Shown here piece after piece: positions 1 to 64,000 of a stretch of DNA of 64,000 nucleotides. Origin of the DNA: Candidatus Latescibacterota bacterium (GTDB taxonomy: Bacteria; Latescibacterota; UBA2968; UBA8231); NCBI GenBank assembly GCA_965221775.1, contig CBDCSU010000006.1:1984001-2048000 (forward strand), read 5' to 3'. The translations under genes and the position numbers were made by a program. The notes beneath the pieces were generated by a model that was not told the DNA's origin, did not search any database, and saw only the letters and a program-made list of their open reading frames with translations. Position 1 is the first letter of the stretch; each line of letters starts with the position of its first letter.

Positions 1-540
1 CATGTCGTGCTTGTACGAGTAGGCGGCGATGGTGCGCACCTTCGAGATGAGCCGGGCCGCCGCCTCTTCGAAGAGCTCCTCGTCCTCGGTGTCGAGCAGT
101 TCGGGATAGAAGCAGGCCAGGGAGTTGAGCACCGCCGACAGCACCGCCATGGGCGGCGAGCCCGGGGGGAAGACCTCGAAGTGCTGGCGGAGCTGCTCGC
201 GCAGGAACTGGTGGTGGGTCAGGTGACTGGTGAAGCGGTCGAGCTGCTCCCGCGTTGGCAGCCGGCCCCAGATCAGCAGGTGAGCGGCCTCGATGAAGGA
301 GCTCTGCTCGGCCAGGTCCTCGATGGGGATGCCGCGGTAGCGGAGGATGCCGCGGTCGCCGTCGATGAAGGTGATGGAACTCTGGCAGGAGCCGGTGTTG
401 CCGTAGCCTTCGTCGAGGGTGATGTAACCGGTCTGGTCGCGCAGCTTGCTGATGTCGATGGCGTGCTCGTTCTCGCTGCCCACGACGACGGGGAGGTCGA
501 ACTTCTTCTCGCCAAGCTGCAGGTTGGCCGTTTCCGGCAT
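1..540 (-). CDS. gltA: Citrate synthase, N-terminal part (runs off the left edge; not in the ORF track)
   Basis: Manual minus-strand translation from ATG at 540: MPETANLQLGEKKFDLPVVVGSENEHAIDISKLRDQTGYITLDEGYGNTGSCQSSITFIDGDRGILRYRGIPIEDLAE, the typical citrate synthase N-terminus. Confidence 0.95.
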   Translation of the reverse strand, partial: MPETANLQLGEKKFDLPVVVGSENEHAIDISKLRDQTGYITLDEGYGNTGSCQSSITFIDGDRGILRYRGIPIEDLAEQSSFIEAAHLLIWGRLPTREQLDRFTSHLTHHQFLREQLRQHFEVFPPGSPPMAVLSAVLNSLACFYPELLDTEDEELFEEAAARLISKVRTIAAYSYKHDM

Positions 541-579
541 TGGAGCCTCTTGCTGGTGTGTTGGGGGAGAGGGGATACC

Positions 580-609
580 AGTCTAACGGTGGACGGCAAA
601 AGGTGTCAA
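580..609 (-). promoter_or_regulatory. Sigma70-like promoter for gltA
   Basis: Minus strand TTGACA-N18-TAGACT about 40 nt upstream of the gltA start. Confidence 0.6.
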
Positions 610-662
610 CGTCCCCGGCGACGCGGGGGACCGCACCCAACCGGGCCCCGCGGCCGCCTCGT

Positions 663-1571
663 TCATCCCCGATCCAGGAGGGCGCGCACGAACTCCGGGC
701 CGTCGAAGGGCTGCAGGTCGTCGAGGCCCTCGCCCAGGCCGAGCAGGCGAATCGGCACGTCCAGCTCCCGGCGCAGGGCGAAGGCGATGCCGCCGCGGGC
801 GGTGCCGTCGAGCTTGGTGAGGGCCAGGCCCGTCAGCTCCAGGGCCGAGTGGAACTCCCGGGCCTGGGCCAGGGCGTTCTGGCCGGTGGTGGCGTCGAGG
901 ACGAGAAGCCTCTCCTGGGGGGCCCCGTCGAGGCACCGGGCCAGCGACCGGCGGATCTTCTTCAGCTCCTCCATGAGGTTGACGTGGGTGTGGAGCCTCC
1001 CCGCCGTGTCGACGAGGAGCACGTCCGCGTCCCGGGCCCGGGCGGCCTGGGCCGCGTCGAAGGCGACCGCCCCCGGGTCGGCCCCCTGCCGGGAGCGCAC
1101 GATCTCGGCGCCGGCGCGCTCGGCCCATACCTGCAACTGGGCCACGGCGCCGGCCCGGAAGGTGTCGCAGGCCGCCACCATCACCTTGCGGTTCTCGCCG
1201 GCGTAGCGCTGCGCGAGCTTGCCGATGGTGGTCGTCTTGCCGGCGCCGTTGACCCCGGCCACCAGGATCACCCAGGGCCGCGCCGGCAGGTGGGTGACGT
1301 CGAAGCCCTCTCCGGGCGGGAAGATCGCCTCCAGCTCCGCTGCCAACAGCTCGAAAGCGTCCCCCTCCGAGTCCCGCACCCGGGTGCGCAGGCCGCCGGC
1401 GATGGCCGCCGAAGTATCGACGCCCACGTCGGCCGAGATCAGGATCTCCTCGATCTCGTCGAGGAGATCGTCGTCGAGGCGGCGGTCGCTCACGGCGTCG
1501 GCGACGGCCTCGACCACGGCGGAGCGCGTGCGCGACAGGCCGGCGCGGATGCGGTCGAAGAAACCCTGCAC
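663..1571 (-). CDS. ftsY: Signal recognition particle receptor FtsY (short NG-type)
   Basis: GVNGAGKTTT, DTFRAGA, DTAGR and TKLDGTARGG motifs. Start placed at GTG 1571 (VQGFFDRIRAGLSRT); the upstream ORF extension looks non-coding. Confidence 0.95.
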   Translation of the reverse strand: MQGFFDRIRAGLSRTRSAVVEAVADAVSDRRLDDDLLDEIEEILISADVGVDTSAAIAGGLRTRVRDSEGDAFELLAAELEAIFPPGEGFDVTHLPARPWVILVAGVNGAGKTTTIGKLAQRYAGENRKVMVAACDTFRAGAVAQLQVWAERAGAEIVRSRQGADPGAVAFDAAQAARARDADVLLVDTAGRLHTHVNLMEELKKIRRSLARCLDGAPQERLLVLDATTGQNALAQAREFHSALELTGLALTKLDGTARGGIAFALRRELDVPIRLLGLGEGLDDLQPFDGPEFVRALLDRG

Positions 1572-1732
1572 GGGGGGGCCCTCAGCCGCGGACCGGGGGC
1601 TGACCCCCTCCGGCGGGGGGGCGGTGGGTCGGGTGCATGCTCTTCTCCCGGGGGCTTCGGTCTGGATCGGTCCGCCGCCCATGGGCCGGTGACCCCGATG
1701 GCCGGCAGCAGTCAGGAAGGAAAGGTCGGTAC

Positions 1733-1845
1733 AGAATGCCGTCCGGTCCGCGGAAGTGTCAAGAATCCGGGAGCGGGGAGCGGCTGCCGCACCGACGAAG
1801 CCCACCCTCCCCCCGATTGACGGGAGGGGTGTGGACGGGTACATT
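1733..1845. promoter_or_regulatory. Divergent sigma70-like promoters (ftsY and S55 peptidase operon)
   Basis: Minus strand TTGACA-N18-CATTCT (1762..1733); plus strand TTGACG-N17-TACATT (1817..1845). Confidence 0.5.
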
Positions 1846-1905
1846 GGCCGGCTCCCTATCCGGAGGCGCACCTCTTTGGGGTACAACCAGTTACGAGCAC
1901 CGGGC

Positions 1906-3633
1906 ATGCCCTTGGGCGGGATTTTCGGCGGTCTGCTTGGCGCGGCTTCCTGCATCCTCCTCCTCCATGCCCCGGCTGCCGCGGTCGAGTTGGCGCCGGT
2001 GTCCGAGCTCGCCCGGGGGATGCGGGGATACGGCCTGACCGTTGTCGAGGGCACCCGCATCGACACCTTCGACGTTGAGATCCTGGGGGTGGAGCACAAC
2101 TCGATGCTCCCAGGCCGCGACGTCATCCTCGTCCGGCTGTCCGGCCTGGGGCTGGAGGAGACGGGTCTCGTGGCCGGTATGAGCGGCAGTCCGGTCTACG
2201 TCGAAGGGCGCCTGGTGGGCGCCGTGGCCTGGGGCTGGTTCGCCGCCGACGAGCCGGTGGGACTGCTCACCCCGATCCACGAGATGCTCGCGGTCATGGA
2301 GCGGGACCTGTCGGCCCCGGCCCGGGGATCCACCGCGGCGCCGGTACCGGCGCGGCCCTCCGGCCTGGTGCGCCTGGCGGCGCCCGTGTGGGTGTCGGGC
2401 GTCGGCCGCGGGACCGCGCAACGCATGACCGAGCTCCTGTCGCCCCTCGGCCTCGAGCCCCTCCTGTCTCCGGCCGGTGAAGATCCCTCCCTGGAGACGC
2501 CGCCGCTGCGGGCGGGCAGCGCCGTGGGAGTGCAGCTGGTCGGCGGCGATCTGAGCATGGTCGGCATCGGCACGGTGACCCATGTGGACGGCGACCGCCT
2601 GGTCGCCTTCGGCCACGACTTCGTCGGCAGCGGCGCCATCGACCTGCCGATGACGGGGGCCCACATCTTCGGCGTCCTCGACCACCGGTTCCGCTCCTTC
2701 AAGCTGGGCGCGGCCACGGCCACCGTCGGAGCCGTGCGGCAGGACCGCTTCGGGGGGATCGCCGGCCTCACCGGGGCGAGGGCGGGCGTGCTCCCGGTGG
2801 AGATGGCCGTCGCCCCGGAGGGCGAGACCCGGGAGTTCCGGTTCGAGGTCGCCCGGCTCCGGTTCTTCACCGCCGGCCTGATCCAGTCGGCGTTGATAGG
2901 GGCCTTGGAGTCCACCTCCAAGGTGATGGGCGAGGCCTCGATCGATCTGAACATCGACATCGAGCTGGACGACGGCCGCAAGGTGACGTGGGACCAGATC
3001 TACAGCGGGGTCGACGCGACCTTTGGCGCCGCCATCGATGCCGGCACACCTCTGCGAGCCCTGGCCCGCTCCTCCTTCGAGGGGATCCGCCTGGCCGGGG
3101 TGCGGATGCGGGCCGATGTGAGGGAGGAGGTGCGCGTCGCGCGACTCTCGGGGGCGGGCCTGGACCGGCCGAGGGTTCGCGCCGGGGAGGAGGTCACCGT
3201 CTCGGTGCGGCTGTCTCCCTACAGGAGCGCCGAGAGAGTCCTCCAGATCCCGGTGCGGGTTCCGGCCGGCGCGGCCGGAGAACTGGGGGTGAGGGTTGGG
3301 TCGGGTCGCTCCGCCAACGGCTGGGAGGAAGAGCGCCTGGGGGCTGGCCCTGCGGCAGACGCCGAGGAGTTGCTGAGGCGTCTGAACCGGCCCCGGCGGG
3401 AGGACGAGCTGGTCGTGCAGCTGACCGTCGCCGAGCCGGGGCTGACCTTGGACGGCCGCGAGCTGCCCTCGCCGCCCCCCTCGGTACACCGGCTGTTGTC
3501 GCAGTCGCCGGTGGCGGGCAGCACCCGCATGGTGGCCTGGCGGGTCCTGGCGGAAGAACGCGTGCCCGCCGGCTTCGTCCTGCGCGGGGAGCAGAGCCTC
3601 GTCCTCGAGGTGGACCCGGAGGGCCGCCGATGA
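1906..3633 (+). CDS. Exported SpoIVB-like peptidase S55 domain protein
   Basis: Signal-peptide-like N-terminus (ILLLHAPAAA); GYGLTVVEGT...F.VEILGV; catalytic AGMSGSPVY motif; AFGH.F. Confidence 0.85.
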   Translation: MPLGGIFGGLLGAASCILLLHAPAAAVELAPVSELARGMRGYGLTVVEGTRIDTFDVEILGVEHNSMLPGRDVILVRLSGLGLEETGLVAGMSGSPVYVEGRLVGAVAWGWFAADEPVGLLTPIHEMLAVMERDLSAPARGSTAAPVPARPSGLVRLAAPVWVSGVGRGTAQRMTELLSPLGLEPLLSPAGEDPSLETPPLRAGSAVGVQLVGGDLSMVGIGTVTHVDGDRLVAFGHDFVGSGAIDLPMTGAHIFGVLDHRFRSFKLGAATATVGAVRQDRFGGIAGLTGARAGVLPVEMAVAPEGETREFRFEVARLRFFTAGLIQSALIGALESTSKVMGEASIDLNIDIELDDGRKVTWDQIYSGVDATFGAAIDAGTPLRALARSSFEGIRLAGVRMRADVREEVRVARLSGAGLDRPRVRAGEEVTVSVRLSPYRSAERVLQIPVRVPAGAAGELGVRVGSGRSANGWEEERLGAGPAADAEELLRRLNRPRREDELVVQLTVAEPGLTLDGRELPSPPPSVHRLLSQSPVAGSTRMVAWRVLAEERVPAGFVLRGEQSLVLEVDPEGRR

Positions 3634-5675
3634 AGCCGCTGATCCGCCGAATCCAACTGCTCCTCTGCCTGGCCGCTCCCGGGTGGAGCGTCGATCCGGT
3701 CACCCTTCACCAGGCCCGGTACTCCGACTTCGAGGCCGGCACCGGCGAGGGCGTCGCCCTGCTCTCCGAGGGCGAGCTTGCCCTGGGCCCGGTCCTGGCT
3801 CCCCTGGCCGAGGTCGATGGCCGCCGCATCTGGACCTTGGCAGCCGATGGTGCCGACTTGTGGGTCGGCACGGGAGATGACGGCCGCATTTTCCACATGA
3901 CGGACAAGGACACCTCTCCGCAGCTGCTCTTCGACTCGCCCGAAGTCGGGATACACGCCCTTCAGCCGTCGGATGGCGGGCTCTTCGCCGGCACTTCTCC
4001 CGACGGGGTCGTCTACCACCTCAGCCCGACGGGCGAGCTGGCCTCGGAGACCCGCTCGGGGAGCCGCTATGTCTGGGACCTGGCCCTCGACCGCCGGGGG
4101 CGGCTGCTCGTGGCTGCCGGCGCACCGGCGCGTGTGCTGCGCCTGGACGGCGGCGAGGTGGACACCCTGTTCCAGGGAGGCACCGCTGGTCATGTGCGCG
4201 CCCTGGCGGGCGCCGGCTCGCGGTGGTATGCCGGCACCGCCGTCTCCGGCCCCGGAGAGGACGCTTCGAGGCCACCGGGCCGGGCCCGCATCTACGAGCT
4301 CACCGGGTCGCGGGCCCGCCTGGTGGTTGAGACCGACGCAGAGGAGGTGACCCATCTCCTCGCTGTGGGGGACACTCTCTTCGCCGCCGTCGTCGGCTCG
4401 GCACCGGCCCCGAAGGGGGGAGGCCCGGAGTCGCTGGCGACTCTGCTGAGGATCGATCCGGACGGGGGGTCCTACCCCTTGTGGCGCGGCCGTGGAGTGT
4501 GGGCCGGGATCGCCAACCTCGGAGGCGGCTGGCTGGCCGCGGTCCTGCGCGATCCGGCACAGGCCCTGCGGGTGTGCACCGAGGGATTGTTGATCGAGCG
4601 CCTCGCCGCCGCCGATTCCCTGTCGCCGAACGCGCTTCTGCTCCATGGGGGCGACTGGATCCTCGGCGACGGGCTCACGGGGCGGCTGTCGCGCCTGACG
4701 CCCAGCGCCGCCGACAGCGGATTCTTCGACGCCCCGGTGGAGGACCTCGGGGGCCACGGACACTGGGGGGCGGTGACCTGGGAGGCCACGGTCCCCGAAG
4801 GCACCGGGCTCTTCCTGCGGACCCGCTCGGGCAACACGGCCACGCCGGACGAGACCTGGAGCGAGTGGTCGGAGAAGGTCCGGGAGTCCGGCACGGCGAT
4901 CGCCAGCCCCCCGGCGCGCTACCTGCAGTACCGCCTGGTCCTGTCGTCGCGGGATCCTCGACAAACGCCCCTGGTCCGGCGCGTGTCGATGGCCGCGCGG
5001 CCGACGAACCTCCCTCCCCGCATCTCCGAGGTGAGCACCTTCGCCTATCGCGGCAATCCCCAGGGCCAGGGACCTCCTCCGCCGCCCCAGAACGGACCCC
5101 GCGACGGAAACCGGGGGCTCCCCCGGAGCAAGAGCCTGCGTCTCGTGCGCTGGCAGGCACAGGACCCGAACGGCGACGAGCTCAGCTACCGCGTCTACCT
5201 GCGCGGCGAGAATCAGCGGCAGTGGAAGCTGGTGGAGGACCGGATCGCCCAGACCACCCTGTTCTGGGACACGGAGAGCATGCCCGAGGGCACGACGCAG
5301 CTGCGTGTGGTCGCTTCCGACGCCCCGGACAACCCACCGGAGCTGGCCCTCGAGGACGACTACGTGAGCGCTCCCTTCCCCATCGACAACACCCCGCCCC
5401 GGGTCCGTCTGACGGCGAGCCGGGAGCGTGGCGGGATCCGCCTCCACGCGGAGATCGAGGACGCCGTCACCGCGATCCACGGGGCCCGCTACAGCGTCGA
5501 TTACGACGACGAGGGCACGCGCCTGGCCGCCGCCGACGGGGTCTTCGACGGCGGGCGGGAGGAGGCGGACTTCCGGGTCGAGGACCTGGAGCCGGGAGAG
5601 CACGTCATCTCCGTGCAGGCGTGGGACGCCCTCGACAACGTCGGCGTGGCCCGCATTCTCGTGGAAGTCGAGTAG
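3630..5675 (+). CDS. Exported beta-propeller protein with C-terminal Ig/FN3-like domains
   Basis: ATGA overlap with the upstream stop; signal peptide; repeated LWVGTG/LFAGTS/WYAGTA blades; TRSGNT.TPDETWSEWS; WQAQDPNGDEL; DNTPP. Confidence 0.75.
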   Translation: MKPLIRRIQLLLCLAAPGWSVDPVTLHQARYSDFEAGTGEGVALLSEGELALGPVLAPLAEVDGRRIWTLAADGADLWVGTGDDGRIFHMTDKDTSPQLLFDSPEVGIHALQPSDGGLFAGTSPDGVVYHLSPTGELASETRSGSRYVWDLALDRRGRLLVAAGAPARVLRLDGGEVDTLFQGGTAGHVRALAGAGSRWYAGTAVSGPGEDASRPPGRARIYELTGSRARLVVETDAEEVTHLLAVGDTLFAAVVGSAPAPKGGGPESLATLLRIDPDGGSYPLWRGRGVWAGIANLGGGWLAAVLRDPAQALRVCTEGLLIERLAAADSLSPNALLLHGGDWILGDGLTGRLSRLTPSAADSGFFDAPVEDLGGHGHWGAVTWEATVPEGTGLFLRTRSGNTATPDETWSEWSEKVRESGTAIASPPARYLQYRLVLSSRDPRQTPLVRRVSMAARPTNLPPRISEVSTFAYRGNPQGQGPPPPPQNGPRDGNRGLPRSKSLRLVRWQAQDPNGDELSYRVYLRGENQRQWKLVEDRIAQTTLFWDTESMPEGTTQLRVVASDAPDNPPELALEDDYVSAPFPIDNTPPRVRLTASRERGGIRLHAEIEDAVTAIHGARYSVDYDDEGTRLAAADGVFDGGREEADFRVEDLEPGEHVISVQAWDALDNVGVARILVEVE

Positions 5676-5683
5676 CCCCCGGG

Positions 5684-6781
5684 TTGGATGACGCCAAGGC
5701 ACTCGGCCGGGCCCTGGTCCTGGCCGCCCGGGGCCGAGGCAGAGTGAGCCCGAACCCGCTCGTCGGCGCCGTCGTCGCCGACCGGTGCGGAACCGTCGTC
5801 GGCGAAGGCTGGCACCGCAGGGTCGGCGGCCCCCATGCCGAGGTCGAAGCCCTGCGGGCGGCCGGCGAGAGCGCCCGCGGCGGCACCCTGTTCTGCAACC
5901 TTGAGCCCTGCTCCTTTCACGGTCGAACCCCCCCGTGCGCCGAGGCGGTGGTCGCCGCCGGTGTGCGCCGGGTCGTCTGCGCCCTGCAGGATCCCGACCC
6001 GCGGGTCGACGGCCGGGGCTTCCGGCGCCTCCGGGAGGCCGGTATCGAGGTCGAGGTGGGTGTCCGCGCGGCCGAGGCGGAGGAGCTGAATGCCGCCTAC
6101 CTGCACCACCGGCGCACCGGACGGCCGCTGGTGGTGCTCAAGCTGGGCCAGTCCCTCGACGGTCGCATCGCCACGGCCTCAGGGGCCTCGCGGTGGATCA
6201 CCGGCGAGGCGGCCCGGCGGCACGCCCACCGCTGGCGTTCCTGGACCGACGCGGTGGCCGTGGGGGCCGGCACGGTCATCGCCGACAACCCGGCCCTGAC
6301 GGTGCGCCACGTGAAAGGCCGGGACCCGCGGCCTATTGTCGTCGACGGGCACCTGCGCTGCCCGCCGTCGGCGAAGGTCTTCGGGGGCCGGGAGCCGATC
6401 CTGGCGACATCGGCATCGGCCCCGGAGGCGGAGCGCCGGCGGTTCGCCGAGCGCGGCGTCGAGGTCTGGACGCTGGCCGACAAGGGCGGGACCTTCGAGT
6501 TGGGAGAGCTGTGGGCCCGGGCCGGCCAGGCGGGTCTCACCAGCGTCCTCGTCGAAGGCGGCCGCGGGCTGGCGGGCGCGGCCCTGCGGACCCGGTCGGT
6601 GGACCGCGTCATGATCTACATCGCCCCGCGCCTGCTGGGCGGCGATGCCCTGGCCGGCGTCGGCGAACTGGGCCTGGAATCCCCGGCGGAGACCCCGATC
6701 ATCGAGCAGGTGCGCACCCGACGCCTGGGAGAGGACCTGCTCTACACCGGGAAGGTGGTCTACCCGTGTTCACCGGACTGA
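5684..6781 (+). CDS. ribD: Riboflavin biosynthesis deaminase/reductase RibD
   Basis: SPNPLVGAV, HAE, LEPCSFHGRTPPC, SLDGRIA...SRWIT, VLVEGG motifs; TTG start at 5684. Confidence 0.96.
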   Translation: MDDAKALGRALVLAARGRGRVSPNPLVGAVVADRCGTVVGEGWHRRVGGPHAEVEALRAAGESARGGTLFCNLEPCSFHGRTPPCAEAVVAAGVRRVVCALQDPDPRVDGRGFRRLREAGIEVEVGVRAAEAEELNAAYLHHRRTGRPLVVLKLGQSLDGRIATASGASRWITGEAARRHAHRWRSWTDAVAVGAGTVIADNPALTVRHVKGRDPRPIVVDGHLRCPPSAKVFGGREPILATSASAPEAERRRFAERGVEVWTLADKGGTFELGELWARAGQAGLTSVLVEGGRGLAGAALRTRSVDRVMIYIAPRLLGGDALAGVGELGLESPAETPIIEQVRTRRLGEDLLYTGKVVYPCSPD

Positions 6782-7419
6782 TCGAGGAGGTGGGCACCGT
6801 CCGCCGGGTCGAGGCCCGGGGGGAGGCTCTGCGGCGCCTGGAGATCGAGGCCCCGGGTATCTGCGCGGACCTGAAGGCCGGGGACAGCGTCAACATCAAC
6901 GGCGCTTGCCAGACCGCCGTGGACCGGAGAGGCGGGAGGTTCCTCGTCGAGTCGGTGGCCGAAACCCTTCGGCGCACGACTCTGGGGGAGCTGCGGCCGG
7001 GATCGCCCGTCAACCTGGAGCGCTCTCTGCGCCCGACCGACCGGCTGGGCGGGCACCTGGTCCTCGGGCACGTGGACGGGGTCGGAACCGTGCGCCGTCT
7101 CGATGTCGCCGCCGGCGACACCGTCCTCGAAGTGGCCCCCCCGGCGGAGCTGGCCCGCTATCTGGCGGCCAAGGGATGCGTCGCCGTCGACGGCATCAGC
7201 CTGACCCTCGTCGAGGTCGCCGCCGACGGCACCTTTACCATCGCTATCATACCGCATACATTAGCACATACGACCCTTTCCCAGGTCCTCGCGGGCGCCC
7301 GGGTGAACCTCGAGATCGACGTGGTTGCCCGCTACGTGGAGCGCCTTCTGGAGGCCGGCCGCTCCCCCATCCCGGGCGGCCTCACCCTCGACGCCCTCCG
7401 GGACTTGGGATACACCTGA
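6766..7419 (+). CDS. ribE: Riboflavin synthase
   Basis: (M)FTGLIEEVG N-terminus from GTG 6766, GDSVNINGAC, VNLERSL, GGHLVLGHVDG, VNLEID. Confidence 0.96.
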   Translation: MFTGLIEEVGTVRRVEARGEALRRLEIEAPGICADLKAGDSVNINGACQTAVDRRGGRFLVESVAETLRRTTLGELRPGSPVNLERSLRPTDRLGGHLVLGHVDGVGTVRRLDVAAGDTVLEVAPPAELARYLAAKGCVAVDGISLTLVEVAADGTFTIAIIPHTLAHTTLSQVLAGARVNLEIDVVARYVERLLEAGRSPIPGGLTLDALRDLGYT

Positions 7420-7423
7420 TGAC

Positions 7424-7448
7424 GCCCGGCTTCGGCCGGGCTTTTTTT
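7424..7448 (+). terminator. Intrinsic terminator-like hairpin between ribE and ribBA
   Basis: GCCCGGC-TTCG-GCCGGGC followed by seven T. Confidence 0.75.
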
Positions 7449-8688
7449 GACCTTGTCCGACTTCAACACCATCGAGGAGAGCATCGAGGACCTGGCCGCC
7501 GGCCGCATGGTGGTCCTGGTGGACGAACGCGCCGTCGACGTGGACGGGTCCGATCTCGTTGGCGAGGGCGAGCTGGTCATGGTCGCCGAGCTCGCCGACG
7601 CCGCCTCCGTCAACTTCATCACCCGGCACGCGGGAGGCCCGGTCTACGTCTCCGCCGACCGCGAGCGGCTCGAGGCATCGGGCCTGGAGCTGGCCCGCCC
7701 CGGCGGCGGCGGCCCTCGGAGCGCGGCCTGCATGACCTCGGTAAACGCCCGCGAAGTGACGGGCACCGGGGTCTCGGCCCAGGAACGCGCCCTCACCATC
7801 CGCCGCCTGGCCGATCCCGACAGCCGCGGCGCCGACTTCGTGCAGCCCGGCCACGTGACGCCCATCGCCGCCCAACCCGGTGGGGTGTTGCGGAGGGCGG
7901 GCCACACCGAGGCCTCCGTCGACCTGGCACGGTTGGCCGGTTTCGAGCCGGTGGCGCTTCTGGCCTCGGTCCTAGACGCCGACGGAGAGCTGGCGTCCAC
8001 CCCCTACCTCCTCGAGTTCGCCGCCCGCCACGGCCTCAAGATCGCCACCATCCGCGATCTGATCGCCCATCGGCGCCGGTCCGAGAAGCTGATCGAGCTG
8101 CAGGCCCGGACCCCCATGCCCACCGAGCACGGCGAGTTCACCGTCTACGCCTACCGCTCCCTGGTCGATGGCAGTCCGTACATCGCCCTGGTCATGGGAG
8201 ATGTCGCCGACGGCGCGCCGACACTGGTGCGCATGCACTCCTCCTGCGTCACCGGCGACGCCCTGGGCTCGTATCTGTGCGACTGCGGCGAGCAGCTGGA
8301 GCGGGCCATGTCTCTGATCGCCTCCGAGGGCCGAGGGGTGATCGTTTACATCCAGAGTCACGAGGGCCGCGGCATCGGGCTGATTCACAAGCTCAAGGCC
8401 TACGAGCTGCAGCAGAGCCAGGGGCTCGACACGGTCGAGGCCAACCACGCCCTCGGCCTGCCCGCCGACGCCCGGGACTACGGTATCGGCGCCCAGGTCC
8501 TCTACGACCTCGGTCTGCGGCAGTTGCGCCTGCTGACCAACAACCCGCGCAAGCGCGTCGGCCTCGAGGGCTACGGGCTGACCGTGGTCGAGGAAGTGTC
8601 GCTGGCGGCGGAGCCCAACCGGCACAACATCCGCTACCTGCGGACCAAGCGAGACCGCATGGGGCACACCAACCTGCTCTCGGAATGA
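7447..8688 (+). CDS. ribBA: RibBA-type fusion: GTP cyclohydrolase II with a degenerate DHBP synthase domain
   Basis: C-half has RMHSSCVTGD..GSYLCDCG, EGRGIGL, KAYELQ, DARDY, LTNNPRK. N-half keeps RAGHTEASVDL but lacks RENEGD. Confidence 0.9.
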   Translation: MTLSDFNTIEESIEDLAAGRMVVLVDERAVDVDGSDLVGEGELVMVAELADAASVNFITRHAGGPVYVSADRERLEASGLELARPGGGGPRSAACMTSVNAREVTGTGVSAQERALTIRRLADPDSRGADFVQPGHVTPIAAQPGGVLRRAGHTEASVDLARLAGFEPVALLASVLDADGELASTPYLLEFAARHGLKIATIRDLIAHRRRSEKLIELQARTPMPTEHGEFTVYAYRSLVDGSPYIALVMGDVADGAPTLVRMHSSCVTGDALGSYLCDCGEQLERAMSLIASEGRGVIVYIQSHEGRGIGLIHKLKAYELQQSQGLDTVEANHALGLPADARDYGIGAQVLYDLGLRQLRLLTNNPRKRVGLEGYGLTVVEEVSLAAEPNRHNIRYLRTKRDRMGHTNLLSE

Positions 8689-8697
8689 GGGGACCCG

Positions 8698-9165
8698 ATG
8701 CCGAAAGTGCATGAGGGCAAGCTCGAGGCCGGCAGCCGGCGCTTCGCCATCGTCGTGGCCCGCTTCAACAGTCTGATCACGGGCAAGCTGCTCGAGGGCG
8801 CGCTGGACTGCCTGCGGCGCCACGGATGCCCGGAGGACAACGTCGAGGTCGCCTGGGTCCCCGGCTCCTTCGAGCTGCCCCTGGTGGCGCGCCGGCTGGC
8901 GGGCACCGGGCGCTTCGACGCGGTCATCTGCCTCGGCGCGGTGATCCGCTCCGAGACCCCCCACTTCGACTTCGTCGCCGCCGAGACGGCTCGCGGCATC
9001 GCCCGGGTCGGCCTCGACAGCGGCACCCCCGTGACCTTCGGCGTCATCACCACCGATGACACCGAGCAGGCGGTGAACCGGGCCGGCGTGCGTTCCGGAA
9101 ACCGCGGGTGGGACGCGGCGATGAACGCCATCGAGATGGCCGACCTGATGGCCGGCCTGGACTGA
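8698..9165 (+). CDS. ribH: 6,7-dimethyl-8-ribityllumazine synthase
   Basis: [42 protein letters not shown]. Confidence 0.97.
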
Positions 9166-9174
9166 CAAGAGGCC

Positions 9175-9633
9175 GTGACCGGCGCCGCCGACGAGTGGGG
9201 AGTGGAAGAGGAGGAGCTGCCGGACAGTCGTAGCGGCGCCCGGCGGCTGGCTCTCGAGGTTCTCTACTGGGAAGTGGCGTCACCGGGGCAGCTCGAGGAG
9301 GCCCTGCGGCAGCGGGCCACGGCCGCCGGCCTCCGGCGGGAGAACGTCGAGTTCGCCAGCCGCCTGGCGCGGGCGGCCGTGGAGCACGCCGAGGAGCTCC
9401 ATGGCCTGATCTCCTCCACCACCACCAACTGGAGCAGCGACCGCATCGCCCGCCTCGACGGGCTCGTGCTTCGGCTCGGGGCTGCCGAGCTGCTCTATTT
9501 CGACGACGTTCCCGGCCGGGTGGCCATCGACGAGGCCGTGGAATTGGCCCGCACCTACGGCGGCGGTCAGTCCCATGCCTTCGTCAACGGGGTTCTGGAC
9601 GGAATCGCGAGGGCCCGCGGCATCCGGTTGTGA
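9175..9633 (+). CDS. nusB: Transcription antitermination factor NusB
   Basis: SRSGARRLALEVLY, NWSSDRI, VAIDEAVELARTYG...FVNGVLD; conserved position after ribH. Confidence 0.93.
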   Translation: MTGAADEWGVEEEELPDSRSGARRLALEVLYWEVASPGQLEEALRQRATAAGLRRENVEFASRLARAAVEHAEELHGLISSTTTNWSSDRIARLDGLVLRLGAAELLYFDDVPGRVAIDEAVELARTYGGGQSHAFVNGVLDGIARARGIRL

Positions 9634-9835
9634 CCCGCCCCCGCAGGGCCGGTGCGCCGGTGGCCGTTTCCCGGAGCGTCGAGTATCTTTGCCGCACTGG
9701 TTCCCGCCCGTCCGGTACGCGGGACGCTTCCCCTGCCGTGAGGAACTCGGCCGCCGGGAGATGCTCCGGTCGCCCCCCGCGCCTGGCATCCGAAATCCCG
9801 ATCCGTTTCCCATCACACCGAACCGCACACAGGCC

Positions 9836-12800
9836 ATGCTGGGTTCAATAAAGAAGCTCTTCGGCTCCCAGGCGGAGCGGGAGTTCAGGAAGGCCGCGCC
9901 GGCCCTGGCCGACATCAACGAGGAGCTGGCACGGCTGCGGACGCTCTCCGACGCCGAGCTCTTCGCCCGCACGGCGGGGTTCCGGGAGCGGATCCGCGAT
10001 CACGTCGGCCCCCGCGCCGGGGAGCTGCAGGAGATCGAGGAGCAGTTGCGCAGCGACCTCGAGCCAGGGGAGCGCGAAGATCTCAACGATCGCCACGAGG
10101 CCCTGAACGAGGAGATCCACGCCGCCGAGGGGGAGGCCCTCGAGGAGATTCGGGAGGAGGCCTTCGCCCTGGTCAAGGAGGCCTGCCGCCGGCTGGTGGG
10201 GCGCACCTGGGAGGGTGTCGGGGGCCCCGAGGAGTGGTTCATGGTGCCCTACGACGTGCAGCTCTTCGGCGGCACCGTGCTGCACCAGGGCAAGATCGCC
10301 GAGATGGCCACCGGCGAGGGCAAGACCCTCGTGGCCACCATGCCCCTGTACCTCAACGCTCTGCCGGGCCGCGGCGTGCACCTGATCACCCACAACAACT
10401 ACCTGGCCAAGCGCGACGCCATGTGGATGGGCGGCGTCTTCAACTTCCTCGGTCTGTCCGTGGGCGTGATCCAGGACCAGCGCCAGACCGGCGGCGCCGA
10501 GGCCTACCTGCTGCCGGCGACGGAATCGCCCCCGGAGGAGTTCGTCTGGCGGCCGGCCACCCGCTACGAGGCCTACCGGGCCGACATCGTCTACGCCACC
10601 AAGGACCAGGTGGGGTTCGATTACCTCTACGACAACATGGCCACCCGGCGCGAGCACATGGTGCAGCGGGAGTTCAACTACGCCATCGTCGACGAGGCCG
10701 ACTCCAACCTGATCGACGACGCCCGCACGCCGCTGATCATCTCGGGTCCCGTGCCCGAGGCGTCGAACCGCTACGCCGAGTTCAAGCCCATGGTGGAGAG
10801 GCTGCTGCGGGCGCAGACGAACCTCGTCAACAAGCTCGTGGCCGAGGCCGAGAGCAAGCGCCAGCAGGCGGACAGCGAGTACGAGGCCGGCATCGCCCTG
10901 CTGCGCGCGGTCCGCGGCGCCCCGAAGAACCGGCGCCTCATGAAGACGCTGCAGGAGGAGGGGACGAAGCGACTCATCGGCCGTGTGGAGGCCGACTTCA
11001 TGCGCGACAAGCGCATGACCGAGATCGACGACGAGCTGTTCTACGCGGTGGACGAGAAGGCCCACACCATCGACCTGATGGACAAGGGGCGGGACCTGCT
11101 GTCGCCCGACGAGCAGGCCCTGTTCGTCCTTCCCGACGTGAGCGAGGAGATCGGCCGCATCCGCAAGGACGAGTCGCTGGGCGAAGAGGAGCGGCGCACG
11201 GCCGAGGACGAGGCCTACCGCGACCATCAGCAGCGCACCGAGGCGGTGCACAACATCAACCAGCTCATGCGCGCCTGCACCCTCTTCGAGCGCGACGTGC
11301 AGTACATGGTGACCGAGGACCGGAAGGTCGTCATCGTCGACGAGTCCACCGGCCGGCCCCAGCCGGGACGGAGGTTCGCCGACGGCCTGCACCAGGCCCT
11401 GGAGGCGAAGGAGGGAGTCAAGGTCGAGCAGGAGACGCAGACGGTGGCCACCATCACCCTGCAGAACCTGTTCCGCATGTACCGCAAATTGGCGGGCATG
11501 ACCGGCACGGCCGAGACCGAATCAGCGGAGCTGTGGGAGATCTACAAGCTCGACGTCGTCGTCATCCCCACGCACCGTCCGGTGCGCCGTCTCGATCACG
11601 AGGACCAGATCTTCCGCACCAAGCGCGAGAAGTACAACGCCATCATCGAGGAGATCAGTTGGCTCCACGAGCGCGGCCTGCCCGTGCTGGTAGGTACGAT
11701 CTCGGTGGAGATCTCCGAGCTGCTGTCGCGCATGCTCAAGCGCAAGGGGATCCAGCACCAGCTGCTGAACGCCCGCTTCCACGAGAAGGAGGCGCAGGTC
11801 GTGGCCGACGCCGGCCAGCCGGGCACGGTGACCATCGCCACCAACATGGCCGGGCGGGGCACCGACATAAAGCTGAACCCGGGCGTCGTCCACATAGAGC
11901 GCGAGCTGATCGAGTCGGAGACGACTCTGGAGGACACCGTCAACGGCCGTCCCCTGGCCGAGGAGCTCACCGAGAACCCGAGCGGCCTGCAGGTGATCGG
12001 CACCGAGCGGCACGAATCGCGCCGCATCGACCGGCAGTTGCGGGGCCGCGCCGGCCGGCAGGGCGATCCCGGAGGCTCGCGCTTCTACCTGTCCCTAGAG
12101 GACGACCTGATGAGGCTCTTCGGCTCGGAGCGCATCGCCTCGGTGATGGACCGCCTCGGCGCCGAGGAGGGCGAGGTCATCGAGCATCGCATGGTGACGC
12201 GCTCCATCGAGCGGGCCCAGAAGAAGGTGGAGGCGCGAAACTTCGAGATCCGCAAGCACCTGCTGAAGTACGACGACGTGATGAACCAGCAGCGCCAGGT
12301 GATCTACAACCGGCGGCGCGACATCCTCGAGCGGGACACCGCCCGCGACCAGGTGCTCGACATCATCACCGAGACCGTCTCCGGCCTGGTCGCCGCCCAC
12401 GCGCAGGCCGACATGCACTCCTCCGAGTGGACCTGGGAAGACCTGGCCGCCGACTTCTCGACCCGGTTCTACACCCCCTTCCCCGTGGAGGTGGCCGAGC
12501 GCGACGGCGTCGAGTCCTCCGGCCTGGAAGCGCGCCTCCTCGAGGCCGCCCGGGCCGCGTACGAGCACCGCCGCCAGGCCGTCGACGAGAGCACCTTCAA
12601 CGAGGTGGAGAAGGCGATCCTGCTGCACACCATCGACACGTGCTGGCAGGAGCACCTCTACGAGATGGACGAGCTGAAGGAAGGGGTCGGTTTCGCCGGG
12701 GTGGGCGGCAAGGACCCCCTGATGGTCTACCAGAAGGAGGCTTTCGAGATGTTCGAGAGCCTCATCGGGCGGATCGATACCGAGTCGCTGAGCAACCTCT

Positions 12801-13141
12801 TCCAGCTTCGCGTCGAGGCGGGACCTGTACCGGAGAGGCGGGCGCCCGCCGGACGGGGCCGGTTCAGCGACATCCATCGGGAGGCGACGAACCTCGGGTT
12901 CCGCGGCGCACCGGCCGGTCCCGCCGAGGTCTCGCAGCCGGGTGCGCCCGCGGGCGACGGAATGCCCCTGGGGCGCCCGGCCGGCGCTCCCCGGGACGAC
13001 CAGGAGCTCGTGGCGGCCGGCAGCGAGGGAGGCGCGCCGGCGAAGAGAGCGCCGGTGCGGGCCGGTCCCAAGGTGGGCCGGAACCAGCCCTGCCCCTGCG
13101 GCAGCGGCAAGAAGTTCAAGCACTGCCACGGCAAGGGCTGA
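9836..13141 (+). CDS. secA: Preprotein translocase ATPase SecA
   Basis: MATGEGKT, IVDEADS.LID.ARTPLIISG, GMTGTA, TNMAGRGTDI, QLRGRAGRQGDPG, C-terminal GRNQPCPCGSGKKFKHCHG; start at ATG 9836 (MLGSIKKLFG). Confidence 0.98.
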   Translation: MLGSIKKLFGSQAEREFRKAAPALADINEELARLRTLSDAELFARTAGFRERIRDHVGPRAGELQEIEEQLRSDLEPGEREDLNDRHEALNEEIHAAEGEALEEIREEAFALVKEACRRLVGRTWEGVGGPEEWFMVPYDVQLFGGTVLHQGKIAEMATGEGKTLVATMPLYLNALPGRGVHLITHNNYLAKRDAMWMGGVFNFLGLSVGVIQDQRQTGGAEAYLLPATESPPEEFVWRPATRYEAYRADIVYATKDQVGFDYLYDNMATRREHMVQREFNYAIVDEADSNLIDDARTPLIISGPVPEASNRYAEFKPMVERLLRAQTNLVNKLVAEAESKRQQADSEYEAGIALLRAVRGAPKNRRLMKTLQEEGTKRLIGRVEADFMRDKRMTEIDDELFYAVDEKAHTIDLMDKGRDLLSPDEQALFVLPDVSEEIGRIRKDESLGEEERRTAEDEAYRDHQQRTEAVHNINQLMRACTLFERDVQYMVTEDRKVVIVDESTGRPQPGRRFADGLHQALEAKEGVKVEQETQTVATITLQNLFRMYRKLAGMTGTAETESAELWEIYKLDVVVIPTHRPVRRLDHEDQIFRTKREKYNAIIEEISWLHERGLPVLVGTISVEISELLSRMLKRKGIQHQLLNARFHEKEAQVVADAGQPGTVTIATNMAGRGTDIKLNPGVVHIERELIESETTLEDTVNGRPLAEELTENPSGLQVIGTERHESRRIDRQLRGRAGRQGDPGGSRFYLSLEDDLMRLFGSERIASVMDRLGAEEGEVIEHRMVTRSIERAQKKVEARNFEIRKHLLKYDDVMNQQRQVIYNRRRDILERDTARDQVLDIITETVSGLVAAHAQADMHSSEWTWEDLAADFSTRFYTPFPVEVAERDGVESSGLEARLLEAARAAYEHRRQAVDESTFNEVEKAILLHTIDTCWQEHLYEMDELKEGVGFAGVGGKDPLMVYQKEAFEMFESLIGRIDTESLSNLFQLRVEAGPVPERRAPAGRGRFSDIHREATNLGFRGAPAGPAEVSQPGAPAGDGMPLGRPAGAPRDDQELVAAGSEGGAPAKRAPVRAGPKVGRNQPCPCGSGKKFKHCHGKG

Positions 13142-13165
13142 AGGGGCGGGCCGGGAAGGTAGGCC

Positions 13166-14719
<1,554 letters not shown>

Positions 14720-15038
14720 TCCGCCGCGGCAACCCCCGGGGTGCAAGACCTCGTCCTCCTCCGCGAACCCCCGGTGCAACCACCACAAAGTCGTAAAGGG
14801 GTCGGCGGCCCAGGGAGACTCATGGGCCCTCCAGCCTTGGGGTTCGGGCGGGTGAGGGGCACCGCTCGTGGCGCGGCGGCCTGCCCGGGCTGTCAAGGCG
14901 GCCCTTCCCCCAAGCGGAAATGCAGAGGCTGCGGCTGGACGCAGAGGGGCGGATAGGGGACCCTCGGCAGGGGGCCCGGCCGCGTCAGCCTACGTCAAGA
15001 TGAGGGGCAGGTGCGCCCGGGGATGGGAAGCCGGTGCT

Positions 15039-15521
15039 TCAGAGTTCGGGCCAGGCCAGCTCGTACTCACCGCCCTCCAGCTGCTCCCGCGCCAGGAGAA
15101 CGATCAGCGACGGGTAGACGCGCTGCTCGATGTCGCGGCGCAGGTTGCGAAGGCCGATGGCCACGGAGTGCGCCTGCCGCCGGGTGTCGCCGGTCTCGTC
15201 GCGCGCCAGGCGGCGGGCGTCCTCGAAGGAGCGCTGGTAGAGGTCGTGGGTGTTGCGGATCGTGCGCTCGTCGAGCTCCGGGATGGCGTCCACGGCGGCG
15301 GCGTACTCGTCGAGCATGGCCCGGGCCGCCTCGATGTCGGCATCGGTCACCGGCACGCTTGGATCGTCGAAACGCAGGATCGTCCGCTCCACGCGCTCGT
15401 TGAAGGAATGGAACTCCTGGATCGACTTGACGTACTGCTTCAGTTCGGCGATCTCCGCCTCCCTGCCGCAGCCCGTCACCCCCACCGCCAGCGCGAGTGT
15501 GATCAGCAGCCCCCGTACCAT
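15039..15521 (-). CDS. Hypothetical helical lipoprotein
   Basis: GGAGG RBS, then MVRGLLITLALAVGVTGC (lipobox) and an amphipathic helical body with high-GC3 codons. Confidence 0.7.
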   Translation of the reverse strand: MVRGLLITLALAVGVTGCGREAEIAELKQYVKSIQEFHSFNERVERTILRFDDPSVPVTDADIEAARAMLDEYAAAVDAIPELDERTIRNTHDLYQRSFEDARRLARDETGDTRRQAHSVAIGLRNLRRDIEQRVYPSLIVLLAREQLEGGEYELAWPEL

Positions 15522-15642
15522 TTCGACCTCCAGGCGTAGGTGTTGCGGTTCCGGAGGGCCTGCCGGAGAGGGTTTCCGACGCCCGCCCGACGGGCCCGCG
15601 CGTAACATACAAAGGCCCGAAAGCCGAAGGCAAGGCGCTTCG

Positions 15643-15671
15643 TTGACGGGTTGCGGGGGCCGGGATACCTT
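15643..15671 (+). promoter_or_regulatory. Sigma70-like promoter for purC
   Basis: TTGACG-N17-TACCTT. Confidence 0.55.
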
Positions 15672-15697
15672 CACCAAACCCCCTTCACCCGCACCCG

Positions 15698-16699
15698 ATG
15701 GAGGCACTGTTGGTCAGCCGCGAACAGCTCCGCAACCTGCTTGACGACTGCCTGCTCGAAGCCCGCTTCGATCGCTGGGCCGACTCCTACCACCAGGGGA
15801 AGGTCCGCGACATCTACCGCCTTGCGGACCGCCGCATCCTGATCACCACCGACCGGCAGAGCGCCTTCGATCACGTCCTGGGCACCATTCCCCTGAAAGG
15901 GCAGGTCCTCAACCGGATCGCCCAGTACTGGTTCGAGCGCACCGCCGACATCGTGCCGAACCACGTCCTCCAGGTGCCGCACGCCAGCGTCACCGTGGCC
16001 GAGGAGCTGGACATGTTCCCCGTGGAGGTCGTCGTGAGGGGCTACCTGACGGGCAGCACCGAGACCTCGGCCTGGACCCACTACGCGCGCGGGGTGCGGG
16101 AGTTCTGCGGCAACCGGCTCCCCGACGGCATGGTCAAGAACCAGCCCTTCGAGGCGCCCATCATCACCCCCACCACCAAGTCCGAGGAACACGACGAGTC
16201 GATCTCTCCGGAGCAGATCGTCGAGCGCGGACTCGTCGACGAAGGGACCTGGCGCCGGATCGAAGAGATCGCCCTGGAGTTGTTCGCCCGCGGGCAACAG
16301 CTGGCGGCGGAGCAGGGGCTGATCCTGGTGGACACCAAGTACGAGATGGGCCGCAACGCCGAGGGGCGGATCGCGGTGGCCGACGAGATCCACACGCCCG
16401 ACTCCTCCCGCTACTGGATTCTGGACAGCTACGAGGAACGCCACGGGCGCGGCGACGAGCCGGAGAGTCTGGACAAGGAGTTCCTCCGTCTGTGGCTGAA
16501 GGAGAAGGGCATCTCCGACGACAACATCCCGCATCTCGACGACGATATCCGCGTCGAGGTCGCCGGGCGCTACGTCGATCTCTTCGAGCGGGTGACGGGG
16601 CGGAGCTTCGAGCCCGACGTGGGGGAGGACGGTTCCGTGAGGGACCGCATCGAGAGGGCGATCGAGCCGTTCTTCGCCCCCGAGGGCAAACCGGTGTGA
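15698..16699 (+). CDS. purC: Phosphoribosylaminoimidazole-succinocarboxamide (SAICAR) synthase
   Basis: YHQGKVRDIY, TTDRQSAFD, IPLKGQVLN, VEVVVRGYLTGS, TPTTK, ILVDTKYEMG, DEIHTPDSSRYW, DKEFLR; the true start may be TTG 15710. Confidence 0.96.
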   Translation: MEALLVSREQLRNLLDDCLLEARFDRWADSYHQGKVRDIYRLADRRILITTDRQSAFDHVLGTIPLKGQVLNRIAQYWFERTADIVPNHVLQVPHASVTVAEELDMFPVEVVVRGYLTGSTETSAWTHYARGVREFCGNRLPDGMVKNQPFEAPIITPTTKSEEHDESISPEQIVERGLVDEGTWRRIEEIALELFARGQQLAAEQGLILVDTKYEMGRNAEGRIAVADEIHTPDSSRYWILDSYEERHGRGDEPESLDKEFLRLWLKEKGISDDNIPHLDDDIRVEVAGRYVDLFERVTGRSFEPDVGEDGSVRDRIERAIEPFFAPEGKPV

Positions 16700-16971
16700 G
16701 CACCGGGGCCGCGGAGCTGCGGAGCGCGCCGGCGCGCCGGTCGGTCCTCGGCCGGTTCCTGGGCGCCGTCCTCGTGTTTCGACTGGAGCTTCGGCTGCCG
16801 GCGGTCGACGCGGGGCTCGTGCTCCTGTCCTGGCTGCGGCGGCCGGTGATCCAGATGCCCGTGGACCGGGCGCGGATCCCCGGGGGTTCGCTGCTCTCGA
16901 TAGCGCCGTCTCCAGCCGCGGACGCCCGCAGCCGGACTCGCCGGCGTCTCGACGAGGTCTTTCCTTTCTGA
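16696..16971 (+). CDS. Small hypothetical protein
   Basis: GTGA overlap with the purC stop; fills the gap to the next gene; one hydrophobic segment; no recognisable motif. Confidence 0.4.
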   Translation: MSTGAAELRSAPARRSVLGRFLGAVLVFRLELRLPAVDAGLVLLSWLRRPVIQMPVDRARIPGGSLLSIAPSPAADARSRTRRRLDEVFPF

Positions 16972-16982
16972 GCGAGCCTCCC

Positions 16983-17261
16983 GTGCTTCACCGTCAGCTG
17001 CGAACAGCCCTGGAGGAGATCTTCGGTGAGGACTACGTCGAGGAAGCCCTGCGACACTCCGAGCTGGCGGAGCTGGTGATCTGCGAGCGCACCGACCAGT
17101 TCAAGGACACCGTCCTCGGCTTCCAGCGCCTGAACTACCGCGACGAGCAGTCCACCTACGCCGCAGGGCTGGAACGCGAGTTCGGCGTCGCCCTCATCTG
17201 CTCCCTGCTGCACAACCCCACACGCCAGCTGATCGCCGAGCTCGGCCTGAACTACCTGTAG
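16983..17261 (+). CDS. Small acidic hypothetical protein (92 aa)
   Basis: Protein-like composition, strong GC3 codon bias, same orientation as neighbours. Confidence 0.7.
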   Translation: MLHRQLRTALEEIFGEDYVEEALRHSELAELVICERTDQFKDTVLGFQRLNYRDEQSTYAAGLEREFGVALICSLLHNPTRQLIAELGLNYL

Positions 17262-17307
17262 TGTTCGGCGGCGCAGGCAGGGGGCCGACAGGCCGGCCCC
17301 TCCGCGC

Positions 17308-18801
17308 GTGACCGGCAACCCGCTCCTCGCCTTCGACCTCGGCGCCGAGAGCGGCCGCGCCATTCTCGGCCGCTTCGAGGGCGAGCGTCTGGAACTGGAG
17401 GAGTTGCACCGCTTCCCCACGGGGGGCACGGCCGTCCTCGACCGGCTCTACTGGGACGTGCTGCGCCTGCACGACGGGATCAAGCAGGGGCTGCGGGCGG
17501 CGGCCGGGGCCCGGATCGCCTCCGTGGGCGTCGACACCTGGGGGGTGGACTTCGGCCTGCTGGCCGCCGACGGGTCCCTCCTCGACAACCCCCGCCACTA
17601 CCGGGACCCGCGGACCGAGGGGGTGCTGGACCGGGCCCTGGAGCGCGTCTCCCGGGAGCGCGTGTTCGCCGCAACGGGGGTGCAGCTCCTGCCGATCAAC
17701 ACCCTCTTCCAGCTGCTGGCCATGCAGGAGCAGTCCGCTCCCCAACTGGGCGCCGCCCACCGGCTGCTGATGATGGCCGACTTGCTGCATTACTTCCTCA
17801 CGGGGGAGCAGGTCTGCGAGTTCACCAACGCCACCACCACCCAGTTCTACGATCCGCAGCGGGGGCGCTGGTCGACGGAGCTCCTCGAGGCCTTCGGCCT
17901 GCCGCACCGCATCCTGCCCGAGATCGTCCCGCCGGGCACGCGGATCGGCCCGCTGCTGGAGAGCGTCTCCCGCGACTGCGGCCTGGCCTCCGGGATCCCG
18001 GTGGTGGCGCCGGCCACCCACGACACCGGCGCGGCGGTGGCCGCGGTCCCGGCCGAGGGTCCGGACTTCGCCTACATCAGCTCCGGCACCTGGTCTCTCA
18101 TGGGCGCCGAGTTGCAGGCCCCCGATCTCTCGCCGGGCGCCCTGCGCTGCAACTTCACCAACGAGGGCGGCGTGGGCGGCACCTTCCGCTTTCTGAAGAA
18201 CATCATGGGGCTGTGGCTGGTGCAGGAGTGTCGGCGCGCCTGGTCGGCCGAGGGCCGCGACCTCTCCTACCACGAGCTCACTCGGGCCGCGGAAGAGGCT
18301 CCCGGCTTCGGGGCTCTCGTCGATCCCGACGACGGGCGCTTCCTGCCTCCGGGGGACATGCCCGGCCGGGTGGCCGCCTTCTGCCGCGAGACGGGGCAGA
18401 CCGAGCCCGCCGGCGAGGGCGCCGTGATCCGCTGTCTGCTGGAGAGCCTGGCCCTGAAGTACCGCTGGGTCCTCGAGCGCCTCGAGGAGGTCCTGGGCCG
18501 GCGCCTGGAGCCGGTCCACGTGGTCGGCGGGGGCATCCGCAACACCCTGCTCTGCCAGCTCACCGCCGACGCCACCGGGCGTCCGGTCGTCGCCGGGCCG
18601 GCGGAAGCCACGGCTGTCGGCAACCTGCTGGTGCAGGCCCTCGGCCTCGGCCGTCTCGGCTCGGTGGAGGACATCCGCGCCGTGGTGCGCGCCTCCTTCG
18701 AGCCCCGGACTTTCACCCCGTGCGGGGACGACGGCCGCTGGGAGGAGGCGTACGGCCGCTTCTGCAGGCTGCTGCCCGACCCCCCGGCTGCGGGGGGCTG
18801 A
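17308..18801 (+). CDS. rhaB: Rhamnulokinase-family FGGY sugar kinase
   Basis: LAFDLGAESGR, GVDTWGVDFGLL, HYRD.RT, INTLFQL, THDTGAAV, ISSGTWSLMG, TNEGGVGG..RFLKNIMGLW, VVGGG. Confidence 0.88.
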   Translation: MTGNPLLAFDLGAESGRAILGRFEGERLELEELHRFPTGGTAVLDRLYWDVLRLHDGIKQGLRAAAGARIASVGVDTWGVDFGLLAADGSLLDNPRHYRDPRTEGVLDRALERVSRERVFAATGVQLLPINTLFQLLAMQEQSAPQLGAAHRLLMMADLLHYFLTGEQVCEFTNATTTQFYDPQRGRWSTELLEAFGLPHRILPEIVPPGTRIGPLLESVSRDCGLASGIPVVAPATHDTGAAVAAVPAEGPDFAYISSGTWSLMGAELQAPDLSPGALRCNFTNEGGVGGTFRFLKNIMGLWLVQECRRAWSAEGRDLSYHELTRAAEEAPGFGALVDPDDGRFLPPGDMPGRVAAFCRETGQTEPAGEGAVIRCLLESLALKYRWVLERLEEVLGRRLEPVHVVGGGIRNTLLCQLTADATGRPVVAGPAEATAVGNLLVQALGLGRLGSVEDIRAVVRASFEPRTFTPCGDDGRWEEAYGRFCRLLPDPPAAGG

Positions 18802-18866
18802 AGTCCAGAATCAGCTTCCCGGTTCGCGGGGAGCGTCTGCCGCAAGACACCACAGGAGGGCGCACA

Positions 18867-20711
18867 GTGACGGCTCCATACGATGGTTCCCCCATCGCCT
18901 ACGACGTGACCTGCCGCAGGAACGTGATGGTCCCCATGCGCGACGGCGTGGGGCTCGCCTCCGACATCTACCTCCCCTCGGTGGGAGAGGAACCCGCGGC
19001 CGGCCGGTTTCCCGTCATCCTCGAGCGGACCCCCTACGACAAGGCCGCGCCGCGGCAGGTGACCAATGCGGGCTACTTCGCGCGGCGGGGCTACGCCACG
19101 GTGATTCAGGACGTTCGCGGCCGCTTCGCCTCCGAGGGCGAGTGGTACGCCTTTGCCAGGGAGGCGCCGGACGGCTACGACACCGTCGAGTGGATCGCGG
19201 GCCAGGAGTGGAGCAACGGCAAGGTCGGCACCATGGGAGGCTCGTACGCCGGCAGCGACCAGAGCGCCCTCGCGACCCTGGCGCCGCCGCACCTGGAGAC
19301 CATGGTCGTGGCGGTGGGCGCCTCCAACTACTACCACGGCTCGATGCGCCAGAACGGCGCCCTGGAGCAGCGCTTCCACGTCTACGTCTTCCGCATGGCG
19401 ATGACGAGCAAGGAGGCCATGGCCGACCCGGGCCTCCAGGCGGAGATCATGAAGGCCTTCACGCAGGACATGCCTGACATCGTGCGCCGGTTGCCGCTGA
19501 AGAAGGGAGCCACGGTGCTGCGCCGGCTGCCCTCCTACGAGCAGTGGGCCATCGACATCCTGACCCACGGGGAGTTCGACGACTACTGGAAACAGCGGGG
19601 CTACGCCATCGACGAGTACTACGACGAGCACGCCGACGTGCCGACCCTGTATCTCGGCGGCTGGTACGACTCCTACGCCCGCAACACCCCCACGAGCTAC
19701 CGCAAGCTCAGCGATATCAAGCGGTCGCCGCAGGTCCTGCTGATGGGGCCGTGGACGCACGGCTGCTACGAGGTGACCCACGCCGGGGACGTCGACTTCG
19801 GGACCGACTCGCACATCAACCAGAACGACCTGCGGCTGGCCTGGTTCGACCACCACCTCAAGGGCATGGCAACGGAGTTCGCCGACTGGTCGCCGGTGCG
19901 CATCTTCACCATGGGCACCGGCAGCCAGCGGATGAACAAGCACGACTACGACCGCCGCCTCGACCACGGCGGCTACTGGCGCAGCGAGCCGGACTGGCCC
20001 CTGCCGGGCACGGTGGAGACGCGCTACTACCTGCGCGCCGGCGGCGGGCTGTCGCGGGAGCAGCCCAAGGAGAAGGAGGCGCCGTCCACGGGCTACACCT
20101 TCGACCCCCGGGATCCGGTGCCGACAATGGGGGGCGGCATCTCGGCGGCCGACACCATCATCCCCCCCGGCGCCTTCGACCAGCGCGGCCGGCCCGACTT
20201 CTTCGGCTGCGTCGACGAGCTGCCGCTCAACACCCGAGGGGACATCCTCACCTTCCAGACCCCGGAGCTGGCGGAGGACACGGAGGTCACGGGCCACATC
20301 GTCATGCACCTGTGGGCGTCGTCGTCGGCCCGGGACACCGATTTCACCGCCAAGCTCATCGACCTCCATCCGCCCTCGGGCGACTACCCGGACGGTTTCG
20401 CCATGAACATCACCGACTCGATCCTCCGCGCCCGCTACCGGAACGGCTGGACGCGGCCGGAGCTGATGGAGCCGGGGACCCCTTACGAGTTCGTCTTCCA
20501 TCTCTACCCGACGTCGAACGTCTTCCGCCGCGGCCACCGCATCCGCCTGGACATCAGCAGCAGCAACTGGCCGCGCTTCGACGTCAACCCCAACACCGGG
20601 GGGCCTCTCGGCCTCGAGAGCCGCTGGGAGATCGCCCACCAGACGATCCTCCACAGTCCGGGGCACCCGTCGCACATCGTGCTGCCGCTGCAGAAGGCCG
20701 CCGCGAGCTAG
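18867..20711 (+). CDS. CocE/NonD family alpha/beta hydrolase (peptidase S15-like)
   Basis: AGGAGG RBS and GTG start; VPMRDGV.LA.DIY, RTPYDK, QDVRGRFASEG, GGSYAG nucleophile elbow, GWYD, GPWTH, SSSNWPRF..NPNTG. Confidence 0.92.
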   Translation: MTAPYDGSPIAYDVTCRRNVMVPMRDGVGLASDIYLPSVGEEPAAGRFPVILERTPYDKAAPRQVTNAGYFARRGYATVIQDVRGRFASEGEWYAFAREAPDGYDTVEWIAGQEWSNGKVGTMGGSYAGSDQSALATLAPPHLETMVVAVGASNYYHGSMRQNGALEQRFHVYVFRMAMTSKEAMADPGLQAEIMKAFTQDMPDIVRRLPLKKGATVLRRLPSYEQWAIDILTHGEFDDYWKQRGYAIDEYYDEHADVPTLYLGGWYDSYARNTPTSYRKLSDIKRSPQVLLMGPWTHGCYEVTHAGDVDFGTDSHINQNDLRLAWFDHHLKGMATEFADWSPVRIFTMGTGSQRMNKHDYDRRLDHGGYWRSEPDWPLPGTVETRYYLRAGGGLSREQPKEKEAPSTGYTFDPRDPVPTMGGGISAADTIIPPGAFDQRGRPDFFGCVDELPLNTRGDILTFQTPELAEDTEVTGHIVMHLWASSSARDTDFTAKLIDLHPPSGDYPDGFAMNITDSILRARYRNGWTRPELMEPGTPYEFVFHLYPTSNVFRRGHRIRLDISSSNWPRFDVNPNTGGPLGLESRWEIAHQTILHSPGHPSHIVLPLQKAAAS

Positions 20712-20744
20712 CCGCGGTTCGGGGAACGGGAACCGAACCGCGGC
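20711..20744. repeat. 12-bp inverted repeat (hairpin) downstream of the CocE gene
   Basis: GCCGCGGTTCGG-N10-CCGAACCGCGGC with no U-tract. Confidence 0.6.
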
Positions 20745-20846
20745 CGGGGTAGTCGGTGTCGGAGACGGCACTGCGCGCGGATGCAGGCAGGACGCTATCT
20801 TCCGTCTCCGTTGCGCTCGATTCTCCAGACTGAAGGAAGCCCCCCG

Positions 20847-21677
20847 GTGGCCCAGTACAATCTCGCCGACCTGCATTCCCATTCGACCTGCTCCGACGGG
20901 CAGCGCACACCCCGAGAGGTGGTGGAGGAAGCGGCCTCCGCCGGGGTCCGCGTCCTGAGCCTGACCGACCACGACACCGTGGAGGGGGTGGCGGAGGCGG
21001 CCGCCGCCGGCCGGGAGCTCGGTGTGGTGACGGTTCCGGGCACCGAGCTCAGCGCCCACGTCAACGACCGCGAGCTGCATCTGCTCGCCTACTTCATCGA
21101 CTACCAGGACCGCCGCCTGGGCTCCTACGTCGAGCTTCTCCACCAGCGCCGCCGGGACCGCGGCGAGGCGATTGTGGATCGGCTCAATCAGCTCGGCGTG
21201 TCGGTCACCCTCGATGATGTGCTGGTGAGGGCCGCCGGGGGGCCGCTGGGACGCCCCCACATCGCCGCGGCCATGGTCGCCAGCGGCGCGGTGCCGACGA
21301 AGGAGGAGGCCTTCCACCGCTTCATCGGCGACCGCCGGCCCGCCGACGTGCCGAAGCCGCGCAGCCCGGCGGCCGAGGTCATCGGTCTGGTCCACGAGCT
21401 CGGCGGCGTCATCGTCCTCGCTCATCCCGGTCTGGCCGTCTCGGAGACGGTGATCGCCGAGCTGGTCGATGCCGGCCTCGACGGTGTCGAGGTTTACCAC
21501 CCCTCCCACAAGCCCTCCCAGATCGAGCACTACCAGGACATCTCCAGGCGCTACGGCCTTCTCATGTCCGGCGGCTCCGACAGCCACGGCGAACCTGAGG
21601 GCCCGCGGGTCGGCGACTGCGGCATCGGCTGCGAGGCCGTGGAGGCCCTCAACGAACGCGCCGCCACCTATGCCTGA
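20847..21677 (+). CDS. PHP domain phosphoesterase (YciV/TrpH-like)
   Basis: DLHSHSTCSDG, LTDHDT, GTELS, HLLAY, GRPHIA, LAHP, GGSDSHG. Confidence 0.92.
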   Translation: MAQYNLADLHSHSTCSDGQRTPREVVEEAASAGVRVLSLTDHDTVEGVAEAAAAGRELGVVTVPGTELSAHVNDRELHLLAYFIDYQDRRLGSYVELLHQRRRDRGEAIVDRLNQLGVSVTLDDVLVRAAGGPLGRPHIAAAMVASGAVPTKEEAFHRFIGDRRPADVPKPRSPAAEVIGLVHELGGVIVLAHPGLAVSETVIAELVDAGLDGVEVYHPSHKPSQIEHYQDISRRYGLLMSGGSDSHGEPEGPRVGDCGIGCEAVEALNERAATYA

Positions 21678-23358
21678 AGTCCGCCCGGGGGCGTCGTCCG
21701 TCCCCTTCCTTCGATACGGCGGGCTCCCGTGCTTGGTGGCCGTGCTCCTGGTTTCGACGCCCGGCCGCGGCGCCGTTCCAACCGGTTATCTGCAGGATGC
21801 CGAGCCACCCCCGACGACGGGAATGCTCGGCTCCAGCATCACCGATGTCGTATGGAGCGGCCGCTACCTGTGGGTCTCCACGGAACGGGGCCTGGCCCGC
21901 CTGGATCCGTCCCGGGGGGACGGCCTCGAGGCCGGGCACTGGGTCACCTTCACCGAGGAGCACGGCCTGGGCCGGGGTGCGGTCAGCGCCCTGGCCGCCC
22001 ACGGAGACACGGTCTGGGCGGCTACCCTCTTCGATTCCCTGACGGCGGGCAATCGCAGCCGGCAGGTCGGCAGCGGCATCTCCTGGTCCACCGACGCCGG
22101 CGCCAAGTGGCAGCGGATCTCCAACGAGGCCCTCTTCGACACCCTGCGCCCCGGATTCGAGGACGGCCCCTGGACACCGGTGGAGAACGCCTGCTTCGGG
22201 CTGGCCGTCGAGGGCGACACCGTGTGGGCCACCTTCTTCGCCGGATCGGCGGTGCGCTCCATCGACTTCGGCCGCACTTGGGAGCGCGTGCTCCCGGGCG
22301 GGGCGGACCGCATCGTCTACAACAACACCCGTTACCGGGTGCGCGTCGACAGCCTCGAGGACGCCGGTGCTGCCGAGGACTTCATCGCCCGGGCGCAGGC
22401 CGCAGCCGACAGTGTCGACGCCCTGAGTTATCTCCACCGCACCTTCTCCGTCGCCGCCTACGGCGACACCGTGTGGATCGGCACCGCCCTCGGCGTGGCC
22501 TCCAGCTTCGACTTCGGCCGCACCTGGACCGTGCACCGGTCGCGGCGGGACGAGTCCGGCCAGGTTCTCCCGGGCCACCTCTCCGCCCACTGGGGGGTGG
22601 CGGTGGAGCGGCAGATCCGGCCCGACGGGAGATCCGTCGTCTGGGTCGGCACCGACGTCACCGACGAGCCCCCCGGGCAGGTTCGGGCCATCCACCGCAC
22701 CGAGGACGACGGCGACACCTGGACCTCCTCGGGTTCCACCTTCGCCTGGGATTTCGCCTTTGCCCCCGACTCTGTCTGGGCGGGCACCGAAGAGGGTTTG
22801 CTCCTGAGCCCGGACCACGGGGAGAGCTGGCTGGAGGTGCCGGTGCAGGACATCCTGAGCCAGGACCTCTTGAGGAAGCCCTTCATCGGGGTCGAGCGGT
22901 TCTCCCTGCCCGACGGGCGGATCGCCCTGTGGGCCGGGGCCGACAACGGCCTGGGCCGGTCCCTCGACGACGGCCGGACCTGGACGATCCTGAGCTTTCC
23001 GGTACGCGTGCGGGCCATCGACACCGGCCGGATGATCGACGGGGAAGGACTCGTCGACACCCGGGGGGCCAAGACCTATGCCGCCCCGAGCCCCTTCGCC
23101 CCGTCCCGCGGACAGAGCTGCATGGTCGTGTACAGCCTGGCCGAGGCGGACGAGGTGAGCGTCGACATCTACGATTTCTCGAGCCGCAAGGTGCGCGCCC
23201 TCGTGGACGGCGAGAGCCGGCCCGGGGGGCGCCACCACCGCGAGCCCTGGGACGGCCTCGACGACGGCGGCGGCCAGGTGGCCAACGGCGTCTACTTCTT
23301 CCGCGTCGAGACCGCCTCCGGCAGCCGGGCCTTCGGCAACGTGGTGGTCCTGGACTGA
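21670..23358 (+). CDS. Exported Asp-box beta-propeller protein with C-terminal FlgD-Ig/T9SS-like domain
   Basis: Repeated S.D.G.TW Asp boxes (STDAGAKW, SIDFGRTW, SFDFGRTW, TEDDGDTW, SPDHGESW, SLDDGRTW); C-terminus YAAPSPF...IYD...WDG.D..G..VANGVYF. Confidence 0.82.
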   Translation: MPEVRPGASSVPFLRYGGLPCLVAVLLVSTPGRGAVPTGYLQDAEPPPTTGMLGSSITDVVWSGRYLWVSTERGLARLDPSRGDGLEAGHWVTFTEEHGLGRGAVSALAAHGDTVWAATLFDSLTAGNRSRQVGSGISWSTDAGAKWQRISNEALFDTLRPGFEDGPWTPVENACFGLAVEGDTVWATFFAGSAVRSIDFGRTWERVLPGGADRIVYNNTRYRVRVDSLEDAGAAEDFIARAQAAADSVDALSYLHRTFSVAAYGDTVWIGTALGVASSFDFGRTWTVHRSRRDESGQVLPGHLSAHWGVAVERQIRPDGRSVVWVGTDVTDEPPGQVRAIHRTEDDGDTWTSSGSTFAWDFAFAPDSVWAGTEEGLLLSPDHGESWLEVPVQDILSQDLLRKPFIGVERFSLPDGRIALWAGADNGLGRSLDDGRTWTILSFPVRVRAIDTGRMIDGEGLVDTRGAKTYAAPSPFAPSRGQSCMVVYSLAEADEVSVDIYDFSSRKVRALVDGESRPGGRHHREPWDGLDDGGGQVANGVYFFRVETASGSRAFGNVVVLD

Positions 23359-24308
23359 TGCGGCGCGGCCTCGCCCTCGCGGCCCTGATCGTGTGGCAGG
23401 CGGCGTCTCCGGCCGCTGCCGGCCTCGGCGGCGCCTGGCTCGACACCGGCCTCGGCGCCCGGGCCCTCGGTCTGGGCGGCGCCCAGGCGGCCGCCGCCGA
23501 GGGGCCCGCCGCCGTGATCTACAACCCAGCGGGACTGGCCACCTCGACCGGGAAGGGAATGCTGGCCTCGTACCAGCCCCTGTCCCTCGACCGCACGCGG
23601 TCCGGACTGGCGGCGGCCATGAACCCGAGGGGAGACCTGGCCTTCGGCCTGGCCTGGCTGCACGCCGGGGTGGGCGGCCTGCGGGGGCGCAGCGGCTCGG
23701 GGGAGGCCACCGGCGACCTGGGGAGCGCCGCGGATGCCGTGATCTTCGGCCTCGGACTGCGTCCGTCGGCGACGCTGCAGATCGGCGCCAGCCTGAAGAT
23801 CCTCCGGCACCGCATCGAGGTGCCGGTGAGCGGCGCCTCGACGGCCACCGGCCGCGGCGCCGACCTGGGAGTCCGCTGGAGCCTGTCCTCGCGCACGGCC
23901 CTCGGCGTGACCGCCCGCAACCTGCTCGACAAGCTGTCGTGGACGGTGCAGCGGCCCTCCGACCAGACCAGCGTCACCGAGGAGGCCCTGCGATCGGCCC
24001 TCGCCGTGGGGGTCTCGCACGTCCTCCGCCAGGGGGCCATGGCCGCCGTGGAGGCGGAGGTCCTCGACCCGGCGGGGGACCGCGAGCTGCGCGGGCATCT
24101 CGGTCTCGAGTGGAGGCTGAGCGACCTGTTGACCCTGCGCGGCGGACTGCACCGCGCCGGCGCGGGAGAGGGCGCGGGACGGCCCGCCTTCGGCGTCACG
24201 GTGCGGCCCATGCGCGTGGAGGCCTTCGAGGTCCACTACGCGTACGTGGCGGACGAGATCGGCGCCGGCGCCCGCACCGTCTTCACCCTTGCGGGTCAAC
24301 TGCCATGA
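23358..24308 (+). CDS. PorV/PorQ-like (UPF0164/FadL-like) outer-membrane beta-barrel protein
   Basis: Signal peptide; GLGARALGLGGA...AVIYNPAGLA N-terminal motif; alternating beta strands; C-terminal HYAY. Confidence 0.75.
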   Translation: MRRGLALAALIVWQAASPAAAGLGGAWLDTGLGARALGLGGAQAAAAEGPAAVIYNPAGLATSTGKGMLASYQPLSLDRTRSGLAAAMNPRGDLAFGLAWLHAGVGGLRGRSGSGEATGDLGSAADAVIFGLGLRPSATLQIGASLKILRHRIEVPVSGASTATGRGADLGVRWSLSSRTALGVTARNLLDKLSWTVQRPSDQTSVTEEALRSALAVGVSHVLRQGAMAAVEAEVLDPAGDRELRGHLGLEWRLSDLLTLRGGLHRAGAGEGAGRPAFGVTVRPMRVEAFEVHYAYVADEIGAGARTVFTLAGQLP

Positions 24309-25225
24309 AGGTCCGCGCGCCGGGGGGCGTGCGCAGGCCGGCGGCCTTACGGCCGCGGCGGGTTCTGCCGGCGGTCCTGATCGCGGTCTGGGCCTGCTGG
24401 AGGCCCGGCGGCATCGACGCCGGCACCGGTCTCGGGTTCCTGCGCCAGGACGCCGGGGCCCGGTCCGCGGCCCTGGGGGGCGCGGCGACGGCCCTCGCCG
24501 ATCCGTCGGCGGCCAGCCTCAACCCGGCGGCCCTGGCCCCGGGCGCGGCGGCCGTCCTCAGCCATACGGAGTGGATCGGCGGCATGCGCCACGAGCAGGC
24601 GGCGGCCTTGTGGACGCGAGCGGCGGGCGATGTGCTGGCTCTCGACGTGCGTCTGGCCCATGCGGGAGGGCTGGAGCGCCGTCTGGGCCCGACCCGGGAC
24701 CCCCTGGGGGAGTTCGGCCTCTACGAGTGGACGGCGGGCGCCGCCTGGTCCCGCCCCTGGGGAGAGCGCCTGCGGACGGGAATCGGCGCCAAGGTGTTGC
24801 GCCAGTCGATCGACGTGGAGGCTTCGGCGGGACTGGCCGCCGACCTGGGGCTGCTCTACGGGAGCGGCCCCTGGCGGCTCGGGGCGGCGGTGCGCAACCT
24901 GGGGCGGATGAACGCCCTCGACCGGGAGGCCACCGAGCTGCCCTTGCAGGCCCGCCTCGGCGCGGCCCTGGCCCGGGGGGCCCTGACCGCCGCCGCCGAC
25001 GTGGGCGCGAGCCGGGGCACCGGCGCGAGCCTGCACCTGGGGGCGGAGTGGCGTCTGTCGCCGCGCCTGGTGGTGCGCACCGGGTACGGCACTCCCGCCT
25101 CCGGGAGTCTGGCCTTCGGGCTGGGCCTGACGGCCCGCCCCTGGCAGCTGGACTACGCCTTCCTGCCCATGGGGGACGGACTCGGTGCCGGCCACCGGGT
25201 GAGTCTGGTCATGCGGGGGGCCTGA
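24305..25225 (+). CDS. Second PorV/PorQ-like outer-membrane beta-barrel protein
   Basis: GFLRQDAGARSAALGGA...NPAALA, SHTEWI, ADLGLLY, GAAVRNLG, LDYAFLP..DGLGAGHRVSL. Confidence 0.78.
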   Translation: MKVRAPGGVRRPAALRPRRVLPAVLIAVWACWRPGGIDAGTGLGFLRQDAGARSAALGGAATALADPSAASLNPAALAPGAAAVLSHTEWIGGMRHEQAAALWTRAAGDVLALDVRLAHAGGLERRLGPTRDPLGEFGLYEWTAGAAWSRPWGERLRTGIGAKVLRQSIDVEASAGLAADLGLLYGSGPWRLGAAVRNLGRMNALDREATELPLQARLGAALARGALTAAADVGASRGTGASLHLGAEWRLSPRLVVRTGYGTPASGSLAFGLGLTARPWQLDYAFLPMGDGLGAGHRVSLVMRGA

Positions 25226-25226
25226 G

Positions 25227-26270
25227 ATGAAGTGGTGGCGGAGGCAACGGCTGCCGCTCCGCCCGACGGAGCCCCTCGAGGACTGGGACGGCCCGTCTCC
25301 GTACTCACCCGGGTATGGAGTCGAGGGGGCCTGGTCCGAGGCCCGCCGCCCGCCGCCGTCCACGGCGCCGCGGCCCTCCACTCACCTGCTGCTGTTCCTG
25401 ATGACCCTGTTCTCCATGATGGTGGCCGGCGCCATGCAGCAGGGCGTCGACCCCCTGATGGAGTTCGGCCAGCTCGTTCACCTCGTGGAGGGCTGGCCCT
25501 TCGCGGCCACCCTCCTCGGCATCCTGACGGTGCACGAGTTCGGCCACTACTTCGCCGCCCGCAGGTGGGGGGTGAAGGCCTCCCTGCCCTACTTCATCCC
25601 CCTTCCCTACCTGTCCCCGCTGGGCACCCTCGGCGCCGTGATCCGCATCCGCTCGCCGATCCCGCACAAGCGCGCCCTTCTCGACATCGGCGCCTCGGGC
25701 CCGCTGGCGGGTCTGGTCGTGGCCGTCGCCGCCTGCCTGGTGGGGCTGCCCATGTCCAAGGTGGTGGAGCCCGGCTACTTCCTGGAGCTGCCGGAGAGCA
25801 TGCGGCCCGGGGTCCTGCAACTGGGCTCGCCGCTGTTGTTCGAGGGGCTCTCGGCGTGGCTGCTTCCGGCCGCCGAAGACAGCATCGTCCTCCTGAGCCC
25901 GGTCGCCTTCGCCGGGTGGGTGGGCCTGGTGATCACCGCCTTCAACCTGCTGCCCGTGGGCCAGCTCGACGGAGGACATATCGCCTACGCCCTCCTCGGC
26001 GACCGCCACCACGCCGTCGGCCGGCTGTGCTTCGCCACCCTGCTGGCCATGGGCGTGTACGGGGTGATGTCGGTTTTCTGGGACCTGCCGCGGGGGTGGC
26101 CCGGGTGGCTGCTGATCGCCCTGCTGCTGGCCCTCGTCGGCCGCCGCCACCCGCCTCCGTACCATGCCGCGATCCCCCTCGACGGCCGCCGCCGGGCGAT
26201 CGCGGTCCTGTGCTTCGTCCTCCTGGCCCTGTGCTTCACGCTGGTGCCGCTCTCCGAGATGGCGGGATGA
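25227..26270 (+). CDS. Site-2 protease (peptidase M50) family membrane metalloprotease
   Basis: HEFGH zinc motif, LPYFIP, GTLGAVI, DIGASGPLAG, NLLPVGQLDGGH. Confidence 0.93.
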   Translation: MKWWRRQRLPLRPTEPLEDWDGPSPYSPGYGVEGAWSEARRPPPSTAPRPSTHLLLFLMTLFSMMVAGAMQQGVDPLMEFGQLVHLVEGWPFAATLLGILTVHEFGHYFAARRWGVKASLPYFIPLPYLSPLGTLGAVIRIRSPIPHKRALLDIGASGPLAGLVVAVAACLVGLPMSKVVEPGYFLELPESMRPGVLQLGSPLLFEGLSAWLLPAAEDSIVLLSPVAFAGWVGLVITAFNLLPVGQLDGGHIAYALLGDRHHAVGRLCFATLLAMGVYGVMSVFWDLPRGWPGWLLIALLLALVGRRHPPPYHAAIPLDGRRRAIAVLCFVLLALCFTLVPLSEMAG

Positions 26271-27025
26271 GATCGAGGCGCCGCCATCTGTTGCCCGCGG
26301 CCTTGTGGCTCCTGGCCGCCTGCGGACTCGAGGAGGGCGCGGAGGTCGAGTGCCGCTGCGCGGAGGACACCGACCTCACCGCCTTCCCGCGGTGCAGGGA
26401 CGCCGCCATCGAGGCCGAAGCCGGTGCGTCGAGCCCGTTGTCGACGCGCCTGCCGGAGTGTCCGAGCGGCGATCTCCTCTTTCTTCGCGACCCGACCCTG
26501 TCGGAGGCGGTCGTCTTCAACCTCGAAGACTCCATCGAGGGCTTCAGCCCCACCCAGTACATGGACCAGCTCTCGGAGGACTTCCTCTTCGCGCCCGAGC
26601 TCGCCGGGGTGGAGCCCTTCGGGGAGGTCTTCGACCTGCCCCCCGGGTACCACCCCGACCCTCCCGACACCGACACCCTGTGGACCCGCGAGGACGAGCG
26701 CCGCTTCGCCTTCAACCTTCTCGACCGCAGCAACTTCCAGCGCATCAACATCAGCCGCTGGTTCGACGCCAACGAGGACGAGCAGAGGCTGTACCCGGAC
26801 GATCCCCGGCTGGAGACGTATATTTTCCCCTACATCATCGACTTCACCACCCGGCCCGGCGAGGAGCAGGAGGCGCGCATCTTCGAGGTGCGCGGGCGCA
26901 TGCAGATCGACCTGGTGACGACGAGCGACGAGAACCCCGTCTGGTCCATCCGTCGCTGGCAGGACTTTCGCGAGCCGTCCTCCGAACGCACCCTCACCGA
27001 GTTGCGGGGCGAGTTCGCGCAGTAG
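26267..27025 (+). CDS. Hypothetical lipoprotein (possible NTF2-like fold)
   Basis: ATGA overlap; lipobox LLAAC; Cys-rich N-terminal segment; shares motifs with the downstream lipoprotein. Confidence 0.72.
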   Translation: MRSRRRHLLPAALWLLAACGLEEGAEVECRCAEDTDLTAFPRCRDAAIEAEAGASSPLSTRLPECPSGDLLFLRDPTLSEAVVFNLEDSIEGFSPTQYMDQLSEDFLFAPELAGVEPFGEVFDLPPGYHPDPPDTDTLWTREDERRFAFNLLDRSNFQRINISRWFDANEDEQRLYPDDPRLETYIFPYIIDFTTRPGEEQEARIFEVRGRMQIDLVTTSDENPVWSIRRWQDFREPSSERTLTELRGEFAQ

Positions 27026-27040
27026 CAGGAGGGAAGACCC

Positions 27041-29733
<2,693 letters not shown>

Positions 29734-29779
29734 GAGCGCCTATTTTTCCGGGTCGATCCTCCCTCACGAAAGGCCCCAT

Positions 29780-30118
29780 GTGACCCTGCTCTTCCTCCTT
29801 GCGGAGCCCGCCCACGCCATGGGCGGCGGCGGCGAAGGCCAAGGCGGCACGCCCCTGGTCATCCTGCCGTACGTCCTGATGTTCGTCGTCCTCTACTTCC
29901 TGATCCTGCGGCCGCAGATCAAGAAGCAGAAGTCGCAGCAGAAGATGATCTCCGAGTTGAAGAAGGGGGACAAGATCGTCACCAGCGGCGGCATCCACGG
30001 GGTGATCCTCAACCTGAAGGACGAGGTGATCACGGTGAAGATCGCCGAGAACGTCCGCGTCGAGATGTCGCGCTCCGCCGTGTCGCGAGTCCGCGACGAG
30101 GGCGAGTCCAAGTCCTGA
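29780..30118 (+). CDS. yajC: Preprotein translocase subunit YajC
   Basis: YFLILRPQ.KKQK...LKKGDKIVTSGGIHG; follows tgt. Confidence 0.95.
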   Translation: MTLLFLLAEPAHAMGGGGEGQGGTPLVILPYVLMFVVLYFLILRPQIKKQKSQQKMISELKKGDKIVTSGGIHGVILNLKDEVITVKIAENVRVEMSRSAVSRVRDEGESKS

Positions 30119-31071
30119 AGGTCGTCTTCCTCGGCAACCCCGACTTCGCGGTACCCTCCCTGCGCCGTCTCGCCGCCAGCCGGCACGAGGTGGCCGCCGT
30201 GGTCACCAATCCCGATCGCGCCGCTGGCCGCGGACGCCGGCTCCGGCCCCCGCCGGTCAAGACCGCCGCCGCCGCACTCGGCCTCCCCGTCCTGCAGCCG
30301 GATTCCCCGCGCGACCCGGCCCTGGCCGAGCAGCTGCGGGCCCTGGCCCCGGACGCCCTGGCGGTGGTCGCATACTCCATCCTCCCGAACCGCCTCCTTC
30401 GCCTGCCCCGCCTGGGGTCGGTCAACGTGCATCCGTCCCTGCTGCCCGCCTACCGGGGGGCCGCCCCCATCGTGTGGGCCCTGTTCGACGGCTGCACCGA
30501 GACGGGGGTCACCACCTTTCTGCTGAACCGGCGCGTCGACGCGGGCGACATCCTGCTCCAGGAGAGGGTGACCGTCGGCGGCGGCGAGACCGCCGGAGAG
30601 CTGGAGGCACGGCTGGCCGAGGACGGCGCGCGGCTGCTGGTCCGCTCCCTCGACGGGCTGGAGGACGGCAGCCTGCAGCCGAGGCCCCAGCCGAGAGAGG
30701 GGGAGTCGCGGGCCCCGAAGCTGACGCGGGAGGACGGCCGCATCGACTGGAGCTGGCCGGCCGAGCGGGTGCGCAACCGGGTGCGCGGCGCGAACCCGAT
30801 GCCCGGTGCCTTCACCGAGTGGGCGGGAGGGGTGCTCAAGGTGCATCGGGTCGAGCGGGTGGAGCCGGCCGCCCGAGGGGCTGCCCCGGGCGAGGTGCTC
30901 TGCTGCGGCTCGGAGGACGGAGTGGTCGTGGCCTGCGCCGACGGAGCCGTGCGCCTGGGCGAGGTGCAGCCGGCCGGACGTGAGCGGATGTCGGCCGGGG
31001 CCTTTGCCCGGGGCTATCCGCTGCGGTCCGGGGACCGTCTGGGGGGCGGCCAGAGCCGTGGCGAGGGCTGA
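30115..31071 (+). CDS. fmt: Methionyl-tRNA formyltransferase (apparent CTG start)
   Basis: In-frame (M)KVVFLGNPDFAVPSL upstream of the ORF-track start; VVTNPDRAAGRG, NVHPSLLPAYRGAAPI, ETGVT, DAGDI, APKL. Confidence 0.95.
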   Translation: MKVVFLGNPDFAVPSLRRLAASRHEVAAVVTNPDRAAGRGRRLRPPPVKTAAAALGLPVLQPDSPRDPALAEQLRALAPDALAVVAYSILPNRLLRLPRLGSVNVHPSLLPAYRGAAPIVWALFDGCTETGVTTFLLNRRVDAGDILLQERVTVGGGETAGELEARLAEDGARLLVRSLDGLEDGSLQPRPQPREGESRAPKLTREDGRIDWSWPAERVRNRVRGANPMPGAFTEWAGGVLKVHRVERVEPAARGAAPGEVLCCGSEDGVVVACADGAVRLGEVQPAGRERMSAGAFARGYPLRSGDRLGGGQSRGEG

Positions 31072-31609
31072 GGCGGGCGGCTTCGGGCTCGCCGGCTTCC
31101 TGGTCGCGCTGCTCGCGGGCCTGCCGGCGGCCGCGGAGGAGTCCGAACCCTCGGTGGAGGCCGAGGCCGATTCGGTTCGGAGCGCGGAGGAGCCCCTGTC
31201 TCGGCGCGTCGCCCGGCCATCCGGACCCGTGGATCCAACGGCGGCCGACTCGGTGCTCCAGGCGGGAGGGCGGCTGGCCCCTCGCGCCGCCCTGGTGCGT
31301 TCGGCGGTGGTGCCGGGATGGGGACAGGCCGCCAGCGGTCACTGGCTGAAGGCGCTGCTCTTCGCCGGCGCCGGCGCCGGCTGGTTGGCGTCCGCCGTGG
31401 TCGAGAGCTCCCGCTTGGCCGAAGCCCCCACGGCGCAGGAGCACGAGGACCGCGCGGCGCGGCGCAACACGCGGGTCCTTTCCTACCTCGTAACCGCTAC
31501 CTTGTCCGCCGTGGACGCCTACGTGGACGCCCATCTGGAGGACTTCGACCTCGACGCCGCGGACCTGGAGACGCCCGGGGTCCGGCTGACCATCCGATGG
31601 GGTCCATAG
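31058..31609 (+). CDS. DUF5683-like membrane protein
   Basis: AALVRSAVVPGWGQ...WLKA and SAVDAYVDAHL..FD motifs. Confidence 0.7.
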   Translation: MARAEAGGFGLAGFLVALLAGLPAAAEESEPSVEAEADSVRSAEEPLSRRVARPSGPVDPTAADSVLQAGGRLAPRAALVRSAVVPGWGQAASGHWLKALLFAGAGAGWLASAVVESSRLAEAPTAQEHEDRAARRNTRVLSYLVTATLSAVDAYVDAHLEDFDLDAADLETPGVRLTIRWGP

Positions 31610-31629
31610 GACAGGAGGGAGGTGTGCAG

Positions 31630-32382
31630 ATGCTCACCGATGCGCAGAAGCAGGAGTTCGACGACCGCGGGTACCTCGTCTTCGAGGGCCTGCTGGGGGG
31701 CGCCCGTCTCGCCCACTACCTGTCGGCCCTCGACGAGCTGGTCGAGCGAGGCCGCGCTCTGAGCGAGCCGGAGGGACACTTCAGCCTCGAGCTCGACGCC
31801 GAAGGCCGGCCTGTGCCCGGGCTGCTGCACAAGGTGCAGGGCGTGTGCGTCGTCGACTCCAGAGTCCTGGACCTGGCCCGCGAGCCGGCCATCGTCGACC
31901 GGGCGGCGGAGCTGCTCGGCTGCGAGGAAGTGGATGTCTTCGGCACCAAGTTCTTCCCCAAGCTTCCCGGCGGCGGCACGTCCACGCACTGGCACCAGGA
32001 CAACTACTACTTCGGCACCAACTCCCGGCGCATCCTGTCCTGCGGCGTCTACCTGCAGGAGGCCGACCGGCGCAACGGCTGCCTGCGGGTGGTACCCGGC
32101 AGCCACCACGACGCGGTGATCGTCGACCACCAGCGGGAGCAGGGCATGCACGGGTCCTGGACCCAGGTCGAGGAGTCCCGCGCCGTGGACGTGGCCGTCG
32201 CGGCGGGGACGGTGGTCCTGTTCTCCGCCAACCTCCTGCACGGCACCGCCGACAACGACGACCCGCGGCGCACCCGCTACTCGACGGCCTGGCACTACGT
32301 GCCCGGCGGTCTGGACCTGGAGCGCTTCCGCCGCGGCGAGTACGAGGACCGCTGGACCGTCCGGAGGGCCGTCCCGGCCTGA
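31630..32382 (+). CDS. Phytanoyl-CoA dioxygenase (PhyH) family Fe(II)/2-oxoglutarate dioxygenase
   Basis: F...GYLVF, WHQD (HxD), NGCLRVVPGSH, LLHGT..N, distal Arg. Confidence 0.9.
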   Translation: MLTDAQKQEFDDRGYLVFEGLLGGARLAHYLSALDELVERGRALSEPEGHFSLELDAEGRPVPGLLHKVQGVCVVDSRVLDLAREPAIVDRAAELLGCEEVDVFGTKFFPKLPGGGTSTHWHQDNYYFGTNSRRILSCGVYLQEADRRNGCLRVVPGSHHDAVIVDHQREQGMHGSWTQVEESRAVDVAVAAGTVVLFSANLLHGTADNDDPRRTRYSTAWHYVPGGLDLERFRRGEYEDRWTVRRAVPA

Positions 32383-32495
32383 GGGCGTGTCACCAGGGAC
32401 CCGGGGCCGTGTGCCCAGGGTGACATCCATCGCCCCGGGGGCCGCGCAGAAGCCCCGAGGGCCATCGGTGGTCCCGGAGTTGCGTTGTCCTTCCC

Positions 32496-33284
32496 GTGGT
32501 CTCCCGACTTTGCACCTCCACCCGGCTCTGGCTGCGCGCCGCCGTGCTGCTGCCGCTCGCCACCGCGGGAGCGGCCGTCGCCGCCTTCGAGCGGGGACCC
32601 TTCGCCGACCCGCTGCCGGCGCCGGGCCGGCTGGGCGCCAACCCCGCCCGGCTCGCGTCGGTCACCGCCTCCCTCTGCGGGCATCTCGTCCACGACCGGC
32701 CCTTCGGGCTGCGCGAGCTGGGCGGTCAGCATCTGCTGCTGGCGGCGCCGCGCCTCGGCCGGTTGCGGGGAGGGTTCGGGCTGGCGGTGCGCGGCCCCCC
32801 GCGGCACCGGGAGCAGGCGGTGCTGGCGGCGGTCGGTGTCTCGCTGACAGGGGGGCTGGATCTCGGCGCCGGCCTGCTGGAGGCGCGCCTGCAGCGGACC
32901 GGCCAACCGGCCTGGCGCGGGCGGGCGCCGGTCCTGGGGGCGCGCGCGGATCTCCTCCGCCGATGGCAGGTGGAGGGGTGGTGGCACGGCGCCGCGGGGG
33001 GCCTGCTGGAGAGGAGGGGCTCCGTGCGCCTGCGCCGCGAGGGGCCGGAGGCAACCCTCTCCCTGGGGGTCGCCTGGCGGGGCCCTGCCCTGCGCCCCGA
33101 GGTGCGCCTGTCTCTGCCCCTCGGGGGGCCGGCGGCGATGACCCTCGACGGGCTCGACCGTCCGCGCCAGTACGGCCTGGGCGTGGGAGCCGGGGCGCGG
33201 AGCCTGCGCATGGGGGTGCACCTGCGGTCCCACCACCAGCTCGGTGCCACGCCTTCGTGGTCGGCGGGCAGGGCCTGCCGCTGA
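32496..33284 (+). CDS. Hypothetical exported protein, possibly a highly diverged beta-barrel
   Basis: Signal-like N-terminus (AVAA-FERG), GANPARLA, PFGLREL, C-terminal SHHQLGATPSW; biased composition. Confidence 0.45.
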   Translation: MVSRLCTSTRLWLRAAVLLPLATAGAAVAAFERGPFADPLPAPGRLGANPARLASVTASLCGHLVHDRPFGLRELGGQHLLLAAPRLGRLRGGFGLAVRGPPRHREQAVLAAVGVSLTGGLDLGAGLLEARLQRTGQPAWRGRAPVLGARADLLRRWQVEGWWHGAAGGLLERRGSVRLRREGPEATLSLGVAWRGPALRPEVRLSLPLGGPAAMTLDGLDRPRQYGLGVGAGARSLRMGVHLRSHHQLGATPSWSAGRACR

Positions 33285-33350
33285 CTTTGCGGGGTGGGCG
33301 GGGGCGGGCGATCTTCTCTTCAGGACGCTGGACCGAGAAAGGAGCCCCCC

Positions 33351-33923
33351 ATGCTGCTTCGCATCGCCCTCGCATCGCTCGCCGGCCTGTCCGCCTGCGC
33401 CGAGTCGGACTCCGTGGTCAATCCTCCCGGCACCGACGGGGTCGTCGCCCCGGTGGACGAGGGGGGCCTGCGCCAGCTGGCCGACCTGTCCGGCTCCTTC
33501 GCCGAGCGTTTCCGCATCGTCGGCGACGGTCTCGAGGTCACCGGACCCGGGCAGGAGATCAGCCTCATCTTCGAGGTCGACGGCGCCGACCAGCTGCGGC
33601 AGTTCGACATGAAGCTGGAGGCCGAGCCCGCGGCCGCCTTCGACCTGGAGAACGCCGAGGCCACCCTGGAGACGCCCTTCGTCACCCCAGCCCCCAACGG
33701 AGTGGTGGTGACCGGCGCCGAAGTGCGGGTCCTGGGAGCCAGCCTGACCACCTCGGTCAGCGGCAGCCAGGTCCTGGCGACGCTGCGGGTCCGCACCGCC
33801 TCCGGGTACGACGCCTCCAGCGAGGTCCGGCTGGTCCTCACCAGTTTGTCCCTCGGACCCAGCTCCGGCGAGCGCGACGAGTACGACTCCGACCTGGGCG
33901 TGGGGATCACCCTCAAGCACTAG
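33351..33923 (+). CDS. Lipoprotein with cohesin-like beta-sandwich
   Basis: AAGGAG RBS; lipobox LSAC; VSGSQVLATLRVRT beta-rich pattern. Confidence 0.68.
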   Translation: MLLRIALASLAGLSACAESDSVVNPPGTDGVVAPVDEGGLRQLADLSGSFAERFRIVGDGLEVTGPGQEISLIFEVDGADQLRQFDMKLEAEPAAAFDLENAEATLETPFVTPAPNGVVVTGAEVRVLGASLTTSVSGSQVLATLRVRTASGYDASSEVRLVLTSLSLGPSSGERDEYDSDLGVGITLKH

Positions 33924-33950
33924 CGCGGCTGGCGCAGGTGCCTGCGGCCG

Positions 33951-33979
33951 TTGACGATATGACGGCCGGGGGTTACGTT
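33951..33979 (+). promoter_or_regulatory. Sigma70-like promoter of tRNA-Ala
   Basis: TTGACG-N17-TACGTT about 15 nt upstream of the tRNA. Confidence 0.65.
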
Positions 33980-33994
33980 CTGAGCCTTCCTTGG

Positions 33995-34070
33995 GGGGCT
34001 GTAGCTCAGTTGGGAGAGCGCCTGAATGGCATTCAGGAGGTCAGGGGTTCGATTCCCCTCAGCTCCACCA
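33995..34070 (+). tRNA. tRNA-Ala (GGC)
   Basis: GGGGCTGTAGCTCAGTTGGGAGAGCG-CCTGAA-TGGCA-TTCAGG...GGTTCGATTCC...AGCTCCACCA; 76 nt, G3:U70 pair, encoded CCA. Confidence 0.98.
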
Positions 34071-34343
34071 TCGTAAGACTCTCCGATTGTCACACCGGTC
34101 AGGCCATGCTGTGATGGTGGCTTGGCCGTTCGTATTCCAAGACCCAGTGTCCGGAGGCTGGCGTCAGGCCCTGCCGTGGGGTCTGGCCTGCGGTGGAATG
34201 CGGGCAGGGTGTATCGCAAGGGAATCGAAGGACCGCCGAAGGCACCCCTGCCGGAGCTGGCCGCGCTCCGGAAAGCTGCAACGCACGAAGAGCCCCGCCC
34301 GGGCACTGCTCGCCGGGACTCGCAAGAGGGGGTCAGGGGGCGA

Positions 34344-34742
34344 TCATGAGCCCGATGGAGTCACACCTGAGGCGGCGGCGAGGGCCTGATCGAAGGTCCG
34401 GACCTCCCGCACGCCGCGGCGCCGGCAGCTGGCCAGGTGACAGAGGTCCCTGGCGCCCAGGGCGGGATGCTGCTCGTGGAGCTGCCGCGCCAGGGTGACG
34501 TCCTCCTGCTCCAAGGGCCACACTTCCACGCGGGATCCGGTAATCAGCGCCAGGGCTGCGTCGAGAGTCTGCTTCCGCCCCACGGGCAGGTAGGCGTGGG
34601 CCAACTCCTGCAGCACTTCCGCCGAGGTGCACAAAGGGGTCCGAGAGCGGATGCACCCGGCGAAGAACTCCCGCGCCGTGGAGCGGAGAGGATGGGGACG
34701 GCCAACGGCGTACATGAAGACGTTGGTATCGACGAAGATCAC
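34344..34742 (-). CDS. vapC: VapC family PIN-domain toxin
   Basis: MIFVDTNVFMYA, SAEVLQE, LGARDLCHLA, TFDQAL; start overlaps the stop of the upstream small gene. Confidence 0.9.
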   Translation of the reverse strand: MIFVDTNVFMYAVGRPHPLRSTAREFFAGCIRSRTPLCTSAEVLQELAHAYLPVGRKQTLDAALALITGSRVEVWPLEQEDVTLARQLHEQHPALGARDLCHLASCRRRGVREVRTFDQALAAASGVTPSGS

Positions 34743-35014
34743 GTGCTGGAGAGACCCCGCTGACGTGATTCATCGATGACGGCCCGGTGCTGCTCCCAAT
34801 CCGGTTCTCGCCCGGGGCCTTCGAGCGCGTCACAGGCGCGGAAAAATCCCTCGAGGTCTTCCTGTGATCTGAAGGCGTGGAGCCTCTGCTGCTCCTTCAG
34901 ACGCTGATGGGCAGCGCTCCTGAGCCAGGCGCTCAGGGTCATGCCCTCCGTCTGCGCCTGATGGACGAAGCGGTCCCGGTCCTCGTCGGGAATCACGAGC
35001 TGAACCCTGGCCAT
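34739..35014 (-). CDS. Putative VapB-type antitoxin (RHH-like N-terminus)
   Basis: 91 aa, coupled upstream of vapC; MARVQLVIPDED...GMTLSAWLRSAA strand-helix-helix pattern. Confidence 0.78.
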   Translation of the reverse strand: MARVQLVIPDEDRDRFVHQAQTEGMTLSAWLRSAAHQRLKEQQRLHAFRSQEDLEGFFRACDALEGPGREPDWEQHRAVIDESRQRGLSST

Positions 35015-35032
35015 TCTTTCCGTCTCCTGTGT

Positions 35033-35061
35033 AAGTATGTGTATGAATAATACACATACTT
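35033..35061. promoter_or_regulatory. Palindromic operator upstream of vapBC
   Basis: Perfect AAGTATGTGTAT-N5-ATACACATACTT; minus-strand TTGACT at 35072..35067. Confidence 0.75.
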
Positions 35062-35068
35062 CCTGGAG

Positions 35069-36123
35069 TCAACCCCGCGCCACCTCCACAGTTCGCCCCG
35101 TCCGCCCGGACTCGACAGCGGCGAACACCGTAGCGGCGATCGCCCGGCTCTCCCGCGCCCCCATCAGGGTGTCCGACCCCGTGTCGATAGCCCGGGCGAA
35201 GTCGTCCAGCAGGCGGCCCTCGTAGTCCGCCCCCACGCGCCGCTGGCGGTGGTCCTCCGGCTTCAGGGATCTGGCATAGACCGAGACCTCGGGCCGAGGC
35301 TCGGCGGCGACGAAGGCGCCCCGGGTCCCGAGGATGTGCAGCCGCAACTCGCCGATGTTGGGGTGGGAGGGCTCCCCGATGCGGCCGATGCACAGGGAGC
35401 CCGGGGTGCCGTCCTCCATCTCGAGCGTCACCGAGGCCAGGTCCTCCACGCCGCGGTCGGCGTGGCGCTGGAAGAAGTGGGCGGTGGTCCGGGCGAAGAC
35501 GCGCCGGACGGGGACGCCGAGGAGGGCGTGGAAGTAGGCGAGGGGGTAGATCCCCTCGACGGTCAGCTCGCCCAGGACCTCGTGGCCGAGGGGGATCTCT
35601 TCCGGCTCGCCGGAGCCGAGGAGGACACCGGCGTCCTTGGCGAAGAAGAAGTCCACATGGACGGCGCGGGGATCGCCGAGGCTGCCCCCGGCGAGGACTT
35701 CCCGCGCCTGCAGGATGGAGGGGAAGGTGTTGCGGTTCCACATGAGGAACCGCACGTCCGCCTCTTCCACCGCCGCCACCACGCGGTCGCACTCGGCCAG
35801 GGTCAGGGCCATCGGCTTGTCCTGGACGATGTGCAGGCCGGCCTCGGCGGCGGTCGCGCTCAACCGCGCGTGGCGGCCGGTCTCCGGGGTGACGCAGGCG
35901 ACCCGTGGCCGATACCGGTCCAGGGCCGCGGATACCCCGCGCACGTACGGGAGGCCGAAGGCGGAGGACGCGGCCTCGTTGCGTTCGTGCACCCAGTCGG
36001 GCGCCTCTTCCTCGTCGGCAGGGCCACCAGCTCGAAGCGGGGATGCGCTGCCAGGGCCTGCACGATGTAGAGGTGCTTCACCCCGCCCAGGACCAGGACC
36101 GGCAGCACCTCAGGCGCGCTCAT
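35069..36123 (-). pseudogene. Gfo/Idh/MocA oxidoreductase interrupted by a single-base frameshift near 36020
   Basis: MSAPEVLPVLVLGGVKH...RFELVAL in one frame continues as ADEEEAPDWVHERN...DKPMALT in another. Confidence 0.75.
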
Positions 36124-37087
36124 ACCGCCCTCCGGACAGCCGGAAGGCCGCCCCCGCGGACCACGAGGCGACAGCCGCCTCCGCCACCCTGAGCACCGCC
36201 GCTTCGTCCTCGCCGCTCACGGCTGGTTCCCGCCCCTCGCCGACGGCCGCGGCGAATTCCGACAGCACCAGGGCGGACACCGATTCATCCGGTTCGGTGA
36301 GCACCGCCTGGGCCCGGCCCCCGCCGTAGAGCAGCTGCGCGTTGTGGTGGTCGTCGGCGTGAGCGGCTCCGAGGGACCCGATCAGGGCCAGGGAGCGGTA
36401 CCCGTCGCCGGGCGGCAGACCGTGAGAGATGTCGATGAGGGCCATGCCCCCGCCCTCGAAGCCGAGGTGTACCTGGAGGTACTCCGTCTCGGTGAGACTG
36501 GCCGCCCCGGGTGGCCGAACCGCGGCGAAGACGTGGGTCGGCAGGCCGTCGAATACCCACAGCGCCAGGTCGAGGGCGGCCAGTGCGCGGAGGAGGGCGT
36601 TCCCGTTCTCCTGCCCGGCCGGAGACCAGTGGTGGATGCGAAGCAGCCCCGGCCGCCCCAGCTCACCCTCGTCGAGGCTGGCCTTGACGGCGCGGCAGTC
36701 CGCCCGGAAGCGGTCGCCGTGGGCGGGCATGAGCCTGACCCCGGAGGCGCGTGCGGTTGCGGCGGTCCCTTCGGCTTCTTCGGCACCGGCCGCCAGGGGC
36801 GGCTCGACGAGGACATGCTTGCCGGCGGCGACCGCGCCTTCGACGAGAGAGCCTCGCGCCGCAAGGGGCACGGTGACGACGACGGCGTCGACGGCGTCAG
36901 CGGCGGCGTCGAGCAGTTCGTCGAGCGATGCCGTCCGGAGCGTGACCCCGGCAGAGAGGGCCGCCCGGGCCGCCCGCCCGGAGTCCGGGTCGGCTACGGC
37001 GGCGACCTCCACGTCGGGGAGGTGCCGCGCCGCCTCGAGGTAGGGCGCGGCTCTCGCGCCGCAACCGATGAGGGCCATGCGGAGCAT
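36110..37087 (-). CDS. Gfo/Idh/MocA family oxidoreductase
   Basis: LRMALIGCG, VAAVAD, AGKHVLVEPP, GELGRPGLLRIH. Confidence 0.85.
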   Translation of the reverse strand: MLRMALIGCGARAAPYLEAARHLPDVEVAAVADPDSGRAARAALSAGVTLRTASLDELLDAAADAVDAVVVTVPLAARGSLVEGAVAAGKHVLVEPPLAAGAEEAEGTAATARASGVRLMPAHGDRFRADCRAVKASLDEGELGRPGLLRIHHWSPAGQENGNALLRALAALDLALWVFDGLPTHVFAAVRPPGAASLTETEYLQVHLGFEGGGMALIDISHGLPPGDGYRSLALIGSLGAAHADDHHNAQLLYGGGRAQAVLTEPDESVSALVLSEFAAAVGEGREPAVSGEDEAAVLRVAEAAVASWSAGAAFRLSGGRYERA

Positions 37088-37136
37088 CGGCGCCGCCGGC
37101 TGTTTCAGGGATGGTCCGCGACCGCCCGCGGAGGGC

Positions 37137-38012
37137 TCACCGGTCCCAGCGCTCGGGAGCGATCGACGGCGCGTCCGACCTCATGCCCACCGGCTTGTGG
37201 GGCTGCTCCCAGTCGACGCCGGATGTGTTGAGGCTCTGCAGGAAGCGCCGGGCCACCGCCGGCGCCGCCGCCACCAGCTCCGGATCCCACTCCTCCATCG
37301 GCTGGATGGGACCCGCCCAGGCGGGGCGGTAGCCGAGCTGTATCAGCGTGCGCTGCGAGTCGGCCCGGTTGGGATGGGTGCCGTGGAAGATGTTGACGGG
37401 GAAGACGACGGCGGTCCCCGCTTTCGCGCAGATGGTCCGCTCGCCCGGGTGCGAGGTGTAGCGCACGTAGGGGTTGGCGTCGGCGTGGAAGGAGAGGTGG
37501 GAGCGCGGCAGGACGCGCAGGGGCGCCCGCTCCGGCGTGAGATCGTCGAGGTAGTAGAGCACGCGCAGCAACCTGGGAGAGCTGCCCTCGTACCCGAAGA
37601 TCGAGGAGCCGAAGGGCTGGCCGTCGGTGTGCAGGGAGATGGGGGGCGAACCGGCCAGGGTGCGCGTGAACAGCCCGCGGGTGAAGACGATGTCCTCCCC
37701 GCAGAGGGCTTCGAGGAACTCGACCACGGGGGGGTTGGCGATCACCTCCGCCAACGCCGGGCTGTACCACTGAGGCTCCTTGTGGAAGGTCTGGCAGTCG
37801 CTGTAGTCCTTGGTCCCCATGGGCGCGTCGGCCATCTCCTGGTTGATGCGGTCCATGTGGGCCGTGTCCAGGACGTCGGGTAGGACCACGTACCCCTCGA
37901 CCTCGAGGTGGCGCATCTTCTCGCCCAGGGTCATCGAGCCGTAGTCGGTCTCGTCGACGTTCATGAAGCCGATCGCCTCGGAGGCATCGTAGTTCAGGTC
38001 GCGCTTGGCCAT
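37137..38012 (-). CDS. PhyH family Fe(II)/2-oxoglutarate dioxygenase
   Basis: EGYVVLPDVL, LHTD (HxD), YYLDDLT, LPRSH, IFHGTHPN, distal Arg. Confidence 0.85.
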   Translation of the reverse strand: MAKRDLNYDASEAIGFMNVDETDYGSMTLGEKMRHLEVEGYVVLPDVLDTAHMDRINQEMADAPMGTKDYSDCQTFHKEPQWYSPALAEVIANPPVVEFLEALCGEDIVFTRGLFTRTLAGSPPISLHTDGQPFGSSIFGYEGSSPRLLRVLYYLDDLTPERAPLRVLPRSHLSFHADANPYVRYTSHPGERTICAKAGTAVVFPVNIFHGTHPNRADSQRTLIQLGYRPAWAGPIQPMEEWDPELVAAAPAVARRFLQSLNTSGVDWEQPHKPVGMRSDAPSIAPERWDR

Positions 38013-38033
38013 GTCGATTCTCCGGTGGAGGGC

Positions 38034-39509
38034 TCAGTCGCGGGCGCCGCGAGTCCGCAACATCGCCGCGAGTTCCTCGTCTCCGCGCTCGAGGGCGGCG
38101 GAGAGGGGGGTGGCGCCGTCGTTGGCGGCGGCGTTGCTGTCGACGCCGTGGGCGGCCAGCAGGTCGAGGAGCTGCTCGCAGGAGGGCCCGGCAGCGACGG
38201 CGTGGAAGAGGGTGTGTCCGCCGGCGCCGCGAGCCCTGGCCAGCCCCGGGTCGGCCTCCAGGACCTCGGCCAGCTGGCTCACCCGTCCGAAGGCCGCCAG
38301 GTCGAAGGCGTTGCGGCTGTGATCGAGCAGCAGATCGCGCAGCTCGAAGTGGCCGGCGTGGTTGGCGAAGCCGACGGGCGTGGCATTGTGGTCGCGCTCG
38401 CGGATCTCGCAGCTGGCTCCGTGGTCCAGGAGAAGCTGAACGACCTCGGCGTTGTTGGACCAGGCCGCCTCGTGGAGGGGGACGCGGCCGTTCTCCTGCG
38501 GTGCGTTCGGGTCGGCGCCCAGGGCCAGCATCAGCCGGATCGTCGCGGCGTTGTTGACCGCTTCCAGCAGCAGGGCCGGGTTGTCGATCATGCCGGGCTC
38601 CACCTCCAGCAGCTGTCGAGCGGCGCTCTCGTCGCCGCTCATCACGGCGGCGGTGAACCGGTCTTCGGCGGAGAGCTCCCGGGCCTCGGCGCCGTGCTCG
38701 ACCAGCCTCGCCGCGATCTGCGGATGGCCGCGGAGCAGGGCGTTCTCGTAGTTGGAGCGGCCGTTGTAGATGTCCGCGGCGTCGACATCGGCGCCGTGCT
38801 CCAGCAGCAGCGACACCCGTTGCGCCATGCCCATCTTCACCGCCTGGCAGAGCTGGTAGTCCAGGGTCCGGATCGGCGGGTCGCCGTCGGGATCGACCAC
38901 GTCGGCTGCCTTCAGCCCGTGCGCCAACAGCAGCTCCAGCCACTCGTCATCCGGCGTGAACATGGTGTTGTAGAGACCCTGGGCATCGTTCGGGTCGGCG
39001 CCGGCGTCGAGCAGGATCCCGGCCAGTTCCCGAGCCCGCGCGTGCGGCGGCTGCTGGAGGAGGCCCTCCTCCCCCTCGCCCATGGCCCCGGTGAGGCCCG
39101 ACCAGCGCCAGCCTCCCAACTTCCGGTCCACCAGGAAGGTGTTGCCGTCGGCGCCGGCGGCCAGCAGCACCTCGAGGGCGGCCACGGCGTCGCGCTCCGG
39201 GGGGTCCTCCGGTATCCGGCTGTAGCAGACGTAGAGCAGGGGCGGCCAGTCGCGGGGACCGCCGGCGGCGACGGCGGCGGAACTGTCCGCCGACAGGTGC
39301 TCGCGCAGAGCCTTCACGTCGAAGGCGGCAGCGGCGGCATGGCAGCTGGCGGCGGTGACCTCCGGGGACTCGGCGAGCATCCGCGCCGCCTGCTCGCGGC
39401 GGCTGACGTGATCGACGCCGAAGTAGGCCAGGCAGGCCAGGTCGGCGAAGCGGTCGGCCCCTTCGCGCAGGGATGTCGACTGGGTGCCGGCCGGTGAGTC
39501 GTTGGACAT
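38034..39509 (-). CDS. Ankyrin repeat protein
   Basis: Repeats LLAAGADGN, LLDAGADPND, LLEHGADVD, LALGADPNA, PLHEAA...LLDHGA, TPLSAA. Confidence 0.9.
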   Translation of the reverse strand: MSNDSPAGTQSTSLREGADRFADLACLAYFGVDHVSRREQAARMLAESPEVTAASCHAAAAAFDVKALREHLSADSSAAVAAGGPRDWPPLLYVCYSRIPEDPPERDAVAALEVLLAAGADGNTFLVDRKLGGWRWSGLTGAMGEGEEGLLQQPPHARARELAGILLDAGADPNDAQGLYNTMFTPDDEWLELLLAHGLKAADVVDPDGDPPIRTLDYQLCQAVKMGMAQRVSLLLEHGADVDAADIYNGRSNYENALLRGHPQIAARLVEHGAEARELSAEDRFTAAVMSGDESAARQLLEVEPGMIDNPALLLEAVNNAATIRLMLALGADPNAPQENGRVPLHEAAWSNNAEVVQLLLDHGASCEIRERDHNATPVGFANHAGHFELRDLLLDHSRNAFDLAAFGRVSQLAEVLEADPGLARARGAGGHTLFHAVAAGPSCEQLLDLLAAHGVDSNAAANDGATPLSAALERGDEELAAMLRTRGARD

Positions 39510-39585
39510 GGAGGAATTTCCTGTTGGCGATTGTCGGGCGCGGATTTTAGGTTCGGGGCGACGGCCAGGTCAAAGGAGGAAGAGG

Positions 39586-40230
39586 ATGCGAGTTGTCATT
39601 CTGTCAGGCGAGAACCACGGCTTCGACCAGAGCGCCGCGGTGATCCACCGGTTCCTCGATTCGGCCGATGACGTGGAGGTCCGACTCGACAGCGACAAGG
39701 AGATCCTCACCTCCCCGTCCCTGCGCGAGTTCGATGTCCTGGTCTTCGGCACCGGGTTCACGCGCGCCGTGGTGGGGCCCGACGGCGAGGTCGTCCGCGA
39801 ACGCGACCTCACGCCGGACCAGGAGGACGGGCTCTTCGACTACGTCGCCGCCGGCAAGGGCCTGGTCGGCGTCCACGGCACCGCCTGGTGGGTGGACGCG
39901 CGCGCCGTCACCCTCCTCGGCGGCCACGCCAACTGGCACCCGCCGGGACTGACCTTCACGGTGAACATCGAGGATTCGACCCACCCCGTGACCCAGGGCC
40001 TCTCCGACTTCGAGGTGGAGGACGAGATCTACATGTCCGCCTGGGATCCCGGCCTGCGGATCCTGGCCACCGCCGAGTGGAGCGGCAAGCAGCATCCCAT
40101 GGCCTGGGTCCGGTCCTACGAGGCCGGACGGGTGTTCTACACCACCCTGGGCCACACGTCCGACACCTTCCGCCGCCCCGCCATGCAGCGGCTCATCACC
40201 CAGGGCGTGCGCTGGGCGGGCTCGAACTGA
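39586..40230 (+). CDS. ThuA-like domain protein
   Basis: AGGAGG RBS; GKGLVGVHG, HPP...F.V.I.D..HPVTQGL.DF.V.DE.Y, PMAWVRSY..GRVFYTTLGH. Confidence 0.88.
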   Translation: MRVVILSGENHGFDQSAAVIHRFLDSADDVEVRLDSDKEILTSPSLREFDVLVFGTGFTRAVVGPDGEVVRERDLTPDQEDGLFDYVAAGKGLVGVHGTAWWVDARAVTLLGGHANWHPPGLTFTVNIEDSTHPVTQGLSDFEVEDEIYMSAWDPGLRILATAEWSGKQHPMAWVRSYEAGRVFYTTLGHTSDTFRRPAMQRLITQGVRWAGSN

Positions 40231-40250
40231 CCCCGCGGGACCGAGATGGC

Positions 40251-41765
40251 ATGGTGACACCCAGGTGGACTGCCGCGGTGCCTGGCGGGGACGCTCCGCC
40301 GGGGCGGCGCTGGTGGTCTGCAGTTGCCGCGGCTGCGGCGCGGGCGCGGTTCCGTGGCGGAGATACCCCCACGCCGCCGGCGCAACCAGCAAGCGGACAC
40401 GGGTTCGGAGTCGGGCTGCTCCTGCTGGCGGTGACCCTGCCGGCGATGGGACCCGCCGCACGGGTCGAGTCGATGTCCGTCCAGGGGGCCACCGTGATCG
40501 AGGTGACCCTCCAGGGCGGTGAAGCATGGGGCCTGCTCGTCGAGTTCGCGCGATCGGTCCCGGGCCGCCAGCCCGACTACACCTGGAGCGGGGTCACCGA
40601 CATCTCCGGCCGGCTGGTGCTGACCATCCCCGCCACCGACCCGTCCATGGTCAGCGGGGATTACCGGGCGAGGGCCGTCAACCTGTACGGCGAGGTGGTG
40701 GGCGAGTGGCACCGGATCCCCGTCGACCGCGGAGGGCGCCAGGCGTATGAGCTGGACATCGGTTCAGGCCAGGTGCGGCGATTGTCCGCCGAGCCCGGGA
40801 AGGCGCTGGTGGCCCACTATCGTCTCGATGGAGACGCGCGGGATGCCAGCGGCAACGCCTATCACGGCACCCCATCGGGCGTAGAGCCGGGAGAGGACCG
40901 CTTCGGCAACGAGGCGGGGGCGCTGGTCTTCCGGGGGACGCAGGACCGCATCGATCTGCCCCACCAGGTGCTCGACGGTCTGCGGGACGTGAGCATCTCC
41001 CTGTGGCTGAAGACCACCAAGTCGCAGAGTCAGTCCATCCTGAGCGCCGCCAACCGGAGCGACGACAACGAGCACATGGTCTACCTGTGGGACCAGAGCA
41101 ACCTCCACTTCTTCTCGCACGGGGAGCACGGTGGCAACAACAGGTTCTGCTGGGTGAGCATCCCGGCGATCGCCGACGGGCAGTGGCATCACATCGTGGT
41201 GATCCGCAACGCCTCCGAGGGCAACGCCGACATCTACGTGGACGGCGTGGGTCAGACCGATCTCTGCGGAAGCCTCGAGTACAGAGCGCTGAACGTCGAG
41301 GCCGGAGGTCTGATCCTCGGCCAGGACCAGGACCGGCTGGGCGGCGACTTCGACCCGAACCAGGCCCTGGAGGGGTCGCTGGACGACCTCTGGATCTACG
41401 ACAGGGCCCTGACGGCCTCCGAGGTGCAGGCCCTGCGCGGCATGGTCGAGCCGGGTGCGGCCGGGCAGGCCGCGCTGGGGGCATCGGACTCCAGTGGCCT
41501 GGAGCCCAGCGCCCCCAACCCCTTCAACAACTCCACCTGGGTCCCCTACCGGCTGGCCGTCCCCGGTCCGGTGCGGCTGGAGATCCACAACATGCTCGGC
41601 CAGCGGGTGCGCCTCCTGGTGGACGAGTTCCAGGCCGCCGGCTCTCACCGGGTCCACTGGGACGCCCGCGACCAGGGCGGTGTGCCGGTGGCGGCGGGCG
41701 TCTATCTGGCGCGGCTGGCGCACCCCGAGGGCGTGCACAGCCGGCGGCTGCTCTACCTCGAGTAG
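40251..41765 (+). CDS. Exported LamG-like (concanavalin A) domain protein with FlgD/T9SS-like C-terminal domain
   Basis: LVAHYRLDGDARDASGN, SISLWLKT, DGQWHHIV, LILGQDQD, GSLDDLWIYDRALT; C-terminus PNPFNNST...GQRVR.LV...WDARD..G..VAAGVY; start uncertain. Confidence 0.8.
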   Translation: MVTPRWTAAVPGGDAPPGRRWWSAVAAAAARARFRGGDTPTPPAQPASGHGFGVGLLLLAVTLPAMGPAARVESMSVQGATVIEVTLQGGEAWGLLVEFARSVPGRQPDYTWSGVTDISGRLVLTIPATDPSMVSGDYRARAVNLYGEVVGEWHRIPVDRGGRQAYELDIGSGQVRRLSAEPGKALVAHYRLDGDARDASGNAYHGTPSGVEPGEDRFGNEAGALVFRGTQDRIDLPHQVLDGLRDVSISLWLKTTKSQSQSILSAANRSDDNEHMVYLWDQSNLHFFSHGEHGGNNRFCWVSIPAIADGQWHHIVVIRNASEGNADIYVDGVGQTDLCGSLEYRALNVEAGGLILGQDQDRLGGDFDPNQALEGSLDDLWIYDRALTASEVQALRGMVEPGAAGQAALGASDSSGLEPSAPNPFNNSTWVPYRLAVPGPVRLEIHNMLGQRVRLLVDEFQAAGSHRVHWDARDQGGVPVAAGVYLARLAHPEGVHSRRLLYLE

Positions 41766-41848
41766 CGAATGACCCCTGATCGCCGGGACGGGGTTTCCCG
41801 GCGCAACGGACCCGGGCCGGAAGCACCGCGCCGTCCGGGCAGAGACGC

Positions 41849-43411
41849 ATGATCCGAACCCTCGTACGCAAGGAGCTGCTGACCAACCTGCTCACCTTGC
41901 GTCTTGGCGTGGCCGTCATCTTCAGCGTCGTCCTGTCGGTGCTGACCACGTTCATCGGCACCGTGGACTACGCCCGCAACGTCGATGTCTACGAGCGCGA
42001 GATCCGGGAGTACGAAGAGGGCCTGGAGGAGGTCACCGTCTACTCCCAGATCGGCCCGCGGGTCATCGTGCCGCCCCAGCCCCTGGCCATCCTCTGCCGC
42101 GGCGTGGTGAGCACGGCGGGACAGTCGATCTGGATCAACCTCGACCAGGTGCCGGTGTCTGCCTGGGAGCTGGCCGAGAGCTTCGACAGCAACTTCATGC
42201 GAATCCTCGTGCAGATCGACTTCGCCACGGTGGTGGCCCTGCTGCTCAGCTTCCTCGCCGTCGTCCTCGGCTTCGACGGCATCTGCGGGGAGCGCGAGAG
42301 GGGCACCCTCAAGCAGCTCCTCGTCAACCCGGTTCCCCGGGCCCACGTGGTCCTGGCCAAGCTGCTGGGCGGCATGATCTCCCTGTGGATCCCCTTCGCC
42401 CTGGCCTTCGTCCTCTCCCTGCTCATCCTGGTGGCCCACCCCGACGTGCACCTGGCCGGTAGCGACTGGGTGCGTCTCGGTGTCTTCTTCGTTCTCTCCT
42501 GCCTGTTCCTCGGCCAGGTCTTCGCCCTGAGCCTGATGGTCTCCTCCCTGGTCCGCGGCACCGACACGGCGCTCATCATCTGCCTCTTCGCCTGGCTGGT
42601 GGGCGGCGTGGGATACATCAACGTCCTGCCCTCCCTCAGCCGCTACGGGGTGAAGGCCCCGCCCGCCGACGAGTTCCGCGACCAGAACCGCCAGCTCTGG
42701 AACGAGTTCGAGAGGACGATGGAGGAGTGGGACGGGAGGAACCCCCCTCCGCCGCCCGCCTATCTCAAGGGCCTGGAGCGAGGCCGCGTGCTGCGCTACG
42801 CCCATCCCGCGGGCTACGAGTGGATGCAGCGGAGGTACGCCGCCGCCATGGACAAGCGCCTGGAGCTGGCCGACCGCCGCTACCGCTACCAATGGGCCAA
42901 CTGGGGGCCCCTGGCGCGGATGAGCTACATCGTCGACGAGTGGTCGATCCTGTCGCCCTTCACCAACTACCAGGTGCTCTCCTACCTGCTGGCGCGCACC
43001 ACCCTGGACGACCGCTTCCACCTGGTCGAGGAGGGCCGCGACTACCGCCGGACCTGGATCGAGTACCTGCGCGGAAAGGATGCCTTCGCCAGCCGCCGCT
43101 GGTTCAGCGACGATCCCGAGGGCCAGGAGCCGATGATCGCCGATCCGTCGTCGGTGACCGAGGCGATGCTGGCTGCCGACGCCCCGTTCATGCGAGAGCG
43201 CATGGCCTGGGCGGAGGCCCGGGAACAGGCTCGGTCCGCCGCCGCCGTGGGGCTGGACCTGACGGACATGCCCCGCTTCGGCGGCCCTTGGCAGCGATCC
43301 CTCGGCGCCTCCTTCGGGGTGATGATGCCGGGCCTCGCCATCCTGGTCCTGAGCTTCGGCCTGGCGGTGATGGTCACCATCTCGCGTTTCCTGCGCTACG
43401 ATCCTCGCTGA
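41849..43411 (+). CDS. ABC-2 type transporter permease
   Basis: MIRTLVRKELL, GFDGICGERERGTLKQLLVNPVPR...LAKLLG, several TM helices and large soluble loops. Confidence 0.88.
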   Translation: MIRTLVRKELLTNLLTLRLGVAVIFSVVLSVLTTFIGTVDYARNVDVYEREIREYEEGLEEVTVYSQIGPRVIVPPQPLAILCRGVVSTAGQSIWINLDQVPVSAWELAESFDSNFMRILVQIDFATVVALLLSFLAVVLGFDGICGERERGTLKQLLVNPVPRAHVVLAKLLGGMISLWIPFALAFVLSLLILVAHPDVHLAGSDWVRLGVFFVLSCLFLGQVFALSLMVSSLVRGTDTALIICLFAWLVGGVGYINVLPSLSRYGVKAPPADEFRDQNRQLWNEFERTMEEWDGRNPPPPPAYLKGLERGRVLRYAHPAGYEWMQRRYAAAMDKRLELADRRYRYQWANWGPLARMSYIVDEWSILSPFTNYQVLSYLLARTTLDDRFHLVEEGRDYRRTWIEYLRGKDAFASRRWFSDDPEGQEPMIADPSSVTEAMLAADAPFMRERMAWAEAREQARSAAAVGLDLTDMPRFGGPWQRSLGASFGVMMPGLAILVLSFGLAVMVTISRFLRYDPR

Positions 43412-43426
43412 GTCGGGAGCGGTCCC

Positions 43427-44821
43427 ATGGGAGCGATCTTCCTCCACCAGCTGCGCGACAACCTGCAGTCGCTGCGCTTCCAGATCAGCCTGGTCATCCT
43501 GCTGCTGTTCTTCGGGGCCAACGGCGTCATCTACACCATGAAGACGGGCCACCTCGCCGACGAAGTGACCCGCATCACCCGCCTCAACGAAGAGCGCTAC
43601 GGGCGCGTGGAGACCACGGCGGATGCGGCCTCCACCAGCTACAAGATCCGCTGCGCCGAGGTGGGCACCGAGTTCATGGCCGAGGCCGGCTCCGACTGGT
43701 TCCGCTACGCCATGTACGTCAACCCGGCTTCCGGCGAGATCCCCGGCTTCGCCAGCTCGCGCACCACCAACCGCTGGATGCGCCGTTTCGAAGTCGTGGA
43801 CTGGGCCGTCATCGTGCGCTACGTGCTCTCCTTCCTGTGCGTCGTCCTGGCCTACAACGCCGTCTGCGGAGAGCGCGAGAACGGCACCCTGTTGCTGGTG
43901 CTGACCAACTCCCTGTCCCGCGGCCGATTCCTGCTGGCCAAGGTCGGCGCCCATCTGGTCACCCTGCTCGCCGCCACCGCGGCGGGCAGCCTGCTCAGTC
44001 TGCTCGTCCTCGTCCTCGGAGGGGTGCTCGAGCCGGACGGTGAGGTGTGGCTGAGCTACGCCTTCTTCCTGCTGGGCACCACCCTTTTCATCACCCTCTT
44101 CCTGCTGCTGTCCACGGGCATCTCGGCCCTGGCCCGCAGCTCGGCCTCCTCCCTGGTGCTGCTGGTCACCGCCTGGACCGTGCTGATGGTGGTCATCCCG
44201 CAGACCTCGTACCTGGCGGCGGTGACGGCGGTGAAGTCACCGGGCGGGACCTGGCAACAGATCGACACCCACGAGAGGGAGGTGCGCACGGCCCTGCAGC
44301 GGGAGGGGGTCGAGCCGCGGCCCCCGGAGCTGGCCCGGGCCGATGACTTCGCCCTGGAGAAGCGCTACGCGCAGCGCATCCAGGAGATGGAGAAGGGCAA
44401 GGACCGCATCCGCCTGGAGGCGCTGGACCAGGAGATCCGGCAGTTCGAGGTCGCCCGGACCGTGAACATGCTGTCCCCCGGGTTCGCCTTCCAGTACTCC
44501 CTGGAGGCGTTGCTGCGCAACGGCATCGAGCGCTTCCGCAGCTTCACCCGCCAGGGCTGGGACTACCGCGAGACCCTGCGCGAGTTCCTGCGCGCCCGCG
44601 ACGCGGCCGACGCAGACTCGCCCCACGTGCTGTTTCTGGGGGACTACATGTCGCAGGAGAAGCTGGACCCGCGCCACATCCCGCGCTTCGAGGCGGTCCC
44701 CCTGCCGCTGGGGGAGAGCGTGGCCGCCGGCGTGGCGCCGATTCTGATCCTGGTGCTGGAGACGGGGCTGGCCTTCTTCTTTGCCTTGTGGGCCTTCAAC
44801 CGGGCGGAGGTGGCGGGGTAG
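43427..44821 (+). CDS. ABC-2 type transporter permease (paralog)
   Basis: AYNAVCGERENGTLLLVLTNSLSR...LAKVG; C-terminal FNRAEV. Confidence 0.88.
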   Translation: MGAIFLHQLRDNLQSLRFQISLVILLLFFGANGVIYTMKTGHLADEVTRITRLNEERYGRVETTADAASTSYKIRCAEVGTEFMAEAGSDWFRYAMYVNPASGEIPGFASSRTTNRWMRRFEVVDWAVIVRYVLSFLCVVLAYNAVCGERENGTLLLVLTNSLSRGRFLLAKVGAHLVTLLAATAAGSLLSLLVLVLGGVLEPDGEVWLSYAFFLLGTTLFITLFLLLSTGISALARSSASSLVLLVTAWTVLMVVIPQTSYLAAVTAVKSPGGTWQQIDTHEREVRTALQREGVEPRPPELARADDFALEKRYAQRIQEMEKGKDRIRLEALDQEIRQFEVARTVNMLSPGFAFQYSLEALLRNGIERFRSFTRQGWDYRETLREFLRARDAADADSPHVLFLGDYMSQEKLDPRHIPRFEAVPLPLGESVAAGVAPILILVLETGLAFFFALWAFNRAEVAG

Positions 44822-44852
44822 ACGCAGCGGATCGAAACCCCGGATTCACTCC

Positions 44853-46214
44853 ATGCAGATAGAGCGTTTCTTCGACGAACTGTCTCCGCGCTTGGAAACC
44901 GCAAGGGGTCTGGAACGGGAGCTCGACCAGAACTTGGCACGCAAATTCAACGTTCTCGACTACTTGAGAACGGATGAATTGGGGCTCTCCCGGATCATCG
45001 CGGATCTGGTCAACCCCAAGGCGAGCCATGGTCAAGGGGTGATGTTTCTCCGGACCCTTCTGGAGAATCTGGAGTGCTTTGGGGAGACTCTACGCTGGCC
45101 CGACCTCCATAGAGCATCAGTTCAGTGCGAGGAGAAGATCACCGGCGAGCGAAGGATCGACGTGGTGGTGAGATTCAATGGGCCGGATGGAGAAGTCCAT
45201 TGTCTGGCCTTGGAGAACAAGCCCTACGCCCTCGATCAGGAGAGCCAGGTCAGGGACTACCTCGAACATCTCAAGAGGAATGATCGGTTTCTCCTGATCT
45301 ACCTGTCGCCCCGGGGCGAAGGGCCGTCAGAGTTGAGTATCCCCAAAGATGAGTTGAAGAAGTGGAAGAACCGCTTTGTTATCATGCCCTACGTGGGAGC
45401 GCAAGAGGAGAGGAAGGACGGATTCGATACCTATCGCCTTCGGCATTCCCTCGCCGACTGGCTCGGCGAGTGCCGGAAGAACTGCGAAGTCGATCGGTTG
45501 CGCTGGTTTCTCGCGGACGTGGAGAGATTCTGTCAAGGAACATTCGGAGGGCAAGCGATGCCTGCTGATAGTGAGACCAAGGCCGTCGAGGATTTCGTGC
45601 AGGATCCGGACAAGCTGAGAACCGCTGAAGCGGTGTACAGGTCCTGGCCTGCCATCAAGCAGAAAGTATGCCGAAAGTTCCATGAGCAGCTGTGTTCCGC
45701 CATCGATGGGAGGGCAAGGAACAGTATGGTGCTGAAGAACATGCAGGTGAAGCACCCGAAGGAAGCTGACCACGAGGAGTACTGGATCTGCATGTATCGG
45801 GAGCGTTGGCCCCAGTACGAAGGAGCAGGGGAGACCATTGGAGACAGGCGCACCGCTATCCTTCTGATCAATGAGAAGAGCGGGCCGAACGATTGGTTCA
45901 TTGGTGTTGCGAGTCCAATGCCGAGGAGTGAGATGAAGGACAGGGACCAGGAGCGACGAATCAAGCTGGAGGAAAGACTTGGGGCCAAGTTCATGAGCAA
46001 GAAGACTGCCCCTTGGTTCCCATGGTGGATGTGGGTGAAGGGGGAAGTGCGAAACTGGGAGTCCGTGGTTCCGAAACTTCACGAGGAGAATCAGGCCCAC
46101 AAGGGAGGCCAGATAGCCGGCCAGATCACCAGGTACTTCGTCGACAAGTTCATCGAGATTGCGGAGGAGGCGGTACCGATCATCGACGACATCGAAGGCC
46201 CCGGCAAGACCTGA
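44853..46214 (+). CDS. PD-(D/E)XK nuclease family protein
   Basis: DELGLSRIIADLVNPKASHGQG..FL, RRIDVV, ALENKPYA.DQ..Q..DY; visibly lower GC than the flanks. Confidence 0.82.
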   Translation: MQIERFFDELSPRLETARGLERELDQNLARKFNVLDYLRTDELGLSRIIADLVNPKASHGQGVMFLRTLLENLECFGETLRWPDLHRASVQCEEKITGERRIDVVVRFNGPDGEVHCLALENKPYALDQESQVRDYLEHLKRNDRFLLIYLSPRGEGPSELSIPKDELKKWKNRFVIMPYVGAQEERKDGFDTYRLRHSLADWLGECRKNCEVDRLRWFLADVERFCQGTFGGQAMPADSETKAVEDFVQDPDKLRTAEAVYRSWPAIKQKVCRKFHEQLCSAIDGRARNSMVLKNMQVKHPKEADHEEYWICMYRERWPQYEGAGETIGDRRTAILLINEKSGPNDWFIGVASPMPRSEMKDRDQERRIKLEERLGAKFMSKKTAPWFPWWMWVKGEVRNWESVVPKLHEENQAHKGGQIAGQITRYFVDKFIEIAEEAVPIIDDIEGPGKT

Positions 46215-46232
46215 ACCCGAACCCCCGACCTC

Positions 46233-46631
46233 TCAGGACTCCCCCCCGACCCACGCCCGAGAGGCCGCCATCCCGGCGGCGGCCGCCAGCAGGCAGCCGC
46301 CGACGCTCAGGCCGATGTTGGCCAGCATGGCGGTCCAGCGCCCCTCGTTCCACAGCTGGAGCGACTCGTAGCTGAAGGCCGAGAACGTGGTGAAGCCTCC
46401 GAGGAAGCCCGCCATCACCAGCAACCGCACGGCGGGGGCGGCGGTCACCCGGTCGGCGAGAACCGGCCCGAGGAAGCCGATCGCCAGGGAGCCGAGGACG
46501 TTCACCGCCAGCGTGCCATAGGGGAAGGACCCGGCGTGGGCGGCAACCCATCCGCCCAGGAGATACCTCCCGGCGGAGCCGAAGAACCCGCCCAGGCCGA
46601 CCACCGCCGCGTCCCTCAACCAGTCGCTCAT
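46233..46631 (-). CDS. crcB: Fluoride efflux channel FluC/CrcB
   Basis: GGFFGSAGRY, FPYGTLAVNVLGS, GFLGGFTTFSAF. Confidence 0.95.
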   Translation of the reverse strand: MSDWLRDAAVVGLGGFFGSAGRYLLGGWVAAHAGSFPYGTLAVNVLGSLAIGFLGPVLADRVTAAPAVRLLVMAGFLGGFTTFSAFSYESLQLWNEGRWTAMLANIGLSVGGCLLAAAAGMAASRAWVGGES

Positions 46632-46696
46632 CCTCGGACCTCTTTCCTCCGGGGAGAAGGTGGGCCGGGGCCGGCCGCAGGGAAAGAAGGGCAGCA

Positions 46697-47434
46697 ATGA
46701 CAGAGCGGTCCTACGACCCGGTCGTGCGCCGGGTGGAGGCTCTGGCGAGTCGGGACCGGACGGTGGAGACCATCGGGACGGTCGAGAGCCATCCGGTCCA
46801 CTGCATCCGGGCGGGCCACCCCGGGAGGCTGCGGGTCCTGCTCACCGGCGGGGTCCACGGTGACGAACCGGCCGGAGTGGAGGCGGTCCTGCGCTTCCTC
46901 GAGCGGGACATGGACCCGTGGCTCGGGCAGGTGGAGTTCACCGCCATGCCTTGCATCAATCCCGTGGGGTACGTGAGGGACACGCGCGACAACGGGGGCG
47001 GCGCCGACGTCAACCGCTCCTTCGAGAGCGACGACGTGCCCGAGGTACGGCTGGTCAAGCAGGTGCTGGCGGGATGCCGGGTCGACGCCTTTGTCGACTG
47101 CCACGAGGACTGGGAAGCCGACGGCTTCTACATGTACGAGGGACCGCGCCAAGGCCGCGCGGTGGGACCGGCTGTCATCGCCGCGGTGGAAGAGCGGGCC
47201 TCCATCGACCCGGACAGCGGCGAGGACAGCGAGCCGGTGTCGCGGGGGGTGTACGAGATCTCCCCGTCCTGGGGCCGGCAGGGGCTGGGGCCCTATGTCC
47301 TGCACGGACACGCCGCCCGCGCATGCATCTTCGAGACGCCGACGAAGTGGCCGCTGGAGCAACGGGCGGCCGTGCACCGGGTGGCGCTCGATGCCGCCCT
47401 GCGCCATTGGACAGGAGAGCCGGCGGGGGGCTGA
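46697..47434 (+). CDS. M14-like zinc carboxypeptidase (succinylglutamate desuccinylase/aspartoacylase family)
   Basis: TGGVHGDEPAG, NPVGY, DVNRSF, DCHED, FETP. Confidence 0.85.
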   Translation: MTERSYDPVVRRVEALASRDRTVETIGTVESHPVHCIRAGHPGRLRVLLTGGVHGDEPAGVEAVLRFLERDMDPWLGQVEFTAMPCINPVGYVRDTRDNGGGADVNRSFESDDVPEVRLVKQVLAGCRVDAFVDCHEDWEADGFYMYEGPRQGRAVGPAVIAAVEERASIDPDSGEDSEPVSRGVYEISPSWGRQGLGPYVLHGHAARACIFETPTKWPLEQRAAVHRVALDAALRHWTGEPAGG

Positions 47435-47449
47435 CACAAGAGGTCGCCT

Positions 47450-49024
47450 TCACATCCCCCAAACCTCGATCCCCGCCCCGCCGGCCGATCTCCGGCGATC
47501 GTGAAACACCTTGTCCTCCCAAGGCCTGTCCTCGCGCCGGTCGAAGATCACCAGGTGCCCCGCTTCGGCCCCGCAGCGATCCATGTATCCCGCCGTCTGT
47601 TCCACCCCCTCGGCGACCGTCCGCTCCAGGCTTCCGTGCAGAATCTTGCACTCGACCACTACCCTGAGCGTCCCTTCGCCCTGGGGCCATACAATGAGCA
47701 GGTCCGTCCGTCCCCGTCCCAACCCGTACTCCCGCTCGATCCGCCCGCCGCTGTTCACGATGCGCTGCAGGAAGGCCTGAAGCAGAAGCTGCGGTCCCGC
47801 CTCCTGGTACTGAAACCGCCCCACCCAATGCTCGGAGTGTTGGCGGAAGAACGCCTGGAAGGCCGACATCAGCCTGTCCAAATCCAGGCCCCCCTCGGCA
47901 TCCACGTACCACGCTGATTCCTGCTCGAATTCCTCCTGCACCACCCACGTCAGCTCGCGCGGAACAACCTCGGCGTAGATCGGATTGGCCATGCGCAACG
48001 GACGATCCTGGGCAATCAGACCCAGATCGCGCGCGTACTCCAGATCGCGGTCGCCAAAGCGGCGCTCTTCGCCGCCGCTCAGCAGCGGCTCCACCACCCG
48101 CCGCACGCGCTCCTCCTTGAGCTTGTCGGCCAACTGATCCAGGTGCGTCTCGCGGCGGAGGATCAGCTGCTCCTGCGCGTCGAGGATGGCCCCGGCTTCC
48201 ACCGGGTGGCTCCGGTCTCGCCCAGCCGCGCTCCTGAAGCAGGTCTCATAGGCCAGGGCGTTGACAAGCCACGGCTGCCCCCGGGTCTGCTCCCAGATCG
48301 TCTCCAGGGCGTCGTCCGTGAAGACCTGGCCCGTTTCCGCCGTGTGTTGCGCCAACAGGGTCCGCATCTCCCCGGCGCTGAAGTCGCCCAGCCGCAGCGA
48401 TTCGGCCTTGATGTTGAAGGCGCTGCCTCCGGCGATCATCGCATTCTCGGCGGTCGATTGAATCCGGTAATCGCGCACATCCCGCACTCCGCACAACACC
48501 ACGCTCTGCGGAAAGCCATCGGGCCGCAGATCGTAGCCGGCCCGCAACTGGCGCAGCACCGCCAACAGCGAATCCCCGATCAGGGAATCGATTTCGTCGA
48601 TCAGCAGCACCAGTGGCTCGGGGCTGGCCTCGGCCCAGCGCGTCAGGGCCTCGCGCAAGGCCCCCGCTCCAAACTCGGCGAAGATTCCAGCCCATGTCCG
48701 GGTCAGGAATTCGTCGCCCAGCGTCAGGCGCGCCCGGGAAGCCAAGTCGCCCAGGATAAGCTGGGTGGCTCGATCCACATCTTCGCGCATGGCTTGGGCG
48801 GCCTCCACGTTGACGTACACGCAGCGGTAGCCGCCTTCGGCGTTGATCAGGTCGCGCAGGGCCAGCAGCGAAGAGGTCTTGCCCGTCTGGCGCGGCGCGT
48901 GGAGGACGGAGTATTTCTCATCGCGGAGCAGCGCGCGAACCTCGGCGAGGTTCAGCCGGTCCAGCGGAGGGAGGCAGTAGTGCTTGTCGGGTTTGACCGG
49001 ACCAGCGGTGTTGAAGAAACGCAT
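47450..49024 (-). CDS. AAA-type ATPase with C-terminal PD-(D/E)XK-like domain
   Basis: MRFFNTAGP, Walker A HAPRQTGKTS, Walker B LLIDEID, TRGQPWLVN, EREYGLGRGRTDLL...VECK. Confidence 0.88.
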   Translation of the reverse strand: MRFFNTAGPVKPDKHYCLPPLDRLNLAEVRALLRDEKYSVLHAPRQTGKTSSLLALRDLINAEGGYRCVYVNVEAAQAMREDVDRATQLILGDLASRARLTLGDEFLTRTWAGIFAEFGAGALREALTRWAEASPEPLVLLIDEIDSLIGDSLLAVLRQLRAGYDLRPDGFPQSVVLCGVRDVRDYRIQSTAENAMIAGGSAFNIKAESLRLGDFSAGEMRTLLAQHTAETGQVFTDDALETIWEQTRGQPWLVNALAYETCFRSAAGRDRSHPVEAGAILDAQEQLILRRETHLDQLADKLKEERVRRVVEPLLSGGEERRFGDRDLEYARDLGLIAQDRPLRMANPIYAEVVPRELTWVVQEEFEQESAWYVDAEGGLDLDRLMSAFQAFFRQHSEHWVGRFQYQEAGPQLLLQAFLQRIVNSGGRIEREYGLGRGRTDLLIVWPQGEGTLRVVVECKILHGSLERTVAEGVEQTAGYMDRCGAEAGHLVIFDRREDRPWEDKVFHDRRRSAGGAGIEVWGM

Positions 49025-49111
49025 CGCGGAAGCTCCTCATGCCTGCGGGCGGAAAACTCCGGGCCGTTCATCGGTCGCCGGATGGTGCCACCTACCTCCG
49101 CCGATGCTACA

Positions 49112-50269
49112 TCAACCAGCGCGATGAACAGCAGTCGCTTCATGGCCCTCCGGCGTCTGAACCAGGGTGAGCACGGCGATCTCGGAAGGGGCGCCGAGCC
49201 GCAACGGCGGTCCCCAGTAGCCGGTGCCCCGGTGGACGTAGATCCAGGTGTCGCGAACCTTGTGCAGGCCCGCGATGAAGGGCTGCTGCAGGCGCACGGC
49301 GTACTTCCAGGGGACGAACTGGCCGCCGTGAGTGTGACCCGACAACTGCAGGTGGCAGCCGGCGCGGCTGGCCGCCTCTATGCTGCGCGGCTGGTGAGCG
49401 AGGAGGATCCGCACGTCGGCGCCGTCGCTGCCGGCGAGGGCCCCGGCCGGGTCCGACGCGTGGCCGGGGACCATCTCGCCGGCGCTGAAGTCGGTGGCCC
49501 CGGCCACGGCGAGCCGTCCGCCGCCGCGGTCGATGTGGCGCACCTCGTTGATCAGGACGTCGAAGCCGAGGCGCCGGGCCTGGGCGGTCCACTCCTCCAC
49601 GCCCGAGTAGTACTCGTGGTTGCCGGTGCAGTAATAGACCCCGAGGGGGGCGGCGAGCCGGCCCAGGGCCGCCGTGTGCGGGGCGAGCTGTTGGACGGTG
49701 CCGTCGGCGAGATCGCCGGTGAAGGCGATCAGGTCCGGCTGCAACTCCTGGACCCTGGAGACGAGGCGCTCCACGAAGGGGCCCTTGATCGTTGGGCCCA
49801 CGTGGAGATCGCTGATCTGGACGATGCGCAGCCCCGCGAGCGCGGGAGGCAGGTCCGCCACCGGGACATCGATCCGGCGGACCGCCGGAGTGCGCCGGGC
49901 CTGGTAGTAGCCAAAGGCCGCCACGCCCAGGGCGAGGGAGAAGGTCGCCAGGTCGATTCCCGCGTTGAGCCCGGGGTCGATGGGGGTGACCAGCCCCAGA
50001 AGCAGGCCCCCCAGATCGCGCAGGACCAGCAGCGTCGAGGAGACGATGAAGAAGCCCATGCCCAGGTAGGCGACCCAGGAGAGGGGATCGCTGAGCCAGG
50101 CAAGGCGGGCACGGGAGCGCAGGCGGAAGAGCAGAAAGGGCAGGAGGAGGAGGAGGACCAACGCCGATGCCGCTCCGGTCTGAGCGGGGAGAGGCAGGTA
50201 GGGGATGAGGCGCCAGCCCGAGTAGGCGTAGACGGAGGCGAGCAGCGACAGGAAGAACAGCACCAACAT
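49112..50269 (-). CDS. Membrane-anchored metallophosphoesterase (YkuE-like)
   Basis: N-terminal TM helices; SDLH, TGDLAD, GNHE, LAHQP, SGHTHGGQ, GTGYWGPPLRLGAPSEI. Confidence 0.92.
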   Translation of the reverse strand: MLVLFFLSLLASVYAYSGWRLIPYLPLPAQTGAASALVLLLLLPFLLFRLRSRARLAWLSDPLSWVAYLGMGFFIVSSTLLVLRDLGGLLLGLVTPIDPGLNAGIDLATFSLALGVAAFGYYQARRTPAVRRIDVPVADLPPALAGLRIVQISDLHVGPTIKGPFVERLVSRVQELQPDLIAFTGDLADGTVQQLAPHTAALGRLAAPLGVYYCTGNHEYYSGVEEWTAQARRLGFDVLINEVRHIDRGGGRLAVAGATDFSAGEMVPGHASDPAGALAGSDGADVRILLAHQPRSIEAASRAGCHLQLSGHTHGGQFVPWKYAVRLQQPFIAGLHKVRDTWIYVHRGTGYWGPPLRLGAPSEIAVLTLVQTPEGHEATAVHRAG

Positions 50270-50283
50270 GACAGGGCCTGTCT

Positions 50284-51474
50284 TCAGGCTCCGGTGGCTG
50301 TGGAGGACAGGGGCTCGGTGCCCTCGTCGAGCACGGCGAGGTACTCGCGGTAGACGAAGACCCTGTTGCGGCGGCCGCCGGTAACCTCCGTGGCGATGTC
50401 GAGGTCGCACAGCCGCTGAAGCCCGGTCCCGACCGTGGGGGCCGAGAGGCCCGTGCGCTCGACGACCCGCGCCACGTTGACGACGACCAGTTCGGCGAGA
50501 GCCTCGTGGATCCGGAGCGCCGAGTTCGCGCCCCGGCCGCTGGCGGCGATTCTCGATCGATCGCCCGAGGCCATGCTCAGCAGGCGCTGGGCGGTCTCGC
50601 GGGCGGAGGTGGCTACCGCGGCGACTCCCTCGAGAAAGAACTCGAGCCAGGACTCCCAGTCGCCGGTGCGCCGGACGGTGCCGAGCAGGTCGTAGTAGCG
50701 GTCGCGGTGCTTCTTGAAGTACAGGCTGAGATACAACACGGGCGACGAGAGCAGCCCGCGGTCGATCAGCATGAGGATGATCAGCATCCTTCCGGTGCGG
50801 CCGTTGCCGTCCATGAAGGGATGGATGGTCTCGAACTGGACGTGCGCCAGGCCGGCGCGCACCAGCGCCGGCAGACCGTCATCCACAGCGTGGACGAAGC
50901 GTTCCAGGTCGGACATGGCCGCGGCCGCCTCTGCCGGAGGGGGCGGGACGAAGGCGGCGTTCCCCGGCCGAGTCCCGCCGATCCAGTTCTGGGAGCGGCG
51001 GAACTCGCCCGGCCGCATGTGGCCGCCGCGGGCATCGGTGAGAAGGATCTGGTGCGCCTCGCGCAGCAGGCGGTTGCACAAGGGCAAGCCATCCTGGCCG
51101 GCGAGCCGGGTGGTGGCGTGGTCGACGGCCGCCACGTAGCGGGACACCTCGCGAAGATCGTCGAGGGGTGCACCCGGAGAACGGGCGGACTCGAAGCGCA
51201 GGAGGTCGGACAGGGAGGACTGCGTACCCTCGATCTGGGAGGACAGGACGGCTTCCTTGCGCACGTAGCTGTAGATGAACAGACCAGGGTCGGGCAGGAG
51301 GGAGGCCGCACCGTCCAGCCGCCCGAGGGCATGGGTCGCCTCCTCGAGGAGCACCTGCAGAGGCCCCGTCATCCGGAGGGGCGGCTCGGGCGGCAACGGC
51401 CGGGGAACGAAGGCTCGCACCTCTTCGTCGCCATGGGATGTGACCAGGTAGTCCCCGGTCGGACCGCGGTTCAT
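50284..51474 (-). CDS. Fic family protein with C-terminal HTH
   Basis: Canonical HPFMDGNGRTGR; N-terminal SSQIEG inhibitory motif; PGEFRRSQNWIGG. Confidence 0.93.
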   Translation of the reverse strand: MNRGPTGDYLVTSHGDEEVRAFVPRPLPPEPPLRMTGPLQVLLEEATHALGRLDGAASLLPDPGLFIYSYVRKEAVLSSQIEGTQSSLSDLLRFESARSPGAPLDDLREVSRYVAAVDHATTRLAGQDGLPLCNRLLREAHQILLTDARGGHMRPGEFRRSQNWIGGTRPGNAAFVPPPPAEAAAAMSDLERFVHAVDDGLPALVRAGLAHVQFETIHPFMDGNGRTGRMLIILMLIDRGLLSSPVLYLSLYFKKHRDRYYDLLGTVRRTGDWESWLEFFLEGVAAVATSARETAQRLLSMASGDRSRIAASGRGANSALRIHEALAELVVVNVARVVERTGLSAPTVGTGLQRLCDLDIATEVTGGRRNRVFVYREYLAVLDEGTEPLSSTATGA

Positions 51475-51552
51475 GTGTTCCTCGACGGGCGGTCAGGCTC
51501 CGTGTGACGTGGGCCGCCCTTGTGAAAGGTTCTTGCGTTCCATGCCACTCAA

Positions 51553-51599
51553 TGTAAATTCAAAGCGCAAATTTACACAAGGCCACCGCCAAGTAAACT
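51553..51599. promoter_or_regulatory. AT-rich palindrome and putative promoter between fic and the barrel gene
   Basis: TGTAAATT-N9-AATTTACA (51553..51577) overlapping plus-strand TTTACA-N16-TAAACT. Confidence 0.55.
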
Positions 51600-51622
51600 A
51601 ATCTTCGTCGACGAGAGATCAG

Positions 51623-53173
51623 ATGACTCTGCCTCGTGGCGTCACCCTTCGCCTGCTCGCCCTGCTGGCCAGCACCATGCCTGCGGCCGGCCCCCTCGAC
51701 GCCCAGCTGCGGCTGACCGCTCACCACGAGTACCAGTTCGGCAACCTTCCCGACGCTGAACCGGCCGACCTGCGGGCCCTGTACCAACAGGTGAACCTCG
51801 GCTTCGAGTCCGCGGGATTCCTGGCCAGCGCCCGCAGCGAGGCCTTCCGCTCCAGCGGCGAGGACCGCGACTACCTCCATCTCGCCCAGCGGTCGCTGTC
51901 GTACCGGCACGGCGGCCTGGAGGCCACGGCCGGGCACTTCTACGCCCTCGTGGGCCGCGGTGTGCTGCTGCACGCCTTCGAGCTTCCCGGCGTCATCACC
52001 GAGGACCGCGTCTCCCGCCGGCGTTACCAGATCGTCCGCGACCTCGACGGCGCGCGGGTGAGCGGCCGGTGGCGGCAGGTGGAGGTGCTGGCCCTGCACG
52101 GCGTGCCCGTGAACAGCGAGCTGGCCCCCGGGCTGAAGGGTCTCGACCGGCGCCAGGGCCGGGTCTCCGGGGGGGCCGTCCGGGCCAGGGTGAGCCGTGA
52201 GATCGCGGTCGGGGCGGGACTGATCGAGTTCTCCTTCGGCGGGGAGGAGGAGCTCGGCGCCACCACCCACGGGGAGCTGCGCTTCGGATCCCTCCTCGAG
52301 AGGCTTGGACTGGGCGGCTGGTACGGGGATCTCTACGGCGAGTACGCCCAGATCGACCCGGCCCCGGACCGCTGGCTGTCGCTGGACCGCGACCGTTCGC
52401 GGGCCCTTTACCTGGCCGGCACCCTGACGGGCGGGGCCTGGGGCCTGAGCCTGGAGCTGAAGGACTACGACGACTTCGCCTTCCCGAGCCTCAACAACCC
52501 GCCGACGCTGATCCGGGAGCACGAGGCCTTCCTCCTCAACCGGGAGACCCACGCCCTGCTCGCCGACGACGAGACCGGGGTGCAGGCCGAGCTGACCTGG
52601 GCCCTGCCCCGCGACATCGGACTGACCGCCGCCTGGAACCTGGCCACCCGCCGGGGACCGGACCCGGGGGACGAGAAGTCCCTGCGCGAGTACTTCGTGC
52701 AGCTGGACTCCCCGGTGGGCGAGGCATTCCACGGGCAGCTGTTCCTCGATTACACGCGCAACCGCATCCTCGAGAACGAGCGCCGCCTGACCGCGGGCAC
52801 GCGCTGGGACTGGTCCGCCGGCGGACGCCACGCCGCCAGCGCCGACCTGCAGGTGCAGGACGTGGACCGGCGCTTCGGCCGCAGCGAGTTCCCCTACGAG
52901 AACCTGCTGGGAACGGTGGAGCTCAGCCGCTATCCGGCCTGGACCTGGTCCCTGCAACTGCAGAGGTCGAACGATCCCCTGGAGGCAGGGGCCTCGGAGT
53001 CGGGAGCGACGTACTGGTGGGCCCTCGGCGCCAGCTGGCGGTTCCGCGACGCCCACACGCTGGACGTCTTCGGGGGCCGGCGCAGGACGGGGCTGGCCTG
53101 CACCGGGGGCAGCTGCTACGAGGTGCTGGGCTTCGAAGGCATCGAGCTGCGCCTCACCAGCGAGGTGCTGTAG
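51623..53173 (+). CDS. DUF6029-like outer-membrane beta-barrel protein
   Basis: Signal peptide; TAGHFYALVGRGVLL, RDLDG, LELKDY, NNPPTLIREH, C-terminal GRRRTGLACTGGSCYEV..FEG; family assigned from remembered motifs. Confidence 0.72.
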   Translation: MTLPRGVTLRLLALLASTMPAAGPLDAQLRLTAHHEYQFGNLPDAEPADLRALYQQVNLGFESAGFLASARSEAFRSSGEDRDYLHLAQRSLSYRHGGLEATAGHFYALVGRGVLLHAFELPGVITEDRVSRRRYQIVRDLDGARVSGRWRQVEVLALHGVPVNSELAPGLKGLDRRQGRVSGGAVRARVSREIAVGAGLIEFSFGGEEELGATTHGELRFGSLLERLGLGGWYGDLYGEYAQIDPAPDRWLSLDRDRSRALYLAGTLTGGAWGLSLELKDYDDFAFPSLNNPPTLIREHEAFLLNRETHALLADDETGVQAELTWALPRDIGLTAAWNLATRRGPDPGDEKSLREYFVQLDSPVGEAFHGQLFLDYTRNRILENERRLTAGTRWDWSAGGRHAASADLQVQDVDRRFGRSEFPYENLLGTVELSRYPAWTWSLQLQRSNDPLEAGASESGATYWWALGASWRFRDAHTLDVFGGRRRTGLACTGGSCYEVLGFEGIELRLTSEVL

Positions 53174-53196
53174 GGGCAGGGAGCCAGCCGCGCCCC

Positions 53197-54084
53197 TTAC
53201 TTCAGCAGAGTGACCTTGCGGGCGATGGCCGCGCCCCCTTGGCGCGCGGAAGCGATGTAAACGCCGGAGGCGACCGCTTCACCGCCTTCGTCGCGCCCGT
53301 CCCAGGTCAGGGAGTGCGTCCCCGCCGCGTAGTGTCCGGACCAGGCGCGCACTACCTGCCCCCGCAGATCGAATACGGTCAGGGCCACGGGACCTGCCGT
53401 GGTCACCGTGAAGGAGAGGGTGGTCTCGGCGTTGAAGGGATTCGGCCAGGCCTCCAGGGCGAAGCCGGCGGGCACCCGGGGGGCGGCTCCCACCGCCGTG
53501 CCGATCTCCTCCTCTTCCTCTTCGACCTCCTCCAGGGCGGCGGCCAGATCGGCCAGGGCGGTGTCGATGGCCTCGCGGATCTCGCCATCGTTGTAGCGCT
53601 GGCCGAGCCTGGCGTCGGGCGACCGGTAGCGGACCACGCCCTCGTGATCGATGACGAAGTAGTAGTCCTGGACCACGCCGTAGTCCCGGGCCACCCCGGA
53701 ACCGTTGACCAGTATCGGGTAGGTCGCCAGACCGTCGTCTACCCAGATCGACTTGACGCTCGATGCCCGTCCGTCCCAGATATCGATTCCGAGGGCGATG
53801 AGCTGATCGCCCCCGTAGTCCTGCCAGACTGCCTCGGAACTCGCGGCCTCCGCGACGCAGTACGGTCAGGTGTTCCCGAGGAAGTTGATGTAGACGACCT
53901 TCTCGCCGAGGAAGTCGCCCAGCGACACGAGCTCTCCGTCCACGGTCTCGAGCTCGAAGGTGGGGGCCGTGTCGCCGGCCGCCGCCTGGGCCTCGGCCTC
54001 CCCGGCTCCGGCCACGTGAAGAGCGGTGAGGGCGATCGCCGCGCAGGCGAACGGTCCCTTCCGCAGGACGCTTCTAGCTCTCAT
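53197..54084 (-). CDS. Putative exported selenoprotein: redoxin (TlpA/AhpC-like, UxxC) plus FlgD/T9SS-like C-terminal domain, 295 aa with Sec at TGA 53868..53866
   Basis: ORFs 53866..54120 and 53197..53694 are in one frame and joined by an open stretch: GDTAPTFELETVDGELVSLGDFLGEKVVYINFLGNT-TGA-PYCVAEA...TYPILVNG...YFVIDHEGVVRY; C-terminus PNPFNAET...WDGRDEGG..VASGVY...RKVTLLK. Confidence 0.85.
53828..53865 (-). promoter_or_regulatory. Candidate bacterial SECIS element
   Basis: After UGA: UCGCGG-AGG-CCGCGA apical stem-loop (nt +11 to +25), with a possible lower stem ACUGC/GCAGU. Confidence 0.6.
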
Positions 54085-54640
54085 CGGCTTCCCCTTTCGT
54101 CGAATCCGGAACGGCCTCACCCAGCAGCTCCACCAGCCTGGCGCGCAGGCGGATCTCGTCTCCCGGCTTGTACCCGAAGTGCTTGTACACCACCTCGCCC
54201 TCCGTGGAGAGGATCAGCGACGCCGGCACCGCGGGCAGCTGGAACTGCTTCATCACCTGCCGCGAGTGATCGAGGAGGACCGGCAGCTCCAGGCGGTGGC
54301 GCTTGAGGAAGGGCCTCACCTTGGGCTGATTGCGAGGACCGTCGACATTGACGGCGTAGACCCCCACTCCGCGGTCCTCGAACTCCCTGGCGATCTTCTG
54401 CACCGCGGGCAGCCCCTTGATGCAGGGCTTGCACCAGGTGGCCCAGAAATCGAGGATCACCGGCCCCTCTTCCAGCGCCTTCTGCAGTGAGAACTCCTTG
54501 CCGTCGAGGGACGGCAGGGTGAACTGGGACTTGGCCGCCGCCGCGGCAGGCGCCGGAGGAAGGAGCACGAGGCCGAAGGCCGGCAGGATCAGCGCCATTC
54601 GGGCCATGGCCGCGAGGGCCTTGCGGTTGCTCCTGCTCAT
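54074..54640 (-). CDS. TlpA-family thiol:disulfide oxidoreductase, exported
   Basis: Signal peptide; FTLPSLDGK, VILDFWATWCKPC, AVNVD, PVLLD, VP cis-Pro loop, GYKPGDE. Confidence 0.92.
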   Translation of the reverse strand: MSRSNRKALAAMARMALILPAFGLVLLPPAPAAAAAKSQFTLPSLDGKEFSLQKALEEGPVILDFWATWCKPCIKGLPAVQKIAREFEDRGVGVYAVNVDGPRNQPKVRPFLKRHRLELPVLLDHSRQVMKQFQLPAVPASLILSTEGEVVYKHFGYKPGDEIRLRARLVELLGEAVPDSTKGEADES

Positions 54641-54665
54641 CTTCTCATCCTCCCCGGCTTCTACC

Positions 54666-55904
54666 TTATTGCCGCGGCGTCGATGCGTGCAAGGCGGCCG
54701 CGAAGTCCGACCCCGCCGGCTCCTGGTAGACGCGCAGCCCGAAGCGCGGCACCACCGCCAGCAGATGGTCGAATATGTCGGACTGGATCCCCTCGTAATC
54801 GGCCCACACCGTGGTGTTGGTGAAGACGTAGATCTCCAGGGGCAGGCCCTGGGCCGCCGGCGCCAGCTGGCGGATCAGGAAGGTCATGTCCTGGCGGATT
54901 CGGGGGTGGCTGCGCAGGTAGGCGGCCACGTAGGCCCGGAAGGTGCCCACGTTGGTCAGGCGCCGGCCGTTGACCAGCTCCGAGGCGTCGACCCGCGATT
55001 CGGCGTTGTGTTCCTCCACTTCCTTCTGACGGGAGTCCAGGTAGTCGCGGATCAGCTCGAAGCGCTCGAAGCGCTGCAGCATCTCGGCGTCGCAGAACCG
55101 GATCGAGTTCATGTCGATGTGGATGGCGCGCTTGATCCGGCGGCCGCCGCTGTCCTGCATGCCGCGCCAGTTCTTGAAGGAGACGTCCACCAGCTTGTGG
55201 GTGGGAATGGTGGTGATCGTCTTGTCCCAGTTCTGCACCTTCACCGTGTGCAGGGCGATGTCGATGACGTCGCCGTCGGCTCCGAAAGTGGGGACCTCGA
55301 TCCAGTCGCCCACCTTGACGAGCCGGTTGGAGGCGATGGTGAAGCTGGCCGTCAGCGACAGGAGGGTGTCGCGGAAGACTAGGATGACCACGGCCATGAC
55401 CGCGCCGACCCCCGAGAGCAGCACCCAGGGCGAGCGCCCCGTCAGGACCGCCACCGTCATCAGGCCGCCGATGACGTAGAGGACGATCTTGAAGATCTGG
55501 GCGTAACTCTTGATCGGAACTTCGGTGCGCGCGTCGTAGTCGGCCGTCGCCTCCTGCAGGGCGCCGACCGCGGCCCCCGCCACGAGCAGGACCACCATGA
55601 GCAGCGCGGCGTTCACCACCTGCAGGGCCGTCTCCGTCGAGCCCGGCAAACCCTCGGCGCCGTAGTAGAAGACGAGCACCGGCAGCAGCAGGGCGGCGCG
55701 GTTGAGGACGCCCTGGTGCAGCAGCACGTCGTCGAGCTTGGTGCTGCTCGCCTGGATCAGGTGGGACATGGCGCGCAGCAGCACCCTGCGGGCCAGGAGG
55801 TGGGCCACCCAGGCGACCAGGAAGAGACCGGCGGTGTAGGTCGCCTGGCCCTTCAGGGGATGCTCGGCGAACCACAGCGTCAGGGCCTCGATGAACTCGG
55901 GCAT
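54666..55904 (-). CDS. Mechanosensitive channel, MscS family (YbdG-like)
   Basis: VKVGDWIE, ADGDVIDIALHTVKVQNWDKTITTIPT, FKNWRGMQ.SGGRRIKR, TNVGTFRAY, YEGIQSDIFDH. Confidence 0.93.
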   Translation of the reverse strand: MPEFIEALTLWFAEHPLKGQATYTAGLFLVAWVAHLLARRVLLRAMSHLIQASSTKLDDVLLHQGVLNRAALLLPVLVFYYGAEGLPGSTETALQVVNAALLMVVLLVAGAAVGALQEATADYDARTEVPIKSYAQIFKIVLYVIGGLMTVAVLTGRSPWVLLSGVGAVMAVVILVFRDTLLSLTASFTIASNRLVKVGDWIEVPTFGADGDVIDIALHTVKVQNWDKTITTIPTHKLVDVSFKNWRGMQDSGGRRIKRAIHIDMNSIRFCDAEMLQRFERFELIRDYLDSRQKEVEEHNAESRVDASELVNGRRLTNVGTFRAYVAAYLRSHPRIRQDMTFLIRQLAPAAQGLPLEIYVFTNTTVWADYEGIQSDIFDHLLAVVPRFGLRVYQEPAGSDFAAALHASTPRQ

Positions 55905-55966
55905 GCCCGAAAGGTACGAAGGCCCCGCCTTTCCCACCGTTTCCGCCGAGCCCGTACCTTCATCGC

Positions 55967-58900
55967 ATGAGCACCGCCGCCCCGCCCGACGTCAGACTCG
56001 TCGACCTCGAGAGCAGCCTCGACGGCTGCATGATGTCGGACCGCGTGCGCCTCGGCCGCCGGCTCCGCCGCCTGCGCGAAGCCCTGTCCAGCGGCCGGCC
56101 GCCCCGGCGCCTGGTGCAGGACCTCGACCACATCGCCGAGCGCGCCCGCCGCTCGCGGCGGACCCGCGCCCTGCGCCGGCAGGCCCTGGAGGCGATGGAC
56201 ATCAGCTTCCCGGCGGAGCTGCCGGTGAGCCAGCGCGCCGACGAGATCCAGGCCGCCGTCCGCGAGCATCCCGTGGTCATCGTCGCCGGGGACACCGGCT
56301 CGGGCAAGACCACCCAGATCCCCAAGATCTGCCTCCTCGCCGGCCGCGGGAGAGACGCCCGCATCGCCGTGACCCAGCCCCGCCGGGTGGCGGCCACCTC
56401 GCTGTCGCGGCGGCTGGCCGAGGAGCTGGGCGTCGAGTGGGGGCGGCAGGTGGGCGCCAGGATCCGCTTCCAGGACCGGACCTCGCCGGAGACGCTGATC
56501 AAGTTCGTCACCGACGGTCTGCTGCTGGCCGAGGTCCGCTCCGACCGCGACCTGCTGGAGTACGACACCCTGATCATCGACGAGGCCCACGAGCGCTCCC
56601 TGAACATCGACTTCCTCCTGGGGTACGTGCGCACCCTGCGGGCCCGCCGCCCCGACCTGCGGATCGTCGTCACCTCGGCCACCATCGACACCGGGAGGTT
56701 CTCCCGCGCCTTCGGCGGCGCGCCGGTCGTCCAGGTGTCGGGGCGCGTCTACCCGGTCGAAGTGCGGCACTGGCCCCTGGAGGAGCTGCTGGAGGGGGAG
56801 GAGGGCGGGTTCTCGTACACGGATGGCGCGGTGGCCGCCTGCGAGCGGCTGCTGGCCGCGTCCACCCGCGGCGACGTGCTCGTCTTCATGCCGTCGGAGC
56901 GCGACATCCGCGAGACCCGCGACCTGCTGGGCGCCAGGCTGCGGGAGCGGCGGCAGGGCCCGGGCGGCGTGGAGGTCCTGCCCCTGTTCTCGCGCCTGAG
57001 CGCCGCCGAGCAGCAGCGCGTCTTCGGACCCCACTCGGGGCGGCGCATCGTCATCGCCACCAACATCGCCGAGACCTCCCTCACCATCCCGGGGATCCGC
57101 TACGTGGTGGACACCGGCCTGGCGCGGATCTCGCGCTACAACCCGCGCAGTCAGACCCAGCGGCTGCCGATCGAGGAGATCAGCCGCTCCTCGGCGGAGC
57201 AGCGCAAGGGCCGCTGCGGCCGCGTCGAGGACGGGACCTGCGTGCGCCTCTACGGCGAGGAGGACCTGCTGGCGCGGCCGGAGCACACCCAGCCGGAGAT
57301 GCAGCGCGCCAACCTCGCCGAGGTGATCCTGCGGATGCTGGACCTGGAGCTGGGACGGGTGGAGACCTTCCCCTTCCTCGACCCGCCCTCCGAGGCCGCG
57401 GTCCGCGCCGGCTACCAGTTGCTCGAGGAGCTCGGGGCCATCGACGAGAACCGCCGCCTCACCTCCCTGGGGCGGGACATGGCGCGCATGCCGATCTCGC
57501 CGGCGGTGTCGCGCATGGTCCTGCAGGCGCGCGCCGAGGGCTCCCTGGCGGAGGTCCTCGTCATCGCCGCCGCCATCTCCGTGCAGGACCCGCGCGAGCG
57601 CCCGGCCGAGGAGGAGGAGAAGGCCGATCTGGCCCACCGGCGCTTCGTCCACCCGCGCTCCGACTTCCTCACCCTGCTCAACATCTGGGCCGCCTTCCAC
57701 GACCGGCTGGAGGAGGGCACGCAGTCGCAGCTGCGCAGGTTCTGCCGGAAGCACTACCTCTCCTACCTGCGCATGCGCGAGTGGCGGGACATCCACGCCC
57801 AGTTGCGCGCCAACCTGCGGGAGCTGGGCGGCTTCCGGCTCGAGGAGGACGCCTCCGGGGGGGAGGCGGCGTACGACGCCGTGCACCGCTGCCTGCTCAC
57901 CGGGCTGCTGAGCCACGTGGGGCGGCGCGAGGACCGCAACCACTACGCGGCGCCCCGCGGCCGGAAGGCGATGCTCTTCCCCGGCTCGGGGCTGTTCCAG
58001 CGCACCGAGCCGAGGAAGCGCCGGGAGCCGGCGGCGGCGGCGACGGCGGATGCGCGGGACGGGGCCCCCGCGGCCGAGGGGGCGGAGTGGGTGGTGGCCG
58101 CGGAGATGGTGGAGACCAACCGCCTCTACGCGCGCACCTGCGCCGCCATCCGGCCGGAGTGGATCCTGGACCTGGGGAAGCACCTGTGCCGCTCGAGCCA
58201 CCGGGACCCCCACTGGAGCCGGTCCTCCGGACGCGTCCTCGCCCACGAGACCATCCGCCTCCACGGGCTCGTGGTCTCCGAGGGCCGCGTCGGCTACGGC
58301 CGCATCGCCCCGCGGGAGGCGCGCGACATCTTCGTGCGCGAAGGCCTGATCGCCGGCGAGATCGACGGCGCCGCCCAGCGCTTCCTCGACCACAACCGCC
58401 GCCTGCACCAGCGCCTCGAGGTCTGGCAGAGCCGCCGGCGCGGCGGATCTCCCGTCGACCTCGACGACGCCTTCCACGACTTCTACGCCGGGGTGCTGCC
58501 GGAGGGCACGGCCTCGGTCCACGACCTGAACTGCGTCATCGGCGACCACGGGGGCCGCGACGACTTCCTCCTCGCCGACGAGGCCCGGCTGCTCGGCGGC
58601 GCCGCCGGCGTCGACGCCGAGGCGTTCCCCGAATCCGTCGACATCGGAGGGGTGCAGCTCGGGCTCTCCTACAAGTACGCGCCTGGCCACGAGGCCGACG
58701 GCATCACCCTGCAACTGCCCTACCGGCTGGTGGACGCGGTGCGCCCGGAGGTCCTCGACTGGCTGGTTCCGGGGCTGGTCGAAGAGCGGGTCACGGCGCT
58801 GCTGAGGTCGCTGCCCAAGGCCGTGCGCAAGCGCTTCGTGCCGGTGCCGGCCACGGCCCGCCGGATCGCCGCCGACCTGAAGCCCACCCACGGGGACGGC

Positions 58901-59986
58901 ACCTTTCTCGACGCCCTGGAGAGCTACATCGAGGAGCACTGGCGGGTGCAGGTGCGCCGCGCCGACTGGGACCTGGAGCAGGTGCCGGAGCACCTGCGTC
59001 TGCGCGTGGAGATCGAGGGCGAGGGCGCCACCCTGGCCGCCGGACGGGACCTGGCGGCGCTGTCGGGACAACTCGACCGGCCGGCCGGTACCGGGGCCGT
59101 CAACCTCGAGGCCTGGGGGGAGGCCGCCCGCCGCTGGGAGCGCGAGGACGTGACCGGCTTCGACTTCGGGGACCTGCCCGAGCGCCTGGAGGTGACCCGC
59201 GTCTCGGGGGTGCCCGTCTTCGCCTTCCCGGGGCTGGCGCTGGAGGAAAACGCCGTTCACGTGCGCCTCTTCCCCGACCGCGGGGAGGCCCGCGCCGCCA
59301 CCCCGGCGGGTCTCCAGCGGCTGTGCGAGCTGGCCCTGAAGGACGAGACCGTCTGGCTGCAGCGGGAGCTGAAGGACTTGAGGTCCCTCGCCGGCGGCCG
59401 GCTGCCGGGGGACGCGGACGAGATCGAGCGCCAGGCGTACGAGCACCTGGCCCGCTATCTGTTCCTCGAAGGCGATCTCTTCCCCTTGACCCGGGAGCGC
59501 TTCGAGGCGCGGGTGGCCCGGTCCCGGGAGCGGCTGGAGGGGTTGTCGCGGCGCTTCCTCGACCTGATGGGGGAGATCCTGGAACTGAGGTCCAGGCTGA
59601 TCGCCCAGGCGAGGCCCTACCCCGGGCTGAAGGAGGACCTGCGGCGCCTGCTGCCGGCGGACTTCCTGGCGGGACTGGAGTTCGACCGCCTGCCGCACCT
59701 GGTGCGCTATCTCAAGGCGATGAGCGTGCGCGCCGACCGCTATCTCGCGGACTCGGGCAGGGACGCGGCCAAGGCGGCCCAGGTGGCGCCCTTCGCCAAG
59801 GCCTGGGAGCGGGTCCGGGACGGCCTGGCCGATGCTTCAGCGGAGCGGCGCCGGCGGGCCGAGGCGCTGCGCTGGCTGGTGGAGGAGTTCCGCGTCTCCG
59901 TCTTCGCCCAGGAGCTGGGCACGGCCGAGCGGGTCTCCGCGGCGCGGCTGGAGCGGGCGATCGAGGAGGTGGCGAAGGCGGACTGA
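55967..59986 (+). CDS. hrpA: ATP-dependent RNA helicase HrpA
   Basis: GDTGSGKTTQIPK, TQPRR, DEAH, SAT, ATNIAETSLT, QRKGRCGR, C-terminal EEFRVSVFAQELGT. Confidence 0.96.
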   Translation: MSTAAPPDVRLVDLESSLDGCMMSDRVRLGRRLRRLREALSSGRPPRRLVQDLDHIAERARRSRRTRALRRQALEAMDISFPAELPVSQRADEIQAAVREHPVVIVAGDTGSGKTTQIPKICLLAGRGRDARIAVTQPRRVAATSLSRRLAEELGVEWGRQVGARIRFQDRTSPETLIKFVTDGLLLAEVRSDRDLLEYDTLIIDEAHERSLNIDFLLGYVRTLRARRPDLRIVVTSATIDTGRFSRAFGGAPVVQVSGRVYPVEVRHWPLEELLEGEEGGFSYTDGAVAACERLLAASTRGDVLVFMPSERDIRETRDLLGARLRERRQGPGGVEVLPLFSRLSAAEQQRVFGPHSGRRIVIATNIAETSLTIPGIRYVVDTGLARISRYNPRSQTQRLPIEEISRSSAEQRKGRCGRVEDGTCVRLYGEEDLLARPEHTQPEMQRANLAEVILRMLDLELGRVETFPFLDPPSEAAVRAGYQLLEELGAIDENRRLTSLGRDMARMPISPAVSRMVLQARAEGSLAEVLVIAAAISVQDPRERPAEEEEKADLAHRRFVHPRSDFLTLLNIWAAFHDRLEEGTQSQLRRFCRKHYLSYLRMREWRDIHAQLRANLRELGGFRLEEDASGGEAAYDAVHRCLLTGLLSHVGRREDRNHYAAPRGRKAMLFPGSGLFQRTEPRKRREPAAAATADARDGAPAAEGAEWVVAAEMVETNRLYARTCAAIRPEWILDLGKHLCRSSHRDPHWSRSSGRVLAHETIRLHGLVVSEGRVGYGRIAPREARDIFVREGLIAGEIDGAAQRFLDHNRRLHQRLEVWQSRRRGGSPVDLDDAFHDFYAGVLPEGTASVHDLNCVIGDHGGRDDFLLADEARLLGGAAGVDAEAFPESVDIGGVQLGLSYKYAPGHEADGITLQLPYRLVDAVRPEVLDWLVPGLVEERVTALLRSLPKAVRKRFVPVPATARRIAADLKPTHGDGTFLDALESYIEEHWRVQVRRADWDLEQVPEHLRLRVEIEGEGATLAAGRDLAALSGQLDRPAGTGAVNLEAWGEAARRWEREDVTGFDFGDLPERLEVTRVSGVPVFAFPGLALEENAVHVRLFPDRGEARAATPAGLQRLCELALKDETVWLQRELKDLRSLAGGRLPGDADEIERQAYEHLARYLFLEGDLFPLTRERFEARVARSRERLEGLSRRFLDLMGEILELRSRLIAQARPYPGLKEDLRRLLPADFLAGLEFDRLPHLVRYLKAMSVRADRYLADSGRDAAKAAQVAPFAKAWERVRDGLADASAERRRRAEALRWLVEEFRVSVFAQELGTAERVSAARLERAIEEVAKAD

Positions 59987-60003
59987 CACCCTCGCCCCGT
60001 TCC

Positions 60004-60816
60004 TTACCCCGGCACTCTGTCCCGCAGCCACCGGAAGCACTTCTCGTAGCCGATCCCGCCCTCGCCCTCGGGACCCTCGTACTCCACCGTCCAGGCGCCG
60101 GAGTACCCGGCGTCGCGCAGGCAGCGGAGGGCGTGGTCCAGGTGGATCTCCCCCTCCCCGAGGGCGGCGCCCTTGTACTCGGAGCGGGAGCCGGTGCCGT
60201 CCTTGAGGTGGGTGTGGAAAGTGTGGGGGGCGAGGATCTCGTAGAAGTGGTCGATGCGGTCGAGGTCGTGGCCGAACCATCGGTAGTTCATGGTGTCGAG
60301 GTTGACCCCGAGGCGGTCGGAGCCGACGCGCTCGATCAGGTGGAGCTGCCAGTCGCCGTCGTTGGTGGAGACCCCGTGGTTGTCGAGGGCGATGCGCACG
60401 TCCAACTCCTCGAGGAATCCGGCGCAGCGCTGGAAGGCCTCCAGCATCATGCCGTCCCAGCGCTCGCGGGGGACCTGGCCGCCGCGGTCCCAGCCGCCGT
60501 CGGAGCGCACGATGTCGGTGCCGGCCCTCGGGATGATCTCGCAGACCCGGCGGTAGCGGCGGATCTGATCCTCGAAGTCGCCGCGGTCGGCCTGGATGAA
60601 GTCGTTGCCCGCGGAGACGGCCGAGACCTTCAGGCCGTGGCCCTCGAACAGGGCCCGCACCTCCTCGGCGCGGCGGCCGCCGTCGTCGTCGGCCTCGTCC
60701 CAGATGTCGCGGATCTGCAGCTCGCAGGACTGGTAGCCGATCTCGCTCGCCCGGCGGGCGAAGCCCTCGAGGTCGTACCCCGGCCAGCTGTGGTGGATGG
60801 CGCCGATCGTGCTCAT
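60004..60816 (-). CDS. Sugar phosphate isomerase/epimerase (xylose isomerase-like TIM barrel)
   Basis: IALDNHG, LGVNLDTMN, HTHLKD, LGEGEI, WTVEYEG. Confidence 0.88.
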   Translation of the reverse strand: MSTIGAIHHSWPGYDLEGFARRASEIGYQSCELQIRDIWDEADDDGGRRAEEVRALFEGHGLKVSAVSAGNDFIQADRGDFEDQIRRYRRVCEIIPRAGTDIVRSDGGWDRGGQVPRERWDGMMLEAFQRCAGFLEELDVRIALDNHGVSTNDGDWQLHLIERVGSDRLGVNLDTMNYRWFGHDLDRIDHFYEILAPHTFHTHLKDGTGSRSEYKGAALGEGEIHLDHALRCLRDAGYSGAWTVEYEGPEGEGGIGYEKCFRWLRDRVPG

Positions 60817-60818
60817 GG

Positions 60819-61780
<962 letters not shown>

Positions 61781-61784
<4 letters not shown>

Positions 61785-62515
61785 GGGAGGTCTCCGGTGT
61801 GCAGATCGATGGTGGTGAAGGCTCTGCCCTTCTCGGTCACGGCGACGCGCACGAAGTCTAGGTGCTCCTCGCAGGGGTTGAGGAGGCCGTGGCCCTCGCC
61901 GGGGCGCTGCAGGGTGACGTGGCCGGGACCGATGCGCGTGGTGCGGTCGCCGATGGTCATCTCTCCGGCCCCCGAGAGGACGACGAAGACCTCGTCCATG
62001 TGCTCGTGGTAGTGGCGCCCCAGGGAGCTGCCCCGGGAGAGGACGGCGTGGTCGAGGAAGGTCCAGCTGCTGGCGAAGTCCTCCGGCCCCCACAGATGCC
62101 GGGTGGCGATGCGTCCGCCGCCGCCGTGGATGGCGTCGCGCCAGGGCAGCCGGTCGCGGGTGAAGGGCTCGCTCAGGAACCGTGCGCGCTCCGGATCGGC
62201 GCCGCTCACGCCGATGGCGATGAGGCGGGCGCCGACGGGCCCGGCGGTCAGACGGTGGTCGGCACCCACGCCGCACAGGAGCGCGGCGGGCGCGTCCACG
62301 GTCTCCGGCGCGCACTCGGCGGGGGCGATGGCCGCCGTCCCACGCAGCAGCAGGTAGCCGCACTCCACGTCGGGGGCCGGGCGGGCCTCGTGCACGGCCC
62401 CGGCCGGCAGGTCGATCAGGTCCAGCTGCGGCCACGGGGTCTCCCGCGGGGTGCCCAGGAACAGGGCCACGGGCTCTCCGGTCGGTCGGGCGACATCGTC
62501 GAGGCGCTGGATCAT
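61781..62515 (-). CDS. Cupin domain protein (bicupin-like)
   Basis: C-terminal cupin metal motif GRHYHEHMDEVFVVLSGAG...PGEGHGLLN; degenerate N-terminal cupin. Confidence 0.82.
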
Positions 62516-62653
62516 GCGGGGTAAGGTAAGCCCGCGCCCACTACCGGCAACGGAGGTCCTCGGGGGACTCCCGCCGGGTGGCTGCGGTCACCTGCCCTTC
62601 GTAGTCTTGCCCGCGTTCTCCACTGACCACCCCTTCCGCCGAGCACGCCTTCC

Positions 62654-63769
62654 ATGTCCGCCGCCACTCCGCGCCGCCGCACCTCCGGCCCGTTGCGCGT
62701 CGGCGTCCTGGGGCAGGGCCGCAGCGGCTACGGCATCCACTGCCGCTGGTTCGAGCAGGCGCCCCGGAAGTACCGCATCGCCGCCGTGGCCGATCTGCTC
62801 GCCGACCGCCGCCGGGAGGCCGAGAGCCGTTTCGGCTGCGACAGCTACCGGGAGCACCGCGACCTGTTGTCCCGCGACGACCTCGACCTCGTGGTCAACG
62901 CCCTGCCGTCGCACCTGCACCCGCCGGTGACGATCGAGGCCCTGAAGGCCGGCCACCACGTGGTCTGCGAGAAGCCCGCCGCGTGGAACGTGGCCCAGCT
63001 CGACCGCATGATCGCCGCCGCCACCAAGGCCCGTCGCGTCCTGGCCCCCTTTCAGCAGTCCCGCTACCGGGCCCTGTTCCGCAAGAGTCTGGAGGTGATC
63101 GACTCCGGCGTGCTGGGGCGCATCCTGCAGGTGCGGATCACGGCCAACGGCTTCGCCCGCCGCTGGGACTGGCAGACCCTGCAGGAGTTCAAGGGCGGCA
63201 ACCTGCTCAACACCGGGCCTCACTTCCTCGACTGGGCCGTCTGCCTGCAGGGCTTCCGCAAGCCGGACGAGGTGTTCTGCGCCATGGACCGGGCCAACAC
63301 CTCCGGCGACGCCGAGGACTACGTGAAGGTGGTGCTCCGGAAGAAGGGGGCCCCCGTCATCGACCTGGAGATCTCGAGCTGCGACGCCTACCCGCCAGGA
63401 GAGACGATCAACGCCCAAGGGACGAGGGGAGGGCTGAGCGGCGGCAACGGCGGCCTGCGGTGGCGCTGGTACGATGAGAAGCAGACGCCGAGGCAGCGGC
63501 TGATCCGCAACCCCCTGCCCGAGCGGGCCTACTGCCGGGAGGAGCTGGAGTTCACCGAGGAGAGCTGGACGCCGACGGAGGCCGAGACCGACGCCTTCCG
63601 GTGGATGTCGAGGCGGTTTTACGATCACCTCCACGAGGTCCTGCGCGGCGGCGCCAAGCTCGACATCACCCCCCGGCAGGTGCGCGTGCAGATGGCGGTG
63701 ATGGAGGAGTGCCACCGGCAGGCGAAGCTGCCGAAGCTGCCGGCCAAGGGCTGGCCGAAAGGACGATGA
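62654..63769 (+). CDS. Gfo/Idh/MocA family oxidoreductase
   Basis: [43 protein letters not shown]. Confidence 0.92.
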
Positions 63770-64000
63770 CCATGACCCCCGACCGGGAGCGCGCCTTCGA
63801 GACCGCCCTGGCCGCCCTGCCGCGGGTGCGGCTGGCCTCGGTGCGTCCGACGCCCCTGGAGCCGATGGCCCGCCTCAGCGCCGAGCTCGGCGGACCGGAC
63901 ATCTACATCAAGCGCGACGACCTGACGGGCCTGGCCTTCGGCGGCAACAAGACGCGCATGCTCGAGTTCTCCCTCGCCGACGCCAGGGAGCAGGGCGCCG
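63766..64000 (+). CDS. D-cysteine desulfhydrase/ACC deaminase family PLP enzyme, N-terminal part (runs off the right edge)
   Basis: ATGA overlap; manual translation ...[41 protein letters not shown]. Confidence 0.9.

Follow-up and report, generated by a model that had tools for sequence, protein, structure and literature searches.

Does a reverse-strand interval of a Latescibacterota-like genome encode two short proteins separated by a stop codon, or a single selenoprotein that is read through at that codon? We examined this at positions 53197..54084 of the window, i.e. the whole stretch of 64,000 nucleotides that was analysed, which belongs to a Latescibacterota-like MAG whose organism occurs mostly in sponge metagenomes.

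One reading frame with a single in-frame TGA

In the ORF listing the gene appears as two fragments, one of 84 aa (53866..54120) and one of 165 aa (53197..53694). Both had been taken, from the letters alone, for parts of one frame with a single TGA, and the read-through translation agrees with this: the whole gene (53197..54084, minus strand) starts with an ATG at 54084 and comprises 295 open codons followed by a TAA stop, while the sole in-frame TGA lies at 53868..53866 and corresponds to codon 73. It had also been predicted that standard annotation would split the gene, and it does so, since all 35 matches of the database protein search were fragments of 162–219 aa, one of them named merely "T9SS type A sorting domain-containing protein". 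The split by the gene callers is a confirmed observation, and the evidence supports the interpretation that it hides one putatively exported thioredoxin-like enzyme with an active-site selenocysteine and a secretion tail. Large ORFs of the opposite strand, e.g. 53017..54306 (plus strand, 429 aa), were discarded as by-products of the 70% GC content.

We assigned codon 73 (53866..53868, minus strand) as a putative selenocysteine codon at the nucleophilic position of a U-P-Y-C motif, based on the homolog column and on the alignment with the adjacent TlpA-like protein. The sequence-only reading had placed the TGA exactly at the nucleophilic Cys of that neighbour, and BLASTP recovered the same correspondence, with a gapless alignment over 48 residues (E 4e-4) in which codon 73 was paired with the first Cys of WCKPC. 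Cys76 (TGC; 53857..53859, minus strand), the presumed resolving Cys of the UxxC motif, was invariant in alignment A3.

Reads over the codon had been proposed as a check, and here an independent DNA contig from another study (X5, 53512..54109) showed 0 differences to the window across the TGA. Strict confirmation of the codon comes from X5 only; a contig of X18 had 1 difference, whose position is not among the 40 of 78 differences that are listed, and the contigs of X18 and X5 cover parts of the stretch, with none spanning the whole. Contigs from RNA libraries also bridge the TGA codon, with contaminating DNA as a possible source.

Conservation of the TGA and its probable decoding as selenocysteine

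We then compared the codon across homologs. In alignment A3, the Sec column was TGA in 17 out of 18 homologs and Cys in the remaining one. A scan of contigs covering 80 loci gave TGA in 22 out of 22 alignments with the family motif, together with a related Cys form in a locus labelled Eisenbacteria. In the scan of the phylum, the family was matched in 110 out of 168 genomes (E <= 1e-18), often in 2–4 copies, and among the 150 matches listed exactly one TGA was present in 137 and none in 9. Out of 16 examined phylum loci, 15 could be aligned (19 rows), with TGA in the Sec column of 13 rows and TGT in 6. The Cys paralogues or orthologues at this column comprise L019:85-579, L058 and these 6 TGT rows. 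The search for relatives that started from the 6-row alignment A5 used one pattern with Cys at the Sec position, which finds Cys forms only, and the TGA forms came through a second pattern. The tabulation of TGA against Cys that had been suggested for this codon is in favour of selenocysteine: homologs keep the TGA and Cys forms are the exception. Across more than 100 genomes, and at identities as low as about 25%, the reading frame was preserved together with the TGA column and the motif around it, and the recurrence of the same TGA in the same column of dozens of independent genomes is not due to chance. Within the own genus, the phylum scan found no family match in 5 out of 10 genomes.

A reassignment of the TGA codon was rejected, since members of the same gene family terminate with TGA: in the same redoxin family it is a genuine stop after a terminal ...LLLR. 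Recoding is thus context-dependent.

The presence of selenocysteine machinery in the genome, on which the earlier interpretation depended, was confirmed. We detected selA (489 bits), selB (wing domain, 57 bits), the tRNA-Sec gene (selC) and selD (353 bits), which itself contains a TGA. The 2.6-Mb contig that carries the window also holds selA, selB and tRNA-Sec.

Starting 11 nt after the UGA, we identified a SECIS-like hairpin of 6 bp (UCGCGG-AGG-CCGCGA; 53841..53855, minus strand) that is backed by covariation: 92.7% of the cells were paired, 4 out of 6 pairs showed a compensatory change, and 0 out of 500 shuffles attained the observed value. Synonymous sites were frozen within the hairpin (Ala GCG in 21 out of 21, Glu GAG in 15 out of 15, Ala GCC in 21 out of 24 and Ala GCG in 18 out of 20), whereas the conserved codons that flank it vary (four codons for Gly; TGC 11 and TGT 13 for Cys; GAG 8 and GAA 16 for Glu). 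Part of the conservation is protein-driven, since the hairpin overlaps the conserved codons C-V/I-A-E-A-A. When the 91 nt surrounding the TGA were folded with RNAfold, z was -1.88, a value that is not decisive alone; the longer outer stem that it proposed was dropped because it was not conserved in homologs, and only the 6-bp hairpin was kept. The Rfam scan of 53700..53950 at E <= 10 returned no SECIS match, only a chance snoRNA match, which says little given that Rfam is not known to hold a general bacterial SECIS model. The candidate resembles the SECIS of E. coli fdhF type in being a hairpin within the coding sequence, immediately 3' of the UGA, with a G in the apical loop, and in class-level relatives the loop contains GGUC (GGACG-GGUC-CGUCC), which we take to be the loop sequence of the fdhF SECIS. 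It differs from fdhF in that the putative hairpin is shorter (6 bp counted) and is matched by no curated model. With its frozen codons, it offers a compact candidate SECIS from a phylum without a curated model.

The possibility that the TGA is an ordinary stop, leaving a gene for a 72-residue secreted peptide and a separate gene for the C-terminal domain, or else a pseudogene or an assembly error, is strongly disfavoured: gene callers do treat the codon in this way, but the split would cut the thioredoxin fold at its active site, and the conserved frame, column and motif, the Cys that replaces the TGA in rare paralogues, the identical contig of the other study, and the Sec machinery with its covarying hairpin all argue against it.

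Domain architecture and relation to known redoxins

The read-through protein begins with a putative signal peptide (residues 1–32; 53989..54084, minus strand), recognised by eye as MRARSVLRK, a hydrophobic core and a probable cleavage site at AEA|Q. The N-termini of homologs have the same layout, and residues 1–30 have pLDDT <50 in the AF2 model. A lipoprotein anchored via Cys14 was rejected, given the context P-F-A-C and a Cys that is not conserved among homologs. The signal peptide is followed by a TlpA/ResA-like redoxin domain of thioredoxin fold (residues 37–185; 53530..53976, minus strand), an acidic low-confidence linker with EEVEEEEEE (residues 186–205; 53470..53529, minus strand; pLDDT <50 for residues 188–204) and a C-terminal beta-sandwich of T9SS type A sorting or FlgD_ig-like type (residues 208–295; 53200..53463, minus strand). 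The linker and the PNPFN...WDGRD...SGVY...KVTLLK tail, which had been read from the sequence beforehand, were both present in the read-through translation.

The redoxin domain was recovered by Pfam, by a PDB profile search and by Foldseek. AhpC-TSA matched residues 37–153 (E 2.6e-15; 56.9 bits, cut-off 26) and Redoxin scored 52 bits (cut-off 26.6), and both matches span the TGA. In the PDB profile search the best matches were of the TlpA/ResA class (3kcm, E 4e-20; ResA), and Foldseek gave ResA with E 8e-10 and TMt 0.81–0.84. The scores for the NCBIfam subfamilies were below cut-off (ResA 36.9 against 170 bits; DsbE 20.3 against 123), and the domain probably belongs to the superfamily rather than to the named ResA and DsbE subfamilies. 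In the AF2 model, U73 lies immediately before or at the N-terminus of helix 74–90, and P123, probably the cis-Pro, was invariant in alignment A3. The protein shares with ResA, TlpA and CcmG (DsbE) the fold, the active site at the N-terminus of helix 1, the invariant P123 at the cis-Pro loop and a putative extracytoplasmic signal; it differs from them in having Sec for the first Cys, no Trp before the motif and a fused C-terminal sorting domain, and its gene lies outside any cytochrome c maturation operon.

The enzymatic role of the domain could also be another one. That the protein serves chiefly to reduce peroxides or scavenge oxidants, using Sec in the manner of Prx and GPx, instead of reducing or isomerising disulfides, appears unlikely. 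AhpC/TSA is the top match in Pfam, Foldseek retrieves the peroxiredoxins AhpE and Bcp with E values near 1e-9, on a par with ResA, and Sec is established as typical of peroxide-reducing enzymes (review PMC13188914). Against this, the motif is a thioredoxin-type UxxC and the closest sequence matches in PDB are of the TlpA/ResA class. The peroxiredoxin motifs PxxxTxxC and TxxU are absent: the motif here reads G-x-x-U-x-x-C, in which the position preceding U is variable among homologs (T, S, N, G, D).

UxxC selenoproteins with a thioredoxin fold had been called established, and they are on record as a long-predicted "Prx-like" family (PMC1088965, PMC13188914). The protein shares with the "Prx-like thiol:disulfide oxidoreductase" selenoproteins the AhpC/TSA-Redoxin domain and the replacement of CxxC by UxxC (available parts of PMC13188914, PMC9312934 and PMC1088965), and in both cases the evidence consists of computational predictions. 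Its placement in that family follows the family definition (PF00578 with UxxC) in those same portions. A second, more classical-looking member in the same genome, with the motif FYRGFF-U-GFC, is only 37% identical to it (residues 13–139, E 4.4e-6). The protein differs from the family as described there in its motif [FIL]xG[YFNWH]x-U-xxC, which lacks the Trp of WCxxC, in its T9SS-type tail and in having TlpA and DUF6029 as fixed neighbours. Among the NCBIfam models, none that is specific to selenoproteins fitted, and WAxxUGC_long scored 19.9 bits (cut-off 300).

The available portions of PMC13188914, PMC9312934 and PMC1088965 make no mention of a signal peptide, a sorting domain, Latescibacterota or Gemmatimonadota, and supplements of these surveys could list members. 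A literature search for selenoprotein or selenocysteine with type IX secretion or T9SS found no published selenoprotein cargo among papers that were judged partly from title and abstract. The earlier reading did not know the architecture as characterised, and what is new is indeed the architecture for surface targeting, along with the expansion of the family through the phylum; the redox core is not new, since "Prx-like" UxxC selenoproteins have long been predicted.

Probable export, neighbouring genes and proposed mechanism

We consider it probable, from the combined sequence evidence, that the locus encodes one exported Sec redoxin whose UGA would be recoded via SelB, tRNA-Sec and the hairpin, and which is likely routed to the surface as T9SS-like cargo. 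The C-terminal domain passed the NCBIfam model TIGR04183, "T9SS type A sorting domain" (31.3 bits, cut-off 23), and Pfam FlgD_ig (residues 221–280; 36 bits, cut-off 27), and remained below the cut-off of Pfam Por_Secre_tail (19.4 bits, cut-off 27). It formed seven strands in the AF2 model, with pLDDT about 83. In the genome we detected SprA (612 bits summed, over cut-off), PorU twice (580 and 542 bits, both over cut-off) and, beside one PorU, a PorV-like gene (148 bits, cut-off 250), and another 97 places matched the C-terminal domain of the selenoprotein. GldK scored 100.9 bits (cut-off 350). The models for GldL (TIGR03513) and GldM (TIGR03517, PF12081) had no match in the genome; they are built on Bacteroidota and matched no control genome, and these negatives are thus weak and do not amount to absence. 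As in Bacteroidota T9SS type A cargo, a putative N-terminal signal peptide is combined with a C-terminal domain, about 80 residues long, that scores above the TIGR04183 cut-off, and, as in Bacteroidota, the genome holds many proteins with such domains together with SprA, PorU and a PorV-like gene; it differs in its Latescibacterota-like host and in that the above models did not detect a GldK/L/M motor and ring. The routing to the surface that had been proposed for this protein is thus favoured by TIGR04183, SprA, PorU and the PorV-like gene, while GldL, GldM and the sub-threshold GldK weigh on the other side, and it stays a likely route.

It is possible, if on the unlikely side, that the protein is a real selenoprotein that stays in the periplasm, where the C-terminal beta-sandwich would be a binding or anchoring domain and the enzyme would act like TlpA or ResA and be reduced via CcdA/DsbD. 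The results for GldK, GldL and GldM and the sub-threshold PorV are in line with this, as are the higher Pfam score of the C-terminal domain for FlgD_ig than for Por_Secre_tail and the translational coupling to a periplasmic-type TlpA. Furthermore, a DsbD_TM protein in the genome (77 bits) means that a periplasmic electron supply exists, whereas beyond the outer membrane a redoxin has no known electron donor. Against a periplasmic enzyme stand TIGR04183 above its cut-off, SprA, the two PorU and the 97 places with the C-terminal domain, which favour a working cargo system, and paralogues that carry typically extracellular modules: elsewhere in the phylum the N-terminal Sec-redoxin module is fused to dockerin/EF-hand-like repeats, to DUF1573/ASH Ig repeats (14 Ig repeats), to LRRs and to a beta-lactamase-family domain.

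The genes around the selenoprotein recur with it. A Cys-type TlpA-like gene (WCKPC; 54074..54640, minus strand) lies directly upstream, its stop overlapping the selenoprotein start by 11 nt, and such a gene is conserved directly upstream in 17 out of 20 loci. On the other side lies a DUF6029 outer-membrane beta-barrel gene (51623..53173, plus strand; Pfam PF19494, E 2.5e-16), which is likewise present in 17 out of 20 loci. The AF2 model of DUF6029 is a barrel (pTM 0.71), and alignment A7 contains an invariant Cys pair (C493/C498) that is predicted to lie in the last extracellular loop. Judging from synteny only, the Cys-TlpA and the DUF6029 barrel are the most likely redox partners or substrate of the selenoprotein, and these fixed neighbours provide a first functional handle on DUF6029.

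For the surface-routed Sec redoxin, the mechanism would be as follows. SelB and tRNA-Sec would insert selenocysteine at UGA codon 73, with the short G-rich-loop hairpin as guide, and the Sec-type signal peptide would likely direct export through SecYEG to the periplasm. The C-terminal domain may then be recognised by a SprA/PorV/PorU-like machinery, with release to the surface or anchoring on it, where the protein could work as a fast thiol-disulfide (selenol) oxidoreductase: the U73 selenolate would attack the disulfide of a substrate, or else oxidised sulfur species, and the selenenylsulfide would be resolved by C76. The translationally coupled periplasmic Cys-TlpA could be reduced by the CcdA/DsbD-type transporter of the genome.

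A selenoenzyme as T9SS-like cargo would, if true, bring catalysis by selenium to the cell surface or beyond it; the bacterial selenoproteins known from experimental work are cytoplasmic or, like the Tat-exported formate dehydrogenase, periplasmic. It would also raise the questions of how the selenenylsulfide is re-reduced and which substrate is present in the sponge matrix. Among the PDB matches (4hqs, 4hqz, 2yp6) are the pneumococcal surface lipoproteins Etrx1 and Etrx2, thioredoxin-family redoxins outside the cytoplasmic membrane that act with CcdA and MsrAB2 in repair under extracellular oxidative stress; they differ in being Cys enzymes that are lipid-anchored in a Gram-positive envelope, without Sec or a C-terminal sorting domain.

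A further and speculative step, which we regard as quite improbable, would join the TlpA, the DUF6029 barrel and the T9SS-tailed Sec redoxin in a thiol/selenol relay across the outer membrane, in which electrons would pass from CcdA/DsbD to TlpA and on to the cell surface and the selenoenzyme would perform extracellular redox reactions for a sponge symbiont. Taken more widely, Latescibacterota might deploy a whole set of selenoenzymes outside the cell, in which Sec-redoxin heads are joined to bodies of dockerin-like, Ig-repeat, LRR or hydrolase type.

The size of the selenoproteome and the selenium dependence of the phylum are underestimated, given that all matches of the database search were fragments although the family is present in 110 of the 168 genomes.

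A redoxin frame interrupted by one TGA

On the reverse strand of the window, positions 54084..53197 form one frame of 295 codons that ends in TAA, and its sole interruption is a TGA at codon 73 (53868..53866). The sequence-only reading had proposed this arrangement from two same-frame ORF pieces, which are the 84-aa and 165-aa pieces of a table 11 ORF listing. The Pfam domains AhpC-TSA (residues 37–153, E 2.6e-15) and Redoxin both cross the TGA. BLASTP aligned the product without gaps to the adjacent TlpA-like gene (54640..54074, reverse strand), placing codon 73 opposite the first Cys of WCKPC, the nucleophilic Cys as that reading had claimed. FlgD_ig covers residues 221–280, and the tail matched the T9SS type A sorting domain TIGR04183 of NCBIfam (31.3 bits, cut-off 23), with Por_Secre_tail of Pfam under its cut-off. 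By eye, the N-terminus (MRARSVLRK, a hydrophobic stretch and AEA|Q) looks like a Sec-type signal peptide, and those of the homologs look alike. The earlier description, with its redoxin-like stretch across the TGA and its FlgD/T9SS-like C-terminal domain, was accurate in all checkable details.

Against the PDB, the redoxin-domain profile matched the TlpA/ResA class first (3kcm, E 4e-20, then 2ls5 and ResA). The AF2 model had a mean pLDDT of 75.5 (80–95 in the redoxin domain, ~83 in the tail, <50 in residues 1–30 and 188–204), and U73 directly precedes helix 74–90. The best Foldseek match was ResA (E 8e-10, TMt 0.81–0.84), with the peroxiredoxins AhpE and Bcp close after. The PxxxTxxC motif of peroxiredoxins is absent, and the residue preceding U varies. 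Invariant residues include G70, U73, C76, E84, Q88, G99, P123 and D146.

Conservation and decoding of the TGA

When 41 related genomes were searched in six frames, many genera yielded matches, either full-length or over the redoxin domain, that contained a single in-frame TGA, at identities from 95% down to ~36%. Codon 73 was TGA in 17 rows of an 18-sequence alignment and Cys in one, a paralogue adjoining a Sec copy. A wider scan took one genome from each species and retained 80 loci; the family motif F/L-x-G-x-x-U-x-x-C was present in 22 alignments, all of them with TGA. One record labelled Eisenbacteria contained a related Cys form, LFGYNCPFCL, and remoter generic TlpA matches carried Cys. 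The profile search of the phylum (E <= 1e-18) found the family in 110 of 168 genomes, and among the 150 matches listed 137 had one TGA, nine none, one TGA plus TAG, one TAA and two TAG. Sixteen of these places were retrieved and 15 aligned, giving 19 rows with TGA in 13 and TGT in six. TGA predominates over Cys codons in the relatives.

Reassignment of TGA in the family was rejected: in many members TGA is also the true stop after a terminal ...LLLR, so it is read by context. An independent DNA contig from another study (53512..54109) showed 0 differences from the window over the TGA codon and its surroundings. Contigs from two metatranscriptome libraries also bridge the codon, though RNA libraries may contain DNA; the contig comparison gave 78 differences, 40 of them among those listed.

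The window's own 2.6-Mb contig carries a cluster (C6:935871-939083) of selA (489 bits), selB (57 bits for its wing domain) and the gene for tRNA-Sec (selC). The genome also has selD (C5:959676-960599, reverse strand, 353 bits), which itself contains an in-frame TGA (…TCG-U-AAK…), and its predicted product is a Sec-containing SelD.

A hairpin, UCGCGG-AGG-CCGCGA (53855..53841, reverse strand), begins 11 nt 3' of the UGA. Across 36 sequences of the family, 25 of them distinct, 92.7% of its cells were paired, with compensatory changes in four of six pairs, and the observed values were reached by 0 of 500 shuffles; slid out of register, 31–52% of cells pair. A smaller set of 15 sequences gave 94% pairing (2/500 shuffles). 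Since the hairpin overlaps conserved codons, synonymous sites were compared. Inside it, Ala, Glu, Ala and Ala were encoded by GCG (21/21), GAG (15/15), GCC (21/24) and GCG (18/20), whereas the flanking Gly used four codons (6/6/3/9), Cys used TGC 11 and TGT 13 times, and Glu used GAG 8 and GAA 16 times. Such nearly frozen codons, next to variation at equally conserved residues outside, are the signature expected of RNA-level constraint. Class-level relatives have another hairpin, GGACG-GGUC-CGUCC, at equal distance from the UGA, and Rfam gave no match at the hairpin region. We consider this almost certainly a genuine selenoprotein gene, truncated by gene callers in every database match seen: all 35 matches in a collection of 5.8 billion proteins were fragments of 162–219 aa (one named 'T9SS type A sorting domain-containing protein'), as had been foreseen for standard annotation.

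Tandem arrays at three related loci (L132, L133 and L019) mix Sec and Cys redoxin paralogues, L132 with one Cys and two Sec copies; in the Cys copies the downstream hairpin is partly retained, suggesting that Sec and Cys were switched recently. One paralogue (L055, G017:C1:4136753-4137181), probably in decay, carries a TAG at the second codon upstream of its Sec TGA (FFG*D*HFCG); three further copies in that genome each have a single TGA. A separate TlpA-like selenoprotein group with TGA, FWG[DNFT]W-U-[GRP]PC[RV] (e.g. FWGDW-U-GPCR; L095, L097, L102, L105, L107, L108, L110, L111 and L113), came mostly from MAGs labelled Planctomycetota, with one Pedosphaera and one unclassified.

Probable export, swapped modules and neighbouring genes

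The selenoprotein is very likely exported. The sequence-only reading had routed it to the surface or exterior, and we regard routing via a T9SS-like system as probable. Besides the TIGR04183 tail, the genome has an SprA-like translocon (612 bits summed), two sortases of the PorU type (580 and 542 bits against a cut-off of 420) and, adjoining one of these, a PorV-like barrel that stayed under its cut-off (148 bits, cut-off 250); GldK too stayed under its cut-off (100.9 bits, cut-off 350). The GldL and GldM models found no match in the genome, a weak negative, as they matched no control genome either. The tail matched 97 further places in the genome (of 101 matches, one was the gene itself and three the redoxin part only).

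In some homologs the tail is replaced by dockerin/EF-hand-like DFDGDG...FFLFA repeats (Dockerin_1 22.3 bits, cut-off 22.9), by 1 to 14 DUF1573/ASH Ig-like repeats or by LRR arrays, and others keep the tail but place a beta-lactamase-family domain before it. Because of the TIGR04183 tail, the SprA-, PorU- and PorV-like genes and these swapped extracytoplasmic modules, surface or extracellular display would be the best reading of the family. Two very large proteins of one relative (L138 and L128, both G114:C1), of 1691 and 1173 aa when called from the first start codon, share the signal peptide and Sec-redoxin start; this is followed by 14 DUF1573/ASH Ig-like repeats in one and by LRR arrays in the other, and L138 ends in dockerin/EF-hand-like repeats.

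Across 20 loci (~32–100% identity to the window's protein), 17 had a Cys-type TlpA gene immediately upstream in the same orientation, and a DUF6029 gene (51623..53173, forward strand, in the window; Pfam E 2.5e-16) was present in 17. In the window, the 3' end of the TlpA gene, stop codon included, overlaps the beginning of the selenoprotein gene by 11 nt. DUF6029 was modelled as a large beta-barrel (pTM 0.71) with generic Foldseek resemblance to 18–24-stranded outer-membrane barrels, and one paper suggests a similarity to Wzi (PMC9603273). Its C493 and C498 (C-x4-C), invariant in 13 homologs, lie just before the last strand, in a mini-hairpin modelled with low confidence that joins this strand to the penultimate one; by usual barrel topology it would be an extracellular loop. 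Most DUF6029 homologs end in …RFF. A DsbD_TM/CcdA-type protein is encoded elsewhere in the genome. Beyond DUF6029, a Fic/DOC-family protein (50284..51474, reverse strand; Fic_N plus Fic; NCBIfam SoFic-like 157 bits, under cut-off) adjoins a calcineurin-like phosphoesterase (49112..50410, reverse strand).

Relation to known selenoproteins and habitat

The redox core is an already known predicted kind. The accessible parts of selenoprotein reviews and of the Sargasso Sea survey list, as predicted families, UxxC 'Prx-like' proteins (PF00578), where the window gene belongs by domain and motif, together with 'Thiol-disulfide isomerase-like' (cd02966) and 'Redoxin family' (PF08534) proteins (PMC13188914, PMC9312934, PMC1088965); those parts do not mention signal peptides, sorting, Latescibacter or Gemmatimonad. 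NCBIfam had no selenoprotein model fitting the protein. Among the papers listed we found no related work on selenoproteins or selenocysteine with type IX secretion (partly by title and abstract) or on selenoproteins of sponge symbiont metagenomes (by title and abstract), and nothing linking Latescibacteria with type IX secretion; PMC8318568, one of three papers that mention both selenoproteins and Latescibacteria, names the phylum solely when enumerating reconstructed genomes. What is new is the joining of a Sec-redoxin head to surface-display modules, the spread and expansion of this architecture across a candidate phylum, and its conserved TlpA and DUF6029 neighbours. A second UxxC selenoprotein of the genome (C4:1127523-1127900, reverse strand), AhpC/TSA-like with a lipoprotein-like signal (…LAGC) and FYRGFF-U-GFC, has a classical 'Prx-like' look and is only 37% identical to the window gene over residues 13–139.

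The stretch 53150..54700 occurs in 20 run rows from nine studies, mostly labelled sponge metagenome, and strain variants ~94% alike were present in a metatranscriptome library. The nearest named records in the locus scan were MAGs labelled Candidatus Latescibacterota, and some Gemmatimonadaceae or Gemmatimonadota. Long opposite-strand ORFs (53017..54306, forward strand, 429 aa; others of 1272 and 1648 aa) overlap real genes and were rejected as genes; they are typical by-products of the genome's ~70% GC.
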